Positions 1-64,000 of a DNA stretch of 64,000 nucleotides are shown here, piece by piece. A program made the position numbers and the translations under genes. The notes below the pieces were generated by a model. The model ran no database searches. It saw only the letters and a list, made by a program, of their open reading frames with translations, and was not told the origin of the DNA. Position 1 is the stretch's first letter. Each line of letters begins with the position of its first letter. The stretch comes from an uncultured Eubacteriales bacterium (lineage in GTDB: Bacteria; Bacillota; Clostridia; Oscillospirales; Oscillospiraceae): the NCBI GenBank assembly GCA_900547405.1, contig URGL01000002.1, positions 16,563 through 80,562 of the forward strand, given 5' to 3'.

Positions 1-329
1 ACAATGCCAATGAAGGCGTCCTTGTCGTCCACCACAGGGACAAAGTTCTGGGTAGAGGCCCGGTCGATGAGGTCGTGCATGGAGGTGGTGACCCGGACAG
101 GGACATTGTCCTTCCGGCGTTCGATCTCACCGATGCGGTGGGCCTCCGCCTGGCGCATATCCATATAGCAGATGTACTTCAGGGCCCAAAGGAGGTCGCC
201 CTCTGTTAAGGTGCCCCGGTATTCTCCGTGACGGTTGAGGATCGGGATGGATGAGTAGCCGGCCGACTCCATTTTTTCCATGGCCTGCCGGATGGTGTAG
301 TCGTCGTATAGGTAAGCGCACATTGCCTT
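1..329 (-). CDS. CBS-domain protein, partial (gene continues beyond window start)
   Basis: Reverse-strand translation from ATG at 329 gives MPKAMCAYLYDDYTIRQAMEKMESAGYSSIPILNRHGEYRGTLTEGDLLWAL..., a CBS-pair-like sequence. Open to window edge, so not in the ORF track. Confidence 0.55.
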
Positions 330-502
330 GGGCATCAAAAAAAACAATATGTTGTTCATACCATGCTTCCTTTCCGTTGCGGGGAATTCCCGCTGTCTAT
401 CATATTATAGCATAGGGCAGCCGGAAAAGCATGAACAATTATTGACGAAGTCCACAGGGCAAGCGAAGAAAATTTTTCTGCAATTTATGCAGTCTGCACA
501 AA

Positions 503-1402
503 TCAGTTGTGGAAGGTAAACTCCGTGCAGTCCAGAGTTGCAAAATAATCCATAGGGGTCTCTGCCCGGCGGATCTTCTGGAAGGTTCCGTCCTCGCGGA
601 GCAGGACCTCGGCGGAGCGGAGCTTGCCGTTGTAATTGTAGCCCATGGAATAGCAGTGGGCACCGGTGTCGTGGATCACCACGATGTCTCCCCGCTCAAT
701 GGCGGGCAGGCTCCGCTCAATGGCGAACTTGTCGTTGTTCTCGCACAGGCCGCCGGTGACATCGTACACGTGGTCCAGGATGGCATCCTCCTTGCCCAGC
801 ACTGTGATGTGGTGGTAAGCGCCGTACATGGCAGGCCGGATCAGGTCCGTGGCGCAGGCATCCAGGCCGATGTACTCCCGGTAGATGTGCTTCTGATGGA
901 GCACGGTGGAAACCAGGTGGCCGTAGGGAGCCAGCATGAACCGGCCCAGCTCTGTAAAGATAGCCACGTCTCCCAGGCCTGCCGGAGTCATGATCTGCTC
1001 AAATTTGGTCCGGACTCCATCGCCAATGGTCTGGATATTGCAGCTGGGCTGCTCCGGGCGGTAGTCCACACCGATGCCGCCGGAGAGGTTGATGAACCGA
1101 AAATCCGCCCCGGTGGCGTTTTTCAGCCGCACCGCCAGGCGGAAGAGCTGGCTGGCCAGCTCTGGGTAATACTCGTTGGTGGTGGTATTGGAGGCCAGGA
1201 AGGCGTGAATGCCAAAGTGCTTGGTGCCCAGCTTCATGAGGCGGTTGATGGCCCCCGCCATCTGATCTTCGGTCATGCCGTATTTGGCATCCCGGGGCAT
1301 ATCCATAATGGTGTTGCCCAGGCTGAAGGAGCCGCCGGGATTATATCGCAGGCACACCGTCTCCGGCACCGGCCCCAATCGCTCCAGGAAATCCACATTC
1401 AT
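503..1402 (-). pseudogene. Orn/DAP/Arg decarboxylase family-2 (LysA-like) gene remnant lacking the N-terminal PLP-lysine region
   Basis: 299 aa with HFGIHAFLASN, SGGIGV, ELGRF, CENND and HDTGAHCYSMGYNYNG motifs typical of the C-terminal two thirds of fold-type III decarboxylases. No room upstream for the missing ~110 aa (intergenic is 144 nt), and no SD before ATG 1402. Confidence 0.5.
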
Positions 1403-1546
1403 GGGGAATTGTCAATCTTTTTCTTTCTCTACCTTCAGTAGAAATCGGTCTCTTCCCGGTGTAGAGCTGTAGAGTCCCCACTGTAGGCACACATTCCGCC
1501 ATTTTGTGCTATACTGAAAGCACAAAACCCAAGGAGGTAACTGAGT

Positions 1547-2221
1547 ATGCTGAAACGAACCAAGCTGGCTGACCGGCAGCTTCCGAACTATAGCACCGGC
1601 GAAGAGATCATGAATACCGTCACCCATATTGTGGGCGGAGCCATGGGCGTGGCGGCTCTGACCATGTGCGTTATGCTGGCAGCCCAGAACCGCAACATCT
1701 ACGGAGTCATCGGCTCCTCCATCTACGGCTTCTGCATGATCGCCCTCTACAGTGTATCCAGCGTCTACCACGGCCTGCGGCCCGGCATGGGCAAGAAGGT
1801 CATGCAGGTCATCGACCACTGCACCATCTATTTTCTCATTTGCGGCACCTACACCGTCATCGCCCTGTCTGCCATCCGGCCCATCTATCCGAAGCTGGGC
1901 TGGCTTCTCCTTGGCTTCGAGTGGATCATGGCCATCATTGCCACGGTGCTGACGGCCATCGATCTGAAGCAATACCGGGTCTTCTCCATGATCTGCTACA
2001 TCGGTATGGGCTGGGCCATTATCCCCTTTGCCAAGGTGGTCATGCAGGTGCTGACAAAGCCCGGGTTTTATCTGCTTCTCGCCGGAGGCATCGCCTACAC
2101 CATCGGTGCCGTGCTCTATGGCATTGGCAGCAAGAAAAAGTGGATGCACTCCGTGTTCCATATCTTCGTAGACATCGGAAGCCTCCTGCAGTTTCTGTGC
2201 GTGGCGATGTACGCACTGTGA
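1547..2221 (+). CDS. hemolysin III family (PAQR/YqfA) membrane protein
   Basis: 224 aa, 7 predicted TM segments, conserved H...H/D motifs of the Hly-III family. AAGGAGG RBS and TATACT -10 upstream. Confidence 0.85.
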   Translation: MLKRTKLADRQLPNYSTGEEIMNTVTHIVGGAMGVAALTMCVMLAAQNRNIYGVIGSSIYGFCMIALYSVSSVYHGLRPGMGKKVMQVIDHCTIYFLICGTYTVIALSAIRPIYPKLGWLLLGFEWIMAIIATVLTAIDLKQYRVFSMICYIGMGWAIIPFAKVVMQVLTKPGFYLLLAGGIAYTIGAVLYGIGSKKKWMHSVFHIFVDIGSLLQFLCVAMYAL

Positions 2222-2250
2222 ACGGCATATAAACGGCATATACATATAGC

Positions 2251-2277
2251 AAACGGGGGCGGAAAACCGCCCCCGTT
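2251..2277. terminator. bidirectional intrinsic terminator hairpin between convergent genes
   Basis: aaacgggggcgg-aaaa-ccgcccccgtt perfect hairpin flanked by A/T, preceded by tandem 11-mer aacggcatata x2. Confidence 0.65.
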
Positions 2278-2536
2278 AATCGTCATAATGGCCCTTGCAT
2301 GACAGGACCTCCAGCACACCGCCTCGGATACGGTAGACCAATCGGTGCGTATCATCGATACGTCTGCTCCAGAATCCACTCAGTTCTCCCTTTAGCGGCT
2401 CCGACTTGCCAAGCCCTTCAAAGTTGTTCCTTTCGATGTCCTTCAATAGCGTGTTGATCCTCTTCAGCATTTTCTTGTCTTGCAGCTGCCAATAGAGATA
2501 GTCCTCCCACGCCTCGTCAAACCACACCTTATTCAT
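2276..2536 (-). CDS. yoeB: YoeB/Txe family type II toxin (RelE superfamily mRNA interferase)
   Basis: 86 aa; WFDEAWEDYLYWQ...GELSGFWSRRIDDTHRLVYRI nearly collinear with E. coli YoeB. ATGA overlap with upstream antitoxin gene. Confidence 0.85.
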   Translation of the reverse strand: MNKVWFDEAWEDYLYWQLQDKKMLKRINTLLKDIERNNFEGLGKSEPLKGELSGFWSRRIDDTHRLVYRIRGGVLEVLSCKGHYDD

Positions 2537-2799
2537 TCGTCATCTGCCTCAATGAGTTCGTGCTTTACGCCCTCACCCCCATTCAAGGCAGCAATTCCAC
2601 GGCGCAGATGTTCCATATTGCTCTGCGCGTAAAAGGGGTCCGCTGAAATCTCAAAAGGGATTCGTCTCTCTCTGCCAACCTTTTTGGCAAACACGGTAAA
2701 AGCCGCACTCATAGATAATCCCATGTCCGCACAGGCCTGCTCCATACTTCTTTTCACATCCGCATCCAGTTTGAAATTCACATTCACTGTCTGTGCCAT
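2533..2799 (-). CDS. RelB/DinJ-type ribbon-helix-helix antitoxin paired with YoeB
   Basis: NVNFKLDADVKRSMEQACADMGLSMSAAFTVFAKKVGRERRIPFEIS is a DinJ/RelB RHH signature. Start ambiguous (GTG 2808 / ATG 2805 / ATG 2799); SD GAGGTG favours 2799. Confidence 0.7.
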   Translation of the reverse strand: MAQTVNVNFKLDADVKRSMEQACADMGLSMSAAFTVFAKKVGRERRIPFEISADPFYAQSNMEHLRRGIAALNGGEGVKHELIEADDE

Positions 2800-2872
2800 A
2801 TTCATCACCTCACCGGTAGTATATGATATCGCTAAGAAAAAATCAAGTGTTTTTCTTTAATTTTTCTTCACT

Positions 2873-3496
2873 TTATCTTTGTAAGGGTGATACTCGGCAG
2901 GATTCCCGCACCACCTGCACCACAGTATCCGGAGCATCGGCATTCAGCTCGTGTCCGGCATGAGGGACAACATAAAGTCGGGCATTGGGAAGATATTTTG
3001 CCAGCCGCCTGGCAGCCGCAAGGTTTGGGTGGTCTTTTTCGCCGCAGGCAACGGTCACCGGGCAGTGAATGGTGCTCAACCGGTCAGTAAAATCCAGTTT
3101 TTTCATCGAGCGGGTCAAATCACGGACTTGCTCCTTTTTCATGCCTGTAGACGCGAATGCCTTGTCCGGCATACAGCGAAACAGGAGGTCCTGGATGTCC
3201 ATCAGCAGCCGGGGTGTCCTGTCTCTGGCTCCCAGCAGAACCATAGCTGCCACCTGGTCACCATGGCGGAGGGCATAATCCAGCGCCAGCATACCGCCCA
3301 GAGACAGGCCGCAGAGGCATAGGGGCTCTTTTTCATACTCGTACCGTTCTTCCAAGGAAGAGAGAATGGCGGAATAGTTCAGCTTCTCCCCCGCTATTTC
3401 AAAAAGTTCCGGGCAATCCGTATTGGGAAATTGACTGGCCACCTGGTCCCAGTCTGCCGCCCGCTGGCCCAGCCCGTGGAGAAAAACGATCTTCAT
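2873..3496 (-). CDS. alpha/beta-fold hydrolase
   Basis: 207 aa from MKIVFLHGLGQ... with GLSLGG nucleophile elbow; GGAGGG SD before ATG 3496. The longer listed ORF is an upstream extension without RBS. Confidence 0.7.
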   Translation of the reverse strand: MKIVFLHGLGQRAADWDQVASQFPNTDCPELFEIAGEKLNYSAILSSLEERYEYEKEPLCLCGLSLGGMLALDYALRHGDQVAAMVLLGARDRTPRLLMDIQDLLFRCMPDKAFASTGMKKEQVRDLTRSMKKLDFTDRLSTIHCPVTVACGEKDHPNLAAARRLAKYLPNARLYVVPHAGHELNADAPDTVVQVVRESCRVSPLQR

Positions 3497-4275
3497 TTTG
3501 TCCCCTCCTTCCGAGCATCCGCCCAAAAGCATGCCAGGGCCAGCAGCACCATGATGACGGCATTGAACAGATCCGAATAGAGGTCCACCACTCCTACCTG
3601 GGGCAGAAAGATAGCCACCAGGGCCATAACCACAAAAGGCATCGGGAGCAGGACCAGCAGCCCCACTCCCGTCGCCCGCCAGGGGCGGCCAGGGATACGT
3701 CGGCAAACCCCGTAGAGGCACCACAGGTCCGCAATAGCGGCCAGGGCAATACACCCGCCAAGGCTCAGGACTATGGGCCGCTTCAGCAGTAGGGCCAGCC
3801 CCGCCAGATAGGGAACAGGCACCAGGCTCACCATCAACAGGGTCTTAAAAAGCACCCGGTCCTTCGCCCGAAAGAAGGGCAGCAGGACACCAACCCCCAC
3901 CAGGATGGACAGCGCTACGATCCAGGACCACCCGAGCTTCCCAGAGGTGAAGTAGTCGCAGATAAAGCATACAAAGGCCCCTGTAATGCCCAAGGCAGAT
4001 ATCCACACAAAGAAGACCCGCTTTCCTTTCTCCGGCCAGCAGAAGGCCCGTCTCCCGGTCTTTCGTACCGGTTCGGCGCTGTCCTCCTTGGTCAGGTAGT
4101 CCATGGATACACCGTACAGCTCGCTGAGCCGAACCAGTATCCCCAGCTCCGGCGTGGATAGATTCAGCTCCCACTTGGATATGGTCTGCCGTGTCACGTT
4201 GACTTTCCCTGCCAAAGCCTCCTGGGATAATCCCGCCTGTTTTCTAAGCGCTTGCAGCTTTTCTCCGAGTGTCAT
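3493..4275 (-). CDS. XRE-family HTH domain protein with C-terminal multi-pass membrane domain
   Basis: MTLGEKLQALRKQAGLSQEALAGKVNVTRQTISKWE HTH followed by ~6 hydrophobic helices. GGAGGCGGGG SD; ATGA overlap with downstream hydrolase. Confidence 0.7.
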   Translation of the reverse strand: MTLGEKLQALRKQAGLSQEALAGKVNVTRQTISKWELNLSTPELGILVRLSELYGVSMDYLTKEDSAEPVRKTGRRAFCWPEKGKRVFFVWISALGITGAFVCFICDYFTSGKLGWSWIVALSILVGVGVLLPFFRAKDRVLFKTLLMVSLVPVPYLAGLALLLKRPIVLSLGGCIALAAIADLWCLYGVCRRIPGRPWRATGVGLLVLLPMPFVVMALVAIFLPQVGVVDLYSDLFNAVIMVLLALACFWADARKEGTK

Positions 4276-4449
4276 AGCTCCCCGCCTCCGTTTTCCTGTT
4301 TCCGGAACAGTATAACAGATAGGCTGCCTTTTTACCACCACTTTCGGCAAAATCCGCCCGCAACGAATCGTTGCGGGCGGGACCAATAGCTATGAAACGG
4401 AGATTGCCACACCAGTCTGCGGACTGGTGTGGCAATGGCAGCGATATTT

Positions 4450-4878
4450 TTACGGATTTTTCCGGAAGCCCTCCTCCGCCGCCTGGCGGACCTGGGCAAT
4501 CGGGATATTCTGCTCCAGGGCGATCCGGCGCAGGTCTTCGTACTCCGGCTTGAACCGGCCCTCTACGGTCTTGACCCGGACAGGCCCCCAGGGGGTTTCC
4601 GCCTGGGCGAATTCCCGGCGAAGAAGGTAGCGCCGGTGCTCCGTCTGACGGATGCCGAGGGTGGTGGTGTGCCGAAAGAGGCACTGGGCCAGTTCTTCCT
4701 TCCGGTCTTCCCTGCTCAGGACGCTGAGCTGGATCCCCGGGCGGTTTTTCTTCATGCCGATGGGGGTGGTCCACACATCCAAGGCACCGGCATCCAGGAG
4801 CCGCTCCATGGCAAAGGCTATGTCCTCCGGGGTCATATCGTCCAGATTGCAGCTGAGCTCCCACACCGTGTCCGTCAT
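4450..4878 (-). CDS. larC: LarC C-terminal domain-like protein (nickel-pincer cofactor Ni-insertase, C-domain only)
   Basis: 142 aa; CNLDDMTPEDIAFAMERLLDAGALDVWTTPIGMKKNRPG matches the conserved LarC/DUF111 C-terminal block. The N-terminal ~260 aa domain is not encoded here. GGAGG SD; ATGA overlap with larB. Confidence 0.6.
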   Translation of the reverse strand: MTDTVWELSCNLDDMTPEDIAFAMERLLDAGALDVWTTPIGMKKNRPGIQLSVLSREDRKEELAQCLFRHTTTLGIRQTEHRRYLLRREFAQAETPWGPVRVKTVEGRFKPEYEDLRRIALEQNIPIAQVRQAAEEGFRKNP

Positions 4879-5630
4879 CTTCGAGCCTCCATATGGTTCA
4901 TCATGCTGGCCAGATATCCCGCCCCAAAGCCATTGTCGATGTTCACCACAGACACACCGCTGGCGCAGGAGTTGAGCATGCTCAGAAGGGCCGCCAGGCC
5001 GCCGAAGGCCGTGCCGTAGCCCACGCTGGTGGGCACCGCGATCACCGGGCAGTCGCACAGGCCGCCGATGACGCTGGCCAGAGCCCCTTCCATACCGGCA
5101 ATGGCTACCACTACGCTGGCATCCATCAGCTCCTGGCTATGGGCCATAAGCCGGTGGATACCGGAGACACCTACATCATAGAGCCGCACCACCTCGTTGC
5201 CCAGGAACTCCGCCGTCAGGGCCGCCTCCTCGGACACAGGGATATCGCTGGTGCCGCCGGTGGCAATGACGATCCTGCCCATGCCCCAGGGCTTGGCCAT
5301 GCCGCCGGAAATGGCCAGGTTGGCATTTTCATAGTAGGTGATAGGAACCTGGGTCCCCACAAATTTCGCTTTTTCCGGAGATATCCGGGTAATGAGCACA
5401 TTTTCCTGACCGTTTTCCCGGAGGCTCCTGATGATCCCGGCAATCTGCTGGGCGGTCTTTCCGGCTCCGTAGATCACCTCTCCGGCTCCCTGGCGGAGGC
5501 GGCGGTGGAGATCCACCTTGGCATAACCGATATCCTCAAAGGGCTTCTGCTTCAGGTGAAGCAGGGCCTGGTCCACAGACATGGATCCATTCTGGACCCC
5601 CAGCAGGACCTCTCGCACCTCACTGTCCAT
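4875..5630 (-). CDS. larB: LarB, nickel-pincer nucleotide biosynthesis carboxylase/hydrolase (PurE-like)
   Basis: 251 aa; N-domain plus PurE-like core with VVAIAGMEGALASVIGG and VIAVPTSVGYG, typical of LarB. Confidence 0.8.
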   Translation of the reverse strand: MDSEVREVLLGVQNGSMSVDQALLHLKQKPFEDIGYAKVDLHRRLRQGAGEVIYGAGKTAQQIAGIIRSLRENGQENVLITRISPEKAKFVGTQVPITYYENANLAISGGMAKPWGMGRIVIATGGTSDIPVSEEAALTAEFLGNEVVRLYDVGVSGIHRLMAHSQELMDASVVVAIAGMEGALASVIGGLCDCPVIAVPTSVGYGTAFGGLAALLSMLNSCASGVSVVNIDNGFGAGYLASMMNHMEARR

Positions 5631-6375
5631 TGCGGGCCTCCATATCCAAAATCACCCCGGCATAGCGGGTCTTCAAAGTGCGGGTAATCTCCCCCCGCAG
5701 AGCCAGGAAGGTATCCATCTGGGCCTCAGGCAGCTGGACCAGGGCAAGGTCTCCGCTCAGCTGGCGCACCCGCAGATCCCGGAAGCCCAGGCTCATCAGG
5801 TGATCCTCTGCCCATTCGGTCCTGGCCAAATCCGCTCCGGTGATCTCCGTCCCCGCGGGGATCCGGGTAGCCAGGCAGGCATAGGAGGGCTTGTCCCAGG
5901 TGAAGAGCCCCGCCTCCTGGGAGAGGCTACGGATCTCTGCCTTGGTCAGCCCTGTCAGGCGCAGGGGAGACAGGACCTTCATTTCCTGTAGGGCCTTCAT
6001 GCCGGGCCGGTCAGAAACCTGGTCCGAGGCGTTGGTGCCGTCCAGCACCGTATCGTAGCCGTCAGCCTTGGCCTGCCGCAAAATATTGCCAAAAATGTGC
6101 TGCTTGCAGAAGTAGCACCGGTTCTTGGGGTTCACGGTCACGTCCGGGCAGGCCAGTACATCCAGAGTCAGCACCTGGATATCGGCTCCAAGCTGAGAGG
6201 CCAGACGCAGAGCATCCTGATACTCAAATTCCGGCTGAAAAGCGGTTTTTACATAGTAGGCCTTCACGTCCGCCCCCAGCTGCCTGGCAGCATAGAGCAG
6301 ATAAGAGGAGTCCACTCCGCCGGAGAAGGCCAAGGCCGCTTTGGGATGGGCTCCGAAAAATTCTTGTAATGTCAT
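5620..6375 (-). CDS. larE: LarE, ATP-dependent sacrificial sulfur transferase (PP-loop ATP pyrophosphatase)
   Basis: 251 aa with PP-loop SGGVDSS and conserved Cys (NRCYFCK) as in LarE. Confidence 0.8.
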   Translation of the reverse strand: MTLQEFFGAHPKAALAFSGGVDSSYLLYAARQLGADVKAYYVKTAFQPEFEYQDALRLASQLGADIQVLTLDVLACPDVTVNPKNRCYFCKQHIFGNILRQAKADGYDTVLDGTNASDQVSDRPGMKALQEMKVLSPLRLTGLTKAEIRSLSQEAGLFTWDKPSYACLATRIPAGTEITGADLARTEWAEDHLMSLGFRDLRVRQLSGDLALVQLPEAQMDTFLALRGEITRTLKTRYAGVILDMEARNGQ

Positions 6376-6376
6376 A

Positions 6377-6760
6377 TCATTTCACCAGTTTGTCGATGGC
6401 TTGAATCAAATCTTCAATGGCCTCCTGATCTCCGGCGGCCACAGCATCCACCATACAGTGGCGCATATGGTCCTTGAGGATCACTTTTCCTGTGTTATCC
6501 AGGGCGGAGCGCACTGCCGCCAGCTGCACCAGCACCTCGGAGCAGTCATAGCCTTCCTCCACCATCCGCTTCACCTTTTCCAGATGCCCGATGGCCCGGG
6601 ACAGGCGGTTGATCACCGCCTTCTGATTTTCGTGAACATGGCCGTGGGAATGGGGGATCCCGTGGGCATGGAAATAGGCATGGTCATGCTCGTGGTCATG
6701 AGGATGCTCGTGGTCATGGTCGTGGGGATGGTCCTGGTCGTGGTCATGTAATTCAGACAT
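6377..6760 (-). CDS. CsoR/RcnR/InrS-family metal-sensing repressor with His-rich N-terminal tail
   Basis: 127 aa; a ~45-residue His/Asp-rich N-terminal tail, then the DUF156 core with Cys (YDCSEV), His and Cys (KDHMRHC) at the W-X-Y-Z sensing positions. Confidence 0.8.
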   Translation of the reverse strand: MSELHDHDQDHPHDHDHEHPHDHEHDHAYFHAHGIPHSHGHVHENQKAVINRLSRAIGHLEKVKRMVEEGYDCSEVLVQLAAVRSALDNTGKVILKDHMRHCMVDAVAAGDQEAIEDLIQAIDKLVK

Positions 6761-6786
6761 GGCGGCACCTTCGTTTCTCTGTAATG

Positions 6787-6820
6787 TATAGTATTATACT
6801 CTATTTTCAGGCTCTTTGCA
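6787..6820 (-). promoter_or_regulatory. sigma-70 promoter (TTGCAA-16-TATAAT) for the metal sensor, with a 15-17 bp palindrome over the -10
   Basis: Minus strand reads TTGCAAagagcctgaaaatagagTATAAT; inverted repeat tATAGTATtATACTcTa (AGTAT-t-ATACT perfect) overlaps the -10 hexamer. Confidence 0.5.
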
Positions 6821-6847
6821 AGTAGCATTCCCCCGCAAAGAAATACT

Positions 6848-6876
6848 TTGACATCTCTGAACAATGCGAGTATAAT
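6848..6876 (+). promoter_or_regulatory. consensus sigma-70 promoter TTGACA-17-TATAAT for the His-rich protein/cooT operon
   Basis: TTGACAtctctgaacaatgcgagTATAAT, then AGGAGG SD before ATG 6911. Confidence 0.55.
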
Positions 6877-6910
6877 AAGTGCAAAATATACAAAAAGGAG
6901 GATCCTAGCT

Positions 6911-7273
6911 ATGCATTTGGATCACGATCATATTTCCGGCGGTGCCCACGAGCACACCCATACCCATGCCGATGGCACCGTCCACACCCATACCCACACC
7001 CACGAGGGGGACCACGACCACAGCCACGACTGCGCCCACGACTGCGGCTCCTGCGGCAACACCTGCGAGCATACGCCCATGGAGGAGCTCACCGCTCTCA
7101 TGAAGTATATGGTGGGCCACAATGCCGCCCACGCCAAGGAGCTGGCGGAGCTGGCCAAGAAGCTGGACGAAGCCGGCAATCACACCGCCTACGAGCAGGT
7201 CTGCGCTGCTGTCTCCGACTTCGAAAAGGGCAATATGCGTCTTTCCGTCGTCCTGCAGAGCCTGGCTGAGTAA
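6911..7273 (+). CDS. His-rich metal-binding protein (HxH/HTH repeats plus CxxC pair) with C-terminal helical domain
   Basis: 120 aa from MHLDHDHISGGAHEHTHTHADGTVHTHTHTHEGDHDHSHDCAHDCGSCGNTCEH...; AAGGAGG SD. No confident family match by eye. Confidence 0.55.
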   Translation: MHLDHDHISGGAHEHTHTHADGTVHTHTHTHEGDHDHSHDCAHDCGSCGNTCEHTPMEELTALMKYMVGHNAAHAKELAELAKKLDEAGNHTAYEQVCAAVSDFEKGNMRLSVVLQSLAE

Positions 7274-7296
7274 TTCTAACTAAGGAGGCATCAACT

Positions 7297-7494
7297 ATGT
7301 GTCTTTCCACTGTTTACCGCAACAAAATAGATCCCCAGGATGTGGTCATGAAGAACGTTATGACCATCGAGTGCAAGGATGGGGTCATCCTCCTCACCGA
7401 CCTGATGGAGCGCCAGGTAGCCGTTGAAGGCACCCTGGAAAAAGCCAACCTGGTAGACGGCTACGTCGTCATCAAGGAAGCAAAGAGCGCCTGA
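7297..7494 (+). CDS. cooT: CooT-family nickel-binding protein
   Basis: 65 aa beginning MC (conserved Ni-ligand Cys2), with length and beta-rich pattern similar to R. rubrum CooT; AAGGAGG SD. Confidence 0.6.
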   Translation: MCLSTVYRNKIDPQDVVMKNVMTIECKDGVILLTDLMERQVAVEGTLEKANLVDGYVVIKEAKSA

Positions 7495-7520
7495 CATTCT
7501 ATACACACCCAGGAGATACC

Positions 7521-7997
7521 ATGTTTTTCAAATACCTGATCGTCTTTTTCATTTCTATGGTGCCCCTCATTGAGCTCCGCGGTGCCATTCCCGTTGCCAT
7601 CGGCATGGGGCTGGACACGCTGCCCTCTATTGCGGTCTGCGCCGTAGGCAATCTGCTGCCGGTACCCATTATCTACTTTTTCGCCCGGAAGTTTCTGATC
7701 TGGGGCCTGGATAAGCCCTATATCAGCGGCATATGCCACTTCTTCCACGACAAAGGAGAAGCTGCCGGTCAGAAGCTCTCCAGCTCCCGCTTTGGTCGTT
7801 TTGGGTTAATGGCAGCCCTCATTGTCTTCGTGGGCATTCCCGTTCCCGGCACCGGTGCCTGGACCGGCACCTTAGGGGCCAGCTTTCTGGACCTGGGCAT
7901 GAAGAAAACCGCCCTGTCCGTCACATTGGGGGTTCTGATCGCCGCCATCATTATGGCCACCGTCAGCAACGTAGGGTTCCACGCCATCGGTATGTAA
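7521..7997 (+). CDS. small membrane protein, COG2426 / small multidrug export protein-like (PF06695)
   Basis: 158 aa, 4-5 TM helices, IELRGAIPVAIGMGL and GIPVPGTGAWTG motifs. Confidence 0.55.
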   Translation: MFFKYLIVFFISMVPLIELRGAIPVAIGMGLDTLPSIAVCAVGNLLPVPIIYFFARKFLIWGLDKPYISGICHFFHDKGEAAGQKLSSSRFGRFGLMAALIVFVGIPVPGTGAWTGTLGASFLDLGMKKTALSVTLGVLIAAIIMATVSNVGFHAIGM

Positions 7998-8016
7998 TCA
8001 CATAGGAGGAAGCAAT

Positions 8017-8358
8017 ATGAACGACTGTCTCTTCTGCCGGATCATTTCCGGTGAGATCCCTTCCACCAAGGTCTACGAGGACGAAACCGTCTTCGCCTTC
8101 CGGGACATTCATCCTCAGGCCCCCACCCACATTCTGGTGATCCCCAAGGTCCACATCTCCGGCTGCAACGGCGTAACCGCCGAAAACAGCCAAGTGGTGT
8201 CTCATATCTTTGAGGTCATTCCTCAGATCGCCGCGGCAGAGCATCTGACGGGGGGCTACCGGGTGGTGTCCAACTGCGGACCGGATGCCGGGCAGACTGT
8301 GCCCCATCTCCACTTCCACATCCTGGGCGGCAAAACCTTGGCCCTGGATATGGCTTGA
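8017..8358 (+). CDS. HIT-family (histidine triad, Hint-like) nucleotide hydrolase
   Basis: 113 aa with HLHFHILGG histidine triad. Confidence 0.85.
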   Translation: MNDCLFCRIISGEIPSTKVYEDETVFAFRDIHPQAPTHILVIPKVHISGCNGVTAENSQVVSHIFEVIPQIAAAEHLTGGYRVVSNCGPDAGQTVPHLHFHILGGKTLALDMA

Positions 8359-8383
8359 CAAATCCGTTCTTTCGAGTATAATA
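8355..8383 (+). promoter_or_regulatory. consensus sigma-70 promoter TTGACA-17-TATAAT for the TPP riboswitch-thiT unit
   Basis: cTTGACAaatccgttctttcgagTATAATag. Confidence 0.6.
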
Positions 8384-8393
8384 GCCTTACAAC

Positions 8394-8501
8394 GCATATA
8401 CGCTTGTCTTCGGGGTGCCGGCTCACCGGCTGAGATAGGGATATAGTCCCTGACCCGTCAAACCTGATACGGTTCGTACCGTCGTAGGGAAAGATGCGTC
8501 A
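8394..8501 (+). ncRNA. TPP (THI-box) riboswitch aptamer
   Basis: P1 acgcat/atgcgt; GGGGUGCC...CUGAGA...ACCCG..AACCUGAUACGGUUCGUACCGUCGUAGGGAAAG matches the TPP riboswitch consensus; ThiT gene downstream. Confidence 0.85.
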
Positions 8502-8514
8502 AAGAATTTTATGT

Positions 8515-8556
8515 CGCATTGCCGCCCAGACAGGTCGCAGTGCGACATTTTTTCTT
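8515..8556 (+). terminator. riboswitch expression-platform intrinsic terminator
   Basis: gucgcauugc...gcagugcgac 10 bp stem followed by UUUUUUCUUU. Confidence 0.6.
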
Positions 8557-8570
8557 TGGAGGTAGTATCT

Positions 8571-9122
8571 ATGCAATCCCACAAGCAACTTCGTGCCCTG
8601 ACCGAGGGTGCGATCCTCATCGCCCTGGCTGAAATTCTCAGCTTCCTGCCCCTGTACAAAATGCCCTGGGGCGGCTCCCTGGATCTCGCCATGCTGCCCA
8701 TCATCGTCTTCTGCGTCCGTTGGGGCTTTGGTCCCGGCCTGATCGTCAGCTTTGCCCACGCCGTGCTGCAGACCCTGTTTGAAGGCGGCATTGCCATCGG
8801 CTGGCAGAGCATCATTGGCGACTTCATCGTCGCCTACACCGTGCTGGGCCTGGCCGGTCTGTTCAAGGGCAAGTTCTATCCCGCCACGGTGGTTTCCTGT
8901 GTGTCCCGGTTCCTGGTGCACTATGTCGTCGGCGCTACCATCTGGGCCGAGTATATGCCCGAGACCTTCTTCAACATGACCATGACCTCTCCCTGGATCT
9001 ACTCCGCCCTGTATAACGCCGCTTATATGCTGCCGGACATGGTGATCATCCTGGTGGTGGGTGTCATTCTCATGAAGACCCCCGCCAAGAAATACCTCCT
9101 GGGCCAGGATCTGGCGGCTTGA
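8571..9122 (+). CDS. thiT: ThiT, thiamine ECF transporter substrate-specific (S) component
   Basis: 183 aa, 6 TM, typical ThiT pattern (PWGGSLDLAMLPII, WAEYMPETF); GGAGGT SD; downstream of TPP riboswitch. Confidence 0.85.
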   Translation: MQSHKQLRALTEGAILIALAEILSFLPLYKMPWGGSLDLAMLPIIVFCVRWGFGPGLIVSFAHAVLQTLFEGGIAIGWQSIIGDFIVAYTVLGLAGLFKGKFYPATVVSCVSRFLVHYVVGATIWAEYMPETFFNMTMTSPWIYSALYNAAYMLPDMVIILVVGVILMKTPAKKYLLGQDLAA

Positions 9123-9149
9123 CAATCCAAATACCCAAGTTTTGCAATA

Positions 9150-9188
9150 CCCCCGGAGGCTTTTGGAGCCTCCGGGGGATATTTTTTA
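9150..9188 (+). terminator. intrinsic terminator of thiT
   Basis: cccccggaggc-ttttg-gagcctccggggg perfect hairpin followed by atatttttt. Confidence 0.8.
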
Positions 9189-9312
9189 CCCTCTCCTTAC
9201 GAGAGGGCGGACCGGCGAAGCCGGGACGGGTGTGGGGCGGGACCAGGTCGGACCATGTACCACCCCTCATCCGCCGCCGCGGCGGCACCTTCCCCCAGGG
9301 GAAGGTAAGGAC
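9189..9312. repeat. multi-hairpin intergenic repeat element, copy A
   Basis: Five consecutive stem-loops (ccctctcc/gagaggg; gaccggcgaagccggg; ggggcgg...ccgcccc; ccgccgccgcggcgg; ccttcccccaggggaagg). Collinear with copy B at 19483-19620. Confidence 0.5.
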
Positions 9313-9695
9313 TATTCCTTCCAAACCGCTCCCAGCTGCCCGTTCCGCTCCTCCAAAAAGGCATCCTTGATTCTCTGGATGTAAGAAAAGGGCTCCTCCG
9401 GGTAGATGGGGGCGAATTTTGTCCCTTTGCTTTCGTGGCTGGGCTTCAGGGAAAACAGGAGCTTCCCTTCTCCGATGGATTTCACCGGACGGCGGGTGGT
9501 CAGGCAGAAGGAGTCTCCTTCCGGCACCAGAACGCCTAAATCACTTTGCCTGTCCCCGCATGATACCTGCAGCCGCCATACCGTATCCCCCGACAGGCCG
9601 CAGCGGCAGGTAACCACATAGTAGAGCCCCTGTCTCTGCACCTGGACCCGGCCCACGGTCCGCTCCCCGAGCCGCACATCCCGTTCGATCCGCAT
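9312..9695 (-). CDS. hypothetical protein
   Basis: 127 aa ORF with coding-like composition; no recognisable family. Stop codon abuts repeat copy A. Confidence 0.35.
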   Translation of the reverse strand: MRIERDVRLGERTVGRVQVQRQGLYYVVTCRCGLSGDTVWRLQVSCGDRQSDLGVLVPEGDSFCLTTRRPVKSIGEGKLLFSLKPSHESKGTKFAPIYPEEPFSYIQRIKDAFLEERNGQLGAVWKE

Positions 9696-9752
9696 AGAAT
9701 ATCCCCCCTGCCGTAACCTTATGCGGCAGGGGGGATCCTTAATCCTGTGGAA

Positions 9753-12140
9753 TTATCTCAGGGTAGCGTTCAGCTTTTCGGCCAGCGCTGCCAGGATCTT
9801 GTTGGTCACGGCCTCAGAATCCGCATCCGTCAGGGTCCGGTCGTCGGCACGGAGCTCCAGGGAGAAGGCCATGCTCTTCTTCCCGGCGGGCACACCCACG
9901 CCCCGGTAGATATCAAAGAGCTGCACATCCCGCAGCAGCTTTCCGGCGGCATCGGCAATGATCTTTTCCGCCTGGGCCACGGTGACCTCCTCATCACAGA
10001 CCAGAGCCAGGTCCCGGCTGACAGCGGGGTACTTGGGTAGCGGCACATAGGTGGGATCGGGCAGCATCAAAGAGAGCATTTTGGTGAAGTTCAGTTCCGC
10101 GCAGTAGACCTCGGCATCAATGCCGTAGTTCTTGGCAACCAGGGGATGGACCTGGCCCATAACGCCGATCTTTTCCCCGTCAACGGTGATCCTGGCGCAG
10201 CGGCCGGGGTGGTAGCTGGGGTTGTTCTTCTCGGCGGTGTACTCGGTCTTCTTCATCCGCAGCGCCCGGAAGATGCCCTCCAGTTCTCCCTTCAGGGTGA
10301 AGAAGGTCTCACCGGAGCCGTAGGTGCCCAGCATCAGCATTTTGGGCTCCTGGGGCAGCTTCTCCCCCGCCTGGGGCAGATAAACCTTGGCCACCTCGTA
10401 GAGCTTGGCGGCCTTATTGTGGTAGGCATTGTTCCGGCCCAGGATCTCCAGCATGGAGGGCAGGGCAACGGTCCGCATAATGGAGGTGTCCTCGCCCAAG
10501 GGGTTTTGGATCTTCATGGCATTGCGCAGGACGCTGTCCGCGGGCAGCCGGATCTGGTCGAACACCGTGGGAGACACGAAGGAGTATGTGATGATCTCGC
10601 TGTAGCCCATGGCCCGGCAAAGGGTACCGGCCTTGGTCTCCAGCTTCATCTCTCTGGAATAGCCCCCCTGGGTAGAGGTCTTGAACTCGGTGACGGGGAT
10701 CTTGTTGTAGCCGTAGGATCTTCCCACTTCCTCAGCGATATCCGCCATGCGGATCAGGTCAGGCCGGAAGGAGGGCACCAGGATGTTGTCCCCTTCCACA
10801 GGGATCTCCAGCAGGTCCAGATAGTTGACCATATCCTCCCGGGAAATGTCGGTGCCCAGCAGGCGGTTGATCTTCTCCGGCTCCAGCTTTACGGTCCGGG
10901 ACTGGGGCACATAGTTGATGACATCGATCATGCCGTCCAGCACATCGCCGCAGGACAGCTCCTCCACCAGCTCACAGGCCCGCTCCACAGCGGGAACCGT
11001 CAGCATGGGGTCCAGATGCTTTTCGAACTTGCCGGAGGCCTCGGTACGCATACCCAGGGCCAGAGCGGTCTGGCGGATGGAGGTGCCGTCGAAGTTGGCG
11101 GACTCGAAAACCACCATTCTGGTGTCGTCCCGGATCTCAGAATTCAGGCCGCCCATGATGCCGGCAAGGCCGATGGGCTTGGTTTCATCGGCGATGACCA
11201 GCATGCCGGGCTTCAGGGCTCTCTGGGTGCCCTCCAGGGTGGTCATGGACTCGCCCTCCTGGGCCTCCCGGACTACGATCTTTCCGGAGGACACATAGCG
11301 GTAGTCAAAGGCGTGCATGGGCTGGCCGTATTCCAGCATAACATAGTTTGTGATGTCCACAATGTTGTTGATGGGCCGGACACCGTTGGCACGGAGCCGC
11401 TGACGCATCCACTTGGGAGAGGGGCCGATCTTCACATTGGCAACCATCCGGGAGGTGTAGCGGTTGCACAGCTTCTCGGCAGGGACTTCCACGTCCAGGT
11501 GCTCGAAGATGGAACCGGCATCGGAGCCGTGGACCACAGGGTCATGATGCTTCATGTGTCGGCCAAAGGCGGCTGCGGTTTCCCGGGCCAGACCGATGAT
11601 GGAGTAGCAGTCCGGCCGGTTGTTGGTGATCTCAAAATCCACCACGGTGTCGTCATTGCCGATGACCAGGTTGATGTCATCCCCAGGCTTTCCGGCCTCA
11701 GGCTCCAGGATCCAGATACCGTCGGCAAAGACCCCAGGCAGATCGTTCTGGGTCAGGCCCAGCTCACCAAAGGAGCAGAGCATGCCGTTGGACACCTCTC
11801 CTCTGAGCTTGCCCTTGGTAATGTGAACGCCGCCGGGGAGCCAGGAATTGTGCAGGGCGGCGGGAACCAGGTCACCCTCATGGACATTCTGGGCACCGGT
11901 GACGATCTGCACAGGTGCTTCCTGTCCCACATCCACCTGGCAGATAAACATATGGTCGGAGTTGGGGTGCCGGACCATGGAGAGGACCTTGCCCACTACT
12001 ACATTCTTGATTTCGGCATCCATCCGCTCCCAGGTCTCTACCTTCTGGCCGAAGACCGTCAGGGTCTCTACAAATTCCTTATCGGAAACCTCATGGAGGT
12101 CTACGAATTCTTCATTGATCCATTTTCTGTTCAGTTTCAT
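9753..12140 (-). CDS. pheT: phenylalanine--tRNA ligase beta subunit
   Basis: 795 aa, full-length PheT architecture (tRNA-binding, B3/4, B5, FDX-ACB domains). Confidence 0.95.
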   Translation of the reverse strand: MKLNRKWINEEFVDLHEVSDKEFVETLTVFGQKVETWERMDAEIKNVVVGKVLSMVRHPNSDHMFICQVDVGQEAPVQIVTGAQNVHEGDLVPAALHNSWLPGGVHITKGKLRGEVSNGMLCSFGELGLTQNDLPGVFADGIWILEPEAGKPGDDINLVIGNDDTVVDFEITNNRPDCYSIIGLARETAAAFGRHMKHHDPVVHGSDAGSIFEHLDVEVPAEKLCNRYTSRMVANVKIGPSPKWMRQRLRANGVRPINNIVDITNYVMLEYGQPMHAFDYRYVSSGKIVVREAQEGESMTTLEGTQRALKPGMLVIADETKPIGLAGIMGGLNSEIRDDTRMVVFESANFDGTSIRQTALALGMRTEASGKFEKHLDPMLTVPAVERACELVEELSCGDVLDGMIDVINYVPQSRTVKLEPEKINRLLGTDISREDMVNYLDLLEIPVEGDNILVPSFRPDLIRMADIAEEVGRSYGYNKIPVTEFKTSTQGGYSREMKLETKAGTLCRAMGYSEIITYSFVSPTVFDQIRLPADSVLRNAMKIQNPLGEDTSIMRTVALPSMLEILGRNNAYHNKAAKLYEVAKVYLPQAGEKLPQEPKMLMLGTYGSGETFFTLKGELEGIFRALRMKKTEYTAEKNNPSYHPGRCARITVDGEKIGVMGQVHPLVAKNYGIDAEVYCAELNFTKMLSLMLPDPTYVPLPKYPAVSRDLALVCDEEVTVAQAEKIIADAAGKLLRDVQLFDIYRGVGVPAGKKSMAFSLELRADDRTLTDADSEAVTNKILAALAEKLNATLR

Positions 12141-12153
12141 TTTCTTTCCCTCC

Positions 12154-13197
12154 TCAGAACTGGTTCAGGAACCGAACGTCGTTGTCGAAGATCAGACGCA
12201 GGTCGTTGATCTTCAGTCGGCCCATAGCCATACGCTCCAGGCCCATACCGAAGGCAAAGCCGGAATACTTCTCCGGGTCAATGCCGCAGTTCTCCAGCAC
12301 CGTGGGGTGGACCATACCGGCACCCAAGAGCTCGATCCAGCCCTCTCCATGGCAGGTGGAGCAGACCTGACCGTCAATTTCCCCGGAGCCATGGCACTTG
12401 TGGCACTGCATATCCATTTCGCAGCTGGGTTCCGTAAAGGGGAAGTGATGGGGCCGGAACCGCATGGTGGCGTTCTCACCGTAGATTTTGCGCATAATGC
12501 CGATGAGAGCACCCTTCAGGTCTCCCATGGTGATGTCCTCGGCTACTACCAGGCCCTCGATCTGATGGAACATGGGGGAATGGGTGGCATCCGCCTCGTC
12601 CTTCCGGAATACCCGGCCGGGAGCCAGGATGCAGATGGGAGGTTTGGCGTTCTCCATGACCCGGATCTGCATGGGGCTGGTTTGGGTCCGCAGCAGAACG
12701 GAATCGTCATCGGTAAAGTAGAAGGTATCGCTGCGGTCCCGGGAGGGGTGCCCCTCTTCAATATTCAGCCGGGTGAAGTTGTAGTCCGCCAGCTCCACCT
12801 CGGGGCCCTCTACCACCTGGTAGCCCATGCCCACAAAGGTATCCTTGATCTGCTGGAGCACCTGGTTCATGGGGTGCTGATGGCCGATGTTGAATTCCTT
12901 TCCGGGGATGGTCACGTCAATGGCCTCAGCGGCCAGCTTGGCCTCCAATGCGGCGGCATGGATGGTGGCCTTCCGCTCCTCCAGCTTTTCCTCAATGGCG
13001 GCACGGACAGAATTGGCCATCTGGCCCATCACGGGCCGCTCCTCAGCGGAGAGCTTGCCCATCTGTTTCAGGACGGCGGTGAGCTCGCCCTTCTTGCCCA
13101 GCAGCTTTACCCGCAGCTCTTCCAGAGCCGCCGGAGTCGCCGCATCCTCCAGGGCCGCCAGGGCCTGCTGGCGAATGCTTTCCAGTTGTTCTTTCAT
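12154..13197 (-). CDS. pheS: phenylalanine--tRNA ligase alpha subunit
   Basis: 347 aa from MKEQLESIRQQA (GGAGGA SD before ATG 13197); class II aaRS motifs. Confidence 0.9.
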   Translation of the reverse strand: MKEQLESIRQQALAALEDAATPAALEELRVKLLGKKGELTAVLKQMGKLSAEERPVMGQMANSVRAAIEEKLEERKATIHAAALEAKLAAEAIDVTIPGKEFNIGHQHPMNQVLQQIKDTFVGMGYQVVEGPEVELADYNFTRLNIEEGHPSRDRSDTFYFTDDDSVLLRTQTSPMQIRVMENAKPPICILAPGRVFRKDEADATHSPMFHQIEGLVVAEDITMGDLKGALIGIMRKIYGENATMRFRPHHFPFTEPSCEMDMQCHKCHGSGEIDGQVCSTCHGEGWIELLGAGMVHPTVLENCGIDPEKYSGFAFGMGLERMAMGRLKINDLRLIFDNDVRFLNQF

Positions 13198-13510
13198 AAA
13201 TTTCTCCTCCTGAATAGAAAGGTGTTTATGGTATAAAAAAAGCCCATCATCCCACACTCCCGGGACGAAAGGCATTCCTTCCGCGGTACCACCCGCACTT
13301 TGCCGACAAAACGGCACACTCTTCGGACGCAGACACGCCCAAGACGGATAACGGCGTCACCCGACCGCTCCTACTTTGGTTCCCCGTTCAGGCGGCGGCT
13401 CCTGGGAGAAGGCCCGCACCGTTGCACGTAAGCGGATCCCACCATCCCGCTCTCTCTGAAATCGCAAACCAACAGGGGGCAGCCCATTCGCAGCTTTTGG
13501 ATATGACAGG
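13198..13510 (-). ncRNA. T-box leader (tRNA-Phe sensing riboswitch) of pheST
   Basis: Minus strand carries AGUGCGGGUGGUACCGCGGAAGG (T-box consensus AAnnnGGGUGGnACCGCGG), an AGAGAG/GA stem I motif, a UUC-containing candidate specifier region, and a terminator ending GGGCUUUUUUUAUAC before the SD. Confidence 0.7.
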
Positions 13511-13513
13511 GGT

Positions 13514-13543
13514 ATCATAGCACATCTTCTGTCCTTTTGCAAG
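13514..13543 (-). promoter_or_regulatory. sigma-70 promoter TTGCAA-17-TATGAT for the pheST leader
   Basis: Minus strand TTGCAAaaggacagaagatgtgcTATGATaccc. Confidence 0.5.
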
Positions 13544-13617
13544 GATTTTCTTTGCTTGACTCCGCCCCTTTCCCGTGCTATGGTAGCATCGGAATACAAA
13601 GGAAAGGACGATTCCCT

Positions 13618-15126
13618 ATGGCATACACAAGTTTATCCCAAGCTCTGGAGGATTTTGACAAGCTCCAGAAAACCTTAGCCGCCTACAACCACGCCGCCGG
13701 CGTTCTGGAATTGGACGCCTCCACCGCCGCCCCTGAGGGCTCCTGGGAGGGCCGGGGACAGACCATGGAGATTCTCTCCGGGCTGACCTACCAGCTCACC
13801 GCCGACCCCAAAAACGGAGAACTCTACCGGTATCTTTCGGACCACCTGGAGGAACTGACGCCCCTGCAGGCCCGGGAGCTGGAGGTCCTCAAAAAGGACT
13901 ACGACCGGATGCAGCGGATCCCTGCCCAGGAATACATCCGCCACACGGTTCTTCTGAACGAGGCCCAGGCAGCCTGGCACAAGGCCAAGCCCGCCAATGA
14001 TTTTGCCTCCTTCGCCCCCTATCTGGAAAAAATCGTGGCCGACTGCCGGAAATTCGCCGGGTACTATAATCCGGACATGGACCCCTACGATGCCCTGCTG
14101 AACGAATTTGAAGAGGGCCTGAACCAGAAGACCCTGGACCCCTTCTTTGCCCAGCTCCGGCAGGCCATTGTACCCCTGGTGGAAAAAATCCAGGCCGCAC
14201 CCCAAATGGATGACAGCTTTTTGACGAAAGAGTACCCGGTGGCCCAGCAGCGGGAATTCTCTGACTATCTGATGGAGGTCATGGGTCTGGACCGGAAATA
14301 CTGCGGCATTGCCGAAACCGAGCACCCATTCACCACCAACTTCAACAACCGGGACGTGCGGATCACCACCCACTATCTTCCCCATAGCCTGGCGTCCAAT
14401 ATGTACTCCGTGATCCACGAGGGGGGACACGCCCTGTATGAGCTGGGCTGCGACGACTGCTACAACTACACCGTCCTTTCCGGCGGCGTATCCATGGGCA
14501 TCCACGAGAGCCAGAGCCGGTTTTACGAGAATATCATCGGCCGTTCCCCGGCCTTTGTCCATGCCATTTTCCCCTATGTGAAGGAGCACTTCCCCCAGCA
14601 GCTGGAAAACGTCACCGAGGAGATGTTCTACCGGGCCGTCAACAAAGCCCAGCCCAGCCTCATCCGCACCGAGGCGGACGAACTGACCTACTGCCTGCAC
14701 ATCATGGTCCGCTATGAGCTGGAAAAGCGGCTCATTGCCGGGACCCTGGCCATACAGGACCTGCCGGAAGCCTGGAACAAGCTCTACAAGGAGTATCTGG
14801 GCCTGGATGTGCCCAACGACAGGGAGGGCTGCCTTCAGGACTCCCACTGGTCCTTCGGCGGCATTGGCTATTTCCCCAGCTACGCCCTTGGCAGCGCCTA
14901 CGGAGCCCAGATGCTCAGCGTCATGGAACAGGATCTGGGGGATGTATTCGGTCCCGTCGCCAACGGTGACCTGAGTCAGGTCACCCAATGGCTCCGGGCC
15001 CATATCCACCGCTACGCCAGCTTCCGCAAGCCCGGTGCCCTCTTCCGGGAGGTCTGCGGGGAGTTCGACCCCAAGTATTACACCGACTACCTGACGAAGA
15101 AGTACACCGCGCTCTATGGGCTGTAA
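13618..15126 (+). CDS. M32-family carboxypeptidase (Taq-like, HEGGH zinc motif)
   Basis: 502 aa; HEGGHALYE HExxH variant diagnostic of M32, also HESQSRF and IRTEADELTY blocks. Confidence 0.85.
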   Translation: MAYTSLSQALEDFDKLQKTLAAYNHAAGVLELDASTAAPEGSWEGRGQTMEILSGLTYQLTADPKNGELYRYLSDHLEELTPLQARELEVLKKDYDRMQRIPAQEYIRHTVLLNEAQAAWHKAKPANDFASFAPYLEKIVADCRKFAGYYNPDMDPYDALLNEFEEGLNQKTLDPFFAQLRQAIVPLVEKIQAAPQMDDSFLTKEYPVAQQREFSDYLMEVMGLDRKYCGIAETEHPFTTNFNNRDVRITTHYLPHSLASNMYSVIHEGGHALYELGCDDCYNYTVLSGGVSMGIHESQSRFYENIIGRSPAFVHAIFPYVKEHFPQQLENVTEEMFYRAVNKAQPSLIRTEADELTYCLHIMVRYELEKRLIAGTLAIQDLPEAWNKLYKEYLGLDVPNDREGCLQDSHWSFGGIGYFPSYALGSAYGAQMLSVMEQDLGDVFGPVANGDLSQVTQWLRAHIHRYASFRKPGALFREVCGEFDPKYYTDYLTKKYTALYGL

Positions 15127-15127
15127 T

Positions 15128-15976
15128 ATGGATATCCGGGAATTGGATCTACCGCAGGTGCGTTCTCTTCTCCCCCAGCGGAATGACAATGCCCACAAGG
15201 GTGACTTCGGGCATCTTTTGCTGCTGTGCGGCAGCCGGGGCTTTACGGGGGCCGCCTGGTTCGCGGCCATGGGTGCTCTCCGGGCCGGGGCAGGCCTTGT
15301 ATACCTGGGGGTGCCGGAGAGCATCTATGCCATTGAGGCCGTGAAGCTCAACGAGCCTGTGATCTTTCCCCTGCCGGAGAAGGACGGGATGCTCAGCGAA
15401 GATGCCCTCCCGCAGATCCTGGAACGGCTCTCCAAAATGGACGCCCTGCTCATCGGCCCCGGCCTGGGGCAAAGCCCAGGGACCTTCCGGGTGCTGACTG
15501 CCTTGCTTGAAAATGCCCGGTGCCCGGCGGTGGTGGATGCTGACGGCATAAATCTGCTTGCCGGGCATATGGATGTGTTACACGGAAGGGCTTGGCCCAC
15601 AGTGCTGACACCCCACGATGGGGAGTTTGCCCGTCTCTTCGGCCCCGTGGGGGAGGACCGGATGGCCTCCGCCCAAAGGGCAGCCCGGGAAAGCGGATCC
15701 ATTGTCCTGCTAAAAGGCCACCGGACCTGCATTACCGACGGAATAACTGCCTACCGCAACACCACCGGCAATCCCGGCATGGCCGTTGGCGGCAGCGGAG
15801 ACGTGCTGGCAGGGATCCTGGTTGGGCTTCTGGGCCAGGGTCTTGCGCCCTTAGAAGCCGCCGCCTGTGCCGCCTGGCTCCACGGCAGCGCCGGGGACGC
15901 CTGCGCGGAGCGGCTGGGACAATACGCCATGCTCCCCACCGATCTATTGGAGGCTCTTCCGCAGTTTCTGAAATAA
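15128..15976 (+). CDS. nnrD: ADP-dependent NAD(P)H-hydrate dehydratase (YjeF C-terminal / Nnr2 family)
   Basis: ~283 aa; GDFGHLLLLCGSRGFTGAA, GPGLG and GGSGDVLAGIL motifs of carbohydrate-kinase-like NnrD. Confidence 0.75.
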   Translation: MDIRELDLPQVRSLLPQRNDNAHKGDFGHLLLLCGSRGFTGAAWFAAMGALRAGAGLVYLGVPESIYAIEAVKLNEPVIFPLPEKDGMLSEDALPQILERLSKMDALLIGPGLGQSPGTFRVLTALLENARCPAVVDADGINLLAGHMDVLHGRAWPTVLTPHDGEFARLFGPVGEDRMASAQRAARESGSIVLLKGHRTCITDGITAYRNTTGNPGMAVGGSGDVLAGILVGLLGQGLAPLEAAACAAWLHGSAGDACAERLGQYAMLPTDLLEALPQFLK

Positions 15977-15982
15977 GGCGGG

Positions 15983-16555
15983 ATGCGTTTGAAGCGAATC
16001 TGGGCTCTACTGATTTTCTGTCTCCTCCTTTCCGGCTGTAAAAGTGAGGAGGATGCCGCCATGTCCCTGCGGCAGCGGGTTTTGAAAGCCCATCATCTTC
16101 AATTTCAGGCGGAAATCACAGCGGACTATGGGGACACGCTATCCGTTTTCACCCTGGACTGCCAGGCCTCTTCTCAAGGGGACGTGACCTTCCAGGTCCT
16201 GGCTCCGGAGAGCATTGCAGGCATTGCGGGAACCATCCAAGCAGGAAAAGGGGCCCTGACCTTTGATGGGACGGCCCTTTTCTTTCCCCTGCTGGCAGAC
16301 GGTCAGCTCTCCCCTGTCAGCGCCCCCTGGCTCTTTCTTCGGGTCCTTCGGGGCGGAAATCTTCTATCCCAGGGAGCCGAGGGAGAGCTGACCCGGCTGA
16401 CCTTCCGGGACGGCTTCCGGGAGGAGGACCTTTTGGCAGATGTGTGGCTGAATGCCGACGGTATCCCGGTCCGAGCCGAATTTCTCCACAAGGGCAGTAA
16501 AATACTGTCGGTCGATCTCCCTTCCTTCCGAACAGAGTCGGATCCCGGCGCATAG
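15983..16555 (+). CDS. putative lipoprotein (unknown function)
   Basis: Signal peptide with lipobox LLSGC; 190 aa; no family recognised. Confidence 0.5.
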   Translation: MRLKRIWALLIFCLLLSGCKSEEDAAMSLRQRVLKAHHLQFQAEITADYGDTLSVFTLDCQASSQGDVTFQVLAPESIAGIAGTIQAGKGALTFDGTALFFPLLADGQLSPVSAPWLFLRVLRGGNLLSQGAEGELTRLTFRDGFREEDLLADVWLNADGIPVRAEFLHKGSKILSVDLPSFRTESDPGA

Positions 16556-16671
16556 AATGGGGCAAAGCAAGGTATATTTTCCGCCCCAGCGTGGGAAACT
16601 ACTGTCAGCCGCGTTACATAAGAGCCTTTCGTAGCGCGGTCCAAAACGAACAGCACGGAGTGTGAATCGAT

Positions 16672-17034
16672 ATGGACAGCACAGTCAGACGCGGTGACAT
16701 CTTTTATGCCGACCTGTCACCGGTGGTGGGCAGCGAACAGGGCGGCACCCGTCCGGTGCTCATCGTACAAAACGACACCGGCAACCGCCACTCCCCCACG
16801 GTCATTGCCGCTGCCATCACCAGCCAGACGGGAAAAGCCCGTCTTCCCACCCACATCAACATCGCCGGCGGCAGCGTAGGCCTCAGCAAGGATTCCGTGA
16901 TCCTCCTGGAGCAGATCCGCACCATCGACAAGCGCCGTCTCCGGGAACATATGGGCAGACTGGACGATAAACAGATGTCCATGGTGGATGACGCCATCGC
17001 CGTGAGCTTCGGACTGCCGGAGAGTCGGAGTTAG
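16672..17034 (+). CDS. mazF: MazF/PemK-family endoribonuclease (EndoA/NdoA ortholog)
   Basis: 120 aa; [54 protein letters not shown]...[17 protein letters not shown] is near-collinear with B. subtilis EndoA. GGAGTG SD. Confidence 0.85.
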
Positions 17035-17101
17035 TTTTCTCTTCCCTCCAGCCAAAGGAGAGCAATCCCTGCCTTCTCCAAGCAGGAGAGGGCAGGGTTG
17101 T

Positions 17102-17938
17102 TTACCTTTGGCTGACCTGTATCCCAGAAGCTGTGCTTATGATCCGAACATCTCCATTCACGGTCTCATACACTTTACAGCCCAGGCTCTCCAGGGCCGC
17201 CAGGGTCTCCGCATCCGCCGGATTTTTATTGGAGCAGGTGATGGCGGCGGTTTTCATGCCCAGGGCCTGGAAATATTCCGGCAGGGCGCTGTTGTACCGG
17301 CCGTGGTGAGGGACTTTCAAAAAATCACAGGAGGTCACGCCTGCGGACAGCAGATCCTGGATCCTCTGCTTTTCCACATCCCCGGCGAAGAGGAGGCGGT
17401 TTCCTTCGTGGGTAATATACACCAGGAGGGAGGCGTTGTTGTCCCCATTCTTGGCGTAGGCCCTTCCGCCGGTGCCCAGGACGGTGAGGCTTGCCGTCCC
17501 CAGGGCCAATTCCAGTTTGTCACTGACCTTTGTCACCGCCACGCCGCATTGTTCCAGAGCCTGACGGTAGGACACATAGGCCTCCGCCTCCGGGTTTTCC
17601 GGGGTGTAGTCCGGCTCAATGACCCTGTCCACCGTAACGGCTTCCAGGATCTGGGCCGCGCCGCCTACATGGTCCTTATCGAAATGAGAGATGATCAGGG
17701 CATCCAGATGATCCACATTCTTTTCCTTCAGCGCCTCCAGAATTCTGGGGGCGTTTTCCGCTTCACCGGTATCGATCATGTAGCTGGTCTCTCCCTCCTG
17801 AAAGAGGGTGCAGTCCGCCTTGCCGATTTTCAGAATGTCTGCTGTCAGGGTACTGCCCTGCTCCTGGGCTTCACAGCCGGTGAACAGGGAGAGAATCAGG
17901 CTGGCCAGCAGGAGCCAGCAGAAAAAGCGCCGTCTCAT
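17102..17938 (-). CDS. MBL-fold metallo-hydrolase lipoprotein (ComEC-type lactamase_B domain)
   Basis: Lipobox LFTGC; HFDKDH metal-binding motif; 278 aa. Confidence 0.7.
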   Translation of the reverse strand: MRRRFFCWLLLASLILSLFTGCEAQEQGSTLTADILKIGKADCTLFQEGETSYMIDTGEAENAPRILEALKEKNVDHLDALIISHFDKDHVGGAAQILEAVTVDRVIEPDYTPENPEAEAYVSYRQALEQCGVAVTKVSDKLELALGTASLTVLGTGGRAYAKNGDNNASLLVYITHEGNRLLFAGDVEKQRIQDLLSAGVTSCDFLKVPHHGRYNSALPEYFQALGMKTAAITCSNKNPADAETLAALESLGCKVYETVNGDVRIISTASGIQVSQR

Positions 17939-19464
17939 TTCTGATCCGGGGGCTGCTGGCCGCCGTCCATCTTTCCGTCAGGAGGATTGCCCTCCGGGGG
18001 AGTCTTTCCGTCAAAGTCCGGTCTTTCTCCGTCAGTATTCCTCCGGTCCCCATCCGGCCGACCCATGCCGCCGTGACCGCCGCCAAATCCGCCCATACCG
18101 GAAGTAACCGCTCCGGTTTGAACTTCTGCCGCAGTCTGGCTATCTCCGGAGGCCAAGGTGCAGCTCTCGCCCTCTGTCAGCCGATCAGAGGAGAAAAACA
18201 GATAGGAGGCATTGCATTTTGCTGTGCCCTCATAGAGGGTGCTGCCGGAGGCATCGGTAATGGCAAAGGCGCTGTCCGCCGTCGCCAGGCTGCCCCCCTG
18301 ACCCATACCGCCGGAGCCGCCGAAGAGCAAGCAAGGCTGGTCCGCCTGGAGGTTCAGCTCCATGCCGGAACTGCCGCCGGCTGCCAAAACCGTACCGCCG
18401 GAGACGGTAACAGTGCCGTCGGCATCCAGAGGCTGGTTGTCCGCCGTGCTGGCAGTCCATACGCTGACAATGCCGCCGGAGATGGTCAGGTCCCCATTAG
18501 AATCGAAGCCGTCACCGCCGGAGGTATAGGCATTGATCTTACCGCCGATGATGTTTACGGCGAAGGTAACGTCCTTCAGGTCCGGATCGGCAGCGTTGAT
18601 GCAGTCATCCGTAGACCGGATCGTGATATCACCGGAGTAGATATTGACACAGGCCCCCTCCAGCCCCTCGTAACAGGACCGGATATCAATGACAGGACCT
18701 TCCTTGCCTTCAGCTCCAATGTTCAGCGTCAAGTCACTGTGGATGGCATCGTCCCCGGCGTTGACGGTCAGGCTGCCGCTGGGAATGTCCAGCAGGGCTT
18801 CCGCGTTGATGGCATCGTTGACGGGGGCATCAACAGTCAGTGTCAGGTCCTGGATCGTCAGGCTGGCCTCTCCATCCTCGGAATCCGCGCCGGACTTAAT
18901 GCCGTTTTTCCCCTTGGCGGTAACGGTCAGGCTGCCGGTACCGCAGAGGACGACCTGGGAGCCGTCCTTGCACTTGATGACGGCGTTCTCCGCGTTTCGA
19001 TTGTCCGGGTAATTTTCATCGTTGTTTTGCTCCCCGTCCGCCAGGGCGCAGGTGCCGTTTACCTGAATGGTGACCTGAGTGCCCTTGTTGCAGGCAATGG
19101 CTCCCCGGTCAGAAGCAGTAAGAGATAGATCCTCCAGCACCAAGGTTACCCCGGTGGTGCCCTTCTTCACGGTGACGCTGCCGTCGGCGCAGCTGCCGGA
19201 AAGCACGTAGATACCAGCCTTGGAAATAGACACATGGGTGCCGTCGATCTCCACCCCGGCCCCGGAGCCGCTGACAGCGACATCGGAGAAGGTCAGCTTC
19301 ACCGCATCTGCCGTACTGACAGTTTCGGCCGTCTGGGTAACCTGCGCTGTCTGAGCCGCCTGGGTAAAGACGGCAGATGTCTTATCCGCCGCGGCGCAGC
19401 CGGAGAGGCAGACAATGGACAGGCCCAGAACCAGGGCCATGGGTTTTTGATATAGAAAACGCAT
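17935..19464 (-). CDS. lipoprotein with parallel beta-helix-like repeats and Gly/Pro-rich C-terminal tail (carbohydrate-binding-like)
   Basis: Lipobox CLSGC; repetitive T/S/G/D-rich blocks typical of beta-helix surface proteins; C-terminal GMGGFGGGHGGMGRPDGD... low complexity; AGGAGGT SD; 4 nt overlap with downstream MBL gene. Confidence 0.5.
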   Translation of the reverse strand: MRFLYQKPMALVLGLSIVCLSGCAAADKTSAVFTQAAQTAQVTQTAETVSTADAVKLTFSDVAVSGSGAGVEIDGTHVSISKAGIYVLSGSCADGSVTVKKGTTGVTLVLEDLSLTASDRGAIACNKGTQVTIQVNGTCALADGEQNNDENYPDNRNAENAVIKCKDGSQVVLCGTGSLTVTAKGKNGIKSGADSEDGEASLTIQDLTLTVDAPVNDAINAEALLDIPSGSLTVNAGDDAIHSDLTLNIGAEGKEGPVIDIRSCYEGLEGACVNIYSGDITIRSTDDCINAADPDLKDVTFAVNIIGGKINAYTSGGDGFDSNGDLTISGGIVSVWTASTADNQPLDADGTVTVSGGTVLAAGGSSGMELNLQADQPCLLFGGSGGMGQGGSLATADSAFAITDASGSTLYEGTAKCNASYLFFSSDRLTEGESCTLASGDSQTAAEVQTGAVTSGMGGFGGGHGGMGRPDGDRRNTDGERPDFDGKTPPEGNPPDGKMDGGQQPPDQK

Positions 19465-19482
19465 AAACTTTACCTCCTATTT

Positions 19483-19620
19483 GATACCCTCTCCTGGGAG
19501 AGGGTGACCCGGCGAAGCCGGGTCGGGTGTGGGGCGGCACGCAGAACCAACCTGGTTCCGCCCCTCATCCACCGCCAGGGCGGTCCCCCTTCCCCCCAAG
19601 GGAAGGTTTTGGATTTACAG
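19483..19620. repeat. multi-hairpin intergenic repeat element, copy B
   Basis: Same five-hairpin order as copy A with shared cores GGCGAAGCCGGG, CGGGTGTGGGGCGG, CCCCTCATCC, CCGCC..GGCGG, CCCCC.GGGAAGG. Confidence 0.5.
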
Positions 19621-19860
19621 CCGCTCCCCGTCCTTGGGTTCGGCGGGCAGTCCGCTGGATATTTCCAGATTGCCGTTGCGGCAGCGCATGGCATCCAGCA
19701 GCTGTTTTTCCTTTGCGGCCTCCTTCAGTCGGACCTGGTATTCCAGGCTGTAGGCAAAGGCCAGCAGGGCCCCCAGACTCAAGGATACCAAAGTTGTAAT
19801 ACAAAAGGCTCCAAAAGTCAAGGAGCTGCCATAAACCGAGGAAAAAATACCGTTAAGCAT
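19615..19860 (-). pseudogene. N-terminal fragment of a small membrane protein (possibly the membrane partner of a VTC-domain gene), truncated by repeat copy B
   Basis: 81 aa with one TM helix; the last ~12 codons and the stop are encoded by repeat element B. Confidence 0.35.
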
Positions 19861-20240
19861 AGCGTCTGTCCTCCCGGATCATTTCTTTTTCCATCTGCTG
19901 ATAAGCTCTGCCGTATTTGGAATAGGACAGAGGGAATATCCCTATATCCGACAGGACCGAGCTTAGCCACAGGGGCATGGCATTGGAGATCTTGATTTCC
20001 ATCAGGGTCTCGCCCTCTTTCAGCAATGGCTCGCCCCAGGCACCCAGCCGCAGGTCTAAGCCTCGAATGCGCCAGAGGATATCCCGGTCCAGGGTCAGCC
20101 GCAGGCCCGGGTCCTCCAGTCCCCGGAAGGAATCCCGCTCATAGCTGACGAACATGGCCGGGGACAAATCGCCATAGGCAAAAAGGATCCAGTCCAGCTC
20201 CCGGAAAATCTGCCCCTCACCGCCGGGGATACTGCCATCT
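19853..20240 (-). pseudogene. VTC-domain protein remnant (C-terminal ~130 aa only)
   Basis: FVSYERDSFRG...RLTLDRDI...LMEIKISNAMPLW...SKYGRA resembles the C-terminal part of bacterial VTC (CYTH-like) proteins. The frame stays open upstream to ~20240 with no start and meets an opposite-strand gene fragment. Confidence 0.45.
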
Positions 20241-20556
20241 TCAGCGGATTGCCGCCAGCCTGATGGAAAACGCCATCAAATACGAGCCCAGGGGCGGCCA
20301 AGTCCTGGTAACCCTTACCCGTTCCCGCCGTCACGCAATTCTGGAGGTCCGCAACCGAAGCACCCGTATCTCTCAGGAGGACCTGCCCCATATCTTCGAC
20401 CGGTTCTACCGCAGCGACAAAAGCCGCCAGTCAAAAACCGGCGGCCACGGGTTGGGTTTGGCAATTACGAAGGAAATGGTCACAAAGCTGGGAGGCACCA
20501 TCCAGGCTGGCAGCGGGGAGGATGGCACCGCATTCACCGTAAAGCTCCCGCTATAA
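20240..20556 (+). pseudogene. histidine kinase C-terminal (HATPase_c) remnant
   Basis: LQRIAASLMENAIKYEPRGGQVLVTL...DRFYRSDKSRQSKTGGHGLGLAITKEMVTKLGGTI are the N/G1/G2 boxes of an HK ATPase domain. No DHp/His box or sensor upstream; abrupt junction near 20240. Confidence 0.5.
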
Positions 20557-20589
20557 ACCCTCTCCCGGGAGAGGGTGGCAGGTCTGGAA

Positions 20590-21618
20590 TTATCTTCCCA
20601 GTGCCCAGCGGAATCTTGACCGAAGCAGCAGCTCATTGAGGAGCGTCAGCACCAATAAAATGAGTGCCAGTTCCAGACTCTTCTCCCCCAGCATGGCGAG
20701 CCGGTTGGGGAAGTTCTCCATGGGTATCCCCAGCTTCGGGAAATAGACATAAATAGCCGTGATCACCGGGGTCTGGTGCCAGACAAAGTAGATCAGACTG
20801 TTCCGGCCCAGATAGCGGATGGGCTTCGCTGTTATCCACTGAGAGGCAAGGAGCACCGCTCCGATGCCGCAGAAGGCCCCGAAGTAGCTCCACAGGGGGC
20901 TGCCATACTGATTCTTGAATACGTCCATGCCGGCAGTCATTCCCTTCACCACCGTGAAGGCAACGGCCAGGTTTCCGGCGGTCAGCAGCCCGAGGGCAAT
21001 AGGTCTGGTTTTTCCACTTTGGAGCCAGGACAGGGTCTTCGGGCTGTCTTTCAGCAGATATCCCCCAATAAAAAAGGGCATGACCCCAAAGCAGGCATCC
21101 AGGTTCCAGGGCAGCACAGGCAGCCCCGCCTTTGCGTAAAGAATGCCCACAGCCCCCATAGCGGCTGCCGTCAGCGCCAGAGGTACCGGCTTTTTGACCA
21201 GCCGAAGCAGCCAGTAAGCCAGAATTTCCAGCAGGAACAGGCAAGCCAGAAACCAGATGGGCCACAGCCGCCGCTGGACCAACACTCCCAGGCTCATCTC
21301 CCCCACCCGTTCCCAAAAGTCTGCCGAACTCCCGGCCAGAGCCGCCTCCGCCGGGATGATGGGCAGGGCCAGCGCGAAATAGGGCAGCAGCAGTTTTTGA
21401 AGCTTCCCTTTCCAAAAGTCCACCCAGGGCCGGTCCGCCCGAAAAAGGAACCCGGACAGGAAGAAAAACAGCGGCACATGGAAGGTATAAAGCCACCGGG
21501 AAATCGGGTGCCCGGTCATCACATGGGAGAGGATGATTGCCAGCATCCCCCAGCCCTTGGCCGTATCCACCCAGGTGACTCTTTTCCCTCTTTCCATATA
21601 CCCAGCCTCCAGCTTCAT
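20590..21618 (-). CDS. acyltransferase family 3 (OatA/OafA-like membrane O-acyltransferase)
   Basis: ~340 aa, ~10 TM helices, conserved N-terminal WVDTAKG...H...FFF(L)SGF motif of acyl_transf_3. Confidence 0.75.
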   Translation of the reverse strand: MKLEAGYMERGKRVTWVDTAKGWGMLAIILSHVMTGHPISRWLYTFHVPLFFFLSGFLFRADRPWVDFWKGKLQKLLLPYFALALPIIPAEAALAGSSADFWERVGEMSLGVLVQRRLWPIWFLACLFLLEILAYWLLRLVKKPVPLALTAAAMGAVGILYAKAGLPVLPWNLDACFGVMPFFIGGYLLKDSPKTLSWLQSGKTRPIALGLLTAGNLAVAFTVVKGMTAGMDVFKNQYGSPLWSYFGAFCGIGAVLLASQWITAKPIRYLGRNSLIYFVWHQTPVITAIYVYFPKLGIPMENFPNRLAMLGEKSLELALILLVLTLLNELLLRSRFRWALGR

Positions 21619-21740
21619 TTCTCAAATCCGCAGGGGCGGCTGCCAGCCGCCCGCCAGCCTTTCGGAACGGAACGCTGAAATCAAGCGCTCAATCTCGGAA
21701 GCCAGACGGGCGGCTAATAGCCGCCCCTACAGGAAGGTGA

Positions 21741-23294
21741 TCAATCCATATAATACATATCCAAAGCGTCCCGCATCTTGTAGTAGTTGGGGAGCTTCCG
21801 CCAACCGTAGCCGATGGCATCGGTGCCGATACCCACCACATGGGTGTTGGGCAGAGCCTGTGTCCACTCGTAGACAACGCCGTTGCCACGCTCCATGCAC
21901 CAGAGATTTTTCAGCCAGGTCATTTTCTTGACAGGCTCCGGATCGGCAAAGGTGCGGCTCAGGTTCACATCCTCCAGGGCGGTACAGCCCAGCAGAGGCT
22001 CGTAGGACTCAATGGCACACCAGCTCAGCTCCAGCCATATCAGCTCCTTGCAATTGCTGATAGGTGTCAGGTCCCGGACATCGGTATCCGCCAAAATCAG
22101 GTACTTCAGGTGAGGCATATACGCCACAAAGTCGATATTGCGCACCCGGGAGTGGCCGATGTCAATGGCGATCATATCCTCGCAGTACTTCAGATCCACG
22201 GCGTTCCAGTCCCGGAAATAGCCGTCGCCCTGGGTCAGGGGCATAAATTTCGTATCATCCGTCCGTGCCTTGCAGATGGAGCCTAAGTACACCGTCCAGA
22301 CCACCTTGTATTCCGCCCGCTTTTCTTCCCGGAAGGCGGCCAGAGTCTCGTTGTCCAGGCCGCAGTCGGTCAGGTTCAGCTTGGTAATATTGGGGAAGCA
22401 GGAGGCATAGCGTGCCGCCTCTTCGGTGCTCGTGAGCTTCAGTCCCGTCAGGTCCACCTCTTCCGCGGTTTCAGGCACGATACGGTCCCCCACCTGAATG
22501 GTCCAGCGGATGGTCACATTGGGGTAGTCCTCCCGCAGCTGACGCAGCTCCTCCCCTGTGGCCTGGGGATTGGTGATGTCCACGGTCTTCAGATTCTTCA
22601 TGGCCGGAATGACGCCGCTGAGTTCCTGGGTGGTGGCATTTGTCACCGTCAGAGCAGTCGCTGCGAGATCCACCACCTGGCCGCCAATGTGCATACTGAA
22701 ATTCACATTCCAGTCCGGATGATCCGTTTGGAGCTGCAGCAGCAGCACATAGTCATAACACTTTTGGGCGTTGACGGTGTGAAGCTTGGGCAGATACGCC
22801 ATCGCGTCCACATCCTCCTGAGTCAGCTTCGTCACCTTTACCGTGGCCGCGGACTGGTCGTAGGTCCGGCCGTCGATCTGCACGTGATAATTCACCTGGC
22901 AGCTGGGCTTGCGCCGGACCACCTCCATGAGCTGAGGATAATCCTGGCAGTCCTGGGCCTGGAGCACCTCCAGCTGGGGAAAGTAATCCAAAACCTCCAC
23001 ATCCTCATCCGTCAGGGTTTCCACGGTAAGCTCCGAGGTAAAACTGGGGTATTTCTCCCCCTGGAAGGGAACATTCCACAGGATGGTACATCCGGGAAGT
23101 TTTTTCTTCAGCGTATCGTAGGCAGAGCAGGTCACCTCCCGCTCCCGCAGGTCCAACGCGGATTCGTTCCGCTTGTACAGGTGCCCCTCTACAACAACAA
23201 ATCGCTCCAGGGTAAAAAACGCGCCTGCCGCCACTGCCAGCATCAGGATCACCGCAATGACGATTGCGACCCACTTTGCTACGGCATTTTTCAT
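21741..23294 (-). CDS. membrane-anchored leucine-rich-repeat (LRR) domain protein
   Basis: 517 aa; N-terminal TM anchor then repeated LxxLxLxxNxI/L units (LEVLQAQDCQ, LHTVNAQKC, LKTVDITN, ITKLNLTDCGL, LKYLILADTDVRDL). Confidence 0.6.
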   Translation of the reverse strand: MKNAVAKWVAIVIAVILMLAVAAGAFFTLERFVVVEGHLYKRNESALDLREREVTCSAYDTLKKKLPGCTILWNVPFQGEKYPSFTSELTVETLTDEDVEVLDYFPQLEVLQAQDCQDYPQLMEVVRRKPSCQVNYHVQIDGRTYDQSAATVKVTKLTQEDVDAMAYLPKLHTVNAQKCYDYVLLLQLQTDHPDWNVNFSMHIGGQVVDLAATALTVTNATTQELSGVIPAMKNLKTVDITNPQATGEELRQLREDYPNVTIRWTIQVGDRIVPETAEEVDLTGLKLTSTEEAARYASCFPNITKLNLTDCGLDNETLAAFREEKRAEYKVVWTVYLGSICKARTDDTKFMPLTQGDGYFRDWNAVDLKYCEDMIAIDIGHSRVRNIDFVAYMPHLKYLILADTDVRDLTPISNCKELIWLELSWCAIESYEPLLGCTALEDVNLSRTFADPEPVKKMTWLKNLWCMERGNGVVYEWTQALPNTHVVGIGTDAIGYGWRKLPNYYKMRDALDMYYMD

Positions 23295-23397
23295 AGCATA
23301 TGCTCCTTATGTGTGTTTCCGAAGAAAACCGAAATTTTCTTCCATATTTTCTCTCTTTGTATTATGCGCAAAATGGAAGCATATGTCAAGGACTTTT

Positions 23398-24192
23398 TCA
23401 CTTTTCAAAGGTTTTGGGAATGGTAATGGTCAAAACAATTTGGTTTTCCGTCTCCCGTCGCTCCGATACCGCCGGAATGCCGGAGCGCTGGATCTTTGCA
23501 AGGGAATCCGTCAGACTGTTGAGAAAATTTCCCAGGTTGGTCTGCCGTTTTCTGGGCGTTTTTCGGGACAGCAGGGTTTCAATATAGCGCTCAGCAGCTG
23601 CCACGCTGAGTCCGTTCTTCTCGATATAGCCGATGGCCTCCCGCTTTTCTGCCTCTCCCGTCAGCTTCAGCAGAGCCCGGGCATGGCGCTCCGTAAGCCC
23701 CGCCTCCCGGATGGCATCCAGGATCTTCTCCCCGTGGCGCAGGAGCCGCAGCTTGTTGGCCACGCTGCTTTGGCTCTTTCCCAGGAGCCTTGCCGTCTGC
23801 TCCTGGGAAAGATTCTGGGCCCGCATCAGCGCGGCAATGCCCATAGCCTCCTCCACAAAGTCCAGATCCTGCCGTTGGAGATTTTCTACCAGGGCGGCAA
23901 TACCGGACTCCTGGTCGTCCATTTGCAGCAGGATGCAGGGCACTTCCGTCAGTCCCGCCTGGGCCGCCGCCCGAAGCCGCCGCTCCCCGGCGATGAGCTC
24001 ATAGCCCCCTGCTGTACGCCGAACGGACAGCGGCTGCAGCACCCCATGGGCCCGGATGGATTCTGCCAGCTCGTCCAGGGCTTCCGGCCGAAACACCCGC
24101 CTCGGCTGCATGGGATTGGGCCGGATAGCCCGGATGGGCAGAAAGACGACCCTCCCGGTCTCCATATAGGTCTTCAGCTTCTGGCACTGCAT
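23398..24192 (-). CDS. ParB/Spo0J/Noc-like protein (ParB N-terminal nuclease-like plus HTH domain)
   Basis: 264 aa; LPIRAIRPNPMQPRRVF, GGYELIAGERRLRAA and HTH QEQTARLLGKSQSSVANKLRLL. GGGGGAGGAAGGG SD. No ParA adjacent. Confidence 0.75.
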   Translation of the reverse strand: MQCQKLKTYMETGRVVFLPIRAIRPNPMQPRRVFRPEALDELAESIRAHGVLQPLSVRRTAGGYELIAGERRLRAAAQAGLTEVPCILLQMDDQESGIAALVENLQRQDLDFVEEAMGIAALMRAQNLSQEQTARLLGKSQSSVANKLRLLRHGEKILDAIREAGLTERHARALLKLTGEAEKREAIGYIEKNGLSVAAAERYIETLLSRKTPRKRQTNLGNFLNSLTDSLAKIQRSGIPAVSERRETENQIVLTITIPKTFEK

Positions 24193-24367
24193 TGCCCTTC
24201 CTCCCCCGGTAAAAGATACCTCCTATTCTAGCCCCTCGGAATGCGGAAATCCCACGAAACCGTCCCCGGATCCGGTGCTTTTTCCGCAGGACCGGCATCA
24301 CCCAAAAAAATTCAGGAAATCCTAAAATTTTCCTTTACTTTTTCAATCAATACGTGTATACTGATTG

Positions 24368-24486
24368 GCGAACAGAGTAGGAGACCCTGCGTGAAGTGCT
24401 GTCAAGATGGGGAGTTGTGTGACAGACGAAGGACTTGTGTCCGCGATGGGATCTCCGCACCCGCTGCGCCATAATCGAGGGTCTGC
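24368..24486 (+). ncRNA. THF (tetrahydrofolate) riboswitch
   Basis: cAGAGUAGGagaccCuGCGUgAAGUG...GGGGA...CGAAGGA...CCGCGAUGGGAUcUCCGC...CGCCAUAAU matches the THF-I riboswitch consensus; precedes a folate-type ECF S-component. Confidence 0.75.
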
Positions 24487-24556
24487 CTTCTTTTATGTGG
24501 CAACGATACTCCGTTAGGTGACGTATGCGCCTTGCGGTTTACTCGGCGTACTTTCT

Positions 24557-24590
24557 CCCCGGCGGTATTTTCCGCTGGGGTTTTTGTTTG
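24557..24590 (+). terminator. THF riboswitch expression-platform terminator
   Basis: ccccggcgg-uauuu-uccgcugggg stem followed by UUUUUGUUUG. Confidence 0.5.
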
Positions 24591-24637
24591 CCGGGTCCCT
24601 GGTCTCGTCACCGCTACAACAAAGGAGGTACTTTTTC

Positions 24638-25705
24638 ATGTCCAACAACCAAAAATCCACCGCACTCTATCCCCACCCCTTTTCCCGGGCCTATTGGCGT
24701 GACGCCGCCGCGGAGCTGAAGGACACCCACATGCTGGTCTTTGCCGCCCTGATGATCGCCCTGCGGCTGGTGATGAAGCAGGTCTCCATTCCCATCACAC
24801 CGACTCTGCGGATCAACACCGGCTACTTTGTCAATGCCTTAGGCGCAATGGTCTTCGGCCCCGTCATGGCTGCCATCTGCGCCGCGATCACGGACGTGCT
24901 GGGCTACATCATCCGTCCCAACGGTGTCTACTTTCTCCCCTTCATTCTGACAGAGATCGGCGGCTCCGTGATCTTCGCCCTGTTTCTCTACCGAGCCAAG
25001 GTGACCACCACCCGGGTGGTTTTGAGCCGGTTTACCATCAATCTGCTCATCAATGTCGTGCTGCAAACGCCAATTTATATGGCCTACTATGCTCTCTACA
25101 TGGGCGGCAAGCAGTATACGCTCCTGATTGCCATGCCCGGCATTGTCAAGAACATCCTCATGTTCCCCATTGAGAGCTTCCTGCTGGCCCTATTTCTCTC
25201 TATCATGCTGCCCATCACCGCCCGTCTGGGCCTCACCTATTCCGGCAGCGACGCCAAAAAAGAGCTGAAATTCACCGGCAAGCAGGTTGCCACCCTGGCG
25301 GTGCTCCTGGTTGTGGGCATCGGCTGCGTCTTCGGCTACCTGAGCTACTACTACAAAACCACTTCTCTTTCCGCCAAATATTCCACCGAGGAGCGGTATG
25401 AGAAGAACACCCAGATGACTCAGGTCCTGGCCCACAGCGAAAACCTGGACCCGGAGACCGCCGTCACCATTGTGGAGAGCGCCTACAAGAAATTCCTTTC
25501 CAACGAAATCACCTATACCGTAGCCGTCTACACCCTGGAAGACGGCAAACTGGAGGGTTACGATAAGGATCTGGAAACCATCCGAGGCCTGTCCAAATCT
25601 AAGGCCAAAGCCGTGGCCAAAGACGGGGTCATGTCCTACCAGGAAACTGCCACGATTGTCCTCGACGATAAGACCGGCCAGGTGCTGTCCCTGACGGTAA
25701 AATAA
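24638..25705 (+). CDS. folT: ECF transporter S component, folate family (FolT-like) with long C-terminal extracytoplasmic extension
   Basis: 355 aa; N-terminal ~200 aa is a typical 5-6 TM ECF S-component; C-terminal ~150 aa is soluble-looking. AAGGAGGT SD; THF riboswitch upstream. Confidence 0.65.
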   Translation: MSNNQKSTALYPHPFSRAYWRDAAAELKDTHMLVFAALMIALRLVMKQVSIPITPTLRINTGYFVNALGAMVFGPVMAAICAAITDVLGYIIRPNGVYFLPFILTEIGGSVIFALFLYRAKVTTTRVVLSRFTINLLINVVLQTPIYMAYYALYMGGKQYTLLIAMPGIVKNILMFPIESFLLALFLSIMLPITARLGLTYSGSDAKKELKFTGKQVATLAVLLVVGIGCVFGYLSYYYKTTSLSAKYSTEERYEKNTQMTQVLAHSENLDPETAVTIVESAYKKFLSNEITYTVAVYTLEDGKLEGYDKDLETIRGLSKSKAKAVAKDGVMSYQETATIVLDDKTGQVLSLTVK

Positions 25706-25796
25706 AATTTAAGGGGCTGCCTCAAATAATTGGGGGAAATACAAAAACAACCGTGATGGAACCACGATAGGGACCATTACGGTTGCTTTTTGATTG

Positions 25797-26864
25797 TTAC
25801 AACTCCTTCGTTTGGTACATATCCTCGTAGTACTTCTGATAAGCGCCGGAGGTTACATTATTCATCCAATCCTCATGCTGTAAGTACCAGTCGATGGTCA
25901 GGACGATGCCCTTTTCGAAGGGGGTCTCGGGATACCAGCCCAGGTCGTTCTTGATCTTGGTGGGGTCGATGCCGTAGCGGCGGTCGTGGCCCAGGCGATC
26001 CTCCACGTGCTTGATCAGGTCCTCGCTGATGCCCTCGTCATTCAGCCGGTCGTGGAGCTGGGCGATGATGGTTTTGACGATAAAGATGTTGGGCCGCTCG
26101 TTGTGGCCGCCCACGTTGTAGACCTCGCCTACCTTGCCACCGTCACAGACCATGTCAATGGCCTTGCAGTGATCCTCTACATATAGCCAATCCCGGACTT
26201 GCATGCCATCGCCGTAGACGGGGAGCTGCTTGTGGTGCTTCACGTTGTTGATCATCAGAGGGATCAGCTTCTCCGGGAACTGGTAGGGGCCGTAGTTGTT
26301 GGAGCAGCGGGTGATGTTGACGGGCATGCCGTAGGTGTCGTGGAAAGCCATGACGAACATATCCGCGCTGGCCTTGGAGGAGGAGTAGGGGCTGTGGGGG
26401 CACAGGGGGGTAGTCTCCATGAAGAAGCCTTCCGCACCCAGAGCACCGTAGACCTCGTCGGTGGACACCTGGAGATACTTCTTGCCCGGTTTCCAGCTCT
26501 TGGTCCCAGCGTTGTACCAGGCCTCCTTGGCCCGCTGCAAGAGGTTCACGGTGCCCATGACGTTGGTCTGGACGAAGATTTCCGGGTTGGCAATGGACCG
26601 GTCCACGTGGCTCTCAGCCGCGAAGTTTATGACATAGTCAAAGTCGTATTTCTGAAACAGGGATGTTACCAGCTCCTTGTCGCAGATATCCCCCTGGACA
26701 AAGACGTGCCGGGGGTCTCCTTCCACGCCCTTCAGGTTTTCCAGGTTCCCGGCGTAGGTCAGCTTGTCCAGGTTGACCAGGAGAATGTCATCGTGCTTTT
26801 TCAGCATGTAGTAGACGAAGTTGGAGCCAATGAAGCCCGCACCGCCAGTTATGAATATCGTCAT
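25797..26864 (-). CDS. rfbB: dTDP-glucose 4,6-dehydratase
   Basis: 355 aa; TGGAGFIGSNF Rossmann, YxxxK SDR triad, full-length RmlB similarity. Confidence 0.95.
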   Translation of the reverse strand: MTIFITGGAGFIGSNFVYYMLKKHDDILLVNLDKLTYAGNLENLKGVEGDPRHVFVQGDICDKELVTSLFQKYDFDYVINFAAESHVDRSIANPEIFVQTNVMGTVNLLQRAKEAWYNAGTKSWKPGKKYLQVSTDEVYGALGAEGFFMETTPLCPHSPYSSSKASADMFVMAFHDTYGMPVNITRCSNNYGPYQFPEKLIPLMINNVKHHKQLPVYGDGMQVRDWLYVEDHCKAIDMVCDGGKVGEVYNVGGHNERPNIFIVKTIIAQLHDRLNDEGISEDLIKHVEDRLGHDRRYGIDPTKIKNDLGWYPETPFEKGIVLTIDWYLQHEDWMNNVTSGAYQKYYEDMYQTKEL

Positions 26865-26875
26865 ATTGGCTCCTC

Positions 26876-27766
26876 TCAGAAAAATATTTTATCCTCTGCC
26901 ACCAGGCGTAAATGCTCCCCGTATGGAGATTTCCCGTAAGCCTCTGCGGCAGCAACGAGCTGGGATTTATCAATCCATTTTTCGTGATAAGCTATTTCCT
27001 CTGGTGCGGAAATCACTACACCCTGGCGGTTCTGGACCGTCTGGACAAACACAGAAGCTTCCATCAAGCTGTCCATAGTGCCGGTATCCATCCAGGCAAA
27101 GCCACGGCCCAGAATCTGCACCTTCAGTTGCCCACGTTTTAAGTACATATCATTTAGCGTAGTAATTTCCAGCTCCCCTCTAAGGGATGGACGCACCTGT
27201 TCTGCCATCTGGGCCACACCGGCAGGATAAAAATACAGTCCTGTAATGCAATAATTAGACTTGGGATTCCTTGGTTTTTCCTCTACAGAGAGGACCGTCC
27301 GTTTACTGTCAAACTCCACAACGCCAAAGCGTTGAGGATCCCGTACATAGTAGCCAAAAATGGTGGCATCTCCGTTTTGTGCATTTTTCACAGCGTCTGT
27401 CAAGTTCTTCCTGAACCAGCCTCCGTAAAAGATGTTATCTCCTAGAATCATGGCACAGGGCTCATCCCCGATGAACTCTTGGCCAATGAGGAAGGCCTGG
27501 GCCAATCCATCTGGGCTCGGCTGCACCGCATAACTCAGGCGAATGCCGAACTGACTCCCATCCCCCAGGAGTTCCCGGAACCTCGGCGTATCAGAGGGAG
27601 TAGAGATCAGTAAAATATCTCGGATCCCCGCTAACATCAGCGCTGACAGTGGATAATAAATCATGGGTTTATCATAAACCGGCAGCAACTGTTTTGACGT
27701 GACCTTCGTCAGAGGATAGAGTCTTGTGCCGGAGCCACCGGCGAGAATGATGCCCTTCACAGGCAT
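26876..27766 (-). CDS. rfbA: glucose-1-phosphate thymidylyltransferase
   Basis: 296 aa; [18 protein letters not shown] signature of RmlA. Confidence 0.95.
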
Positions 27767-27775
27767 TCCCTCCCA

Positions 27776-28879
27776 TCATCCCAAAATAGTGTCACAGATT
27801 TTATCTACATCTTCCAACGCCAAATCTGCGTACAAAGGCAATGTCAGCACCCGTAGCGCCAGGTGTTGGGCTACCGGCGTCTTTTCCACTCCAGCAGTAG
27901 GATAGTTTCGATAGCATTCGAAGCTGTTGGTCAGTGGGAAGAAATACTTCCGGGCAGTAATTTCCTGGGCTTTCAGCATTTCGAAAATCTCATTACGGGT
28001 ATACTTGTAGCCGTCAAACACCACAGGAAAGTAAGCGTAATTGGACTCTACCCCATCTTGAGGCTGGCAAAGGCAGATTCCCTCTACCCCACTCAGGCGC
28101 TGGCGATAGCGTTCCACAACTATTTTCCTTTTAGCTATTTCCCCGTCCAAATGTCGCAGATTACAGATACCCATTGCCGCCTGGAATTCGTTCATCTTGG
28201 CATTTCCGCCTACATAAGCCACTTCCTCCGGGCCATGGAATCCGAAGTTCTTCTGATCATTCAGCAGCTGTACCCAGCTGTCATTTTTATAACACACTGC
28301 GCCACCTTCGATGGTATGGAACACCTTAGTAGCGTGGAAGCTGAACATGGAGGCATCTCCGAAGCAGGCCGAGGACACGCCCTTGTACCGTACGCCAAAG
28401 GCATGAGCAGCATCGTAGATCACCTTCAGACCATACTTTTTCGCAATCATCTCAATGGTCTCTACGTCACACAGGTTTCCGTACACATGCACTGGCACGA
28501 TAGCCACGGTTTTATCGGTGATCAGGCTCTCCAGCTTGGTCACATCCATGGTGTAGTCCCGGTTGTTTACATCACAGAACACCGGCACCAGTCCATTGCG
28601 CACAATGGCGTGAGTAGTGGATGCAAATGTGAATGGCGTGGTAATCACTTCTCCCCCTTCCGGCAGGTTCAGCGCCCCAATAGCATTCTCCAGCGCCAGA
28701 TGCCCGTTGGTATAGAGGGTCACATGGGGAACACCCAGGTATTTCTCTAGTTCCGTCTGAAGCTGCTTGTGCTTTGCACCCATATTGGTCAGCCAGCGGG
28801 TATTCCATAAATCTTTGATTTCGTCACAGTATTCCTCAAATGTTGGCATTGAGGAACGGGTAACCAAAATTTGTTTCAT
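27776..28879 (-). CDS. DegT/DnrJ/EryC1/StrS-family PLP aminotransferase (dTDP-4-keto-6-deoxyhexose 4-aminotransferase-like)
   Basis: ~367 aa; sugar aminotransferase fold with candidate PLP lysine in SFHATKVF; AAGGAAGG SD before ATG 28879. Confidence 0.85.
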   Translation of the reverse strand: MKQILVTRSSMPTFEEYCDEIKDLWNTRWLTNMGAKHKQLQTELEKYLGVPHVTLYTNGHLALENAIGALNLPEGGEVITTPFTFASTTHAIVRNGLVPVFCDVNNRDYTMDVTKLESLITDKTVAIVPVHVYGNLCDVETIEMIAKKYGLKVIYDAAHAFGVRYKGVSSACFGDASMFSFHATKVFHTIEGGAVCYKNDSWVQLLNDQKNFGFHGPEEVAYVGGNAKMNEFQAAMGICNLRHLDGEIAKRKIVVERYRQRLSGVEGICLCQPQDGVESNYAYFPVVFDGYKYTRNEIFEMLKAQEITARKYFFPLTNSFECYRNYPTAGVEKTPVAQHLALRVLTLPLYADLALEDVDKICDTILG

Positions 28880-28900
28880 CTTGCCTTCCTTCATTCCTTT

Positions 28901-29410
28901 TCAAAATATATCCAGCAGGAAGCGTAGCTGGTCCGCATCTGTCTGCGAAAACGGGATGCACATATTCTGATTATAGTACCGTCTATCCCCAGTTACATCC
29001 TCTAATGTACCAAAACTTTGCAAGGTTGCATTTTCAAAGTTCTCCCCTTCATACTCCAGTAAATACTCCGTAACACCATTTGATCTCAGAAATCTATCCA
29101 AGAACACTTTTTCTCTGATAGATCTCCGTTTCAGCACAAAGGGGATCCCCACCATTTTTCCCGGATTAAAATCACGAATATCCAGGTATTCCACATTTTT
29201 GTGATTTTTCCCTTCTCCACAACTCACTTTAGATATACGCGCATATATGATTTTGGCCCTTGTCAAATCAAAAATTATTTTTTCTTTGACACTTCCCTGC
29301 GCATTCTTCTCAAGAAACCATTGGTAAACAATATGTTCTCGTTCCCAAGTTTCCTCTTTTTGATTCTTCGAAATTAAATATTTTCTTTCGTTTTCTTCAA
29401 TTGTCTTCAT
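28901..29410 (-). CDS. hypothetical protein (low-GC, within the dTDP-sugar module)
   Basis: 169 aa, no recognisable motif; translationally coupled (4 nt overlap) to the upstream ATP-grasp gene. Confidence 0.4.
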   Translation of the reverse strand: MKTIEENERKYLISKNQKEETWEREHIVYQWFLEKNAQGSVKEKIIFDLTRAKIIYARISKVSCGEGKNHKNVEYLDIRDFNPGKMVGIPFVLKRRSIREKVFLDRFLRSNGVTEYLLEYEGENFENATLQSFGTLEDVTGDRRYYNQNMCIPFSQTDADQLRFLLDIF

Positions 29411-30584
29411 GTCTTTTCAGCCTTCCTCAGCAGCCTTTTATTGACAAAATCATCCACAGCAAACGGCTCTTTCTCATCTGAGGAATGATTGCGAATCACT
29501 GTCATAATAAAATCTGCGTTTGAAGAGAATCCACCCTTCTTTTCCGGATGCAGCTGATTCACCTGAATCTCGCATTCACCAAAGACTGTTGACAACACCT
29601 TCTGGCATTCCTCCAAATCATACTCCACCGGACAGCTCTGATGGTTAAATACATAGTCCATACGCAAATTGGGTCTAGCAACCTGAAATGGAATCACTTT
29701 GTCCCCGGTGATCAGCCGGATATACTCGTCCATCAAATTCCGATCATACAGTCGGGAAATAAAAGTCTTATAGTACGTTCCGCCTCCAACTCCAATATCC
29801 ATTTCGATCATATCAATGCTCTTTTCGGAAACAATGATATCCGCTTTGATAATGGAATTTTGGATTCCAGAATCCGCCAGAAACCGCTGAATGTACGCTT
29901 GAAGCCTGTCCAGATGGTCATCCGCATATCGCAGCACACCTAAAAATACTGTATCCCGGTAGGATCTGCGCAAAACAGGTGCCAGCAGCTTCAGTTTTCC
30001 GTTCTGAACAATCGTGACACAGCGATATTCGTCACCTTTACGTACATCCTGTACAATATCCTCTTTGCACACATCCCCATTATCCCGATAACGATGCATC
30101 AACGTTTCCCCGGACAGAATCGTAATTCCCTCCGATCCTCTGCCGGATGCGGGCTTTAGAATGTACTCCTCATTTGGGTGGATATCTCCATCTGTCAGCT
30201 CCGATATTTTCCATGTATGGATTGTAGACAGCCCATATTTCTCCAGCAATAACTGCTGCTTTGTCTTGTCAGAACCAACTGCAAGCTCATCCGGAATGGC
30301 TGTCACGGTACCATAGTAGTTCGACAATCTCTGAACCGTTTGAACCGCTCCACCTCCGGCAAAGGAACCAACTGCTGCCACCTGGACTCCTAAGGAATCG
30401 ATCCATCGAATGGCCGCCTCCGGATCATGCGTGTCCAGCTCTGCCGAATAGTCGCACAAGCGAATCGCCTCAGCAGAGTTTTTTCCCTTTCCAAAGGCAA
30501 CCACTGTATAGCCATTTTCCTTTAGTCTCTTGATAAAAGCCAGCTGCTGCGGCCCCATTCCAACAGATATTACTACTTTTTTCA
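29407..30584 (-). CDS. ATP-grasp domain protein (amide ligase-like)
   Basis: ~392 aa from GTG 30584 (GGGAGGA SD); pre-ATP-grasp Rossmann N-domain plus ATP-grasp core. Confidence 0.6.
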
Positions 30585-30601
30585 CCGCTATCCTCCCAAA
30601 A

Positions 30602-31708
30602 TCAACGTTCCATAGTCTCCATTCGATACACATTTATCGTGTCCGGCCTGTCATACATATCCGCTCGCTGGAAATTCTCCCAATGATCCTGAAAAAATTG
30701 TCTTCCGGGACCGTGCCACACGCAGTCTTTCTCCGCGCTGCGTCCCCCGCTCCAATAATAATATGCCTCACAAGGTTGATCGGTAAATGCCTTCTCCTTC
30801 ATAAATCCCGTATCCTGAAGAAACGCTTCAATTAATGGAACACCCGCATCAACATACAGCTGTGTTGGACCCCAGAGTCTAGGATTGGCCTCGATCATGT
30901 AGTACCGCTCCTTACATTTCCGAAGCTCAATCATAACAAACCCAACAAACTTTTGATCCTTAAAAAGTGCCTCGAATTGACCCGATATCTCCGAAGTGTG
31001 CAAATTCCTGGATACCGCCGCCAAAATGGATTTTCCATTGGGCTGCTGCGCAATATTTTCCTGTGAAAAAGATATTACTGTTCCATTTTTTGCGAAGTAA
31101 TACAAGAGATAGAAGCTTTCACCCTGCACAAACTCCTGTAAATCAAAGTCTTCTCCTCGATAATTCCGTATAAAAGTCCGGTACTCCTCTTCTGTTTCTA
31201 CAATCACCGGTGCGTATACCTTCCCATCCGATGATACATAATGCTTCGGTTTGGCAACAAAAGGCTGTCCCTGCCAGCAGTCAATCTCTATATTCTCCGG
31301 GACCGTTAGTCCCCGATTTCTGCACAGTTTCCAAAAGGTCTCTTTATCCGATATTTCATAATATTGCTTAGCCTCAACCAAAGGAATCTCGCATTTGTGT
31401 TTTCGAAATATTTCTCGGTTCTCCAAGACGAACCGGTTTAATGCCTCGGTGCTTGGTACAATTGTTGCCATTTCTGCACCGGTATCCGCTAATGTAGCCT
31501 CTGTCGCGAAAAGTATTTCGTCCAGATTCAACTGCTTTATCTTTCTAACATAAGAGACTCTGTCTTTATAATCCGTCACAAGTATTGTGTCCTGATCTGA
31601 TGCGGCAATAATCCTAAAATTATCTATTCTGTTCTTTTTTAGCTCCCGCAAAAACGCAACTACAGCCCGCTGGTTGTATCCTGAGAAAATCAACAGCACT
31701 TTTTTCAT
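30602..31708 (-). CDS. ATP-grasp domain protein (second, paralogous-type ligase)
   Basis: 368 aa; ATP-grasp architecture (central fold, E...N catalytic residues, MIEANPRLWGP). Confidence 0.6.
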   Translation of the reverse strand: MKKVLLIFSGYNQRAVVAFLRELKKNRIDNFRIIAASDQDTILVTDYKDRVSYVRKIKQLNLDEILFATEATLADTGAEMATIVPSTEALNRFVLENREIFRKHKCEIPLVEAKQYYEISDKETFWKLCRNRGLTVPENIEIDCWQGQPFVAKPKHYVSSDGKVYAPVIVETEEEYRTFIRNYRGEDFDLQEFVQGESFYLLYYFAKNGTVISFSQENIAQQPNGKSILAAVSRNLHTSEISGQFEALFKDQKFVGFVMIELRKCKERYYMIEANPRLWGPTQLYVDAGVPLIEAFLQDTGFMKEKAFTDQPCEAYYYWSGGRSAEKDCVWHGPGRQFFQDHWENFQRADMYDRPDTINVYRMETMER

Positions 31709-33168
31709 TTAGACTCTTCCCTTTTCCCATTTTTTTTCCAAACAAGTTTTAACTGCTCCCACAAATACTGGAAGCCCTCCAGTTTCAGCAAGGCAGAGCC
31801 CACAATGAAAATGCAGGCCCCCATAATGACCTGAATAAGCAGCGTAAGCAAATCTGAAAATCCTATCCACTTTACTGGATAAACGCAGCAGCCCATAAAC
31901 ACAGCAAGTAAAATTCCCGGAAGAATATCCCTGATTTGTTCTGGGTAACTGTAATCTAACAATTTCTTGTTGGGCCAACTATTGATAATCTGGCTGGTAA
32001 TACTTGTAAACAAGAGACTATACGCCATTGCCATAACGCCAAACCACATCGTACCTAGCAGGACAATCAGCCCAATCACCTTCTTTATTGTCTCCAGCTT
32101 CAAAAACAAATCGCTGCGTCCCATTGCCTTGATAGCATTCAGATTTGTAGTATTGACCGGATAAAACATATATGTGATACAAAATATCCGAAGGAAAGGT
32201 ACACAAGGTAGCCATTTTTCCGTTAAAATCAGGTGAATAACCGACTCCGCTGTAAAGGCCAGCCCCATCATAACCGGTGCAATCACGTAGGTGCTCGTCT
32301 TCATTGCACGCCGAGTCATATTCTTGACTCGTTCCGGATTGTCCTGGACCTGAGACATAGCTGGCAACAAAACACTGTTGATGGAGGTGTCAATATTATT
32401 CACCAGCAGATCCGGCAGCTGTTTACCCCGATTATACTGAGCCAGGTCTGTCTTTGTATACATCTTCCCAATGATTAGCTGGCGCAAATCGTTATACACA
32501 GTATCCAGGAGCGACGAAGCAAGCAACTTCCAACCAAAAGAAAACAGGCCCTTCAATCGCCGCCAGGAGAACATCCATTTAGGCCGCCACTTGACGGTAA
32601 TCCATAGAATGAGGGTGTCCACAGTGGCGTTGAATATCTGCTGGGCTACCAACGCCCACACGCCAAATCCAAAATAGGCCATAGCAATACCGATAACCGC
32701 CGCACCGATGGTACCTCCCAAGGTAGCAAAGAAGAAGCGCTTAAACTGCATAGTCCGGCTCACGTATGCCTGCTGCACATTTTTTACACCGGAAATTACC
32801 AGTGTCAAACTCAATACCCGGACCACCGATATCAGAGATGCATCATTATAAAATTTTGCAATCATCGGTGCTGCCAGGAACATTCCTAGGTATAGCAACA
32901 CGCATATGGCGATATTAAAATAGAACACCGTAGAAAAGTCCAAATCATCTGCATCTTTTTTTTGGATCAAAGCATTTCCGAATCCGCTGTCTATAAAAAC
33001 ATTCAGGATTTGAGTAAAAACCGTTACCAAAGCAATTGTGCCGTAGGCTTCCGGCGCCAGCAGTCTAGCCAGGACAATGGATACTACAAATGCAACGCCC
33101 TGGGCACCAAAGCGCTCCGCCAAGCGCCATATAAAATTAGACATAACTCCGGAATTCTCTCTTGCCAC
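31705..33168 (-). CDS. wzx: Wzx-type oligosaccharide flippase (MOP superfamily polysaccharide biosynthesis protein)
   Basis: 487 aa, ~12-14 TM, typical polysaccharide-biosynthesis (PST) N-terminal block. Confidence 0.8.
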   Translation of the reverse strand: MARENSGVMSNFIWRLAERFGAQGVAFVVSIVLARLLAPEAYGTIALVTVFTQILNVFIDSGFGNALIQKKDADDLDFSTVFYFNIAICVLLYLGMFLAAPMIAKFYNDASLISVVRVLSLTLVISGVKNVQQAYVSRTMQFKRFFFATLGGTIGAAVIGIAMAYFGFGVWALVAQQIFNATVDTLILWITVKWRPKWMFSWRRLKGLFSFGWKLLASSLLDTVYNDLRQLIIGKMYTKTDLAQYNRGKQLPDLLVNNIDTSINSVLLPAMSQVQDNPERVKNMTRRAMKTSTYVIAPVMMGLAFTAESVIHLILTEKWLPCVPFLRIFCITYMFYPVNTTNLNAIKAMGRSDLFLKLETIKKVIGLIVLLGTMWFGVMAMAYSLLFTSITSQIINSWPNKKLLDYSYPEQIRDILPGILLAVFMGCCVYPVKWIGFSDLLTLLIQVIMGACIFIVGSALLKLEGFQYLWEQLKLVWKKNGKREESK

Positions 33169-34122
33169 TTATCTCATCCTCCGGCGCAAATCGAAAATCA
33201 GGCTGGCCGCCTTTGGACAATACTGCCCAATCTTCATGACTGCCTGCCTGTAAGAAGGCATCTTACGGAACTGGATGCTGTATTGAGGAGCACAAATCGT
33301 CCGATACTCTCTGGCTTGCACCAGACACTCGAATTTCAAATCGTTAATCGCTTCCAGAATCGCCTCCTGATACTTTCCAGCAGTATCTGTATTCAGTTGT
33401 TGCAACATTTCGAATACTCTATCATTGTGTTTTTTTCTGGCCTCTAAATTCTGATTCATGCGAACCGTCCAAGAACCAATCGTTTCCGCCCGAAAAATAC
33501 TCATAGGTGCTCCAAGGTAGAGCATCCCGCCTCGAAGGGAACCCGCAATCTGCAATGGGTAATCCCCACTCATCTTGTAAAAAAAAGGAAGCGAATTCTC
33601 CCGCACCTCTTTTCGGTACATCAGCGACCCCGTCGCCACAAATCCGCCACCGCCGCGAATGACCTCGTCCGGTGTAAACAAGCCATCCTCATTTGAGGGA
33701 AACACCTGAGCCTGCACCTTTCCATTTACATCGGTTTTTGTCCCAGATGCGCAGATATCCACATTAGAGTTAGCCTCCAAAGCATCAAACTGTTTTTGCA
33801 GCTTTAACGGGTCCGTCCAATAGTCATCCCCTTCGCACAGCGCAATATATCTTCCCTGAACCCTACCATATTGAATCCGCTGCAAGGATCCGTCCCGCTT
33901 GGAATACTGATTCACCGTTTCATAAATTGGCTTGACGATTTCAGGATATCTTTTTTCATACTCTCTGATAATGTCCGCCGTTTTATCTGTCGAAGCATCG
34001 TCATGCACCAATATTTCGAATGGAAAGGTCGTTCTTTGCATGACAAATCCTTCCATCGCATCCCGGATATATTTCTCATGATTATAGGCATTGCATATAA
34101 TGCTCACCTGAATATCATCCAT
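33169..34122 (-). CDS. glycosyltransferase family 2
   Basis: VSIICNAYNHEKYI...LVHDDASTD...EGDDYW: DxD/GT-A motifs. Confidence 0.8.
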   Translation of the reverse strand: MDDIQVSIICNAYNHEKYIRDAMEGFVMQRTTFPFEILVHDDASTDKTADIIREYEKRYPEIVKPIYETVNQYSKRDGSLQRIQYGRVQGRYIALCEGDDYWTDPLKLQKQFDALEANSNVDICASGTKTDVNGKVQAQVFPSNEDGLFTPDEVIRGGGGFVATGSLMYRKEVRENSLPFFYKMSGDYPLQIAGSLRGGMLYLGAPMSIFRAETIGSWTVRMNQNLEARKKHNDRVFEMLQQLNTDTAGKYQEAILEAINDLKFECLVQAREYRTICAPQYSIQFRKMPSYRQAVMKIGQYCPKAASLIFDLRRRMR

Positions 34123-34418
34123 GGTAACCTCCATCGTCTATCTAAAAGGGGTTTCGTAAAATTGACAAAAATCCATGATTAAGTATACCACATATGCGTC
34201 AAAAAGCAAGCCCAGGCTTCCATCTCCATTCATGCTATTTATTATAGCATTCCATATTTTTTCATATGTACCCAGTTCAAAAATTTTCTATTCATCTCCG
34301 CTTTTCTCTTGATTTTCCACTGCTTCTGTGATAGAATTTTCAAAAAGAGTAGCAGAGTTTTCCGTTTTCGCTCTTTGTAATGCTGTAAATTCTATCATTT
34401 TAGAAAGGATACTTCCCT

Positions 34419-35891
34419 ATGAAAAAGCTCTCCTTCCGTCTTCTGGCCGAAACCGTAAAGACAATGCGCAAGGAAAAGGGGCTGACCCAGATCGATCTGG
34501 CGAAACTCACCGGCATCAATCGCTCTATGATCGGCCAGCTGGAAAATATGACCTTCAAGCCCTCCATTGAGCAGCTGGAGGCTCTGGCAGAGGCTCTGGA
34601 CTTTGACATTACCAATCTGTATGTGGACGATGCCAAATCCACCCCCAAGGCCGCCCCCGCCAAGCGATACAAGGTGGCCGTGGCCGGTACGGGCTATGTG
34701 GGTCTGTCCATCGCCACCTTGCTGAGCCAGCACAACCACGTCACCGCCGTGGACATTATCCCGGAAAAGGTGGACCTCATCAATAAGCGCAAATCCCCCA
34801 TTCAGGACGAGTACATCGAAAAGTACCTGGCGGAAAAGGACCTGGATCTGACCGCCACGCTGGATGGGGAATCCGCCTACCGGGACGCGGACTTTGTGGT
34901 CATTGCCGCCCCCACCAACTACGACAGCAAGAAGAACTACTTTGACACCTCCGCCGTGGAGGCCGTCATCGAGCTGGTGCTGAAGGTGAACCCCAATGCC
35001 ACCATGGTCATCAAGTCCACCATTCCTGTTGGCTACACTGCCTCCGTCCGGGAGAAATATGGCACCGCCAACATTCTCTTCAGCCCGGAGTTCCTGCGGG
35101 AGAGCAAGGCCCTGTACGACAACCTCTACCCCAGCCGGATCATTGTCTCCTGCGATGCTGAGAGCCGGGAAAAGGCTGAGATTTTCGCTTCCTTGCTGCA
35201 GCAAGGTGCCATCAAAGAGGATATCCCCACCCTGTTCATGGGCTTTACCGAGGCCGAGGCCGTAAAGCTCTTTGCCAACACCTATCTGGCCCTGCGGGTC
35301 AGCTACTTCAACGAGCTGGACACCTATGCCGAGACCAAGGGGCTATGCACCAAGGACATCATCGACGGCGTATGCCTGGACCCCCGGATCGGCACCCACT
35401 ACAATAACCCCAGCTTCGGTTACGGCGGCTACTGCCTGCCCAAGGACACCAAGCAGTTGCTTGCCAACTTTGAAAATGTGCCCCAGAACATGATGACCGC
35501 CATTGTGGAAAGCAACCGGACCCGAAAGGACTTCATCGCCGACCAGGTGCTGGAAATCGCCGGGGGCTATGAAGCCAACGACAGCTGGAGCGCCAGCAAG
35601 GAGGGCGAGACCGTGGTAGGCGTGTACCGGCTGACCATGAAGGCCAACTCCGACAACTTCCGTCAGAGCGCCATCCAGGGCGTTATGAAGCGCATCAAGG
35701 CCAAGGGTGCCACCGTCATCATCTATGAGCCCACCCTAAAGGACGGCGAGACCTTCTTCGGCTCCAAGGTGGTCAACGATCTGGAAAAATTCAAAAAGCA
35801 GTCCCACTGCATCATCGCCAACCGGTACGATCCCTGCCTGGACGATGTGCAGGACAAGGTCTTCACCCGGGACATCTTCAAGCGGGACTGA
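34419..35891 (+). CDS. ugd: UDP-glucose 6-dehydrogenase fused to an N-terminal XRE-type helix-turn-helix domain
   Basis: 490 aa; residues 1-70 form an XRE HTH ([23 protein letters not shown]); the remainder is full-length Ugd ([12 protein letters not shown] Rossmann, GGYCLPKD catalytic Cys). Confidence 0.85.
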
Positions 35892-35901
35892 GGTGAATAC
35901 G

Positions 35902-36969
35902 ATGGAACGGATCGATCTGAAAAACAAAACCGTCTTCGTCACCGGTGCCGCAGGCTTCATTGGCTCCAACCTGGTGCTGAAGCTCCTGGATACCGTGTCC
36001 CCGGTGACCATCGTGGGCATGGACAACCTGAACGACTACTACGATGTATCCATCAAGAACTGGCGCCTGGACCAAATTCAGGCCAGCGCCGCAAAGCATC
36101 CCGGCTCCGCCTGGACCTTTGTGAAGGGCGATATTGCCGACCGGGCGGCTGTGGACCGCATCTTTGCCGAATGGAAACCCGATGTGGTGGTGAATCTGGC
36201 CGCCCAGGCCGGAGTCCGGTACTCCATCACCAATCCGGATGCCTACATCCAGAGCAACCTCATCGGCTTCTACAATGTCCTGGAGGCCTGCCGCCACAGC
36301 CCCGTGGCGCACCTGGTCTATGCCTCCTCCTCCAGCGTCTACGGCACCAACAAGAAGGTTCCCTACTCCACTGAGGACAAGGTAGACAACCCGGTCTCCC
36401 TCTATGCCGCCACCAAAAAAAGCAACGAGCTCATGGCCCACGCCTACTCCAAGCTCTACAACATTCCCTCCACCGGTCTGCGGTTCTTCACCGTCTACGG
36501 TCCCGCCGGCCGGCCGGACATGGCCTATTTCGGCTTTACCAACAAGCTGCGCAAGGGCCAGACCATCCAGATCTTCAACTATGGCAACTGCAAGCGGGAC
36601 TTCACCTATATTGATGACATTGTGGAGGGAGTCCTGCGGGTGATGCAGGGAGCCCCGGAAAAGAAAAACGGGGAGGACGGTCTGCCCATTCCTCCCTACG
36701 CCGTATACAACATCGGCAACAGCAACCCGGAGAACCTTCTGGACTTCGTCCAGATCCTCTCCGAGGAGCTGGTGTCCGCCGGTGTGCTTCCCGCCGACTA
36801 TGACTTCGAAGCCCATAAGGAGCTGGTGCCTATGCAGCCCGGCGATGTGCCCGTAACCTACGCCGACACCGCCCCCCTGGAGCGGGACTTCGGCTTCAAG
36901 CCCGCCACGCCTTTGCGGGAGGGGCTGCGGAAGTTCGCCAGATGGTATCAGGAATTTTATCAGGTGTAA
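35902..36969 (+). CDS. NAD-dependent UDP-glucuronate 4-epimerase (GalE-like SDR)
   Basis: 355 aa; VTGAAGFIGSNL, YAATK; adjacent to ugd as in UDP-GalA pathways. Confidence 0.8.
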   Translation: MERIDLKNKTVFVTGAAGFIGSNLVLKLLDTVSPVTIVGMDNLNDYYDVSIKNWRLDQIQASAAKHPGSAWTFVKGDIADRAAVDRIFAEWKPDVVVNLAAQAGVRYSITNPDAYIQSNLIGFYNVLEACRHSPVAHLVYASSSSVYGTNKKVPYSTEDKVDNPVSLYAATKKSNELMAHAYSKLYNIPSTGLRFFTVYGPAGRPDMAYFGFTNKLRKGQTIQIFNYGNCKRDFTYIDDIVEGVLRVMQGAPEKKNGEDGLPIPPYAVYNIGNSNPENLLDFVQILSEELVSAGVLPADYDFEAHKELVPMQPGDVPVTYADTAPLERDFGFKPATPLREGLRKFARWYQEFYQV

Positions 36970-36972
36970 GGC

Positions 36973-37000
36973 AACTGCCGCGGCTTTCGCCGCGGCAGTT
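36973..37000. terminator. bidirectional intrinsic terminator between convergent genes
   Basis: aactgccgcgg-ctttcg-ccgcggcagtt perfect hairpin with A/T flanks. Confidence 0.6.
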
Positions 37001-37003
37001 ATG

Positions 37004-38200
37004 TTATACCGGTTCTGCGAAGGTATCCGGGTGGCCTGGGTCGAAGACCTCATCGCAGGTCATGACGGTTACCAGGTCCTCGGTATCGCTCAGGTTGATA
37101 ATGTTGTGGGTCCAGCCGGGGATCATGTAGACGGCCTCGATTTTCTCGCCGGAAACTTCAAATTCTACCGTCTCCCCCGTGTGAATGTTCCGCTCCTGGA
37201 TCAGGCCGTGGCCGTGGACCACGATGAACTGCTCCCACTTGGAGTTGTGCCAGTGCTGGCCCTTGGTGATGCCGGGCTTGGAGATGTTGATGCTCACCTG
37301 GCCGCAGTCGGCGGTGTGGATCAGCTCCGTGAAGCTGCCCCGGGCATCGCAGTTCATTTTCATGGCGTACTTGAACTTCTCCTTGGGCAGGTAAGTCAGG
37401 TACAGGCTGAACAGCTTCTTGGCAAAGCTGCCATCGGGGATCCTGGGCATGAGAAGGGATACCGGCTGGTTTTTGAACTGGGCCAGCAGGTCCACGATTT
37501 CACCCAAGGTAACCTTGTGAGAACCGGGGACGCAGCAGTAGCGGCCATCCTCGGTAAGAACAGTCTCTACGCCGTCAAACTCGCAGTGCTGCTCCTTGCC
37601 CTCCAGGAGGTCAAACATTCCCTCCACCAGGTCGTCAATGTAGAGAACTTCCAGCTCCGTGGACCGGTCATTGACGGTAAAGGGTTCGTCGTTGGCTACC
37701 GCCCAGCAGAAGGTGGAAATGGCGCTGTTATACTTGGGGCGGCTGTGGCCCATGAGGTTGACGAAGCGATAGACGGCAACCTTTGCCCCGGTTTCCTTGG
37801 CGTAATCGAAGAACAGCTCCTCCCCCGCTTTCTTGCTCCGGCCATACTCGGAGTTGCCGAACCGACCGGCCAGAGTGGCCTGGACAGAGGAGGACAGCAT
37901 AATGGTTGCCTTGTTGCTGTGCTTTTTCAGGCAGTTCAGCAGGTCGGAGGCAAAGCCAAAGTTGCCCTTCATAAAGTCCTCAGGATTCTCCGGGCGGTTC
38001 ACACCGGCCAGATTGAAGACGAAGTCGGCTTTGGCGCAATACCCGTCCAGCTCTTCCGGGGTGGACTGCATGTCGTACTCGTAGATCTCGTCAATATGGA
38101 TATTGGGCCGGGTGCGGTTTTTGCCGTCCCGGATATTTTTCAGGTTGGCGCACAGGGCGGTTCCCACCATGCCCCTTGCGCCGGTGACCAGGATGTTCAT
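37004..38200 (-). CDS. fnlB: Cap5F/WbjC/FnlB-like reductase (SDR N-domain plus cupin C-domain)
   Basis: 398 aa; ILVTGARGMVG Rossmann and C-terminal cupin (QHWHNSKWEQFIVVHGHG) as in Cap5F. Confidence 0.75.
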   Translation of the reverse strand: MNILVTGARGMVGTALCANLKNIRDGKNRTRPNIHIDEIYEYDMQSTPEELDGYCAKADFVFNLAGVNRPENPEDFMKGNFGFASDLLNCLKKHSNKATIMLSSSVQATLAGRFGNSEYGRSKKAGEELFFDYAKETGAKVAVYRFVNLMGHSRPKYNSAISTFCWAVANDEPFTVNDRSTELEVLYIDDLVEGMFDLLEGKEQHCEFDGVETVLTEDGRYCCVPGSHKVTLGEIVDLLAQFKNQPVSLLMPRIPDGSFAKKLFSLYLTYLPKEKFKYAMKMNCDARGSFTELIHTADCGQVSINISKPGITKGQHWHNSKWEQFIVVHGHGLIQERNIHTGETVEFEVSGEKIEAVYMIPGWTHNIINLSDTEDLVTVMTCDEVFDPGHPDTFAEPV

Positions 38201-39388
38201 TTAGTACTTCCTCCACACCATCTTATTGACTACGTTTACATAACCCTGGATGATGCGCACTACCTTCATGGAAACAGTCTCATCCACATAGTCGGGGCAG
38301 GGCTTGCCCAGGATGCCCTTCTGTTTCATCTCGATGGCCATATCCGTTGCGTTCAGCAGCTCCCGGGTGGTGATGCCGGCCAGGATGAAGTCCCCGGCTT
38401 CCAGGGCCTCGGGGCGCTCGGTGGAGGTGCGGATGCACACGGCGGCAATGGGGTGGCCGATGGAGAGATAGAAGCTGCTCTCCTCCGGCAGGGTGCCGGA
38501 GTCGGAGACAATGGCCAGGGCGTTCATTTGCAGCTTGTTGTAGTCATTGAAGCCCAGGGGCTCGTTGACCCGGACTCTGGGGTCCAGCCGGAAGCCGCTC
38601 TTCTCCAGCCGGTGACGGCTTCTGGGGTGGCAGGAATAGAGGATGGGCATATCATACTTCTCTGCCAGGGCATTGATGGCGGTGAAGAGGCTCAGGAAGT
38701 TCTGCTCGGAGTCGATGTTTTCCTCCCGGTGGGCAGACAGGAGAATATACTTATCCTTTTCCAGCCCCAGGCGCTCCAGCACATCGCTCTTGCGGATCTT
38801 GTCCAGATTCATGTGCAGCACCTCCGCCATGGGAGAGCCGGTCATGTAGGTCCGCTCTTTGGGCAGGCCCGTGTCTGCCAGATACTTCCGGGCAAACTCA
38901 CTGTAGCACAGGTTCACGTCGGAGATCACGTCCACGATCCGGCGGTTGGTCTCCTCCGGCAGGCACTCGTCCTTGCAGCGGTTGCCGGCCTCCATGTGGA
39001 AAAGGGGGATGTGCAGCCGCTTGGCGCTGATGGCGGAGAGGCAACTGTTGGTATCCCCCAGCACCAAGTAGCCCTCCGGCTGCAATTCGGCCAGCAGCTC
39101 ATAGCTGCGGCCCAGGATGTTGCCGCAGGTCACCCCCAGGTTCTCCCCCACCACAGGCACCAGAATGTCCGGGCCAAATTCCCCGAAGGTGTTCTTCAGC
39201 TCGAAATCCTCCCAGAACACGGTGCTCAGGTTCCGGTCCCAGTTCTGGTTGTAGTAGACCACGCAGCAGTCAAAATATTCCCGGCAGCGCTTGATGACGG
39301 CGGCCAGCCGGATGATCTCCGGCCGGGTGCCGCAGCCGATCATGATTTTGGTGCGGCCGTTGTTTTTCCATTTGAAGTTGTGTTCCAT
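38201..39388 (-). CDS. fnlC: UDP-N-acetylglucosamine 2-epimerase family (Cap5G/WbjD/FnlC-like, non-hydrolysing)
   Basis: ~395 aa; GTRPEIIRL N-terminus and C-terminal epimerase_2 blocks. Confidence 0.8.
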   Translation of the reverse strand: MEHNFKWKNNGRTKIMIGCGTRPEIIRLAAVIKRCREYFDCCVVYYNQNWDRNLSTVFWEDFELKNTFGEFGPDILVPVVGENLGVTCGNILGRSYELLAELQPEGYLVLGDTNSCLSAISAKRLHIPLFHMEAGNRCKDECLPEETNRRIVDVISDVNLCYSEFARKYLADTGLPKERTYMTGSPMAEVLHMNLDKIRKSDVLERLGLEKDKYILLSAHREENIDSEQNFLSLFTAINALAEKYDMPILYSCHPRSRHRLEKSGFRLDPRVRVNEPLGFNDYNKLQMNALAIVSDSGTLPEESSFYLSIGHPIAAVCIRTSTERPEALEAGDFILAGITTRELLNATDMAIEMKQKGILGKPCPDYVDETVSMKVVRIIQGYVNVVNKMVWRKY

Positions 39389-39389
39389 A

Positions 39390-40424
39390 TCATTTCTCCG
39401 CCAGCCGCTGCCGGATGTAGCCCAGGGAGGCGATGGTATCGATGGTCTCCTGCAAATTTAAGCGGCGGGTGTTGTTGGAGTTGAACTCCGTCAGGGTGTT
39501 CCGCTTGTCGTCGCCCTCTTTGAAGTACTTATCGTAGTTCAGCCCCCGGTTGTCGGCGGGGACCCGGTAGAAGTCCCCCATGTCGATGGCCTTGGCGCAC
39601 TCCTCGTTGGTGAGGAGGGTCTCGTACATCTTCTCGCCGTGGCGGATGCCGATGACCTTGATCTCCTCTTTCTTGCCGCCGAAGAGCTCGCAGACGGCTT
39701 CCGCCTGGGTCCGGATGGTGCAGGCGGGGGCCTTCTTGATGAGCAGGTCGCCGTTCTCGCCGTGCTCAAAGGCGAAGAGCACCAGGTCCACGGCCTCTTC
39801 CAGGGACATGATGAACCGGGTCATGTTGGGCTCGGTGACGGTGATGGGATTGCCGGATCTGATCTGGTCGATCCACAGGGGGATGACGGAGCCCCGGGAG
39901 CACATGACGTTGCCGTAGCGGGTGCAGCAGATCTTCGTCTTGCCGGACATTCTGGATTTGGCAATGGCCACCTTTTCCTCAATGGCCTTGGACATGCCCA
40001 TGGCGTTGATGGGGTAGGCGGCCTTGTCGGTGGACAGGCAGATGACGCACTCCACCCCGGCCTCGATGGCGGCGGTGAGGACATTGTCCGTGCCGATGAC
40101 GTTGGTCCGCACGGCTTCCATGGGGAAGAACTCGCAGGAGGGCACCTGCTTCAGGGCGGCGGCGTGGAAGATATAGTCCACCCCGGTCATGGCCCCCCGG
40201 ACGGATTGCAGGTCCCGGACGTCGCCAATGTAAAACTTGATTTTGTTCGCCACCTCCGGCATTCTGGCCTGGTACTCGTGGCGCATGTCGTCCTGCTTCT
40301 TCTCATCCCGGGAGAAGATGCGGATCTCGCCAATGTCCGTGGCCAGGAAGCGGTTTAAAACGGCGTTACCGAAGGAGCCGGTACCGCCGGTGATCATCAG
40401 GGTTTTGTTTTTAAAAAGAGACAT
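39390..40424 (-). CDS. fnlA: Cap5E/WbjB/FnlA-like UDP-GlcNAc 4,6-dehydratase/5,3-epimerase (CapD-like SDR)
   Basis: 344 aa from MSLFKNKTLMITGGTGSFGN (GGAGGA SD). Its RBS and first 19 codons lie inside the 75 bp direct repeat. Confidence 0.85.
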   Translation of the reverse strand: MSLFKNKTLMITGGTGSFGNAVLNRFLATDIGEIRIFSRDEKKQDDMRHEYQARMPEVANKIKFYIGDVRDLQSVRGAMTGVDYIFHAAALKQVPSCEFFPMEAVRTNVIGTDNVLTAAIEAGVECVICLSTDKAAYPINAMGMSKAIEEKVAIAKSRMSGKTKICCTRYGNVMCSRGSVIPLWIDQIRSGNPITVTEPNMTRFIMSLEEAVDLVLFAFEHGENGDLLIKKAPACTIRTQAEAVCELFGGKKEEIKVIGIRHGEKMYETLLTNEECAKAIDMGDFYRVPADNRGLNYDKYFKEGDDKRNTLTEFNSNNTRRLNLQETIDTIASLGYIRQRLAEK

Positions 40425-40440
40425 GATGTGTCCTCCATTC
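40366..40440. repeat. 75 bp direct repeat, copy 1 (RBS plus 5' end of fnlA), flanking the Abi cassette
   Basis: ttaccgaaggagccggtaccgccggtgatcatcagggttttgtttttaaaaagagacatgatgtgtcctccattc is identical to 41693-41767. Confidence 0.9.
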
Positions 40441-40537
40441 AATCATATTTTTTCTTATTGAACAAGGCAATTGTAACAAATACACTGCACAACAGTTTTT
40501 TGACAGCGATATTTGATAGAGTAGAATTTCTTTGCAC

Positions 40538-40566
40538 TTGACAATTTTGATACAATCCACTATAAT
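40538..40566 (+). promoter_or_regulatory. consensus sigma-70 promoter TTGACA-17-TATAAT driving the Abi gene
   Basis: cTTGACAattttgatacaatccacTATAATg in an AT-rich insert; then AGAGGTG SD and ATG 40653. Confidence 0.6.
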
Positions 40567-40652
40567 GTTTGCAATAGAACCCGCCACGCCTAGTCATGTT
40601 CCCATGAATGCGCAACCCGGCGGGACTTTTTGTATTTATAGAGGTGCGCAAT

Positions 40653-41558
40653 ATGTACCAGTATCCAAAAAATATCCAGAACACCGCACAGCTATTGCAA
40701 AAGTGGAGCAATGCTGGGATGCAGATCACCGCAAACGACAATGCCGAAGAAACCCTTGATCAGGTTGGGTATTATCGTCTCAAAGGCTACGCTTTTCACC
40801 TGTACGACAAATCATCCGGAAAATTTGAGACCGGTGTGACCTTTGCGAAGGTTGCAAACATTTACAGGTTTGATTCCGCGTTATCAAATCTTGTGTTCAG
40901 TTTCATTGCGCAAATTGAGGTATCGCTTCGTGCCCGGCTTGTTTCTGCGCTTTTGCTCCATGGAGATGCATTGGTTCTAAATGACCCGTCTATATTTTCA
41001 GAGAAAGACAAGTATTGGAAAAATCAGGGTACCATCGCATCTGAAATCGCACGATCAAATGATGTGTTTATAAAGCACAACTTCCGTCAATACGATGGGG
41101 CTGTCCCGCTCTGGGCCTCTGTTGAGGTAATGTCATTCGGCACGCTCTCTAAAGTGATCAAAAACCTCAAGCCTACCACTGCCGAATACAAAGCATTGGT
41201 TCAACATTACAGATTTATCGGACCGTCCGGCAAATACATTGTTCCCTCACAAAAAATGTTCACGTCGTGGATCCAGTCCGTCTCCGTAATGCGGAATATC
41301 TGTGCGCATAACAGCAGGATTTATAATAGGGCTATCAGTACCGCGCCCCAATTGACGCAATTAGATTTCGTCAATCCGCAGCCGCAATACAATGGCCTGT
41401 ATCAAATCCTTTTGGCCATGAAATACCTTCGTCCGTCAGACAATGCGTGGAATTCTTTTGTTGCAAAGCTCAATGGGTTGTTCTCGCAATACCCGGCCGT
41501 CGTTGATCTCACCCGACTAAATTTTCCGTCAGACTGGCGTGATCATTTTAAGCTTTAA
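40653..41558 (+). CDS. Abi_2-family abortive-infection protein (AbiD/AbiF-like, HEPN Rx4H motif)
   Basis: 301 aa; GYYRLKGYAF, SALLLHGDA and MRNICAHNSRIYN (R-x4-H HEPN motif) are characteristic of Abi_2/AbiD/F proteins. Low GC relative to flanks. Confidence 0.8.
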   Translation: MYQYPKNIQNTAQLLQKWSNAGMQITANDNAEETLDQVGYYRLKGYAFHLYDKSSGKFETGVTFAKVANIYRFDSALSNLVFSFIAQIEVSLRARLVSALLLHGDALVLNDPSIFSEKDKYWKNQGTIASEIARSNDVFIKHNFRQYDGAVPLWASVEVMSFGTLSKVIKNLKPTTAEYKALVQHYRFIGPSGKYIVPSQKMFTSWIQSVSVMRNICAHNSRIYNRAISTAPQLTQLDFVNPQPQYNGLYQILLAMKYLRPSDNAWNSFVAKLNGLFSQYPAVVDLTRLNFPSDWRDHFKL

Positions 41559-41654
41559 GTTCCGGAATATTTCCACCCCCTGTCACATATACTATCCATT
41601 ACAGAGCTGATCAAGCCTCTCAAAGACGCTCAAATCGGTCAGCCTTTCTGTGGC

Positions 41655-41694
41655 CGCCCCAGCAGTTCATTTCAGACTGCTGGGGCGGTTTTTA
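41655..41694 (+). terminator. intrinsic terminator of the Abi cassette
   Basis: ccgccccagcag-ttcatttcagac-tgctggggcgg then ttttt. Confidence 0.75.
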
Positions 41695-41767
41695 CCGAAG
41701 GAGCCGGTACCGCCGGTGATCATCAGGGTTTTGTTTTTAAAAAGAGACATGATGTGTCCTCCATTCT
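41693..41767. repeat. 75 bp direct repeat, copy 2 (orphaned RBS plus 19 codons of fnlA, reading into cassette end)
   Basis: Identical 75-mer; encodes MSLFKNKTLMITGGTGSFG then out-of-context KNRPSSLK-stop. Confidence 0.9.
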
Positions 41768-41779
41768 TATGTTTGGCAT

Positions 41780-42328
41780 TCAAAAGACCGGCTCCAGCAG
41801 GTCCACCTTCTCGCCGCCGCGGAAGACCCGCTTGATCCGCAGGTTTGTCCGGTTTTCGCCTTTGAACTCGGCCCGGAGAATGTAGCCCGAGGGGTAGTGA
41901 AAGTCCCACTTGGTGTCGGTCAGCTTCTGCAGGCGGTTTTCCTCCGCCTTGTTGCCCTCCTGCTTTCCGGCGGCCTTCACCTCGGCGCACAGGACATTCA
42001 CGGGAGGGATACCGGCGGCCTCGTCGCCCCGCTTGCGAATGAGTATATCCAGGCCCAGGTGGGGCCGCTGTCTTGTCTTCTTCGCGGTGATGTCCACCCC
42101 CACCACCAGCCGTCCGTACTCCATGTCCACCACGTAATCCTCGATACGGCGCATCCACAGAAAGAACTGCAAATAGAAGGCGATCCGGGCAGAGACCATC
42201 AGCCGGTCAAAGGGCTGCGTCAGCAGATCCTGGTCATGGCGGTTGAACTGGGCCACCGCGTACATCATCATATAGTCATGGAGCGCCGGATTCTGGGGCA
42301 CGGGAATGGAATAATCTGGGGCTTTCAT
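41780..42328 (-). CDS. hypothetical protein, paralog 1 of a tandem pair; putative PD-(D/E)xK (restriction-endonuclease-like) fold
   Basis: 182 aa; shares with the 42508-43005 product the pattern ER..x..R.A.YL...Y.VD.EY.R...D(L/I)(L/I)I(R/H)KRG...N(V/L)(L/I)C(A/M)E(V/M)K...A.E.RL.K.TD...F.Y..G...L.IK..FR.G, compatible with E / hhhD / hhhExK nuclease motifs. Confidence 0.45.
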   Translation of the reverse strand: MKAPDYSIPVPQNPALHDYMMMYAVAQFNRHDQDLLTQPFDRLMVSARIAFYLQFFLWMRRIEDYVVDMEYGRLVVGVDITAKKTRQRPHLGLDILIRKRGDEAAGIPPVNVLCAEVKAAGKQEGNKAEENRLQKLTDTKWDFHYPSGYILRAEFKGENRTNLRIKRVFRGGEKVDLLEPVF

Positions 42329-42384
42329 GGGCGGTTGTGCTCCTTTTCATGTAGTATTTGATTCTCTTTGGGTATTATAATCGA

Positions 42385-42422
42385 AACCGCGAGAATTGGC
42401 AAGCAATTCTCGCGGGTTTTTG
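42385..42422. terminator. strong hairpin between the two paralogs
   Basis: aaaccgcgagaattg-gcaag-caattctcgcgggttttt, a perfect 13 bp stem with A/T flanks. Confidence 0.45.
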
Positions 42423-42507
42423 TACAGGAGATGGTAAATTGTTTGGGTGTCCCATCGGGCGTTTGCTGGATTCCCGGACTGGGGAAGTCAGAGAGGGGCT
42501 ATTGCGG

Positions 42508-43005
42508 TCATTGAGGGGGGATATGTACTCCATTGCGGAATATGCTTTTGATTGTCAACGCACATTGCTTCATATCCGCTACGATCATGAAGCCGGTCTT
42601 GTAGTTGAAGCCATAGTCCGGGTCGGTCATCTTCCCCAAGCGGGCTTCGTCTGCGTCACATCCATCCCGGTTGGTGCTTTTCTTCATTTCCATACAAATC
42701 AGATTCTGGTAGCCCATTTCATTGTCGTATCCGCGTTTATGAATGATTAGGTCTACTACAATCAAATCGTCATTCAAGCGCTTTGGGCTCCGGTCGTGGC
42801 CGTCCATGCCGCGATTGTACTCTACGTCCACTGTGTACCCTTCGGCCTGGTATACCGAGAGCTGCTTTTCCAGGTACATGGCGAATCTGGCGCAGATGCA
42901 GCGTTCACTGAGATTGGCTTCCAGGAGGTATCGTTCGTGGAGGTTGAAGTCGGCCAGGGCGGCTTGGACCAGGGCGTGGTGGATAGTGGGGGATAGAGTT
43001 GGCAT
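42508..43005 (-). CDS. hypothetical protein, paralog 2 of the tandem pair; putative PD-(D/E)xK fold
   Basis: 165 aa; see paralog 1. ERCICARFAMYLE / YTVDVEYNR / VVDLIIHKRG / NLICMEMKK. Confidence 0.45.
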   Translation of the reverse strand: MPTLSPTIHHALVQAALADFNLHERYLLEANLSERCICARFAMYLEKQLSVYQAEGYTVDVEYNRGMDGHDRSPKRLNDDLIVVDLIIHKRGYDNEMGYQNLICMEMKKSTNRDGCDADEARLGKMTDPDYGFNYKTGFMIVADMKQCALTIKSIFRNGVHIPPQ

Positions 43006-43117
43006 GGGGGGACCTCTTTTTTGATTATAATACCGTTCACGCTTAAAACCTCTTTATTCTTCATCTGGATCCTCTATAGTAGTGCAGACTAAATCAAAGA
43101 TTCCCTAATGTAATCTC

Positions 43118-44512
43118 TTACTGATGTGCTTTATGATGTAGTAATGAAACCCAAATATTTCTATTAATCAGCATAAGCACTCCCAATTCTACAAACTGCA
43201 TCACTTGTCCCAGCATATTATCCCAGAACATAGTCAACGCTGCCAGAACTACCATACAACAGGAGGCCCACTGCTGAACCTGCCCGAACTGAAGATGAAC
43301 ATACTTTTTCGTGTCAAAAATACGATACACAAACACCAAGGTATAGCTTATACAAGTAGCGAGTGCTGCTCCAGTAACACCTAGTATTGGAATCAGCATT
43401 GCGTTCAGGCTTACATTAGCAATTGCTCCTGTAAGTCCGGAAAATAAAAAGCCTTTGCTATCTTTGTTTACCGTATAGTAAGAAGACAAAAATGTTCCCA
43501 GTGTCAAGAACACAAATCCAACAATTAAAAATGGGGTATATCTCCACGCAGAATAGTATTCTCTTTCCACATAAAAACGAAGGAACGGTTTCATAACAGC
43601 AAGCAGTCCAACACCAGCAATGCTGGACATGGCAACAACACCACTAAATACACGACTACTGTAGGCATCCCTGTCCTCACTGTTGTTTTCGCGAATAGCA
43701 GAGTAGGACCATGCCTGGTTGAAAATCCCTGTAATGGTCTGTACCAAAGACGGAACCTTATAAGAAATAGCATAGATACCATTTGCCGCAACACCCACCA
43801 TAGCTGTCACCATGATACGGTCGGAGGAGTTCATAATCCACCACATAAAAGTGTTGGGAATTAACACCACTGAAAACTTTGCCATTTCCTTCACTAACAT
43901 TAGATTGAGATGGAATTCGCGTAACGGCTCCCAAACTTTTCCAGCAAAAATAGAATATATAATTGTTACAATATTTGCAGCAATATAGGCAATGAAATAC
44001 CCCTGAACACCTTTTTTCAGAAGTAGTAATTCAATAATATTGAAGCAGGCGATGGCCAATGCATGAATAATATTGCCAATTGAATACTGCACCAGGCGTT
44101 CCGTCCCCCTCAAATAACCCAAAAAGACTTGAGTACCAGCAAGAGAAATTGTATAGGAGTACAGATAAGCCGCATATTCAGAAATAATAGGAAATGCAGA
44201 GGCCATTGGAATTAGTATAAGCCCACCAATAAAAGACATCCCCAAGAGCATGATTCCAACACTCATAATCTCAGTAGTGTTTGCGTTCTCATCCAGCGAA
44301 AACCGCATAATTGCCTCATTAATATTCAAAATAAGAATCGGTGCCAAAACGGTACAAATGGTTGTCACCAAATCAACAACACCATATTCGGAAGTCGACA
44401 ATATGTTTGTGTACAGCGGCACTAAGAAAAACGAAATCACCTTTGTTCCGATGCTTCCCAATGCAAATATTGCTGTGTTTTTAAGCAAATATTTCGATCT
44501 ATTTTTTTCCAC
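43118..44512 (-). CDS. second Wzx-like oligosaccharide flippase (MATE/PST family)
   Basis: 464 aa, 12-14 TM, PST-family N-terminal block; low GC. Confidence 0.75.
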   Translation of the reverse strand: MEKNRSKYLLKNTAIFALGSIGTKVISFFLVPLYTNILSTSEYGVVDLVTTICTVLAPILILNINEAIMRFSLDENANTTEIMSVGIMLLGMSFIGGLILIPMASAFPIISEYAAYLYSYTISLAGTQVFLGYLRGTERLVQYSIGNIIHALAIACFNIIELLLLKKGVQGYFIAYIAANIVTIIYSIFAGKVWEPLREFHLNLMLVKEMAKFSVVLIPNTFMWWIMNSSDRIMVTAMVGVAANGIYAISYKVPSLVQTITGIFNQAWSYSAIRENNSEDRDAYSSRVFSGVVAMSSIAGVGLLAVMKPFLRFYVEREYYSAWRYTPFLIVGFVFLTLGTFLSSYYTVNKDSKGFLFSGLTGAIANVSLNAMLIPILGVTGAALATCISYTLVFVYRIFDTKKYVHLQFGQVQQWASCCMVVLAALTMFWDNMLGQVMQFVELGVLMLINRNIWVSLLHHKAHQ

Positions 44513-44521
44513 AGTGCTTCC

Positions 44522-45649
44522 TCACAGGCTTAATGCTTTTTTCAGAAATATAACCCCTTTGCCTCGCTCAATACTCAGTATTTTCTGAGCGGATTCTGTG
44601 TCGTATTTTCTGTCCGCTATAGTAAAATCCTGGTAATTCCGCAAGAGCCTATCTTGCGTACCAGTAAGATCTAGGATGCTTTCTATTCTCGTGCCAAAGC
44701 GCGGTGGCATAATAACTGTAAACATCTTTTCCAAATTTAAAGAAAATGCAGTGGCATGGAACGAGTCTGTCAAAATATGCTCTGCATTGACAAAATATCC
44801 TAAAAAATCTTCCACAGACGGGCTCAACGCACAAAATCCAGCTTTTTTTCTTGCAGAACGGCTATAGCCAATTCGAATAATATCCCAATGATTACGTGCT
44901 GCAAGCTCTTCAGCATAATCGTCCATCTGTGTATTTTTATTTAATTGATAAATCAGCAGATATGGTTGACGCTTTTTTTCATGAAATGTAGCAAGTTCTT
45001 TCCACTGATTTCCATCCAGCATTAGTGTAGGGTCCAATATCAGTTCCGAAGAAATACCAATCTCAGAAAGTTGCTTCACAGCGCTTGCCTCTCTCATTGA
45101 AATGGCAGAGTATTTTTTCAGCAGCCTCTGCATTTCCGGAATCTCACTCTGAATTAGCTCATCCATGCCTATACTGGCCGCAAAAGCAATTCTCTTTTTT
45201 CCTTCCGGCGCAAAGGCAAGATAGAGCGGATAATCAACTCCTTCATTCCAAATACTATTCCACACCTGATCACTGCCAGTCACATAAACATCTGCCTTTG
45301 GCGGATTGTTTTGAAGTTCTTCAAAAGAATGATAGGCTTGCGGTGTCAGCGTGATATATTTCTCTAGAAATCTTCGCGTTGGGGCTTTATAGAGCTTTAC
45401 GTATTCTTCCAGCAACAAGACCATCATTTTCTCTGTTGCAGCTGTGCATCCCCATATCGGTTGCAGTCTTTTTAATGTACTACTTTTCAGCAACGCTTCT
45501 GCTTGTCTCTTCGGTGTCTGATTTGCTCTCCAATAATCCACGAATTCGACCTCGCAGCCAAGATATTCTAACGTTTTCTTTGTTGCATATGTTTGCAAAA
45601 CCGATCCATAGTTATTGACATTAAGTAATGTTATAACGCTTACTTTCAT
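44522..45649 (-). CDS. polysaccharide pyruvyl transferase (CsaB/WcaK/EpsO family)
   Basis: KVSVITLLNVNNYGSVLQTYAT N-terminus and DSFH motif typical of PS_pyruv_trans. Confidence 0.8.
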   Translation of the reverse strand: MKVSVITLLNVNNYGSVLQTYATKKTLEYLGCEVEFVDYWRANQTPKRQAEALLKSSTLKRLQPIWGCTAATEKMMVLLLEEYVKLYKAPTRRFLEKYITLTPQAYHSFEELQNNPPKADVYVTGSDQVWNSIWNEGVDYPLYLAFAPEGKKRIAFAASIGMDELIQSEIPEMQRLLKKYSAISMREASAVKQLSEIGISSELILDPTLMLDGNQWKELATFHEKKRQPYLLIYQLNKNTQMDDYAEELAARNHWDIIRIGYSRSARKKAGFCALSPSVEDFLGYFVNAEHILTDSFHATAFSLNLEKMFTVIMPPRFGTRIESILDLTGTQDRLLRNYQDFTIADRKYDTESAQKILSIERGKGVIFLKKALSL

Positions 45650-45662
45650 AATTTCTCCCAAA

Positions 45663-46898
45663 CTACCTATTCAAGCATTTTTTAGCGATATTCTTCCATC
45701 TTCTTGGAATCCAGTCCCATGCTTGATACAGATAGTACTTCATGCCCAGGTGTTTCCAATACCATTCATTAACAGCAGCGTACCCGTTCTTGCAATACAA
45801 TTCCATAACTGCCTCTCTACTCTCATGCCGTTTGGTTGGGTGGTTCAGCTGACCATTTCTCTTTGCCGCAGCCTCGTAGGTGGAATCCAACAGTATCATG
45901 TTTTCTCGGCATGTTTCTAAGAAACTCTGCCCCTTTTCTGTGTTAACTAAGATACAAGAAATCCCCTTTTCAGCATTCAGCAATCCTTTTTGCAGATACT
46001 CGGGATGCATCTCTTCAATGCCCCAAAAGTCACCAATAGTTAAATCGCTGAATCTTTGTCCGCCTGCATACTTGCAAGAGTAACAGCTATCTCGGTATGT
46101 CGCACCCTTCAAAAACAACCAGTAGTAGGAAGACTGTCTTGCATACAGAAACCTACTGATTTTCTTTTGGTCTGAAACTCTGCAATGCTCTGCAAGCACA
46201 AAACTTCCCCAACCGTCTTTTTTGTTCCTGAACTCAACATCACAGATGCGCATGCCCAGCTTCTTCTCTTCTTCCGCAATATAATCCCGAAACAGCTTTT
46301 CCCCTGGCACACCATGGCAGATAATGTCTACTGTGATTAGATTGTCATACTGCTTTCTGCCCAGGAATCCATTTAATCCATCCACCTGGCAAGGAGTCCC
46401 GGAAAACAAAACCTTTCTTCCGGTGTTCAGTTGCTTTAAAACTTCGCGATAACACAATACCATGTCACTTTTAACATACTTTGATCCCTGAATTTTTTTC
46501 AGTTCAGATAGATTCTCTACCATAATATGGCAGGTTTGGATTCCTGTCTTATCCGTAAATTCAGTGGCGCAGCCAAATACTACGCCGGATTGCCCCAATA
46601 TCTTAGTTGCAAGAGCTGCAAATGCACCACCTGATGAGGAAATTTGCAGGATCATATCCTCTTTCGCTGCCGCAGCATATACCTTTATCGGAGTTTGCCC
46701 AACCATATCCTTTTTATAGCTACAAGCACTGATACACTTCCCACACCGAACGCAAAGATTCTCTTCAATCTCCGGAAAAACATTGCCATAGCTGTCTTCC
46801 TTCATAGAAATTGCATTTCGGGGGCAGCTGTTTAAACACGCCCCACATCCACAGCAATCTTCTTTTCCATGAAACAGAACAATTTCTCGTTTTACCAT
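45663..46898 (-). CDS. 4Fe-4S ferredoxin plus coenzyme F420 hydrogenase/dehydrogenase beta-subunit-like protein
   Basis: N-terminal CxxCxxC...CP and CxxCxxC...C clusters, then FrhB/FdhB-like N and C domains; commonly paired with pyruvyl transferases in glycan loci. Confidence 0.75.
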   Translation of the reverse strand: MVKREIVLFHGKEDCCGCGACLNSCPRNAISMKEDSYGNVFPEIEENLCVRCGKCISACSYKKDMVGQTPIKVYAAAAKEDMILQISSSGGAFAALATKILGQSGVVFGCATEFTDKTGIQTCHIMVENLSELKKIQGSKYVKSDMVLCYREVLKQLNTGRKVLFSGTPCQVDGLNGFLGRKQYDNLITVDIICHGVPGEKLFRDYIAEEEKKLGMRICDVEFRNKKDGWGSFVLAEHCRVSDQKKISRFLYARQSSYYWLFLKGATYRDSCYSCKYAGGQRFSDLTIGDFWGIEEMHPEYLQKGLLNAEKGISCILVNTEKGQSFLETCRENMILLDSTYEAAAKRNGQLNHPTKRHESREAVMELYCKNGYAAVNEWYWKHLGMKYYLYQAWDWIPRRWKNIAKKCLNR

Positions 46899-46915
46899 AG
46901 AATAAATCTCCTAAT

Positions 46916-48040
46916 TTAGCTTTCCACTGCTTGCTTCAGAAATATAATACCTTTGTTTCTTTCCAGATCTAGAATCTCGTTGACCCGCTTTTTATCGATT
47001 TTTGTATCTATAACAGACAAATCCCGATAGTCCCGAAGCAAGCGATGATTTGTATCCGTTAAACGTAGAATACTCTCAATTCTCGTACCGAAACGAGGAG
47101 GGAGAATACTGATAAAATCCGTTCCCAGGTTTAGAGAAAATGCAGTTGCGTGAAAAGAATCTGTCAGGACGCACTGTGCATTTTCTATATATCCCAACAG
47201 CTTTTCAACACTTGGGCTGACAACGCACTTACCATATGGCTGTTTTTGGGGAAGCGAAAACCCAATGCGGATGATGTGCCACTGCTTCTTCTTGGCCAAT
47301 CTAACAGCATAGTCATCCATATCTCGATTTTCATTAAGCTGATAAATCAGCAAATAGGGCTTGCTTTCTACAGGCCGTTTTGCAATTGCGATCCACTGTT
47401 CTCTATTCAGCATAAGCGTAGGATCAAGAATCAACTGCGCAGGAATACCATATTGAGCCAGCAGTGTTACTGCGCTTTCTTCTCGAACAGAAATGGCATG
47501 ATATTTTTTCAAAAGCGATACTGTTTCCTCTACCTCTTCTGGGAAGAATTCTGTGCGGCCGATACTGGCAGAAAATGCAATTCGTTTTTTCCCGGGAGGC
47601 GCGTAATCAAGGAAGTAAGGACGCTCAATTCCATGGTTCCAGACACTGTTCCACACCTGGTCACTGCCTGTCATGTAGACATCGCCATCCGGAACATCGA
47701 GCAGCAAATCCTCCATGGAATAGTATGGGTGTGGTGTGAGCTTTACTCGTCTATGTATGAACTCTCGCATCGGCTTTCGCTTCCGATAGAGCATATAGCG
47801 AAGAGGGATACGTATCAAGGACTCTGTGAAACTGTTTAATCCCCAAATACGCTTGTATTTTTGCATTTGAGGGCTTTGCAAAGCCTTATCCACCGCACCT
47901 TCACCGCAGTTATCGTGTCTCCAATAATCCACTATTTCTACATCATAGCCCAATTCAGATAAAACTTGTTGTGTTGCGTAGGTCTGCAGAGCAGATCCAT
48001 AATTGTTTACTGTGTGCAATGTTATGACGCTGATTTTCAT
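46916..48040 (-). CDS. polysaccharide pyruvyl transferase (paralog)
   Basis: MKISVITLHTVNNYGSALQTYAT...DSFHATAFSLNLG; paralogous to 44522-45649. Confidence 0.8.
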   Translation of the reverse strand: MKISVITLHTVNNYGSALQTYATQQVLSELGYDVEIVDYWRHDNCGEGAVDKALQSPQMQKYKRIWGLNSFTESLIRIPLRYMLYRKRKPMREFIHRRVKLTPHPYYSMEDLLLDVPDGDVYMTGSDQVWNSVWNHGIERPYFLDYAPPGKKRIAFSASIGRTEFFPEEVEETVSLLKKYHAISVREESAVTLLAQYGIPAQLILDPTLMLNREQWIAIAKRPVESKPYLLIYQLNENRDMDDYAVRLAKKKQWHIIRIGFSLPQKQPYGKCVVSPSVEKLLGYIENAQCVLTDSFHATAFSLNLGTDFISILPPRFGTRIESILRLTDTNHRLLRDYRDLSVIDTKIDKKRVNEILDLERNKGIIFLKQAVES

Positions 48041-48078
48041 AAGTTCTCCTAATTTGGTATACCATCACCTATAGGCTC

Positions 48079-49047
48079 TTATCTGTGTTCTGTCCGAGCA
48101 ATTACGGCGCGATAGAGTGGCAAAGTCCAGCAAAAGCTCAAGGCTTGCAACTTTTTAATCTTCGGTATATCGGGATTTTTAAGAACAGACGGCAAGTATT
48201 TGCGAGCTATTTTCTTTAAATGCCGAAGCATCTCCGGGGGACACGGCTGTCCACTACGGACATACGCAGTATAAATGCCCATGTGAGAAAAAGCACATGC
48301 TGTCTTTGCCGCAAAAGCAATATCTGGATAGTTCTGTTCAAAAAATTTCAGTTGTACAAGAGAGGCATCCATTGGCGCAAGATTTATATTTTTATTTCTT
48401 GAAATGCTGTTAGGACGCTGGATATAGTGGTAATATGGAGTTGAATCATATACGATTTTATGGGCTCTAGCTATGATCTGATGCATGAGATAGTAGTCTT
48501 CACATTTTTTCCCAAAGGGGAAACGAAGAATGGGTTTAGCATCAAACAGGTTACAACGAAACAGCACATTCCATACGCTCATATTAAAGTATTGGTATGA
48601 ATTTAGTGCTCTTAATGCTCCCGTGGTATCCCATTCCTTTAGCACACCGGTTGCACGAAATGTAGATTTCTCGCCGTTCTCTTTTTCAACCCATACACCA
48701 CAGATAGAAATATCAGCATTGTATTTTTCAAGGTTTTGAAATAAGGTCTCATACATATCTGGATCAATATAATCATCAGAATCTACAAATGTAATCCAAG
48801 GGGTGTCTGCTGTATCGATTCCGGTATTTCTGGCGGCGGATAATCCCTGATTTGATTGATGAATTACCTGAATTGTTTCATCCCTTTCAGCATATTCATC
48901 ACAAATAATTCCGCTGTTATCGGTTGATCCGTCATCGACCAGTATGATTTTTTGCGCCTTTATGGTTTGTGCAAGTACAGACTCAATACAACGCGGAAGA
49001 TAGAATTCAACATTATATACAGGAATGACAACTGTGTATTCTCTCAT
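48079..49047 (-). CDS. glycosyltransferase family 2
   Basis: VVIPVYNVEFYLPRCIESV...VDDGSTDNS...DSDDY motifs. Confidence 0.8.
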   Translation of the reverse strand: MREYTVVIPVYNVEFYLPRCIESVLAQTIKAQKIILVDDGSTDNSGIICDEYAERDETIQVIHQSNQGLSAARNTGIDTADTPWITFVDSDDYIDPDMYETLFQNLEKYNADISICGVWVEKENGEKSTFRATGVLKEWDTTGALRALNSYQYFNMSVWNVLFRCNLFDAKPILRFPFGKKCEDYYLMHQIIARAHKIVYDSTPYYHYIQRPNSISRNKNINLAPMDASLVQLKFFEQNYPDIAFAAKTACAFSHMGIYTAYVRSGQPCPPEMLRHLKKIARKYLPSVLKNPDIPKIKKLQALSFCWTLPLYRAVIARTEHR

Positions 49048-49057
49048 ATTAAACCCC

Positions 49058-50110
49058 TTAGTAAATTGAAAATATAGTTTGATATGGCAGCACATTATTG
49101 CCATTTTTTACACCAATCGTGTACGATGCATACAGAAAATACAGAAATACGATCAGTAAACTCAACAAAACTCGATTGTTTCTGTTTCGAATATTTCGAA
49201 TTGCCATTGGAATCAGGATAATTGCTTGTATTCCAAACATCCAGCGGATTCGACTAATCAAAGCAACTTTACCTGTTAATGAAGCAATCCACAACGCAAC
49301 TACTTGAAAGTTGTAATATTGTGAATATTGCGAGTTATCTGAATAACAGATGGACGCAAAAAGAACAAGCACGATATTGAGAGCAAGCACAACCCAGCCT
49401 TGCTCTGCGCTATCAAATCTTGAGCCTTGATATATTGAGTAAGATGTCAACTGAACCAGCCGGTTAAGTAGCGAACCAAGAGACTGTCCGAGAATAAAGA
49501 TACACACTGTAATGATTGCAATCCATTTTGGACGGATGTGCAAATCCGGCAACCAATATGTTAAAATAAACAAGATGCAAGACGTATGAAACAGGGAGGC
49601 AACCCCTACAACTGCCGCAAATCTCCAGAACTTTTTTTCGCGGGAATATGGAAGAGACATTAACAAAATGGCACATCCAACCATTTGACGCATTGTGTTC
49701 AGGAATATAAAATAATAGGTCATTGCGACCAAAAGGTAGATGCTGAGCAACGGATAAGGGGAATCTGTAAAAATTCGATAGTAAACAAGAGTAAGGAATA
49801 TGACGGCACAAATCGCAAAGACCCACGGATAATCACCATGCAACCGGATAACAACGACATTGATCAGGTGATACAGTGGCTCCAATTTCTGATAAACGAT
49901 TCCCCTTTGTAGACGCAAAAAATAGGGAACATACGTATAGAGATAGTCTTGTCCAACGTCATAACGGATAGACGCAATAAAAATCAATGGAAGCGCTGAA
50001 AAAAAGCTCAATTTAAGATAATATGCTGCGTTTGTTCGCCTATGTGCTACTTTTAGGCCGAATGCAGCAAATGCGACAGAACAAATACAGGCAGTCCAGT
50101 ATATCAGCAT
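49058..50110 (-). CDS. EpsG-family polysaccharide polymerase (Wzy-like)
   Basis: 350 aa, ~10 TM, EpsG-type topology and composition; low GC. Confidence 0.65.
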   Translation of the reverse strand: MLIYWTACICSVAFAAFGLKVAHRRTNAAYYLKLSFFSALPLIFIASIRYDVGQDYLYTYVPYFLRLQRGIVYQKLEPLYHLINVVVIRLHGDYPWVFAICAVIFLTLVYYRIFTDSPYPLLSIYLLVAMTYYFIFLNTMRQMVGCAILLMSLPYSREKKFWRFAAVVGVASLFHTSCILFILTYWLPDLHIRPKWIAIITVCIFILGQSLGSLLNRLVQLTSYSIYQGSRFDSAEQGWVVLALNIVLVLFASICYSDNSQYSQYYNFQVVALWIASLTGKVALISRIRWMFGIQAIILIPMAIRNIRNRNNRVLLSLLIVFLYFLYASYTIGVKNGNNVLPYQTIFSIY

Positions 50111-51219
50111 ATTACCTCCGGCATTAGCTCCTTATATCGATTTTCCATGTTTTGGGCTGCGTGCCTAACATCGAAAATATCCGTTATCGGCCTTACTACA
50201 TCCCTATGCGTATTGACTTTAGCGGTGGACAATACATCAATCCACGTTGTAACATCTTTGTCTGAAATTCCGACAAAGTGTACCGAATCTGTTATTTTCA
50301 CTTCTTTTGTGATTTTATCTGATAGTACACATGGCAATCCAGAATACTGCGCTTCAATTCCTGTTACTGGTAGCCCCTCAAATACAGATGGAAGAACAAA
50401 CACATCCATAGCCTGATAGTATTTTTCCACATCTTTATGGACGCCCGCAAAAATAATTGCTTCTTCAATATGAAGTTCATGCGACATTTTTTGAATTTCC
50501 TCAAAAAGTTCGCCATCACCTAGCAAAAGTAGTCGTGCCTCGGGACGTCTATCCAAAACACCTTTGAAAATCCGAAGCAAGTACTCATGATTTTTCTGTA
50601 AATTGAAGCGGCCCACATGACCTATGACATAATTGTTCTCCAGTCCTAATTCTTCACGTAAGCGATTGCGAACATCAGAATCAAAGGAAAAACGTTCTAC
50701 ATCTATTCCATTCGGAACAAATTCGAAAGGACTGTTTCCATATAAATATTTTCCAGCTTCGGTCGAACAAGCAAGTCGAATATTAGCATTCCATTTTGTG
50801 GTGCGGAAGAGCAGGTATTTAGCAATTCCTTTTGGTGTATGCAAAAATCCAGCGCCGTGACTGTGGGCAATTCTAAAAGGGACACCATATTGTTTGGCGA
50901 CACCGAGATAAAAGACAGCAAGACTGCTCAAATGGCCATGAACAATTTTATATTCTTTGTGTTCAGCAAAAAATCTGCGAAGAGCAACAATGTATTTAAA
51001 AACATTCTTATCGTCTAATACTGAAAAATGGTATACCTTCCCTCCTAGCTCCTCAATTTCTTGTTCGTAAAGGCCGATAACTGCATGGTGAACAAGAAAA
51101 TCAAATTGGACCTTCGACCTATCGATTGCTCGATACAGGTTCATTATGTAATTTTCCATTCCGCCAGCATTCATCCATGCTACGACTTGCAAAACTCTGA
51201 TTGGTTTCTTGTTATTCAT
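50104..51219 (-). CDS. glycosyltransferase family 4 (GT-B)
   Basis: 371 aa; N-terminal glycos_transf_4 region and C-terminal GT1 E-x7-E-like region (FVLPSVFEGLPVTGIEA). Confidence 0.8.
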   Translation of the reverse strand: MNNKKPIRVLQVVAWMNAGGMENYIMNLYRAIDRSKVQFDFLVHHAVIGLYEQEIEELGGKVYHFSVLDDKNVFKYIVALRRFFAEHKEYKIVHGHLSSLAVFYLGVAKQYGVPFRIAHSHGAGFLHTPKGIAKYLLFRTTKWNANIRLACSTEAGKYLYGNSPFEFVPNGIDVERFSFDSDVRNRLREELGLENNYVIGHVGRFNLQKNHEYLLRIFKGVLDRRPEARLLLLGDGELFEEIQKMSHELHIEEAIIFAGVHKDVEKYYQAMDVFVLPSVFEGLPVTGIEAQYSGLPCVLSDKITKEVKITDSVHFVGISDKDVTTWIDVLSTAKVNTHRDVVRPITDIFDVRHAAQNMENRYKELMPEVIC

Positions 51220-51296
51220 TTCGCACTAATGACGCCTTTCTTTAAAGCATTTGTCTCAGTATAATGTAAAACGTCCACATGTCATTCTAAAAAGCG

Positions 51297-52130
51297 TTAT
51301 TTTCTCAAAAAATGCCTGTAGATGTAGTCTCTTACTGTGTTTGGCAGAAGGCACACAACAGCATGTGGAACAAAGGACTTCAGAAATTCAAAATAGGTAA
51401 CATACCCAACCGTATATTGTTCCTTCTTAAACCGATAAATACTTTTTAGGTATTTCACGCCACCCCTGCGTTTGTAGAAGTCATCGCTAATCCTCATGTA
51501 TGTCAGGAATTCCTGAATGTTATAACACTTGCAACCACTCCGAATCATCCGCACCCACATATCGTAGTCCTCAAATAGGTAATACTCCCGGTAGTTGCCA
51601 GCTGCGAGTACTGCGGATTTTTTGAAAACAATACTTGGGTGTCGGAATGGGTTCCTTTTTTTTGAAAATGCCTGAATCTCGTCATGTGTTTCGGGCAAAA
51701 CAACTTTGGACACGCAATTGTCAGGGGAATCAATAAACTCAATAACATTCGTCCCAACCATGCCCAAAGTTGGATCCTGCTGAAACATATCTAATTCCTT
51801 TTCAATTCGATTGGGTTCGCAGTAATCGTCCGAATCCATTCTCGCTATGAATTCGTTCGAACACTTTTCAATACCAAGACGAAGCGCAGGACCAAGGCCA
51901 CCATTTTTATTAAGCGCAACAATCTTAAAGACATTGGGATACTGTGATTTATACTGCTCAGCCACCGAATCCAACTCCGGCGTTAATGGACCATCCTCAA
52001 TTAAGATGAATTCAGCCGGTTGGACAGTTTGCGCAAAAATACTGGCTATACTAGAACGGAACCACTCTGGATTCTCTTTATAATAGACAGACATCAATAC
52101 GCTGTATTTTGGATAATTTATACTATTCAT
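51297..52130 (-). CDS. glycosyltransferase family 2
   Basis: YSVLMSVYYKENPEWF...LIEDGPLT...DSDDY motifs. Confidence 0.8.
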   Translation of the reverse strand: MNSINYPKYSVLMSVYYKENPEWFRSSIASIFAQTVQPAEFILIEDGPLTPELDSVAEQYKSQYPNVFKIVALNKNGGLGPALRLGIEKCSNEFIARMDSDDYCEPNRIEKELDMFQQDPTLGMVGTNVIEFIDSPDNCVSKVVLPETHDEIQAFSKKRNPFRHPSIVFKKSAVLAAGNYREYYLFEDYDMWVRMIRSGCKCYNIQEFLTYMRISDDFYKRRGGVKYLKSIYRFKKEQYTVGYVTYFEFLKSFVPHAVVCLLPNTVRDYIYRHFLRK

Positions 52131-52139
52131 CTTATCACC

Positions 52140-53636
52140 TCACTTTGCCCCATCCCGCTTCAAGATAGCCGCCGCCGTCTTCACCACCGTCAGCGCATCC
52201 ATCCACAGCGAGCAATTCTTCACATAATAATACTCCAGCTCCAGCCGCTCGTCATAGGTGGTGTTGCTCCGCCCGTTGCAGCCCCACCAGCCGGTGATGC
52301 CGGGCTTGACCTGGTTATAGAGCTGCAAGCCGCCGTGCTGCTCCAGCTCTCCGGGGACCAGGGGCCGGGGGCCGATGACGGACATATCGCCCTTGAGGAC
52401 GTTGATAAACTGGGGCACCTCGTCCAGGCTGGTCTTGCGGAGGAACCCGCCCATCTTGGTGATGCGGGGGTCGTGCTCGAACTTCTGGTTCTCGGCCCAC
52501 TCCTTGGCGTAGCCGGGGTCCTTCAGCATTTCCTCCAGGATGTCCCCGGCGTTCCAGACCATGGAGCGGAACTTGATGAGCTGGAAGGGCTGGCCGTTGA
52601 GGCCCACCCGGGTCTGGGTGTAGAAGATAGGCTTTCTGTCCCCGCCGAGGAGGAAGGAGACCTTCACGATCAGCATCAGGGGCAGCAGGGCGATGAGGCC
52701 GATGAGGCCGAAGACGATGTCCATAAAGCGCTTCACCACCATATAGATCATCTGCTTGCCGGTGAAGGAGTAGACCCCCAGGCCCAAGGCCTTGTAGGTG
52801 CCCACGGTGGTGATGAACTGGTTGTCCGTCTGGATGCCAATCATGGGCCGGATGCTCAGGTGGATGCTCTTGCCGTTGTCGATGAGGGCCTGGTAAGTTT
52901 CCGGAGGCAGCTCCGAGGGCTTGGTGCCCACAAAGAGCTCCTCGATGTGGTTCTTCAGAATGTAGTCCACAATGCCGTCAACGCCTGTGGAGTTGGTGAA
53001 GGTCTCGTAGGTCTCCTTCACCCGGCCCAGGGCGTCGGTCAGGTCGATGCGGGCGGTGACGGTCTCTCCGGGGGTGCCGTCCAGGATGCAGATGCCCTTG
53101 ACGGCGTACTCCTTGAAAAAGCCGGAGTTGATACTGCGCAGCAGCTGGGGCATATCTGCCCAGTAGCCAAGGACGAAGATGCTCTTCTCTGCCGTGGCTA
53201 CGGAGGTGGCCTTGCCGGAACGGAGCAGGTCTTTCCACAGCAGCCGCAGGCTCAGAGAAATGACCAGGTAGAAGCCGTAGGTCAGCAGCACCACCGCCCG
53301 GGAGTAGGTGCCGCCGATTTTCAGTATGTACAGCAGGATGGCGCACAGGACGAAGTTATAGCCCGCCTGCCGGAAGGTACACAGCAGCTCCTCGCTGCCG
53401 TTCCGCCGGAAAATGCCGGAGAAGGGGCTGGTAAACAGGATCAGCACCAGGTCCATCAGCAGCTCGATGGTCAGCACGCTCCGCCAGCCGGAGTCCCGCA
53501 GGAAGCCCAGGCTCCCGAATCGGGCCAGATAGGCCAGGGTGAAGGAAACAAACAGCGCCAGCACATCCAGCACCATGAAATCCAGGTGCTTCAGCCAGCT
53601 GTATTTCCCTTTGATATGTCGTGTGCGCATACTCAT
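52140..53636 (-). CDS. priming polyprenyl-phosphate hexose-1-phosphate transferase (WbaP/CpsE-like bacterial sugar transferase)
   Basis: ~499 aa; 4-5 N-terminal TM, C-terminal sugar-transferase domain (KRFMDIVFGLIGL...PLVPGELE...KPGITGWW). Start ATG 53636 has a GGAGAG SD. Confidence 0.85.
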   Translation of the reverse strand: MSMRTRHIKGKYSWLKHLDFMVLDVLALFVSFTLAYLARFGSLGFLRDSGWRSVLTIELLMDLVLILFTSPFSGIFRRNGSEELLCTFRQAGYNFVLCAILLYILKIGGTYSRAVVLLTYGFYLVISLSLRLLWKDLLRSGKATSVATAEKSIFVLGYWADMPQLLRSINSGFFKEYAVKGICILDGTPGETVTARIDLTDALGRVKETYETFTNSTGVDGIVDYILKNHIEELFVGTKPSELPPETYQALIDNGKSIHLSIRPMIGIQTDNQFITTVGTYKALGLGVYSFTGKQMIYMVVKRFMDIVFGLIGLIALLPLMLIVKVSFLLGGDRKPIFYTQTRVGLNGQPFQLIKFRSMVWNAGDILEEMLKDPGYAKEWAENQKFEHDPRITKMGGFLRKTSLDEVPQFINVLKGDMSVIGPRPLVPGELEQHGGLQLYNQVKPGITGWWGCNGRSNTTYDERLELEYYYVKNCSLWMDALTVVKTAAAILKRDGAK

Positions 53637-54052
53637 TCGTTTTCTCTCCATTTCTTCCATACTCCCCAGGACAGGAGAATTCCCGCCCCGTAGCCCAGAA
53701 GATCCATGGGCAGGTCCAGCAGGTCAAAATGCCGGACGGGGATCAAAGCCTTCAGCGTCTGATCCGCCAGGGATACCAGCAGACAGGCAGCAAAGGCCCA
53801 ATAGACATTTCTTCGAGAGGGAACCGTCACTTTCAGCGCAGGATACATGGCGCAGCCCAGAAGAAAATACTCCGGTATGTGGCCCAGGCGCCGGGCATTG
53901 GCGGTAATCCACCGGGCCGCCCCGCTGCCCTCCGGCACCAGCCCCAAAAGCAGGTTCCGAAACCATCCCGACAGGGCCATAGAGCCCTGAGGTGATTGCA
54001 GCGTCAGCCCAATGATTCCAGCCAAGGCCCCTACCACCAGGGCCCAAACCAC
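53633..54052 (-). CDS. VanZ-family membrane protein
   Basis: 139 aa, 4 TM, VanZ-like C-terminal motif (RHFDLLDLPMD). Confidence 0.6.
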   Translation of the reverse strand: MVWALVVGALAGIIGLTLQSPQGSMALSGWFRNLLLGLVPEGSGAARWITANARRLGHIPEYFLLGCAMYPALKVTVPSRRNVYWAFAACLLVSLADQTLKALIPVRHFDLLDLPMDLLGYGAGILLSWGVWKKWRENE

Positions 54053-54077
54053 AAGTACCTTCCGTCTTCTGTCCGTG

Positions 54078-55469
54078 TTACCGTTCCTCTCTTCCGTCTC
54101 CCCGTCTCTCCGCCGTCACCTGCCCGGCGGCCACTCCTTCGGTGCTTTCCGGCTGGAAGAGGATCTTCACCGTGGCGAAGATGATCTTCAGGTCCGTGAC
54201 CATGTTCATGGAGCCGATATATTGCAGGTCCATCTGGAGCTTATTATAGGGAGTTGTGTTGTATTTGCCGTAAACCTGGGCGAGGCCCGTAAGGCCTGCC
54301 TTGGCCTGGAGCCGCAGGGCGAACTCCGGGAAATCCTGCTCATACTGCCTGGCGATCTCCGGACGCTCGGGGCGGGGGCCCACGATGGTCATGGTGCCGA
54401 GCAGGATGCAGAAAAGCTGGGGCATCTCGTCGATGCGCAGCATGCGGATGATTTTCCCCACAGGGGTGATGCGGTCGTCATTGGTCTGGGCCAGCCGGGC
54501 CACGCCGTCCTTTTCGGCGTCTACCCGCATACTGCGGAACTTGTAGACATAGAATTCCTTCCGGTCTTTGGTGAGCCGCAGCTGCTTATAGAGGACGGGG
54601 CCGCCGTCGTAGGCCTTGATGGCAATGGCCGTGACCAGCATAAAGGGGCTGAACACCACCAGGGCCAGAAGACTCAGGAGGATGTCCGTCAGCCGCTTGA
54701 CGGCCAGATACCCGATGGAGGGGCTGGACCGGTGGCACAGCAGCACCGGCAGACTGTCCAGCTGGAGGGACCTGGCCCCCTTGATGAGGAAGTCGCCGAT
54801 GTTGGGCCGGACGTAGGCCTCCACCCCCCGGTCGATGCAATACTTCACCAGGTCGTTGCGCAGACTGGAGGGGATGCCGCAGAGCATCACCGCCCGGGCC
54901 GACTGCGCCTCGATCTGACGGCACAGCTCCTGCCCCCCCTGCCGGGCATCCAGGCATCCCAGGATGCGGAAAACCCCCGGCAGACTCTTCAGGATGGCTT
55001 CGCCGTCCTCCTTGGCATCCTTGTTGTCATAGATCAGCAGGATGGTCCGCTTGGTCAGCAGCTTCGCCGTCAGCTTTTTCACGCCGTAGGCCCAGAGGGT
55101 GCCCACCAGAATGGACACCGCAATCAGGGCCAGCATAGGCCACAGGCTGGGCACGGCACGCATCAGCAGCGCCGTCACCAGATACATGATGGCGCTGCTC
55201 AGCACCGCCGAGACGGCGTGGGAATAGGCCAGCTCCCCGGGACCGTGGAAGGTCACGTCGAAGCCGCCGTAAAGCTGGGCAAAAATAGCGTACAGCACCG
55301 TAAACAGCAGGATGACGATCAGGTCGCCCTTGGCAAAGAAGGGGAAGATATACATCTTTTTCTTGTAGCAGCTGTACCACATGAGGGCAAACAGGGCCCC
55401 ATTCATCAGGGTCAGCACCAGGCTGAATCCGGTCATCAGCGCCTGGCGCTTCTGTTGACTGTTAAACAT
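54078..55469 (-). CDS. second priming polyprenyl glycosylphosphotransferase (EpsL/CpsE-like)
   Basis: 463 aa; TM N-domain plus bacterial sugar transferase C-domain (KRLTDILLSL...PRPERPE...KAGLTGLAQV). Confidence 0.85.
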   Translation of the reverse strand: MFNSQQKRQALMTGFSLVLTLMNGALFALMWYSCYKKKMYIFPFFAKGDLIVILLFTVLYAIFAQLYGGFDVTFHGPGELAYSHAVSAVLSSAIMYLVTALLMRAVPSLWPMLALIAVSILVGTLWAYGVKKLTAKLLTKRTILLIYDNKDAKEDGEAILKSLPGVFRILGCLDARQGGQELCRQIEAQSARAVMLCGIPSSLRNDLVKYCIDRGVEAYVRPNIGDFLIKGARSLQLDSLPVLLCHRSSPSIGYLAVKRLTDILLSLLALVVFSPFMLVTAIAIKAYDGGPVLYKQLRLTKDRKEFYVYKFRSMRVDAEKDGVARLAQTNDDRITPVGKIIRMLRIDEMPQLFCILLGTMTIVGPRPERPEIARQYEQDFPEFALRLQAKAGLTGLAQVYGKYNTTPYNKLQMDLQYIGSMNMVTDLKIIFATVKILFQPESTEGVAAGQVTAERRGDGREER

Positions 55470-55936
55470 CTATGTTCTCTCCAATCGGCCAAATTCCCCT
55501 TCCGGATTGCTACCTTATTTTATACTCTTTTCGCATGTCGTTTCAAGAATAAACGCGCAAAAAAACGCATAACCGAAATATTCTCTACTTTATACAACAG
55601 AGCACCGGGAAATTTAACCATTTTTTGTCAAACTCCCGGCAAGGGCATCCTGCCTCGGGGTATATCAAAGACATTCACGCATTATTATACCCAAAAACGC
55701 AGGAATTGCAATCTTTCTATGGAAAAATCCCCGGATTGGCGAAACTGCACCCCTTCCCTCCTATCCTAAAGAAAATGGGACCGGAGCCCCGCAGGATCCC
55801 GGTCCCGAGTCAGTGACCTGCGGCCGGCAGAGGCTTATCTCCGGTAAACTGACTCCCTGCAACCGGGAACGCATGCAAAATTCCCTGCGGCAAAATATGC
55901 TGCTTTGTGTTGCATTGTGTCTATTATAGTAAAGAT

Positions 55937-55982
55937 ATGTATTAAAGTCAATAGTAAATATCTTTACTTTGGTACACTTGTG
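55937..55982. promoter_or_regulatory. inverted repeat (gtaaagatat ... atatctttac) upstream of the XRE regulator gene; candidate operator
   Basis: tagtaaagatatgtattaaagtcaatagtaaatatctttacttt; an extended -10 (TGgTATCAT) and AGGAG SD follow. Confidence 0.35.
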
Positions 55983-56011
55983 GTATCATAACCACATAGG
56001 AGCTTAAACCC

Positions 56012-56263
56012 ATGAACACCTTTCTGGACCGTCTCCGAGGACTGCGGGAGGACAACGATTTGACCCAATCCCAGGTAGCCGCCTTCCTTGGTACCTCCCA
56101 GACCATGTACGCCAGGTATGAACGGGGCGCCAACGAAATGCCCCTCCGGCACCTGGTTGCCCTGTGCAGGCTCTACAATGTTTCCGCGGATTACCTTTTG
56201 GGCACCGCCCCGGACCCCAGACGGCGGCAGAAGCGGATCCCCAGGCCACTGGTGCGGCGCTAG
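56012..56263 (+). CDS. XRE-family HTH transcriptional regulator (small)
   Basis: 83 aa; LTQSQVAAFLGTSQTMYARYERG HTH. Confidence 0.75.
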   Translation: MNTFLDRLRGLREDNDLTQSQVAAFLGTSQTMYARYERGANEMPLRHLVALCRLYNVSADYLLGTAPDPRRRQKRIPRPLVRR

Positions 56264-56414
56264 GCCCTGTACATTAGGATAACCCTCCTCTCTTCTGAAA
56301 ACAATATGCTGGCTGCATAGTGTCTTACAAATTTTACATATTTTTTCTTCACTTTCCAATGAAACTATGCTATAGTAATGGCGTGTTTTCTCGAAACAGC
56401 AAAGGGAGGACGAT

Positions 56415-57599
56415 ATGTACGCATTGTCTTATTGGGAAAATAACACCTTTTGTATATTGATCCTGATGATTCTGCTGGTCTGTCACCAGCAGAATCCGGA
56501 TTTTCGGCCCAGCAGCCGGTACTTCCGCAGCCTGCTGACCAGTATGATCTTTTACGCCGCCATCGACATGGCCTGCGGACTACAGGAAAATCAGGTCTTT
56601 TCCCCGCCCGTTTGGGTCGTGGCGGTCATGAATGTTCTGTTTTTCTACGCCTCCGGGGTGGTGATCTATCTGGGCCTGCTCTATACCGAGTGCGAACTGG
56701 GGGCCAAGTGGCTCAGTAATCCCAAAAAGCGGCTCCTGAGCGCCCTGCCCACCATGGTCCTGCTGGTCACCGTTCCCCTGAGCCTCTGGGGAAAGTTCTA
56801 CTTCTATATTGACGCCGAAGGCCGGTATACCAAAGGGCCCATGTATCCCCTGCTTCTGGTGCTGTGCTACGGACCTCTGCTGGTGATCAGCACCCGGGCG
56901 CTGGCGGGGCTGCTGAGCAAGCACGGCTACGCCCGCCGGATGGAGTACCTTGCCATGGGCTCCTTTGTGGTGCTGCCACTGGTGGGCGGCATTGCCCAGG
57001 CCCATTACACAGGGGTATCCATCATCTGTCTGGCGGCTACCGTTGCCGCGGTGCAGGTATTTGTCAATCTCCAGCAGACCCGGATCACCATTGACCCTCT
57101 GACCCAGATCAACAATCGGACAAAGCTCATTCAGTATCTGGACAAATGCGTCAGCCATCAGCGCTCCGGCACAGGCCGGCATTTGGCGCTGTGCATGATC
57201 GACATCAACGACTTTAAGCAGATCAACGACCGGTTCGGCCACCCGGAGGGTGACGCGGCCCTGATCCTGCTGGCGGAAACCCTGAAGCAGGTGGGAGCGC
57301 ACTTCAAGGGCCTGATCGCCCGCTACGGCGGAGACGAGTTCTTCATCGTGCTGGAAACGAAGAGCCCCCAGGAGGTATCCGCATTCCGTCAGGAGCTCCT
57401 GGACACCCTGGCCCAAAACAACACTCAGGCCGCCAAGCCCTACAATGTGGAGATCAGCCTGGGCTTCGCCGACTATGACCCCCAACTCACCATCCCCGAA
57501 CTCATCGAAAGAACCGACCAGGCCCTCTATATCAATAAGGGCATTTCAAAGTCCGCCAAGCGCCGGGCTATTTCCGTTGACAAATCCAGCCTGCTGTGA
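56415..57599 (+). CDS. membrane-bound GGDEF diguanylate cyclase
   Basis: 394 aa; ~6 TM N-terminal sensor region, then GGDEF domain with RYGGDEFFIV active-site motif. Confidence 0.85.
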   Translation: MYALSYWENNTFCILILMILLVCHQQNPDFRPSSRYFRSLLTSMIFYAAIDMACGLQENQVFSPPVWVVAVMNVLFFYASGVVIYLGLLYTECELGAKWLSNPKKRLLSALPTMVLLVTVPLSLWGKFYFYIDAEGRYTKGPMYPLLLVLCYGPLLVISTRALAGLLSKHGYARRMEYLAMGSFVVLPLVGGIAQAHYTGVSIICLAATVAAVQVFVNLQQTRITIDPLTQINNRTKLIQYLDKCVSHQRSGTGRHLALCMIDINDFKQINDRFGHPEGDAALILLAETLKQVGAHFKGLIARYGGDEFFIVLETKSPQEVSAFRQELLDTLAQNNTQAAKPYNVEISLGFADYDPQLTIPELIERTDQALYINKGISKSAKRRAISVDKSSLL

Positions 57600-57626
57600 T
57601 AAAATCAGACTCACCGCAAGCGGTAT

Positions 57627-57709
57627 GCGGGCATGGTGGAATTGGTAGACTCGGTGGATTTAGGTTCCACTGCGCAAGCGTGCAGGTTCGAGTCCTGTTG
57701 CCCGCACCA
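57627..57709 (+). tRNA. tRNA-Leu (anticodon TAG), CCA encoded
   Basis: 7 bp acceptor stem gcgggca/tgcccgc, anticodon arm gtgga-tttaggt-tccac with TAG at 34-36, long variable arm, T-arm gttcgagtc, 3' CCA. Confidence 0.9.
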
Positions 57710-57838
57710 TAACGGGGCTGTGAAATAACCCCAAAAAGAAATCGCAGACTCTTTCCCAAAATGGAAAGGGTCTGCTTTTTCTTACCCATCAAGGCTGTGG
57801 ATAACTTTTCTGCAAAAATCATAAAGGTCATTGCGCCT

Positions 57839-58024
57839 CCCCCCGCTTTCGGTTCCCGGAAGCGGGGGGCCAGCTTGTCAAAAAACTACCCAAATTCCCT
57901 CATTTGTGATTGATATGTACCCCCAATACTGGACACCCAGTATTGGGGGTACATATCAGAAAGCAGGGGGTCTTTGACAGACTGACAGCCTGCCGTGACG
58001 CGCGTCACGGCAGGCTGTTTGTTT
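57839..58024. repeat. cluster of three perfect palindromes/hairpins downstream of tRNA-Leu
   Basis: 10 bp stem ccccccgctt/aagcgggggg (57839-57869); 20 bp perfect inverted repeat atatgtacccccaatactgg-acac-ccagtattgggggtacatat (57913-57956); 16 bp palindrome cagcctgccgtgacgc|gcgtcacggcaggctg then tttgttt (57986-58024). Confidence 0.6.
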
Positions 58025-58028
58025 CGGC

Positions 58029-59174
58029 TTATTCTCCGGTGTTCTCGCCGGTGTCTTCACCGGTATTCTCACCAGTGCCCTCTCCGGCAGTCTCGGTAGG
58101 ATCCTCCTCAGTGCTCTCAACGGTTGTCTCAACGGTGGTCTCGGCGATATCCCGGGTTTCCGTCTTCCCGCAGCGGCTGCAGGTGCGGATCTCCTGGGTC
58201 CCGTTATCCGTCCAATCACTCCAGTCATGTCCCAATGGATCCACCTCACGGGACGCACCTTTCTTGTGGCAGACGCTGCACACTTCTTCTTCGGCACCCT
58301 TTTCTTCACAGGTTGGCTCCTGGGTGATTTTCCAAATGAACGTATGGCCGTTGGCTGGCACCTTGTCAATTTTTTCTTCGATTTTGCAGCGGGAACATTT
58401 CCTCACGGTGTAGCCGCCTTTTGTGCAGGTGGGTTTTACAACTTCCTTTGTCTTCCACTTGTGCCCAAGCGCAGGGATGGTCACACGGGCATTCGGATTG
58501 CTGTAGCCGCAGACACTGCACAGCTCTCCCTTTGCCCCGGCCTTGGTACAGGTAGGCTCATTTTTGAATTCATAATATTTGTGGGTATGCTCCCGGAAGG
58601 ACGGAGTCTGCTCCTCCTCCTGGGCCTTGCAGTTCTCGCAGATGCGGACCTTCAGGCCCTTGGCGGTGTCGGTGGGGATCTTGGTGAATTTCCAGCTTCC
58701 CCACTTGTGGCCGGTGGCCTTCAGGGGCACCTCATACCAGTCCCCGCAGCTACAGTAGTAATAGGCCCAGCCGTCTTCCAGGCAGGTAGCGGTGGATTTT
58801 TCTACCTTATATTTGTGGGTATGGTTGGTAGTCTTAGGCAGGGTAGGCTCGATCTCTACGTCCTCTTCCCCGCAGACCACGCAGGTGCGGACCCGCTTGC
58901 CCTCGGTGGTGGTGGAGGGCTTCTCCCACCGGACCCACTCGCCCCAGGTGTGCTCCGCGCAGGGGGCTACGGTGGCCTCGGTTTCCTCTGTGGTTTCGGT
59001 TTCCTCCACAGTTTCTTCTGTCATCTCTTCTGTGGTCTCTTCCGTCGTTTCCTCGGTGGTCTCGGCCTCCAGGGTCATCTGAGATTCTTCCAGCTGGTTC
59101 TCCCTGTCTTTTTTACAGCCGGCAAGGCCCAAAAGCAAGACAACCGCCAGCAGGGCGCAAATCATCCGTTTCAT
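58029..59174 (-). CDS. secreted lipoprotein with seven tandem ~35 aa His/Cys3 (zinc-ribbon-like) repeats and acidic Thr/Glu-rich linkers
   Basis: Lipobox LAGC; repeats of G/T-H-x-W/Y...P-T-C...(R/L)-x-C-x-x-C (e.g. GHKWKTKEVVKPTCTKGGYTVRKCSRCKIEE); termini ETTEETTEE... and GEGTGENTGEDTGE. Confidence 0.6.
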   Translation of the reverse strand: MKRMICALLAVVLLLGLAGCKKDRENQLEESQMTLEAETTEETTEETTEEMTEETVEETETTEETEATVAPCAEHTWGEWVRWEKPSTTTEGKRVRTCVVCGEEDVEIEPTLPKTTNHTHKYKVEKSTATCLEDGWAYYYCSCGDWYEVPLKATGHKWGSWKFTKIPTDTAKGLKVRICENCKAQEEEQTPSFREHTHKYYEFKNEPTCTKAGAKGELCSVCGYSNPNARVTIPALGHKWKTKEVVKPTCTKGGYTVRKCSRCKIEEKIDKVPANGHTFIWKITQEPTCEEKGAEEEVCSVCHKKGASREVDPLGHDWSDWTDNGTQEIRTCSRCGKTETRDIAETTVETTVESTEEDPTETAGEGTGENTGEDTGENTGE

Positions 59175-59292
59175 TGGAACACTTCCTTCTCTTTTTCAGC
59201 GGAATGAAGCTCCGCAAATCACTACTCTAACTTTACGGAAAAACCGGCCAGAAGTCAAGAGGCCTGGGAAAATTTAATAATCGCAACTCCGT

Positions 59293-60405
59293 CTACACGG
59301 TAAAAAATCGGGAAAAAACCACCTCTGCGGCAGACAGCACCCCCACATTGGGGTTCTCCGCCACAGGCGCAATCTGGACATCCATCTTGTCCCGGAACAG
59401 GGCCTTGGCCCCGATCTCCCTCTGGAGCCGCTGAGCCAGCAGCTCGTAGCGGTAGCAGATGTCCCCCGCCAGGAAAATACTGTCGAAGGGGATCAGATTC
59501 AGCAGATTCACCAGGCCCGCGGACAGATACACCGCCTCCTGGTCCAGAAGCCTCCGGGCCTCCTCCTCCCGATCCACATGGTCGATGAAATCAAACCAGC
59601 TGTGGTAGGGCGAGCCCTCCAGCAGCGCCGGGATGGAAGCATAGGTCTCCAGGCAGCCCCGGTTGCCGCACTCGCACTGTCGGCCGTCAAAGCGGATGGA
59701 GGTGTGGCCCAGCTCTCCCGTAAAATACTTGGAGTTTCCCAGCAGTTTTCCGCCGGACATGACCGCCGCGCCGATACCGATGTCGATAAACAGCAGCATA
59801 AAGTTCCGGCTCTGGCCCAGTTCCAGCTGGTGCAGAGCCATGGCATTGACATCATGCTCCAGATAGGCGGGCATTCCCAGAGCCTCGGACAGGAGCTTGC
59901 CGATCTCCACCCCGTGCCAGCGCTCAAACCGGGGCGGGTTTAGTATTCTGCCGTGGACGCAGTCCAGGGGGCCCGGAGAACTGATGCCGATGCCCAGGAT
60001 CTTATCTCGGTCCACTGTTTCCGAAAGGGCCTCCAGGGCCTGGGCGATGGCCGCCACCATGTTGTCCTGGTCCGGCAGCTTTCTGCATTGCAGCAGCTTT
60101 CCTGCCATGTCGCACAGGCCCACGGTGCAGCCCTTTCTGGCCAGGTCCACCGTCAGGGCATAGAAGCTGTCGGAGCGCAGGGCCAGGGGGGTGGCGCTGC
60201 GGCCCCTGCCCACAGACTGGGGTGCCAGCTCCGTAACGATGTCCCGCTTCAGCAGCTCCTCTACAATCAGGGAGGTCCCCGCCCGGGTCAGGCCTGTGGC
60301 CCGGGCCAGCTCCGCCCGGCTCATGGCCTGGCGGCGCAGATGGCGCAGGACCGCCTTTTGGTTGTATTCTTTTGTGTAATCCGCGTTTCTGGCTTTTTGG
60401 GGCAT
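59293..60405 (-). CDS. ROK-family transcriptional regulator (NagC/XylR-like: HTH plus sugar-kinase-like domain)
   Basis: ~370 aa from MPQKARN... (AAGGA SD); HTH MSRAELARATGLTRAGTSLIVEEL, ROK motifs incl. CECGNRGCLE zinc site. The long listed ORF is a GC-frame extension. Confidence 0.8.
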   Translation of the reverse strand: MPQKARNADYTKEYNQKAVLRHLRRQAMSRAELARATGLTRAGTSLIVEELLKRDIVTELAPQSVGRGRSATPLALRSDSFYALTVDLARKGCTVGLCDMAGKLLQCRKLPDQDNMVAAIAQALEALSETVDRDKILGIGISSPGPLDCVHGRILNPPRFERWHGVEIGKLLSEALGMPAYLEHDVNAMALHQLELGQSRNFMLLFIDIGIGAAVMSGGKLLGNSKYFTGELGHTSIRFDGRQCECGNRGCLETYASIPALLEGSPYHSWFDFIDHVDREEEARRLLDQEAVYLSAGLVNLLNLIPFDSIFLAGDICYRYELLAQRLQREIGAKALFRDKMDVQIAPVAENPNVGVLSAAEVVFSRFFTV

Positions 60406-60436
60406 TTTCCTTACCGCTTTCCATTCAACTGGCTCC

Positions 60437-60470
60437 ATTATACGGGCTTGGGGACCACTTGTCAATTGAC
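60437..60470 (-). promoter_or_regulatory. consensus sigma-70 promoter (TTGACA-17-TATAAT) for the ROK gene, overlapped by 10 bp palindrome GTCAATTGAC (candidate operator)
   Basis: Minus strand TTGACAagtggtccccaagcccgTATAAT; palindrome gtcaattgac at 60461-60470 spans the -35. Confidence 0.5.
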
Positions 60471-60518
60471 TTGGGAAAAATACGGACCGGCAGCTTTCAC
60501 TGTCGGTCCAATTGGCTT

Positions 60519-61469
60519 TTATAAAATGACTTTCAGCACCGTCTCCCGGTCCTGGATGCTGGGGATCCCCCCGGGATGCTCCGTAGACAGGCTGGCCGCG
60601 GCGGCGGCGAAGGAACCGATATAGCAAAGGTCCTCTTCCGTCAGCTGGGCCATGGGCTTGTCCAGCTCCAGGAGCCTCGTCATCGCGCTGCCGCCGAAGA
60701 TGTCCCCGGCCCCGGTGGTATCGATGGGATGGACCTTGGGGCACTTCGCCCAGAAGGAGGCGCTCTTCGTTTTCAGCAGGCAGCCGTCGGGGCCAAGGGT
60801 CACCATGGCCAGAGACACGCCGAACTCCTTCAGGAGCTTCTGGGCCCCCTCCTCCGGCGTGCAGCCCCACAGGAACTCCACCTCGTTGTCGCTGATCTTT
60901 ACCACGTCCGCCTGACGAAGGCTCCAAAGCATCTGCTCCTTGGCAGCCTCTTCCGACTTCCACAGGGGCAGCCGCAGATTGGGGTCGCAGCTGATGAGCT
61001 TGCCCTTTTCCTTTGCGTAGGCCACCGCCTTCTGGGTAGCGGTCCGGGCAGGCTCGTCTGTCAGGCTCAGGGTGCCGAAGTGGAAAACCCTGGCCTCGTC
61101 AATGAGGCTCTTGTCGATCTCCTCCCAGCGGAGCTGGGTGTCCGCTCCGGGCTTCCGGGCGAAGGCAAAGGACCGGTCCCCGGTTTCATCGAAGGTTACG
61201 AATGCCAGGGTGGTGAAAAAGTGATCGTCTACCAGAATTCCCTTGGTCTCGATCCCCGCCCGGCTCAAAGTGCCCAGCAGGAGATGGCCAAAGGTATCGT
61301 CGCCTACCTTTCCAAGGAAGGCCGTCTTCCGGCCGTAGGCGTTCAGCGCCGCCAGAAAATTGCCGGGAGCGCCGCCGGGGTTGGCGGCCATAGTGGGATA
61401 TCCGGCAGCATCTGTGGATTTTGCGGCGAAATCAATGAGCAGTTCGCCCAGGGCTACTACATCGATCAT
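60519..61469 (-). CDS. PfkB-family carbohydrate kinase (fructokinase/ribokinase-like)
   Basis: 316 aa from MIDVVALGELLIDF (GAGGAG SD); DTTGAGD anion-hole motif. Confidence 0.8.
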   Translation of the reverse strand: MIDVVALGELLIDFAAKSTDAAGYPTMAANPGGAPGNFLAALNAYGRKTAFLGKVGDDTFGHLLLGTLSRAGIETKGILVDDHFFTTLAFVTFDETGDRSFAFARKPGADTQLRWEEIDKSLIDEARVFHFGTLSLTDEPARTATQKAVAYAKEKGKLISCDPNLRLPLWKSEEAAKEQMLWSLRQADVVKISDNEVEFLWGCTPEEGAQKLLKEFGVSLAMVTLGPDGCLLKTKSASFWAKCPKVHPIDTTGAGDIFGGSAMTRLLELDKPMAQLTEEDLCYIGSFAAAAASLSTEHPGGIPSIQDRETVLKVIL

Positions 61470-61483
61470 GGTTTTCTCCTCTC

Positions 61484-62173
61484 TCAGTCCTTTGCGTTCG
61501 GGTACTCTGTGCACAGCAGCCGATAGGGCGGCTCGTCCTCCTCGATGGCAGGGAAGCGGCCCATAGGGGGATTGAACCGGTTGTCGTGGGCATCGTCGTT
61601 GCACTGGCTGACCTCCCCCAGGAGCACGGCACCGGTACCCTGCTCCACCTCGAAATCGTGGTATAGGTACTGGGTGACGAAAATGCTCTCGCCAGGGGTC
61701 AGCCGGATCTGGGTACCGGCGGGGACGGTATAGGTCCGGCCATCGGTATGAACGGTCACATCGCTTTCGTAGTCGATGGACTCATCCGGCTTGGAATTGT
61801 ACACCCGGATCAGCACATTTCCGCCGCCCCGGTTGATAATATCCTCGGTTTTGTACCAGTGGAAGTGGTTGGGGGAATACTGGCCCTCCTTCAGGTACAG
61901 CAGCTTCTCGGCGTAGACCTTGGGGTACTTGTCACGCATGGTCTGGCTGCCGTTGCGGATGGTGATGAGGGAAAAACCAATCTTGTCGAAATTTCCCTGG
62001 CCGTAATCCGTAATGTCCCAGCCCAGGCAGCAGTCCCGGACCTCATCGTACTCGTGGCCCTTCGTTTGCCACTGCTCCGGGGTGAAGTGGCAGAAGGGAG
62101 GCAGATAGCAGCAGTATTTCTGGCACATGGCCTCCAGCTCACGAAGAGCCTTGTTGACTTCGGAACGTTTCAT
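61484..62173 (-). CDS. D-lyxose/D-mannose-family sugar isomerase (cupin; YdaE-like)
   Basis: 229 aa; MKRSEVNKALRELEAMCQKY...LPPF...TPEQW N-terminus and cupin His/Glu ligands typical of this family. Confidence 0.7.
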   Translation of the reverse strand: MKRSEVNKALRELEAMCQKYCCYLPPFCHFTPEQWQTKGHEYDEVRDCCLGWDITDYGQGNFDKIGFSLITIRNGSQTMRDKYPKVYAEKLLYLKEGQYSPNHFHWYKTEDIINRGGGNVLIRVYNSKPDESIDYESDVTVHTDGRTYTVPAGTQIRLTPGESIFVTQYLYHDFEVEQGTGAVLLGEVSQCNDDAHDNRFNPPMGRFPAIEEDEPPYRLLCTEYPNAKD

Positions 62174-62257
62174 GATTATCTCTCCTTTGTGAGATCAAAT
62201 GGGGCGTCCGGCCGGTGGCCGAACTTTTTCCTATTCGTACAGTATAGCACACTTTGC

Positions 62258-62290
62258 CGGATTTGGCAAAAGCGCCGGGAGGACCCGGCG
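62258..62290. terminator. intrinsic terminator downstream of the SBP gene
   Basis: aaaagcgccggg-agga-cccggcgctttt perfect hairpin, then atttttcgg. Confidence 0.7.
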
Positions 62291-62308
62291 CTTTTATTTT
62301 TCGGAAAC

Positions 62309-64000
62309 TTACTTAGTCAGAACGGATACGCCGGTGTCGGTGACGGCGCCGCCCAGATTTTCACCGTTCAGAGCGGCAACAGCAGCCTTCACGCCCTCAG
62401 CGCCCATAACGTCGGGGTTCTGAGCCATGGTAGCCAGGATGTAGCCGTCAGCAATCAGGCCCAGGATGGCATCGGACTTGTCAAAGCCCACGCAGATCAC
62501 ATCGGAACCGGAGGCCTTCACAGCGTTGCCCGCGCCGTTGGTGGAGCCTTCGTTGCAGCCGAAGATGCCCACAACGCCCTGGGTAATGTAATTCTCGGCA
62601 ATACCCTGGGATTTGGCAGCGTCGCCTTCACCGTACTGGGTCTCCAGCAGCTCGAAGCCGGTGCCCTCGAAGGCGGAGCGGAAGCCGCTTTCACGGGCCA
62701 CACAGGAGGCGGTGGCGGCGTTGACGTTGACGATGCCGATCTTACCGGAAGTGACACCCTTCTCGGTCAGGGCATCCAGCATGGTCTCACCGGCAGTCTT
62801 ACCGGCGGCGGTGTTGTCGGTGGAGAAGGTGGCCTCACCGGGCACGTTGGCGGGAGAGTCCACATAGACGATCTTCACACCGGCGGCTTCCGCTTCCTTC
62901 AGGGCGGAGGAAATGGCATCGGGGCCGTTGGCGGCCACGATGATGGCCTTGCAGCCGGAGGCTACCGCATTGTTGACCTGCTCAATCTGCTGGGCATCGT
63001 CCTTGGTGTTGGGGGCCATGAAGACCAGCTCCACACCCAGCTCCTTGGCGACCTTCTCAGCACCCTCCTTCAAGGTGATCCAGTGCTGGTCGATGGAGTC
63101 CATGGTAATCAGTGCAATCTTGTAGTCACCGGCGGGCTTGACATCACCGGTGGGTGCAGCGGAAGAGGAAGCTTTCAGGACAGAGACACCAGTATCGGTA
63201 ACGGCGCCGCCCAGATTCTCGCCCTTCAAGGCGGCAACGGCAGCCTTCACGCCTTCGTAGCCCATGACATCGGGGTTCTGGGCCATGGTGGCCAGGATGT
63301 AACCGTCGTCGATCAGGCCCAGGATGGCATCGGACTTATCGAAGCCCACGCAGACAACATCCGCACCGGCTGCCTTCACAGCGTTGCCAGCACCATTGGT
63401 GGAGCCTTCGTTGCAACCGAAGATGCCCACAACGCCCTGGGTGATGTAGTTCTCGGCAATGCCCTGGGACTTGGCGGCATCGCCTTCGCCGTACTGGGTC
63501 TCCAGCAGCTCGAAGCCGGTGCCCTCGAAGGCGGAGCGGAAGCCGCTTTCACGGGCCACACAGGAGGCGGTGGCGGCGTTGACGTTGACGATGCCGATCT
63601 TACCGGAAGTGACACCCTTCTCGGTCAGGGCATCCAGCATGGTCTCACCGGCAGTCTTACCGGCGGCGGTGTTGTCGGTGGAGAAGGTGGCCTCACCGGG
63701 GACGTTGGCGGGAGAGTCCACATAGATGATCTTCACACCGGCGGCTTCCGCTTCCTTCAGGGCGGAAGAGATGGCGTCGGGGCCGTTGGCGGCCACGATG
63801 ATGGCCTTGTTGCCGGCAGAGACGGCGTTGTTGACCTGTTCGATCTGCAGAGCGTCGTCCTTGGTGTTGGGGGCCATGAAGGTCAGGTCTACGCCCAGCT
63901 CGGCGGCGGCCTTCTCAGCGCCCTCTTTCAGGGTGATCCAGTGCTGGTCAATGGAGTCCATGGTGATCAGTGCGACTTTGTAGGTTTCGCTGGAGTTTGC
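62309..64000 (-). CDS. sugar ABC-transporter substrate-binding protein (RbsB-like type I PBP) built from at least two tandem near-identical PBP modules; 5' end beyond window
   Basis: Two ~286 aa modules (period ~858 bp), each a complete periplasmic-binding-protein-like sequence, joined by an SSSAAPTGDVKPAGDYKIALIT linker. A third linker-like sequence (ETYKVALIT) runs into the window edge. Confidence 0.75.
   Translation of the reverse strand, partial: ANSSETYKVALITMDSIDQHWITLKEGAEKAAAELGVDLTFMAPNTKDDALQIEQVNNAVSAGNKAIIVAANGPDAISSALKEAEAAGVKIIYVDSPANVPGEATFSTDNTAAGKTAGETMLDALTEKGVTSGKIGIVNVNAATASCVARESGFRSAFEGTGFELLETQYGEGDAAKSQGIAENYITQGVVGIFGCNEGSTNGAGNAVKAAGADVVCVGFDKSDAILGLIDDGYILATMAQNPDVMGYEGVKAAVAALKGENLGGAVTDTGVSVLKASSSAAPTGDVKPAGDYKIALITMDSIDQHWITLKEGAEKVAKELGVELVFMAPNTKDDAQQIEQVNNAVASGCKAIIVAANGPDAISSALKEAEAAGVKIVYVDSPANVPGEATFSTDNTAAGKTAGETMLDALTEKGVTSGKIGIVNVNAATASCVARESGFRSAFEGTGFELLETQYGEGDAAKSQGIAENYITQGVVGIFGCNEGSTNGAGNAVKASGSDVICVGFDKSDAILGLIADGYILATMAQNPDVMGAEGVKAAVAALNGENLGGAVTDTGVSVLTK

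Follow-up and report, generated by a model that had tools for sequence, protein, structure and literature searches.

Paralogous predicted PD-(D/E)xK nucleases related to PD-λ-3 component A at a capsule-locus junction in a gut Clostridia bacterium

What are two adjacent, related genes doing inside a capsule (CPS) locus, where they are flanked by a flippase gene on one side and an abortive-infection gene on the other? Both genes are on the minus strand of the 64-kb window (the whole stretch of DNA that was analysed): P1 (41780–42328) encodes a protein of 182 aa and P2 (42508–43005) a protein of 165 aa, in agreement with the coordinates and lengths given by an earlier sequence-only reading of this DNA. 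That reading had also placed the genes correctly, between a Wzx-type flippase gene (43118–44512, Polysacc_synt match), which is upstream of P2 on the coding strand, and an AbiD/Abi_2 gene (40608–41558; Pfam Abi_2 9e-47, PADLOC AbiD 6e-86), which lies on the strand opposite to P1 and P2. P1 is directly upstream of a fnlA/capD-like gene and opens the conserved CPS block, while P2 belongs to the strain-variable part of the locus. GC3 is 0.90 in fnlA, 0.81 in P1, 0.66 in P2, 0.51 in AbiD, and 0.40 in wzx; the core genes of the source bacterium have a GC content of about 60%. Our joint reading, to which we assign a probability of roughly 0.5, is that P1 and P2 are PD-λ-3 A-family nucleases that would serve as stand-alone or trans-acting defence modules, and that their tandem arrangement would be accidental.

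Paralogy, fold and predicted active sites

P1 and P2 align over 161 residues with 34% identity and 57% positives (BLASTP, E 2e-28). A match of this strength is far above chance, so the paralogy that had been claimed for the two genes is real, and these two are the only family copies in the window. The alignment displays the motifs by which the relationship was originally recognized, namely Y.VD.EY.R, D(L/I)(L/I)I(R/H)KRG, and hhC.E.K, as well as A.E.RL.K.TD, F.Y..G, and L.IK..FR.G. A conserved acidic residue in a helix had been noted too; such a residue is present in both proteins, as a glutamate (E34) in P2 but as an aspartate (D41) in P1. The predicted active site of P2 consists of E34, D60/E62, D85, and E106-x-K108 (E106-M-K108), and that of P1 of D41, D68/E70, D94, and E116-x-K118 (E116-V-K118). 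In a 55-sequence alignment (A1, P2 numbering), D60, E62, D85, E106, and K108 are invariant and E34 is conserved in more than 90% of sequences. Family-wide alignments (P1 numbering) show an invariant D68, with E70, D94, E116, and K118 each found in at least 90% of sequences. Every family alignment thus has the strand-2 D and the ExK residues either invariant or conserved to at least 90%. For the acidic residue of helix 1, the 55-sequence alignment is the only one with 90% conservation, and some members of the P1 clade have E/D or no such residue there.

Both proteins carry the PD-(D/E)xK feature set (helix-1 acid, strand-2 D, and strand-3 (D/E)xK) and the restriction-endonuclease-like core fold (alpha-beta-beta-beta-alpha-beta). 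Both structure searches returned nuclease folds exclusively; neither protein was placed in a non-nuclease family, and the earlier fold call stands. That call had gone further and likened the proteins to Hjc. The archaeal Holliday-junction resolvase Hjc does share with P1 and P2 its superfamily, its small size, and the E...D...ExK order of residues, but neither protein matches the Hjc sequence family or has Hjc as its closest structure, so that the fold and the residues survive from this comparison and the Hjc membership does not. No match to P1 or P2 was found in Pfam, NCBIfam, or PHROGs, nor among PDB sequences by sequence and profile searches. Among the closest known proteins, the restriction-endonuclease-fold protein 3ijm from Spirosoma linguale and the TT1808/DUF820 (Uma2) putative nucleases have no detectable sequence-level relation to P1 and P2, and neither 3ijm nor DUF820 has itself been characterised. 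BpuSI and DrdV, whose nuclease domains likewise show no detectable sequence relation, carry these domains inside large R-M fusion enzymes. On this evidence P1 and P2 are diverged members of a family of small (~160–180 aa), single-domain PD-(D/E)xK proteins. Each would cleave DNA as a metal-dependent endonuclease and probably work as a homo-oligomer, as other minimal PD-(D/E)xK enzymes do.

Relation to PD-λ-3 component A and distribution of the family

P2 shows a significant match to the PADLOC profile PD-Lambda-3_A (PDLC03986; E 3.3e-13) over most of its length, with residues 13–125 aligned to positions 20–130 of the 159 profile positions, and so belongs to the PD-Lambda-3_A family. P1 barely matches the same profile (E 0.029) and the P1-clade proteins P0123 and P0124 do not match it; the P2 relative P0084 scores 2e-11 and an Agrobacterium homolog 4e-18. 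Direct comparison with the E. coli A protein gave a similar picture: P2 is 39% identical to it across the catalytic core (E 1e-14), and P1 matches it weakly (BLASTP E 4e-4), joining the A family by way of its match to P2.

PD-λ-3 was experimentally selected from E. coli ECOR28 as a three-gene locus labelled "Nuclease, HEPN" (Vassallo et al. 2022, PMC9519451), with a published interval of 22616–25374, or 2759 nt (supplementary tables, PMC9519451). It has been termed an abortive-infection system and serves as the Abi control in a later paper (PMC13190303); the E. coli operon is the only one for which phage protection by abortive infection has been shown (PMC9519451; PMC13190303). By tblastn of plasmids we located the PD-λ-3 operon on the E. 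coli plasmid p22Q34-1, beside BREX genes, where its three genes span 2759 nt, a length equal to that of the published interval. The first gene, A, encodes 159 aa (PADLOC A 2e-100), gene B encodes 267 aa (Pfam Hypoth_Ymh; PADLOC B 1e-179; a weaker match to a HEPN model), and gene C encodes a 477-aa Mrr-like endonuclease (Mrr_cat + DUF5074).

The E. coli A protein (ECOR28 RCP74640) is of the same family as P2, slightly shorter than P2 and P1 (159 aa versus 165 and 182 aa), and keeps all of the family's catalytic residues. Also shared are the helix E and three strands, VD.EYNR, D..(I/V)HKR(G), and E.KK. The difference lies in the company that the genes keep: E. coli A heads an operon with Hypoth_Ymh HEPN and Mrr_cat genes, whereas both partners are missing from the window and from 45 Clostridia loci. 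Neither component B (Hypoth_Ymh/TIGR02391 HEPN) nor component C (Mrr_cat) has a homolog in the window, which also holds no HEPN, Mrr, or AbiV partner elsewhere, and homologs of B, C, AbiV, and AbiD are all missing from the 45 Clostridia loci. The window's AbiD protein matches only the AbiD model in PADLOC. Judged by homology, P1 and P2 are A-family proteins, yet the locus is not a PD-λ-3 system. A search of the literature brought up no experiment that asks whether PD-λ-3 needs A. Proteobacterial A-like genes adjoin HEPN/Abi genes, with Hypoth_Ymh as the neighbour in E. coli, AbiV in Agrobacterium, and AbiH in Rhizobium; one alpha-proteobacterial plasmid carries an A-like gene together with genes for a 229-aa protein, AbiV, and Mrr_cat, and another carries an A-like gene with a 229-aa protein and AbiH.

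The P2 family is large, with at least 160 homologs in a large protein collection, none of them named and none with a Pfam domain; only one phage record contains a family homolog. GTDB species representatives yielded 49 P2-family loci, mainly from gut or rumen Clostridia, and the gene is single-copy in all 45 of the usable species loci, as determined by neighbour clustering and a family-HMM scan. All-against-all neighbour clustering of these 45 loci revealed no conserved partner gene, and the family HMM detected no hidden second copies in small neighbouring ORFs. Two neighbouring proteins considered as family copies, one of 182 aa in L036 (as a second copy) and one of 171 aa in L009, proved to be unrelated and were rejected. 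We annotated about 30 immediate neighbours of P2 relatives, among which are type I HsdR (two loci), PLD-helicase-DUF3427, SIR2_2, DndB-like, AIPR, Schlafen/AlbA_2, FRG, Fic/DOC (two loci), NOV_C, and a LexA-like protein. Other relatives adjoin an integrase and Gabija, and one is placed between a Panacea toxin-antitoxin pair and DarTG. Ordinary metabolic genes account for about one-quarter of the annotated neighbours, which counts against a defence reading. Most P2 relatives lie outside polysaccharide loci; one (L154) heads another polysaccharide locus. Such a distribution is typical of an accessory gene that lives alone in variable islands, here with a clear leaning towards defence, and the role of P1 and P2 is, as far as sequence can tell, probably defensive. 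The sequence-only reading had proposed that homologs consistently located in CPS loci without defence genes would speak against a nuclease and defence role; this pattern is seen in the P1 clade (see below) and not in the P2 family.

The reading of P1 and P2 as PD-λ-3 A-like nucleases is supported by their paralogy and fold, by the conservation of the catalytic residues, by their homology to PD-λ-3 A, and by the genomic distribution. Since PADLOC already lists the family under PD-λ-3, its kind is not new, and current ideas are not overturned; the value of the locus is incremental. What is new is that the A family is mostly solitary in Firmicutes, that a distinct clade (P1) is fixed at a capsule-locus junction, and that a single locus stacks two family copies and an AbiD cassette. 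Like many other defence systems, PD-λ-3 was found by functional selection, and its smallest component is now seen in a large, mostly solitary family of gut Firmicutes, which points to component A as a self-sufficient module. The 165-aa P2, with four obvious predicted catalytic residues, offers a simple test system.

The P1 clade at the conserved edge of the capsule locus

P1 is a divergent paralog from a small clade that is restricted to one gut Clostridia lineage. A word-based search found four P1 relatives, and an exhaustive HMMER scan of 1.84 billion proteins found 39 representatives at E<=1e-3. Members of the clade are 87% (P0122), 61% (P0123), 59% (P0124), and 44% (P0126) identical to P1, and the ortholog in L070 is 86% identical. 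All placeable members stand immediately upstream of the same fnlA/capD-like gene, which is 94–97% identical to that of the window, whichever serotype-specific genes stand further upstream. Nucleotide homology between the window and all of these strains starts at ~42403–42424, at the hairpin and the P1 promoter-like site described below, which makes P1 the leading gene of the conserved block and puts P2 in the variable cassette. The synteny does not extend to other taxa: none of 80 metagenomic loci with fnlA homologs (78–91% identity) contains a family member or AbiD within 5 kb, and hence the linkage is lineage-specific and P1 and P2 stand outside the FnlA pathway. Apart from the window and L009, no recognisable defence gene was found in P1-clade loci, and PADLOC, applied to the genes upstream of P1 in related strains, returned nothing but coiled-coil noise.

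This fixed position invites the proposal that P1 has been domesticated into a DNA-binding protein, largely without catalysis and tied to the biology of the capsule locus, which might for instance regulate or insulate the fnlA block where it begins; P2 would then be the only defence-type nuclease. The constant placement of P1 next to fnlA across differing serotype cassettes, the start of the homology block exactly at its promoter-like site and hairpin, its host-like GC3, and its own promoter-like site are all what a domesticated gene would show. Selection on P1 is purifying but relaxed (dN/dS 0.25–0.39), which fits as well, and two members of the clade have lost catalytic residues: P0126 reads IKLRK where IEMKK is expected, and P0128 carries both D94N and E116Q. 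These losses argue that catalysis is dispensable for whatever retains the gene at that site. However, P1 itself and most clade members retain every catalytic residue, and P1 has no DNA-binding domain besides the nuclease core. Its dN is 5–15 times that of the flanking capsule genes, a pace that would be unusual for a housekeeping regulator, and no such gene occurs at the fnlA loci of other taxa. We consider domestication of P1 unlikely, although it ranks first among the alternatives.

A different use of the same position has the orphan PD-λ-3 A-like nucleases as a minimal single-gene defence or selfish module, widespread in gut Clostridia, with the P1 clade captured at the capsule junction and helping, by cutting or binding DNA, to drive or police the exchange of capsule cassettes. 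If true, P1 at the capsule junction would link phage defence directly to the diversification of surface polysaccharides, but we rate this proposal as distinctly improbable. In a selfish reading, for which we see a slightly slimmer chance still, P1 and P2 would be homing-endonuclease-like elements that cut near the junction, promote recombination and their own spread, and thereby drive cassette exchange. The point where variable gives way to conserved DNA is indeed precisely where P1 sits, but a passenger gene of any kind that borders a recombination hot-spot would be equally expected there. The dS of P1 is 0.78–1.47 versus 0.37–0.49 for the adjacent fnlA in the same strain pairs (about twofold in more distant strains), fitting allele replacement by recombination, and P2-type genes are solitary and move among unrelated contexts, with family members found at the edges of other polysaccharide loci (L021 and L154). 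Yet no target-site duplication, intron or intein context, or empty/filled pair was found for P1 or P2, and the synteny of P1 is stable rather than mobile.

Transcription signals, the AbiD cassette and the tandem

P1 and P2 each have their own predicted transcription signals. A hairpin at 42387–42415, with a perfect 12-bp stem and a 5-nt loop (15 bp with one mismatch), lies between P2 and P1; it resembles a terminator on either strand and falls where strain-variable DNA meets conserved DNA. A perfect 13-bp hairpin had been reported between the genes; a hairpin is indeed present there, one base pair shorter in its perfect stem, and a perfect 13-bp hairpin is located downstream of P1 (41654–41666/41676–41688). 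Overlapping the 3' arm of the intergenic hairpin is a sigma-70-like promoter candidate of P1 on the minus strand (42374–42402; TTGCCA-17-TATAAT, 11 of 12 consensus matches), which suggests that P1 is transcribed on its own. A 16-nt inverted repeat (42371–42386 and 43019–43034) surrounds P2, and each arm has at its centre the palindromic ATTATAAT that precedes the respective gene. The P1 promoter-like site (42402..42374) has its -10 hexamer in the first of these arms; at the second, the promoter scan reported no minus-strand promoter. We considered the two arms as ends of a mobile element and rejected this, as there is no sign of mobility.

AbiD occupies a cassette of its own, 1251 bp in length with a GC content of 45% (40441–41691, plus strand), situated between P1 and the fnlA-like gene and bracketed by a perfect 75-bp direct repeat that is also found in L003. 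The intact fnlA-like gene (39390–40424) has its genuine 5' end in copy 1 of the repeat (40366–40440), and copy 2 (41692–41766) duplicates the RBS and first 19 codons of this gene. Contig L007 matches the window with 100% identity over 3023 nt (44714 to 41692) and then resumes at 40440 with 99.6% identity over 447 nt; it therefore lacks exactly the AbiD cassette and one copy of the repeat. This state could represent an empty site or a deletion between the 75-bp repeats. In L009, a homologous AbiD cassette (~78% nucleotide identity) occupies the same slot without the 75-bp duplication, and no AbiD cassette is present in L010, L067, or L070. AbiD/AbiF (Abi_2) HEPN genes are accompanied by the abiF RNA motif (Rfam); matches to this motif flank the window's gene, a clear AbiD, with 33.5 and 31.1 bits, both below the gathering score of 37. 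The AbiD protein has no homology to P1 or P2. AbiD is an independent passenger, variably present and separately inserted.

These arrangements bear on the suggestion of a two-gene functional unit, be it a heterodimeric nuclease or a toxin/immunity pair, in which AbiD might take part to give a PD-λ-3-like combination of nuclease and HEPN protein. The tandem does recur in L070, where the P1 ortholog is preceded by P0127, although this upstream copy is only 46% identical to P2; Proteobacterial A-like genes adjoin HEPN or Abi genes, as described above; and AbiD is found next to P1 in two diverged strains. But the AbiD cassettes of the window and L009 are homologous, so that the adjacency to P1 reflects a single historical event and not independent evidence, and AbiD is convergent with P1 in a cassette missing from four related loci. 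The earlier proposal of a nuclease pair forming a defence unit with AbiD therefore finds no footing. Its alternative, a functional pair or a toxin/immunity duplication, fares no better: P1 occurs without a P2-type gene in related strains (L010–L015 and L067–L069), P2-type genes are single-copy at 45 of 45 loci, and the terminator-like hairpin and separate promoter-like site split the genes, so that P1 and P2 are bound neither by obligate co-occurrence nor by co-transcription. Since both proteins keep their catalytic residues, neither resembles an inactive immunity partner. A two-component unit of any of these kinds is highly improbable. That P1 and P2 are capsule biosynthesis enzymes, with a sugar-modifying or transfer function, has only their location inside the CPS locus in its favour and can be set aside almost entirely, given nuclease folds as the only structural matches, no Pfam or NCBIfam carbohydrate-enzyme match, the absence of the family from the 80 related fnlA loci, and the position of most relatives outside polysaccharide loci; the sequence-only reading, which saw no evident role in polysaccharide biosynthesis, was right on this point.

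The reading that we prefer, of A-family nucleases brought together by accident, would account for the locus as follows. Each protein would be a stand-alone or trans-acting module directed against phages or mobile elements rather than a contributor to polysaccharide synthesis, and P2 in particular would be such a defence-type module. P1 may be the older, lineage-fixed resident with host-like codon GC, heading the conserved fnlA block, whereas P2 may have come with the low-GC, strain-specific capsule cassette, and AbiD would have been inserted in a separate event. The P1–P2 tandem would then be a historical accident rather than a two-component machine, and the capsule-locus junction a landing site that gathers accessory, mostly defence-type genes. 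The edge of this capsule cluster in a gut commensal collects a resident, fast-evolving predicted nuclease, a putatively imported second copy, and an AbiD cassette that is caught in filled and empty states, which makes the locus relevant to how phage pressure shapes capsule loci. An identical locus is carried by the metagenome-assembled genome (MAG) GCA_052310635.1.

The AbiD cassette and its flanking repeats

We compared the window with related capsule loci at the segment bearing the HEPN gene AbiD (40608–41558). This 1,251-bp AbiD cassette is enclosed by a perfect 75-bp direct repeat (40366–40440 and 41692–41766), the repeat unit being the 5′ end of the fnlA-like gene. The related locus L007, which carries a single counterpart of the repeat (L007 2949–3023), lacks exactly the AbiD cassette plus one repeat copy, and is otherwise 100% identical to the window across 3,023 nt toward P1 and 99.6% identical across 447 nt toward fnlA. 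Two readings fit: a mobile AbiD cassette whose duplication is very long, or a deletion, giving the L007 state, by recombination between the 75-bp repeats.

On the minus strand of 41654–41766, the duplicated fnlA 5′ fragment still forms an open 27-codon reading frame (MSLFKNKTLMITGGTGSFGKNRPSSLK) that leads into a perfect 13-bp hairpin (41654–41666/41676–41688). Given this arrangement, read-through from P1, a predicted PD-(D/E)xK nuclease gene (41780–42328), would be translated into a decoy peptide and would then probably terminate ahead of AbiD and the intact fnlA. Around AbiD itself, the Rfam abiF RNA motif (RF03085) has two near-threshold plus-strand matches, both under the gathering score of 37: one overlaps the AbiD start (40580–40625, 31.1 bits) and the other is just downstream of the gene (41607–41643, 33.5 bits). 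The stretch upstream of AbiD is highly conserved between the window and the related locus L009.

Composition and the inverted repeat around P2

Between 36000 and 50000, GC content forms a mosaic with sharp steps: ∼60% in the conserved fnlA block and P1, ∼52% in P2 (the P1 paralog, 42508–43005), ∼45% in the AbiD cassette, and ∼38–44% in the capsule genes specific to the serotype (wzx, pyruvyl transferases, and glycosyltransferases). P2 is flanked by a 16-nt inverted repeat (42371–42386 and 43019–43034) whose arms are 94% complementary, with the palindrome ATTATAAT at the center of each arm, upstream of P1 and P2. The repeat may reflect promoter elements shared by P1 and P2, or it may be the end of a mobile element. 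A promoter scan placed the −10 hexamer of a promoter-like P1 site within the 42371–42386 arm but reported no minus-strand promoter at the 43019–43034 arm.

Variation within the P1/P2 family

Two P1-clade proteins have lost catalytic residues: P0126 (L067 8001–8543) reads IKLRK in place of IEMKK, and P0128 carries D94N and E116Q. Despite these losses, both ORFs remain intact at the same site upstream of fnlA. Elsewhere the family domain occurs in fusion proteins, joined to NUDIX domains (PF00293, PF14815) in P0031 (285 aa) and preceded by N-terminal extensions of ∼160–175 residues in P0134 (330 aa) and P0142 (313 aa). On two alpha-proteobacterial plasmids (L066 4989–8177; L153 3956–6098), a conserved 229-aa gene, for which no family match was found, begins within a gene resembling PD-λ-3 protein A. 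The Abi genes that follow differ (AbiV plus Mrr_cat, or AbiH), suggesting a modular layout of “A + variable Abi effector.”

A regulator-enzyme fusion in the capsule locus

A 490-aa protein (34419–35891, plus strand) is a complete UDP-glucose/GDP-mannose dehydrogenase with an Xre-type HTH (HTH_3/HTH_19) fused at its N terminus. Every related capsule locus (L003, L009, L010, L067, and L070) keeps this unusual regulator-enzyme fusion.
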